A stretch of DNA of 10,343 nucleotides. Origin: Candidatus Heimdallarchaeota archaeon (lineage in GTDB: Archaea; Asgardarchaeota; Heimdallarchaeia; Heimdallarchaeales; Heimdallarchaeaceae). Below the pieces are notes generated by a model. That model did not search any database, was not told the origin of the DNA, and worked only from the letters and a program-made list of their open reading frames with translations. The translations under genes were made by a program, and so were the position numbers. Position 1 is the stretch's first letter. Each line of letters opens with the position of its first letter. Of the stretch, positions 1 to 10,343 are shown piece after piece. The stretch covers positions 1 through 10,343 of the forward strand of contig DAOVET010000092.1 in NCBI GenBank assembly GCA_030668825.1, given 5' to 3'.

Positions 1-200
1 TTATGATGTGTTTTTGTCATCTTGTCATATTAACAAGATAGGTTAATATCTTTCTTAGAGTTCATCATATAGAGTTATGCAACTGTTCTATACTCACTCT
101 GAGCGGATACATCACGTATCCTCCTACCCCGTTCGCTGTGCACTTAGGCAAAGCTTTCGGATCGCTTTTAACCAAGATATTGTAAGCTGCATTGACATCA
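1..200 (-). ncRNA. Putative TnpB omegaRNA (reRNA) scaffold overlapping the tnpB 3' end; limits approximate
   Basis: omegaRNAs are known to derive from the tnpB 3' end/right end. Inverted repeats seen: 105-110/116-121 (GGATAC/GTATCC), 68-92 (TATAG-AGTT..AACT..CTATA), 27-34/42-49 (ATATTAAC/GTTAATAT), 19-25/33-39, 2-8/63-69. Confidence 0.55.
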
Positions 201-1324
201 GCATTAATCAAGTGTCCTCGAGCAGATCTGAACAACCCCCGTTTAACTCTTCTCCCCATATATCTGGTTTGATATTGGGGAAACTCGTTATCGAGAAAAC
301 TACATTTAGAGGTGTACTCTTCTGGGATGAGCTCAACATTTATCCCTCGCTCTGCAGCTTTATACTTGAGCATGTTGATAATACGCATATAAGGGATGGT
401 GACAAACATTTGGGTGACTTTTTTCCAGAAATGCACCTCTTGTTTCCACTTCTTGTTGTACCCAATTATCACCTCATGAATATCTCGTTCAACCCACAAT
501 TCAACTAGATACTGGGTGAGTTTGTGGATAGCATCCTTGAGTTTCATCCTCCACTTCTCCCGAAGCTGGTAAAATGATGTTCCATACCGTAGTTTGTTCT
601 TTGTTTTCAGCTGTTGGCGTTGCTGCAGGACATATTGTTCTCTTAGTTTGGTCTGTTGTTTCAGATAATATTGTGTTAGTGATTTGATTCCTTTCCCGTG
701 ATCCTTGATAACAATCGGTTGATTTCCGAGGTTATCCACAAAGGTCACGAGATTGGTCATCCCTAAATCGATCGCTCCTTTCATTGTGGGGTTCTTCTTT
801 ACGTTTGGAATGGTCTTGAGATAGATCAGTTCTATCGTATACCCTACCCTTCGGGGGATGATGCGCACTTCCCTCAGTTTAGTAGCTGCTGTCAACCTAG
901 TTTTGTAATAATACCCTACTTTCTTGGGTAACACTAGCCATCCATTCCTTATCTTCGCTTGTTGGTTGCTGAAGATAGCCACCATCTCCCCATCTTTAGG
1001 TTTGTAACCAGGAGGACGAGGCATAGCGAAGAATAAGTCAGGATCCTTCTTCCACTCCTTTAGAGCCCGGAAATACCCTTTCCAATTCCTACAGAGGAGT
1101 TTCAAAGTTTGTTGAGCTGTATGAGCTGGGAGGAGTTTGTAGCACTCTTCTGTTTGGAGAAGGGTGTTTAGGTCATAATAGAACAGGAGCTTGTTCTGCT
1201 GGTTGAGGGAGGTTTTGCTGAGGAAATTCGCTCGATTATAGAGATTCTTTACTTGATGACAAAGCTTGCTTAACGTTGGATGATAGGAAACTTCTATACA
1301 TTCCGCTCTTACTACTTGTGTCAT
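65..1324 (-). CDS. tnpB: RNA-guided endonuclease TnpB (IS200/IS605 superfamily), rearranged-RuvC type
   Basis: N-terminal KNLYNRAN and AQQTLK..NWKGYF..PGYK motifs; RuvC-I AIDLG (D187); RuvC-II region VIIGYNKKWKQ with alternative Glu in PEEYTSKC; RuvC-III INADVNAAYNI (D377). Numbering follows the ORF track, whose start at 1327 is TTG; the ATG at 1324 is preferred. Confidence 0.95.
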   Translation of the reverse strand: MTQVVRAECIEVSYHPTLSKLCHQVKNLYNRANFLSKTSLNQQNKLLFYYDLNTLLQTEECYKLLPAHTAQQTLKLLCRNWKGYFRALKEWKKDPDLFFAMPRPPGYKPKDGEMVAIFSNQQAKIRNGWLVLPKKVGYYYKTRLTAATKLREVRIIPRRVGYTIELIYLKTIPNVKKNPTMKGAIDLGMTNLVTFVDNLGNQPIVIKDHGKGIKSLTQYYLKQQTKLREQYVLQQRQQLKTKNKLRYGTSFYQLREKWRMKLKDAIHKLTQYLVELWVERDIHEVIIGYNKKWKQEVHFWKKVTQMFVTIPYMRIINMLKYKAAERGINVELIPEEYTSKCSFLDNEFPQYQTRYMGRRVKRGLFRSARGHLINADVNAAYNILVKSDPKALPKCTANGVGGYVMYPLRVSIEQLHNSI

Positions 1325-1346
1325 CAATAATTCAGTTGTATTTTCC

Positions 1347-1353
1347 TATAAAA
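1347..1353 (-). promoter_or_regulatory. Putative archaeal TATA box (TTTTATA) for tnpB
   Basis: Lies -29..-23 from ATG 1324, the spacing expected for a leaderless transcript. Confidence 0.5.
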
Positions 1354-1430
1354 GCTCCAGTAATATCTGCTGCAGAGCATACGTTCAGAGTGATTGTTAG
1401 TTCATTTAGCAAGACTACATGACAAATATC

Positions 1431-1438
1431 TTTTATAA
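1431..1438 (+). promoter_or_regulatory. Putative TATA box (TTTTATAA)
   Basis: Lies -33..-26 from ATG 1464. Confidence 0.5.
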
Positions 1439-1463
1439 TGTTCCTTGTTTTATCTACTTCAGA

Positions 1464-2183
1464 ATGAAAAGAGACTCCTTAGTAATTGCTACTGCTTCGG
1501 TGATGATACTGGCGTTTACACTGTCTTTGCTTAACATTTATGTCTTTCCAGATATTTTCTTCAATACTAAAATAGAATACAATACTCAAAGCGATACTTT
1601 ACTTGGGCTTTTACATCAAGCAGAAAATATAGGAGTGAATTCTGATCTCTTTGAAAACATGAACACCACTTATCTTATTTATGATGCTCCTGTAAATGCT
1701 ATGGTGAACATTTCACTTATAATTTCGTCAATAGAAGCTAGAATTTCAGCTGTTTATGATTTCCCAGATTTGATGCCTAGAAGAATGACGTTGAACTATA
1801 ATGGTACAATACTTGGAGTTGCTAATAGTTCTGCACAGTATGAAGACTGGATAGAAACAGTTTTTGATAATGGTGAAGGAGGAACTTATTTCAGCTATTG
1901 GGATAATATAACGGAAGAATATATCAGTTACTCTAGACATGAAAATTTGAATGTAGCTGATTATACTATAGAGAATGCAAAAAACATTTTGGCAACAATC
2001 TTTCAAGATGAGAATAGAAGACCAGATTTCGTAATCTATCAACTTGTATCTTACACAGAAAGCAGAGGGCTTTTCAATAGGTATTCTACAGATTTTGAGA
2101 GAATCATTTTTGTTGAAGCTAGTGGTTCAATTACTTTCTTTATGTCAAATGAAGGTATATGGACAAAGCCTTTTCTCCTATAG
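1464..2183 (+). CDS. Hypothetical N-terminally membrane-anchored or secreted protein
   Basis: From ATG 1464 the protein reads MKRD + hydrophobic LVIATASVMILAFTLSLLNIYVF, then an acidic domain with five N-x-S/T sequons (NTT, NIS, NGT, NSS, NIT). The ORF-track start at 1419 would place the TATA box inside the gene. No family recognised. Confidence 0.75.
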   Translation: MKRDSLVIATASVMILAFTLSLLNIYVFPDIFFNTKIEYNTQSDTLLGLLHQAENIGVNSDLFENMNTTYLIYDAPVNAMVNISLIISSIEARISAVYDFPDLMPRRMTLNYNGTILGVANSSAQYEDWIETVFDNGEGGTYFSYWDNITEEYISYSRHENLNVADYTIENAKNILATIFQDENRRPDFVIYQLVSYTESRGLFNRYSTDFERIIFVEASGSITFFMSNEGIWTKPFLL

Positions 2184-2208
2184 AACACTTGGTTTCCTTT
2201 TACACAAC

Positions 2209-2216
2209 TTTTAAAA
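2209..2216 (+). promoter_or_regulatory. Putative TATA box (TTTTAAAA)
   Basis: Lies -31..-24 from ATG 2240. Confidence 0.45.
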
Positions 2217-2239
2217 TATAGAATCATCAAATTAAAAAT

Positions 2240-2743
2240 ATGGCACAATCAAGCGCTCCATTTGGTTTTAAAGTAACACAAAGAATACTTGCTTTAAGAG
2301 CAACTTATGATATTATCGATGTAGCTACAGGAAATAAGGTCTTTATTGCTAGAAGGCGAATGTTTACCTGGAGACCCAAAATCATTATAGAAAATATCCA
2401 AGGTCAAGAAGTAGCCAAAATAACAGCAAATTACTTCTTCCAAAATAGATGGAAAATTACTGTGGGACAAGACTTAATTGGAGAAATAGAATTTCCAATA
2501 ATAAAATTCTGTGGAATAAGATTTGATGTTATGCTTGCTGGAAATCACTATACTGCTTCTGATGTTTTTGGATGGTCTTTTGAAGCAATAGGAAGAGATG
2601 GAAGTATAGGTTTTACTTTGGATAAAAGATTTTTCAGAATTAAGGATACTTACAGAGTAGATGTATATCCACCACTGGAACCTTTATTCGGACTAGCTGC
2701 AGTTCTAGCAATTGATTCTAGATACTATCAAGGAAATCGCTAG
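2240..2743 (+). CDS. LURP-one-related / scramblase family protein (tubby C-terminal-like fold, YxjI-like)
   Basis: 167 aa; FKVTQRILALRATYDI, RRRMFTWRPKIII..QGQEVAKI, KRFFRIKDTYRVDV and C-terminal buried helix LAAVLAIDS match the LURP-one pattern. Confidence 0.8.
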   Translation: MAQSSAPFGFKVTQRILALRATYDIIDVATGNKVFIARRRMFTWRPKIIIENIQGQEVAKITANYFFQNRWKITVGQDLIGEIEFPIIKFCGIRFDVMLAGNHYTASDVFGWSFEAIGRDGSIGFTLDKRFFRIKDTYRVDVYPPLEPLFGLAAVLAIDSRYYQGNR

Positions 2744-2750
2744 ATTCCCC

Positions 2751-2762
2751 TTTTTTTCTTTT
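2751..2762 (+). terminator. Archaeal oligo-T terminator candidate
   Basis: TTTTTTTCTTTT a few nucleotides after the stop at 2743. Confidence 0.55.
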
Positions 2763-2776
2763 GAAAGATTTTTAAA
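2763..2776 (+). promoter_or_regulatory. Putative BRE + TATA box (GAAAGA-TTTTTAAA)
   Basis: TATA at -30..-23 from ATG 2799, preceded by a purine-rich BRE-like sequence. Confidence 0.6.
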
Positions 2777-2798
2777 TGCTTACTTTTTCTCATTGTTA

Positions 2799-3668
2799 AT
2801 GAAAAAGAAAAAGAAAGAATATGTTTTGCCTTTAGTTTCCCAATTTGAGAAAGAAGCTAAGCCACTTGATGTGATGATGTCAGATAATACTACAACTAGA
2901 GTTTACACAACTAAAGCTCCTGAAGACAAAAGAAACGGATATACTTTGTTTGTTATGCCAGGATGGGGGACAGTGCTTCCTGCATGGGATAAATTTCTTG
3001 TTGATGCTATGAAAGACTTTGATGTTGTCTATTTCGAATCAAGAGAAAAGAGATCAAGTGGTTTTACAAGAAAATCTGATCTCGGCATGCACAGGATGGC
3101 TATGGATATTAAGGATACAATTACTAATCTTAATCTAGATGAGTCAAAACTTGTTCTTTTTGGATCTTGTATAGGGGCAACAACTCTTGCTTATGGAATG
3201 GTTGAAGAGATGTATAATCCTTTCATGCCTGTTCTTCTTGCTCCTCCTGGAAGGTTTGAAGTTCCTCCAGTTTTTAGACAATTGATACCTATTGGTCCAA
3301 CTTTTCTCTGGCCAGTTGCTAAACCAATTATTCGTTATTGGATAAATAAATTCAAATCAGAAGATCGAGAACAAGCTGCAAAGTATATCAGAACCATGGA
3401 AGAAGCAGATCCTAGACGCTGGAAGAGACTGGGTTTAAGACTTGCGTATAAGAGATATTGGAAAACCTTTCCTAAGGTAAAAAATCATGTTCTCCTAATA
3501 GCTGCTGAAATAGATAAAATGCATGATGCTGAAGTTACAAGAAAAGTTGACAAGATGATTGAAAATTCGACATATTTAAACCTTCAAACAAACAGAAATA
3601 CTCATACAGAAGTTATGGTAGAAACAATTAGGGAATATCTATTGAAATTTGAAGGTAAAAATCATTAA
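2799..3668 (+). CDS. Alpha/beta-fold hydrolase with G-S-C-I-G nucleophile elbow
   Basis: LFVMPGWG oxyanion loop, FDVVYFESR strand, LVLFGSCIGA elbow, VLLIAAEIDKM acid motif, late His in NTHTE. The ORF-track TTG start at 2712 overlaps the upstream gene and runs through a terminator and promoter, so ATG 2799 is preferred. Confidence 0.85.
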   Translation: MKKKKKEYVLPLVSQFEKEAKPLDVMMSDNTTTRVYTTKAPEDKRNGYTLFVMPGWGTVLPAWDKFLVDAMKDFDVVYFESREKRSSGFTRKSDLGMHRMAMDIKDTITNLNLDESKLVLFGSCIGATTLAYGMVEEMYNPFMPVLLAPPGRFEVPPVFRQLIPIGPTFLWPVAKPIIRYWINKFKSEDREQAAKYIRTMEEADPRRWKRLGLRLAYKRYWKTFPKVKNHVLLIAAEIDKMHDAEVTRKVDKMIENSTYLNLQTNRNTHTEVMVETIREYLLKFEGKNH

Positions 3669-3687
3669 AAATCTTGAAATTGTTCAT

Positions 3688-3700
3688 GAAAATTTTAATA
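3688..3700 (+). promoter_or_regulatory. Putative BRE + TATA box (GAAAA-TTTTAATA)
   Basis: TATA at -30..-23 from GTG 3723. Confidence 0.6.
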
Positions 3701-3722
3701 CTACTTTCTCTATCGTCTTATT

Positions 3723-4784
3723 GTGAAAATTAAAAGCTTAGGATTAGATGGTGTTAGATCAGTTGAATGGAATGAGGAAAAAAACTGGTTAACTCTTATA
3801 GACCAGAGATTGATTCCTTTTGAGGTTAAATTCAACGATTATACTAATGTTGAAGATATTTGTGGGGCTATTCAAACAATGGTCGTTCGTGGTGCTCCTG
3901 CAATTGGGGCAACAGCAGCTTATGCTACAGCTCTTGCAATTAAAGAAATAGAAAACATACCAGTTTGTGACAAAAAAGCAAAGTTAGAAGAAAAATTAGA
4001 TCTTATTCAAGCAACTCGACCAACGGCTGTTGATTTGAAAAATTACTCCTTTCTGGTCTATCAAGCAGCCTTGGAGACAAATTTCTCCTTTGATGAAACC
4101 TTGCTAGCTGCTAAAAGGTTATCTAACCAAACACTGGAAGAATGTAGATTGATTAGGGAGAAGGGAGTAGAAATAATTGAAGATGGGAACACTATTTTAA
4201 CTCATTGTAATGCTGGACCTTTAGCAACTGTGGATTATGGAACAGCCCTAGGTCCTATTATCAATGCACATAATCAGGGGAAAAATGTCCATGTTTTCGT
4301 AGATGAAACAAGACCTAAACTACAAGGAGCAAAGATTACAGGATGGGAATTGGAACAAGAAGGAATTAGTCATCAAATTATTTCAGACTCAGCAGCTGCT
4401 TTCTTAATGTCTAAAGGAAAAATCGATAAGGTTATTTTAGGAGCTGATAGATGCTTAAAAGATGGAACAATTTCAAATAAAATTGGAACATATTCTGTAG
4501 CTATTGCAGCAAACTATCATAAAGTACCTTTTTATTCAGCTTTCCCATGGTCAACAGTAGATTTAGAATCAGAAAGCATTGAAGACTTTAAAATTGAATT
4601 CAGAGATGAGAATGAAGTAAAGTATGTCAAAAGTAAGGAAGGAGATGTTTTAGTTGCAAATCCAGGGTCAGATGCTTTGAATCCAGCTTTCGATATTACT
4701 CCTCCAGAATTGATTACAGGTTATATAACCTCTAAAGGAGTGTTGAATCAAGAAGAATTAATGAATGAAATAAATAAAAAATAG
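3723..4784 (+). CDS. mtnA: S-methyl-5-thioribose-1-phosphate isomerase (eIF-2B alpha/beta/delta family)
   Basis: LIDQRLIP, MVVRGAPAIG, ATRPTAV, ILTHCNAGPLATVDYGTA (catalytic Cys), VDETRP.LQGAKIT.WEL, GADR (catalytic Asp), NKIGTY, NPAFDITP. GTG start. Confidence 0.93.
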   Translation: MKIKSLGLDGVRSVEWNEEKNWLTLIDQRLIPFEVKFNDYTNVEDICGAIQTMVVRGAPAIGATAAYATALAIKEIENIPVCDKKAKLEEKLDLIQATRPTAVDLKNYSFLVYQAALETNFSFDETLLAAKRLSNQTLEECRLIREKGVEIIEDGNTILTHCNAGPLATVDYGTALGPIINAHNQGKNVHVFVDETRPKLQGAKITGWELEQEGISHQIISDSAAAFLMSKGKIDKVILGADRCLKDGTISNKIGTYSVAIAANYHKVPFYSAFPWSTVDLESESIEDFKIEFRDENEVKYVKSKEGDVLVANPGSDALNPAFDITPPELITGYITSKGVLNQEELMNEINKK

Positions 4785-4794
4785 AAAGAAAGAT

Positions 4795-6669
4795 TTACTT
4801 TCTTTTTCGAATTAAAGTTACAAGAGCTACAAAGCTTATGAAGCTCAGAATAGTTGTTATAATTCCTGGTGCATCAAGAGTTAGAGTGTTTGAATTACCA
4901 GGGGTTGTAGGTTCTGTTGTATCTGTTGGATCAGTTGGACTAGTAATATCTTCAGTGATTACTACATAAACAGAAGCATAGTTTGGGTTTCCAGAAAGAT
5001 CATAGACATCTAGTTCAAAGAACCAAGTACCTACATTAAATGTATCAAGATCAATAATTACATTGAAATCTTCAATAAACCAAGGAGTATTAAGAATCTC
5101 AGTACCATTTACTTTTACAACATAACTACCTGGATTCTCATCTTGAATATTCCAAACTAATTGAACATTATCTCCTTTTTTGAGGGTTATAGTACTAGTA
5201 GGTCCTGTAATCAGCGGTGGAGTTGTATCTGATACATCTGAAGCATGTATTATCAAGTCTTTATAGGTTTCATATCCCATAAGATCTATTGCATAGACTG
5301 TTACAAAATGGTCCCCTACAGTGGTGATATTTGTTTCAAGCATTAGATTGACTTCCATACCATCGAACCAACTTCCAGAGCTAACTACTAACCCATTCAG
5401 TTTAAGTTCATAATAATCAGGATTGTCATAATCATCATAGAGATTCCAATTTATAATATCGAAAGTACCTATAGTATAGTAGAAATCTCCTTCTGGACCA
5501 GTAATTCTCGGCCAATCAGGTCTTATGTCTTGAATTTCAAGTGCCCAAGTTGTATTGTGTTCAAAACTTGCATCATCATATACAACAAACTGTACTGTAT
5601 GATTGCTTGAACTTACTGGAATACTCTTTGTATCCAAATGATAGACATTATTTCCTGGTGCCAAATCATATATAGTATCTACTTTTGTTCCATCCAAAAA
5701 GACTTCAATTGTCATTGAAGGCCATGAATTATACAAATCAAAGTAAAATGGAAGTGTATCACTATCTCCTCTTATATCATATGTATATCCCATGTCCAAT
5801 AGTAATGCTGGAAGATCTGCATCTGAGACAGGATTAAAGGCAGCATTTGTTTCATAAAGTTGCCAATGATATTGATAAGCATAGGTGTGATTATAGTAAT
5901 AATCAACCCATGTTCCTAAATCTGCACTATATTTATTATCTATTAATCTGTAATAATTATCATAATACATTGTTGTGTATTCAAGTAGAAAACCAGTAGT
6001 ATTATCTACATAAAACACATCTTGCCATCCATATGGATTGTCTTCTTGGACAGTAATACCATGATAATCTAGAACGGTATTAATATTATCAGCCCAAGTG
6101 TCTATATAAACATCAACTGTGTAGGAGCTATTTTCACCATTAATTACATAATATTTGACTTCAGCATGATCATAGTAACTTGGTGAAAACCAATTTGTTG
6201 TATCTAGATTTAAAGTACCATTATAAACATCAAAGTTTTCAACCGAGAATCCACTTAATGTTACAGGCACTAGATCTACATATGAATCATTGAGCTTCCA
6301 AGCTGAATCTACATAATCATAATAAAATTCTTTTTGTGTTCTATTGTTATTACGATCATAAAGTGTCCAAGCATAATCTACATTACCAGTAGTTGTATCA
6401 ATTGAATTAACAGTATAGCTTTCCATCTCATCGTAGGTATAGTCCCAATGATCAATTACCCAATGAGACTCTGCTGCTGGTGAGACGTCAGTTTCATGAA
6501 GAAGTTGTGATTCTAAATCTTCATAAAAAGTTAAGACGTTTTTGTATAATAGTTGATCTCCAGGTGTTAAAGGTTGGTATACCGTAACAGAACTTACAGG
6601 TTGGTATCCAACTACAAACATAGAGACAACTAAAACAATTAATATAATTGTTGTTTGACCCCTTTTCAA
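4795..6669 (-). CDS. Cell-surface glycoprotein: signal peptide, Tyr/Asp-rich domain, about three Ig-like modules, Thr/Pro linker, C-terminal LDAPG-TM-basic anchor
   Basis: MKRG + hydrophobic signal; Ig-like repeats (P.ITGP..W.L.D..PD.YE..LNG..W..VGD..YAIDLMG; DTTPP.ITGP..WNIQDENP..NGT..VGTW..DLSGN); about ten N-x-S/T sequons; ends ..VTLIRKRK. TTG start. Confidence 0.85.
   Translation of the reverse strand: MKRGQTTIILIVLVVSMFVVGYQPVSSVTVYQPLTPGDQLLYKNVLTFYEDLESQLLHETDVSPAAESHWVIDHWDYTYDEMESYTVNSIDTTTGNVDYAWTLYDRNNNRTQKEFYYDYVDSAWKLNDSYVDLVPVTLSGFSVENFDVYNGTLNLDTTNWFSPSYYDHAEVKYYVINGENSSYTVDVYIDTWADNINTVLDYHGITVQEDNPYGWQDVFYVDNTTGFLLEYTTMYYDNYYRLIDNKYSADLGTWVDYYYNHTYAYQYHWQLYETNAAFNPVSDADLPALLLDMGYTYDIRGDSDTLPFYFDLYNSWPSMTIEVFLDGTKVDTIYDLAPGNNVYHLDTKSIPVSSSNHTVQFVVYDDASFEHNTTWALEIQDIRPDWPRITGPEGDFYYTIGTFDIINWNLYDDYDNPDYYELKLNGLVVSSGSWFDGMEVNLMLETNITTVGDHFVTVYAIDLMGYETYKDLIIHASDVSDTTPPLITGPTSTITLKKGDNVQLVWNIQDENPGSYVVKVNGTEILNTPWFIEDFNVIIDLDTFNVGTWFFELDVYDLSGNPNYASVYVVITEDITSPTDPTDTTEPTTPGNSNTLTLDAPGIITTILSFISFVALVTLIRKRK
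4913..4939. repeat. Three imperfect 9-bp tandem repeats encoding the Thr/Pro linker
   Basis: tctgttgta-tctgttgga-tcagttgga on the plus strand encodes the PTDPTDTTE part of the linker on the minus strand. Confidence 0.6.
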
Positions 6670-6706
6670 GGTTAATCCCCTAATATATATTGAAGCAATT
6701 TTCTCC

Positions 6707-6713
6707 TTTTAAA
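6707..6713 (-). promoter_or_regulatory. Putative TATA box (TTTAAAA) for 4795..6669
   Basis: Starts at -44 from TTG 6669, the same offset as in the paralog. Confidence 0.4.
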
Positions 6714-6753
6714 TGAAGTGGTAGAGTAATCAGCCATTAGCTTTGAAATATAG

Positions 6754-6777
6754 AAATAAATAAAAAAAGAAAGGGAA
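6754..6777 (-). terminator. Oligo-T terminator candidate
   Basis: Pyrimidine/T-rich tract on the minus strand immediately after the stop at 6779. Confidence 0.55.
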
Positions 6778-6778
6778 T

Positions 6779-8620
6779 TTATTTACGTTTCTTAACGTAA
6801 ACTGTTAATGCTGTAATGCTTAGAAAACCTATGACTGCAAAGATTAATCCTGGGGCGTCGAGAGTTATTGTATTTGTATCAGTTGGTTCTGTTGGATTGA
6901 TACCTTCTTCAGTGACATAAACATAAACTGTATCATAGTTGATATTTCCAAAGGAATCTTTAACTTCAATCTCAAAAACCCATGTTCCTAATGTTAAAGT
7001 ACTCAGAGAAACATTAACATTGAAGTTGTCAATAGCCCATGGTAAATCGGTGATTATAGACCCATTCTGTGTAACCAAGTAGCTAGATGGATTATCATCA
7101 GAAATTGTCCAAATAATTTCTTTGTTTTCTCCTGGTTTCATGTAAATATCTGCAGGACTAGTAACAGTAGGTGGTGTTGTTTCTGCTGTATATGAAGCAT
7201 GTATAGTTAAGTCTAGATAAGACTCATGACCCATTGTATCACTTGCATAAATGTGTACAATATAGTCTCCTGGAGAAATAATTGTATCATTTAAATTGAT
7301 ACCTAGTATTTTTCCATCCATCCAACTACCATCATCTAAAATCATACCATCAAATTTGAATTCGAAGAAATCTGAATCATAATTATCATCAGTCAAAGTC
7401 CAGTAGAGAGTCTTAGTTGTACCTATCTCGTACCAATAGTCACCAAATGGTCCGTTTATCTGTGGCCAATCAAGTCTTGTATCAAACATCCATAACGACC
7501 ATTCAGTCTTATGATCCACATCAAATGTATCTGTTGCAACAATCGTCAGTTCGTGAACAAAGTAACCTGGAGGAATGTCATCGAAGTAAACTTTGTAACT
7601 ATGGTAACCAGCAGTTAATCCAAACAGAGTTTCAATATAAACACCATCTCGATAAATATCTAGATCCACTTGAGTAGAATCGTATAACCAGAAGAATACT
7701 TCAACAAAATCACTGTAGCCTGTGATATCATATATATACATCCAATCCCATTCTAAACCGGGCAAATCAGCATCTGCAACAGGAGTAAATCCTGCAGTTG
7801 TTTGGACTAGATAATAGTGCATATCTATGTGACTATAATAATAATAATCTCTTGTAATATTTGTTACTAATGTAGTACTGTATTGTTCAATAAAGTTTGA
7901 CCATTGTTGATAGTCATCTACATATTCATATTCTAAAAGAAAACCAGTTACATTATCTATGTAATAAGTATAATCGTACGAATAATCAACATAATTATCA
8001 TAGTATACTTCGTAGTATGAAGAATTGCTAACATAGGAATCTGCATATCCATAAGTATAAACATCAACAGTATAACTATTTGATATACCGTTAATTATGT
8101 ATGTCTTACTAGTAGTATGAGAATAAGTTAGTGAAGTAAACATATATTGTATATCGAGGTTAAGAACTGGATTAAAGTGTGAGATTATTTCAGAAAATGT
8201 GTTACTTCCTGAATAAAGATCAGAACTAAATCCATTATAATCAAAAAACCAACTTTCTGAAATATAATCGTAGTAATAGTGGTCCCAATAGTCATCTCTA
8301 TATGTATCTTGATATTTTGAAGTGTGTCTAACATCGTAATCTGAAGGATTCATAGCATTTATGGTATAACTATGTGTTTCAACTGATGTCATTTCATGAT
8401 AGTTTGTATCCCAATAGGAATTGTAACTAGGTGACAAATCAGTATGATATAGCACTAGTGATTCATAATCATAATACGAGTTGTAATCCACAGAGTAAAG
8501 CAGTTGGTCACCAACTTTTAAAGGTTTATAAGCATTTACTGGGTTTACGTTAATTAAACCCCCTACAAAAATAGTTATAATTAAATTTACGCATATAATA
8601 TATCCGATACCTCTTTTCAA
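6779..8620 (-). CDS. Cell-surface glycoprotein, paralog of 4795..6669 (LDAPG-TM-basic anchor)
   Basis: Colinear shared motifs: Y.PL..GDQLLY, HTDLSP, YTVDVY, DN.TGFLLEY, DADLP, DWP.I.GP.GD, TTPP, T.TLDAPG. TTG at 8620 gives MKRG.. like the paralog; the ORF-track start at 8695 runs through the promoter. Confidence 0.85.
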   Translation of the reverse strand: MKRGIGYIICVNLIITIFVGGLINVNPVNAYKPLKVGDQLLYSVDYNSYYDYESLVLYHTDLSPSYNSYWDTNYHEMTSVETHSYTINAMNPSDYDVRHTSKYQDTYRDDYWDHYYYDYISESWFFDYNGFSSDLYSGSNTFSEIISHFNPVLNLDIQYMFTSLTYSHTTSKTYIINGISNSYTVDVYTYGYADSYVSNSSYYEVYYDNYVDYSYDYTYYIDNVTGFLLEYEYVDDYQQWSNFIEQYSTTLVTNITRDYYYYSHIDMHYYLVQTTAGFTPVADADLPGLEWDWMYIYDITGYSDFVEVFFWLYDSTQVDLDIYRDGVYIETLFGLTAGYHSYKVYFDDIPPGYFVHELTIVATDTFDVDHKTEWSLWMFDTRLDWPQINGPFGDYWYEIGTTKTLYWTLTDDNYDSDFFEFKFDGMILDDGSWMDGKILGINLNDTIISPGDYIVHIYASDTMGHESYLDLTIHASYTAETTPPTVTSPADIYMKPGENKEIIWTISDDNPSSYLVTQNGSIITDLPWAIDNFNVNVSLSTLTLGTWVFEIEVKDSFGNINYDTVYVYVTEEGINPTEPTDTNTITLDAPGLIFAVIGFLSITALTVYVKKRK

Positions 8621-8656
8621 GGTTGAACACCCTAACAGATTCTTAGTCAGTTTATA

Positions 8657-8665
8657 TATATAAAA
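8657..8665 (-). promoter_or_regulatory. Putative TATA box (TTTTATATA) for 6779..8620
   Basis: TTTA starts at -44 from TTG 8620; overlaps the palindrome TTTATATATATAAA at 8651-8664. Confidence 0.5.
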
Positions 8666-8716
8666 CAATAGATGAAGGAAAGTATGTAAAAACAATATGT
8701 TGCTTTACATGAAATG

Positions 8717-8739
8717 AAAAAAATAAAAAGAGGAAGAAG
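8717..8739 (-). terminator. Oligo-T terminator candidate
   Basis: Pyrimidine/T-rich tract on the minus strand right after the stop at 8741. Confidence 0.55.
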
Positions 8740-8740
8740 A

Positions 8741-9691
8741 CTATTTCTTCTTTCGTTTAATTACAGCTATCAACCCAATGGTTGCTATTCCTAAGACAAT
8801 TCCTAAGGTTGAAAATGGTATTCCAGCAGTTAGTTTCACAACACCTGGAACAAATTCCCATGTCTTAACATTGTCTGTCTCAACAACTCTCAATATGAGT
8901 CCTGTACTTGCTTCATAGTAGATGTGTAACTCAGGAGCATCCCACCAACCAAAAAGAGAACTATCCTGATATTGCACATGAATAGCATCATAAGACTTGC
9001 CTTCAGAGGTTACAACTGCAGGTTTGTCGATGACAACTCCCAGAGAATCGAAGAAATTAATTTGGTCACCGACATTTGCTGTAGGAGTTATTCCGAATAA
9101 TGTCCATTCATACAATATTGAAAATCCATAACTGAAAAGTGCAAATACTATCATAAAATCATTGATTTCTGGATATACTGCATCATTTGGTAAGACATTT
9201 CCATAAGTATAGGTTGTACCATTTTTGTAAGTTATTTTTGTATTATTTAGGTTAGTTAAACCTGCATAAGTTGTCTGATCTAAAATAGATATTTCTATTG
9301 ATTCTGTCGCATTTTGCATATACCAACGTCCTATCATGAATGTGGTTCTATTATCATAGAATACTAAATGAGTAAATTCGAATTTCTCCTCATTTTCCAT
9401 CATTCCAAAATGGGGAAGCATTTCTGAAGTTAGATCAATTGAAAGTAGAATTTGAACAACTTTATCTGGTATATCTGACGGTGTAAAAATATCCTCTACC
9501 TTTATTGTAGGGTAGCCAACTAAAGCATCAGTCACAGTTGTATTTGTAAAGAACAATTTACCTTCAACATAAGCACCATTATTCAGTGCTAGTTGATCAG
9601 ATGCAATTAGACCTTTAGAGAGGTCTGCAGCAAGAATTGAAGTTATTAGGAATCCTAATAAAAATATTGACATAAATGTTTTTCTTTTCAT
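8741..9691 (-). CDS. Secreted/cell-surface protein with C-terminal GIPFST-TM-basic anchor
   Basis: Signal peptide MKRKTFMSIFLLGFLITSILAA; sequons NTT, NRT, NAT, NNT, NGT; ends AGIPFSTLGIVLGIATIGLIAVIKRKKK. Confidence 0.85.
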   Translation of the reverse strand: MKRKTFMSIFLLGFLITSILAADLSKGLIASDQLALNNGAYVEGKLFFTNTTVTDALVGYPTIKVEDIFTPSDIPDKVVQILLSIDLTSEMLPHFGMMENEEKFEFTHLVFYDNRTTFMIGRWYMQNATESIEISILDQTTYAGLTNLNNTKITYKNGTTYTYGNVLPNDAVYPEINDFMIVFALFSYGFSILYEWTLFGITPTANVGDQINFFDSLGVVIDKPAVVTSEGKSYDAIHVQYQDSSLFGWWDAPELHIYYEASTGLILRVVETDNVKTWEFVPGVVKLTAGIPFSTLGIVLGIATIGLIAVIKRKKK

Positions 9692-9713
9692 TGCAATTAA
9701 TAATATTGATTTG

Positions 9714-9721
9714 CTTATAAA
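9714..9721 (-). promoter_or_regulatory. Putative TATA box (TTTATAAG)
   Basis: Lies -30..-23 from ATG 9691. Confidence 0.6.
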
Positions 9722-9732
9722 GAATGTTTTGC

Positions 9733-9752
9733 AAAAAAAGAGTGAAGGAGAG
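9733..9752 (-). terminator. Oligo-T terminator candidate
   Basis: Pyrimidine tract ending in a T7 run on the minus strand after the stop at 9754. Confidence 0.5.
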
Positions 9753-9753
9753 A

Positions 9754-10343
9754 TTATTTGGTCCTTCTTTTTCTAACAATTAAAGCTAGAGTACTTAAAA
9801 CAGTTAAAGCTGCAATTATTGCTGTTGTTGAGAAGGGAATTCCTACTACGTTCTTAACTTCACCTGGGATGAATTCTACTTTATCTGAACCATAGGTTTC
9901 TATTGTTTTCAGAATTAATCCTGTCTTTGCATCATAAAATACTTCTAATGCAGTTGTAATATCAAAAGCTAATCCATAAGTTGCTACAAGATACTCCACA
10001 TGGATTGTATCAAACGATGCACCAGTTGAAGTTATTACAGCTGGCTTATCAAGTACTATACCTAGATCTGGATCATAGCTGACAGTATCACCAACATTTG
10101 CAAGAGGTGAGATAGCTAAAAATGTCCAATCCCAATAAGTTGCAAAAATTCCATTGAAAATAGCCCATCCAAAAACATATTCACCCAATGCTGAGAGCAA
10201 AGGACTAGATACGACATCACCATAGATATATTCAGTACCATTGTTAAATGTGATTTTGAGATTATCTATATCCATCATACCTACAACTGTTGTGTTATGA
10301 AGAGTAGTCATTGTTACACCAAAAGTATCATTTCCCATGTATA
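9754..10343 (-). CDS. Cell-surface protein, paralog of 8741..9691; 5' end truncated by the window edge
   Basis: Shared KIT..NGT.Y.YG.V, WT...I.P.ANVGD, LG.V.DKPAV.TS.G.S.D.IHV.Y, TGLIL, EF.PG.VK, GIPFST. The frame is open to the edge, and Y-M-G-N aligns with internal YMQN of the paralog, so ATG 10338 is internal. Confidence 0.85.
   Translation of the reverse strand, partial: YMGNDTFGVTMTTLHNTTVVGMMDIDNLKITFNNGTEYIYGDVVSSPLLSALGEYVFGWAIFNGIFATYWDWTFLAISPLANVGDTVSYDPDLGIVLDKPAVITSTGASFDTIHVEYLVATYGLAFDITTALEVFYDAKTGLILKTIETYGSDKVEFIPGEVKNVVGIPFSTTAIIAALTVLSTLALIVRKRRTK

Follow-up and report, generated by a model that had tools for sequence, protein, structure and literature searches.

Neighbouring surface-protein genes of a Heimdall-group archaeon with candidate diverged Heimdall-CTERM tails

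Four neighbouring minus-strand genes in the window (the whole stretch of 10,343 nucleotides that was analysed) are predicted from their sequences to encode Sec-secreted type-I surface proteins. We read their C-terminal tails, with a probability of roughly 0.52, as family-specific, degenerate Heimdall-CTERM signals that would be processed by heimdallarchaeosortase (heimosortase). The genome (G000) is that of a Heimdall-group archaeon and the four genes form two paralog pairs. Heimdall-group archaea are among the nearest known relatives of eukaryotes and, to our knowledge, almost nothing has been established about the construction of their cell surface.

The proposed route is modelled on ArtA and PGF-CTERM. 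The TM helix would keep the exported protein in the membrane and the basic tail would set its orientation, while the membrane-embedded Cys/Arg/His heimosortase may recognise the Pro motif at the outer end of the helix, cut off the helix and re-anchor the protein, probably to lipid. By this analogy, the tails in the window would likewise be recognised by heimosortase, cleaved and lipidated. In the taxonomic family of the organism (f1), the canonical P-G-F would have drifted to P-Phi (GIPFST) and, in one protein family, to P-G-[ILV] (LDAPG). We call the former class xP-Phi, with Phi standing for F, V, I, L, Y or M.

Four genes with tripartite C-terminal tails

The genes and their terminal motifs are as follows.

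4795..6669, minus strand: family-1 surface protein A (624 aa; ORF list)
4864..4890, minus strand: NTLTLDAPG motif of family-1 protein A, followed by TM 4810-4863, RKRK 4798-4809 and stop 4795-4797
6779..8695, minus strand: family-1 surface protein B (638 aa from the first TTG; ORF list; family HMM 782 bits)
6848..6874, minus strand: NTITLDAPG motif of family-1 protein B, followed by TM 6794-6847, KKRK 6782-6793 and stop 6779-6781
8741..9691, minus strand: family-2 surface glycoprotein A (316 aa; ORF list)
8807..8824, minus strand: GIPFST motif of family-2 protein A, followed by TM 8759-8806, KRKKK 8744-8758 and stop 8741-8743
9754..10341, minus strand: family-2 surface glycoprotein B (C-terminal 195 aa; ORF list; family HMM 272.8 bits)
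9826..9843, minus strand: GIPFST motif of family-2 protein B, followed by TM 9775-9825, RKRRTK 9757-9774 and stop 9754-9756

For family-1 protein B, the alignment to family-1 protein A begins at residue 26, and the real start codon may be downstream of the listed TTG. Family-2 protein B is represented by its C-terminal 195 aa, its 5' end running off the contig. The two families also have adjacent genes in several relatives, for example at G001:C9, at G023:C47 and in G009.

The initial annotation had described four C-termini made of motif, TM helix and basic tail, with the Pro 20, 20, 20 and 21 residues before the first K/R. The ORF list reproduced these termini exactly, and counting on the four tails gave the same spacing. 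That such tripartite tails sit on secreted proteins is borne out by hydrophobic N-terminal leaders in the ORFs and by TM helices in the structural models. Pairwise alignments gave 39% overall identity within each paralog pair. As had been noted, the motif blocks NT[LI]TLDAPG (the I/L position aside) and GIPFST are fully identical within their pairs, and the TM cores of pair 1 diverge, agreeing at ~5/18 positions counted on the alignment. Further identical runs of 5-7 residues occur in the same alignments (e.g. SYTVDVY, TGFLLEY and DKPAV), and identity between paralogs alone is therefore weak evidence. Both motifs are nevertheless more than chance, because homologues keep them.

Conservation of the two motifs

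In family-2 protein A, the ectodomain between signal peptide and tail has a LolA/LolB/YmcC/VioE-like open beta-barrel fold. The AF2 model of the protein (pLDDT 83.3) matched LolA-superfamily chains with a Foldseek E of 1.9e-5 and VIA Z scores of 10.2 to 8. Here residues 291-294, modelled with low confidence as coil, connect the last strand to the TM helix 295-315. The Pro is invariant in 20/20 family-2 tails and in 21/21 database homologues, always followed by F or Y, and P292 of protein A is one of 22 invariant columns across the 21 homologues. Family 2 occurs in 22/24 genomes of the genus and in 0/16 outside it; in G000, its HMM finds only C35 (twice) and C97.

In family-1 protein A, the signal peptide is followed by a large N-terminal beta domain and three Ig-like domains; a Pro/Thr-rich linker then leads to the tail. 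No Pfam or NCBIfam match was obtained for it, and Foldseek matches of its AF2 model were to tandem Ig-like adhesin repeats. The model has a pLDDT of 83.2, which drops under 50 over residues 575-610, and shows a helix at 601-623. NTxTLD sits in the model between the low-confidence linker and the helix. Its T, L and D are invariant in 18/18 family-1 tails, and N594, T595 and L598 are invariant across 14 homologues of protein A. The Pro is present in 14 of the 18 tails and absent from four, which read DSSG (three) or DAQG (one). In a relative, the tail of one family-1 paralog has DAPGF, a literal PGF.

A profile built from the 18 family-1 tails gave full-length matches at 24 places, all 24 in family-1 proteins, in 19/24 genomes of the genus plus G000; one extra match, weak at 21.9 bits, was to a vWA protein from a different family. 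The initial annotation had named confinement of the motifs to their paralog families as grounds for giving up the sorting-signal reading, and for LDAPG this is what was found: full-length profile matches are confined to family 1, and the Pro is not invariant. As a general signal, LDAPG was rejected. A tail of G000:C97 that reads NTITLN looks similar by eye; the profile gave no match to it at E<=1, and we treat the resemblance as chance.

The two motifs consequently differ in how well each would fit the proposed reading. The case for GIPFST, a member of the xP-Phi class, as a candidate diverged Heimdall-CTERM is good. LDAPG (P-G-I/L) makes a weaker candidate because it occurs in one protein family only and the Pro is missing in 4/18 tails.

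Comparison with curated sorting signals

The novelty of the two motifs held up against the curated models: none of the existing CTERM models scored above its cut-off on the proteins of the window, whether whole or as tails alone, and identity with a known model was rejected. Heimdall-CTERM (NF045529, cut-off 24) reached 16.3, 16.5 and 12.7 bits on three of the tails alone, with no match to that of protein A, and at best 13.2 bits on the whole proteins; its alignments cover the TM and basic part only, from model positions 5-8 onward. The window tails share with this signal the organism group, a similar distance from the Pro to the basic cluster, and the layout of motif, TM helix and basic cluster at the extreme C-terminus of a secreted protein. 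G000 also encodes the corresponding enzyme, heimosortase, in intact form. They differ in the motif itself, which is P-G-F in Heimdall-CTERM (canonically [TLS]PGF[EG]) and P-F or P-G-[IL] here (I-P-F-S and A-P-G-[IL]).

No curated model scored higher on a window tail than Loki-CTERM (NF033507, cut-off 19.9), which gave 19.6 bits on the tail alone of GIPFST protein A; its best on a whole protein was 13.6 bits. Loki-CTERM with archaeosortase H is an Asgard tripartite system too, whereas the window tail lies below the cut-off and aligns to model positions 6-26 (helix and tail) only. No Loki-CTERM match in G000 reaches the cut-off, and archaeosortase H (NF041736) is absent from the genome (best 23.6 bits, cut-off 200). 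LPXTG_anchor gave 15.6, 15.1 and 14.8 bits on window tails, short of its cut-off of 15.9, and the sortase model PF04203 had no matches in G000, a genome that is 90.6% complete. For the PGF-CTERM model, nothing was listed at E<=10 on the proteins or tails of the window, with HMMER filters dropping most weak matches.

Among archaeal systems, C-terminal processing and lipid anchoring have been proved by experiment only for PGF-CTERM with ArtA (PMC6098224). As in the window, the Haloferax volcanii surface glycoprotein has its short Pro motif between a Thr/Pro-rich linker and a TM helix, with a basic tail at the end. ArtA and heimosortase are members of one superfamily, in which Cys, Arg and His-type residues are conserved, but enzyme subfamily and motif differ. 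In Haloferax volcanii, permuting PGF to PFG blocks processing by ArtA (PMC6098224); small changes of the motif can therefore abolish recognition.

A heimosortase encoded outside the window

The initial annotation had placed the presumed enzyme outside the window, and candidates were indeed found there: a heimosortase (NF045528) at G000:C91:34550-35152, on a contig other than that of the window (259.4 bits, cut-off 130), and two archaeosortase-like paralogs that are taken up below. Cys95, Asn133, Arg136 and His163 of heimosortase are invariant across 15 sequences. The enzyme scores above the cut-off in 80/83 genomes of the class and in 28/30 of f1. The idea of a lineage-specific system accordingly needs narrowing: heimosortase is class-wide and already curated, and only the motif variant is family-specific.

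The curated signal is distributed differently. Heimdall-CTERM matches (E<=3e-4) occur in 22/22 genomes of the sister family f5, with 4 to 29 in each, and in 6/30 genomes of f1, with at most 2 in each. G000 has none, and none of its tails reaches the cut-off (genome-wide best 19.0 vs 24 bits). The genus keeps one near-canonical candidate substrate, a ~405-aa protein with TPGFG found in 4 genomes. Its apparent ortholog in G000, so assigned from tail similarity and length only, reads GLGF and scores 16.8 bits. If this orthology holds, the G000 enzyme would be left without even that canonical substrate.

A literature search found no paper on Loki-CTERM, Heimdall-CTERM, heimdallarchaeosortase or heimosortase, and only passing co-mentions of archaeosortase with Asgard or Heimdallarchae.

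Replacement of PGF on homologous solute-binding proteins

The initial annotation had closed with the guess that the tails may be variants of Heimdall-CTERM, and this is indicated by a comparison of homologous SBP_bac_5 solute-binding proteins (SBPs; 97.4 bits). In family f7, 10 of 12 fetched SBP tails read [TNA]PGF[GT]. In f1, xP[FVILYM]x was found in 27/29 tails and PGF in 0/29. On these homologues, PGF is thus replaced by P-Phi.

The xP-Phi class is also found on unrelated ectodomains, as had been asked of a sorting signal, in that it occurs on proteins without sequence-search links between them. Tails in relatives include TPFPVF on ~650-aa SBPs, TPFS/APVS/SPVNTF on ~1000-aa proteins, SPFGF on ~400-aa, GAPFDW on ~350-aa and KTPFS on 361-aa proteins; the tail censuses outside G000 cover profile-selected or homology-selected loci, and locus L191 (G052:C196) was left out of the analysis. 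Within G000, PF-type tails also occur on C38, C15, C8, C102, C57, C83 and C131. The Pro register of the class has its mode at -20 and overlaps that of canonical tails (-18 to -21). The fixed register that had been claimed therefore stands for the genes of the window and for the xP-Phi class; it fails genome-wide, where no peak at -20 was seen over the 88 G000 tails with a TM helix and basic residues (8/88 at -20 vs 11/88 at -24).

Should heimosortase really process xP-Phi tails, virtually all of its substrates in f1 would escape the curated Heimdall-CTERM model, and surface-proteome predictions for these organisms would be systematically incomplete. The swap of PGF for P-Phi on homologous SBPs would offer a natural series for the residues that an archaeosortase needs. 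The principle of a tripartite tail and an archaeosortase is already known; the new part would be an f1-specific, uncatalogued motif variant of a catalogued signal. In practice the gain is modest, namely an improved annotation model and a few constructs for reporter assays.

Permanent anchoring as an alternative

The tails may instead be permanent, uncleaved anchors, with the Pro and NTxTLD acting as a helix cap, a hinge or a family-private contact and heimosortase serving one PGF-type protein only. We regard this as possible but rather unlikely. The TM + basic layout is common in G000, where 88 of the 3187 ORFs that reach 80 aa have it, spread over 61 sequence families. The sequences before the helix are very diverse and mostly without a recognisable motif; any P-Phi motif is present in only ~7 to 15 of the 88 tails. 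Both the confinement of LDAPG to one family and the dispensable Pro in 4/18 tails are in keeping with a permanent anchor. A precedent exists in Sulfolobus SlaB, an archaeal surface protein with a permanent C-terminal TM anchor (PMC6098224). As in the window, a single C-terminal helix holds a secreted protein in SlaB-type anchors. These need no conserved motif between linker and helix, whereas here the family-2 Pro is invariant and P-Phi stands where homologous SBPs have a curated sorting motif.

A helix cap leaves unexplained why the curated PGF in f7 and P-Phi in f1 stand at the same spot on homologous SBPs, and why P-aromatic pairs are rarer before internal helices. PF at the helix boundary occurs in 10/88 tails (8/61 families) against 1.5 expected from ectodomain composition, and in 4/123 internal TM + basic segments (p=0.02 vs 10/88 tails); [ASTGIVL]P[FYW] occurs in 11/88 tails vs 1/123 internal segments (p=3.5e-4), these p-values being nominal because the patterns were chosen after inspection of the data.

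Profile scores bear on permanent anchoring from the other side, since the motif adds little to them. The xP-Phi profile was built from 70 tails of relatives that were picked by a regular expression for xP-Phi, and the motif is therefore in it by construction. At >=25 bits it found six real tails vs 2.4 in motif-shuffled controls, the motif adding few bits. As a classifier the profile was discarded as unusable as built: helix and basic tail dominate, and shuffled controls are nearly equal below 25 bits.

Finally, the TPGFG protein of the genus could be the real substrate of heimosortase and might alone explain why the enzyme is retained. Against its being the sole substrate, the apparent ortholog in G000, assigned from tail similarity and length, reads GLGF.

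Archaeosortase-like paralogs and other candidate enzymes

Besides heimosortase, G000 encodes two further candidates.

G000:C65:1062-2285: archaeosortase-like paralog C65 (TIGR04178 34.5 bits, cut-off 23; PF09721 42.5 bits, cut-off 25.7)
G000:C82:49216-50526: archaeosortase-like paralog C82 (TIGR04178 25.1 bits, cut-off 23; PF09721 20.3 bits, cut-off 25.7)

Both carry a CSGIHS motif and, with TIGR04178 passed and the conserved Cys motif present, belong to the superfamily; no named archaeosortase or exosortase subtype scored over its cut-off on them. Each lies in a duplicated glycan-synthesis cassette of acetyltransferase, enzyme, GT4, deacetylase-like gene and GT4. Only 62 homologues of the paralogs were found among 5.8 billion proteins, and the named ones among them are labelled only as 'exosortase/archaeosortase family protein'.

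These features, together with the distribution of the paralogs, suggest another reading, in which the tails are substrates of the lineage-restricted C65/C82 enzymes, a new enzyme-signal pair, and heimosortase keeps the PGF-type substrates. The paralog family is present in 27/30 f1 genomes, 1/1 of f2 and 0/51 of f3 to f7, and the clade that has it is the clade poor in canonical PGF tails. We consider this improbable. The co-occurrence amounts to one phylogenetic event. Within f1, genera g12 and g13 are without the paralog (0/3), yet they are still PGF-poor (1/3) and have SBPs with TPFM or TPLP. Tails of the PF type (DSPFPF, LPFSF) are likewise present in f3 and f4, which are without the paralog, and no substrate-like gene adjoins either paralog in G000. 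Most genomes of the genus show a single paralog place but both tail types, and a pairing of the two motifs with the two paralogs was rejected for this reason. A broader version, which we hold to be just as improbable, is that f1 re-tooled its sorting: C65/C82-type enzymes would have taken over xP-Phi, perhaps with NTxTLDAPG, heimosortase would keep a single PGF-type client, and C-terminal processing might possibly be coupled to glycan attachment.

Processing by heimosortase remains the reading that we prefer. It is very improbable that NTxTLDAPG is an element unrelated to archaeosortases, either a rhomboid/CPBP protease site or a membrane-proximal contact between family 1 and family 2. In favour of such an element, T-L-D and not the Pro is the invariant part of the motif, and the genes of the two families stand side by side in several relatives. 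G000 also encodes one rhomboid (98.8 bits) and, in tandem, two CPBP/Rce1-like proteins (68.6 and 64.1 bits), but the presence of these proteases is uninformative because rhomboid and CPBP genes are near-universal in the controls.

Four surface-protein genes with a shared tail architecture

Four consecutive open reading frames (ORFs), forming two paralog pairs with 39% identity within each pair, end in a pre-helix motif, a C-terminal transmembrane helix and a basic cluster:

4795-6669, minus strand: family-1 ORF, 624 aa (NTxTLDAPG tail)
6779-8695, minus strand: family-1 ORF, 638 aa (NTxTLDAPG tail)
8741-9691, minus strand: family-2 ORF, 316 aa (GIPFST tail)
9754-10341, minus strand: family-2 ORF, 195 aa, truncated where the contig stops (GIPFST tail)

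The initial annotation had read these tails as a candidate sorting signal. Recounted on the ORFs, the four C-termini are exactly as quoted there, with Pro 20, 20, 20 and 21 residues ahead of the first basic residue. The remaining window content comprises a TnpB-type transposase gene, an eIF-2B/MtnA-family gene and three ORFs without assignment. The TnpB/IS605 OrfB-type gene (65-1327, minus strand; OrfB_IS605 49.3 bits, Cas12f1-like TNB 48.1 bits) lies near the contig end, and a 167-aa ORF (2240-2743, plus strand) has a sub-threshold LURP-one-related (LOR) match of 18.4 bits (cut-off 24.5).

Every full-length copy in the window carries a hydrophobic leader at its N-terminus, and no Pfam or NCBIfam family scored above cut-off on the window proteins. 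Both families have few members (24 and 16 at E≤0.001 among 5.8 billion database proteins). Where a homologue has a name, it is just 'hypothetical protein', and the named records come from Heimdall or Asgard MAGs apart from one weak Thorarchaeota match; an 82%-identity ortholog is on a Candidatus Heimdallarchaeota MAG record. Family-1 and family-2 genes adjoin in several relatives too.

The predicted model of the 316-aa protein (pLDDT 83.3) has a beta-rich ectodomain to about residue 286, followed by the IPFS residues as low-confidence coil (291-294) and a helix (295-315). Across the whole structure-match list, this ectodomain resembles the LolA/LolB/YmcC/VioE/RseB/EPDR1 open-barrel superfamily (Foldseek E 1.9e-5; VIA Z 10.2 to 3fzx, rmsd 3.7 over 163 residues; Z ~8 to LolA chains). 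Open beta-barrels of the LolA/LolB/YmcC/VioE/EPDR1 type usually bind lipids or other hydrophobic ligands. Membrane-anchored family-2 copies stand in tandem arrays of 3 to 5 and occur in one Heimdall genus only (22/24 genomes). For the 624-aa protein (pLDDT 83.2), the model shows a large beta domain at the N-terminus, three Ig-like domains, a low-confidence stretch (575-610) that includes NTLTLDAPG and a Pro/Thr-rich linker, and a helix (601-623); its Foldseek matches are generic tandem Ig-like adhesin repeats.

Conservation of the two motifs

A helix followed by a basic tail is by itself not special in the window's genome, where 88 of the 3187 ORFs with 80 aa or more end this way, spread over 61 BLAST families. 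The pre-helix sequences of these 88 tails are highly diverse, and a search over them for a genome-wide Pro peak at position -20 (20 residues before the first basic residue) found none. Both window motifs are nevertheless kept across homologues of their families. Family 2 keeps its Pro without exception in 20/20 tails from relatives, followed by F or Y, and in 21/21 database homologues, where 22 of the 316 residue columns, this one among them, do not vary. In family 1, the residues that never vary in 18/18 tails are T, L and D of NTxTLD (N, T and L in 14 homologues), and Pro is found in only 14/18, with the variants DAQG, DSSG (three times), DAPN, DSPN and DAPQ, and DAPGF in one paralog.

The initial annotation had noted that neither motif is PGF, PEF or PEP. 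No curated CTERM model reached its cut-off on the window proteins, whole or as tails alone. The best scores were 16.5 bits for Heimdall-CTERM (xPGF + helix + basic; cut-off 24), 19.6 for Loki-CTERM (cut-off 19.9) and 15.6 for LPXTG_anchor (cut-off 15.9), in alignments that begin at model positions 4 to 13 and thus cover mainly helix and basic tail, not the motif. Across the whole genome, Loki-CTERM and Heimdall-CTERM gave no match at cut-off.

P-Phi in place of P-G-F on solute-binding proteins

Outside family 2, the family-2 tail profile matched a ~650-aa SBP_bac_5 solute-binding protein (Pfam 97.4 bits), whose C-terminal 200 residues have homologues in 30/30 genomes of the window's taxonomic family (f1) and 11/12 of family f7. 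In ten of the 12 f7 tails fetched, the helix start reads [TNA]PGF[GT]; of the other two, one has PGF farther upstream and one YGF. Among the best 30 f1 loci, 29 have a tail, and none of these 29 contains PGF; 27/29 have xP[FVILYM]x (e.g., TPFP, TPVP, SPVP, TPIP, TPLP, TPYP, [TA]PMS) and two have neither motif, a count that is 25/26 by script with three loci (L174, L176, L177) added by eye. The modal Pro position is -20. On these homologous proteins, the catalogued P-G-F is thus replaced by P-Phi at one and the same position in f1 (Phi = F, V, I, L, Y or M). GIPFST belongs to an f1-wide class of xP-Phi tails, whose motif takes the place that the Heimdall-CTERM PGF motif has in other families.

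At E≤3e-4, Heimdall-CTERM matches occur in 22/22 f5 genomes (4 to 29 each) and in only 6/30 f1 genomes (two at most each), with none in the window's genome. In canonical tails fetched from relatives the motif is [TLS]PGF[EG], its Pro lying between -18 and -21. The only near-canonical tail of the genus, TPGFG, is on a ~405-aa protein with a Cys-rich stretch (C-P-E-C type) directly before the motif (L042, L044, L045); its apparent counterpart in the window's genome, a 421-aa ORF on contig C103, has GLGF for TPGF, orthology being judged from tail similarity and length only.

In relatives, xP-Phi tails are also found on ~1000-aa proteins (TPFS, APVS or SPVNTF), ~400-aa proteins (SPFGF or APFGF), 300-350-aa proteins (GAPFDW or AAPFNY), a 636-aa protein (APFAAL) and a 361-aa protein (KTPFS), with a few in f3 and f4 (e.g., DSPFPF, LPFSF); these carriers were picked by a motif-containing profile and so document the existence of such tails, not their frequency. 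Within the window's genome, the family-2 HMM found only the two window genes and one on C97, and PF-type tails also occur on C38, C15, C8, C102 (two), C57, C83 and C131. PF stands at the helix boundary in 10/88 tails (8/61 families), where ectodomain composition would give 1.5 and position-specific frequencies ~4, and in 4/123 internal helix + basic segments (p=0.02); for [ASTGIVL]P[FYW] the counts are 11/88 vs 1/123, both patterns having been picked after data inspection. A profile from 70 xP-Phi tails of relatives scored at least 25 bits on six tails of the window's genome vs 2.4 in motif-shuffled controls.

A conserved enzyme and competing explanations

The initial annotation had placed the enzyme outside the window, and a candidate is found there: a heimdallarchaeosortase (heimosortase), the curated enzyme of Heimdall-CTERM, on contig C91 (34550-35152; 259.4 bits, cut-off 130). 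Fifteen aligned heimdallarchaeosortases, this one among them, share without exception the Cys in ACTGMQAG, Asn and Arg in GNxxRIA, and His in AHD, and the enzyme scores above cut-off in 80/83 genomes of the class. The window's genome has kept a conserved heimosortase, yet none of its tails is a model-positive substrate. GIPFST and the other xP-Phi tails are most economically explained as diverged Heimdall-CTERM signals, probably handled by heimosortase. By analogy with ArtA of Haloferax volcanii, for which such a pathway is described (PMC6098224), the helix would be anchored in the membrane, the motif recognised by the enzyme, and the helix removed as the protein becomes lipid-anchored. According to the same source, changing PGF to PFG stops processing in H. 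volcanii, which cautions against assuming motif tolerance. A literature search for a Heimdall tail/enzyme system found no paper. What is new is a motif variant missed by the curated model; the tail principle is already known.

The proposal that the tails are Heimdall-CTERM variants is partly supported, with a better case for GIPFST than for LDAPG, which a profile search found private to one protein family. LDAPG fits the register, with A at -21, P at -20 and after it G plus an aliphatic residue, and is one substitution away from PGF. It may be the same kind of tail, a suggestion we make with less confidence because of this privacy and because its invariant part is T-L-D, not Pro. A surface protein of VIT/vWA type that belongs to another family (L074, G037:C153) ends in ...NTVVDTLDSS, a helix and RRR, a weak echo (21.9 bits) of NTxTLD on an unrelated ectodomain that could be due to chance.

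Among the alternatives, the tails might be permanent anchors in which Pro is structural; we regard this as possible but less likely. That the actual partners are archaeosortase-like enzymes restricted to the lineage is improbable. Two such paralogous genes without a specific name (C65:1062-2285, L001; C82:49216-50526, L003) pass the TIGR04178 superfamily signature (34.5 and 25.1 bits, cut-off 23), with no named archaeosortase subtype above cut-off. Each is part of a duplicated cassette (acetyltransferase gene, enzyme, then GT4, a deacetylase-like gene and GT4 on the opposite strand), and their 62 database homologues bear, where named, a generic family name only. A 288-aa query found the family, at E≤1e-8, in 27/30 f1 genomes and 1/1 f2 genome (28/31 combined) and in 0/51 genomes of f3-f7. 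Against such a partnership, genera g12 and g13 have P-Phi solute-binding tails without such a paralog, as f3 and f4 have PF tails. A role of NTxTLD outside archaeosortases is very improbable.

No sortase was found in the window's genome (90.6% complete), which encodes a rhomboid and two CPBP genes, the latter a tandem of CPBP/Rce1-like intramembrane protease genes (C96:43102-44364; 68.6 and 64.1 bits). In genus g17 (G071-G081), the heimosortase match lies inside open frames of 488-509 aa, vs ~245 aa elsewhere; a second weak match is in the same frame in G075 and G081 and on another contig in G076. Fusion or tandem duplication of the enzyme is possible in g17.
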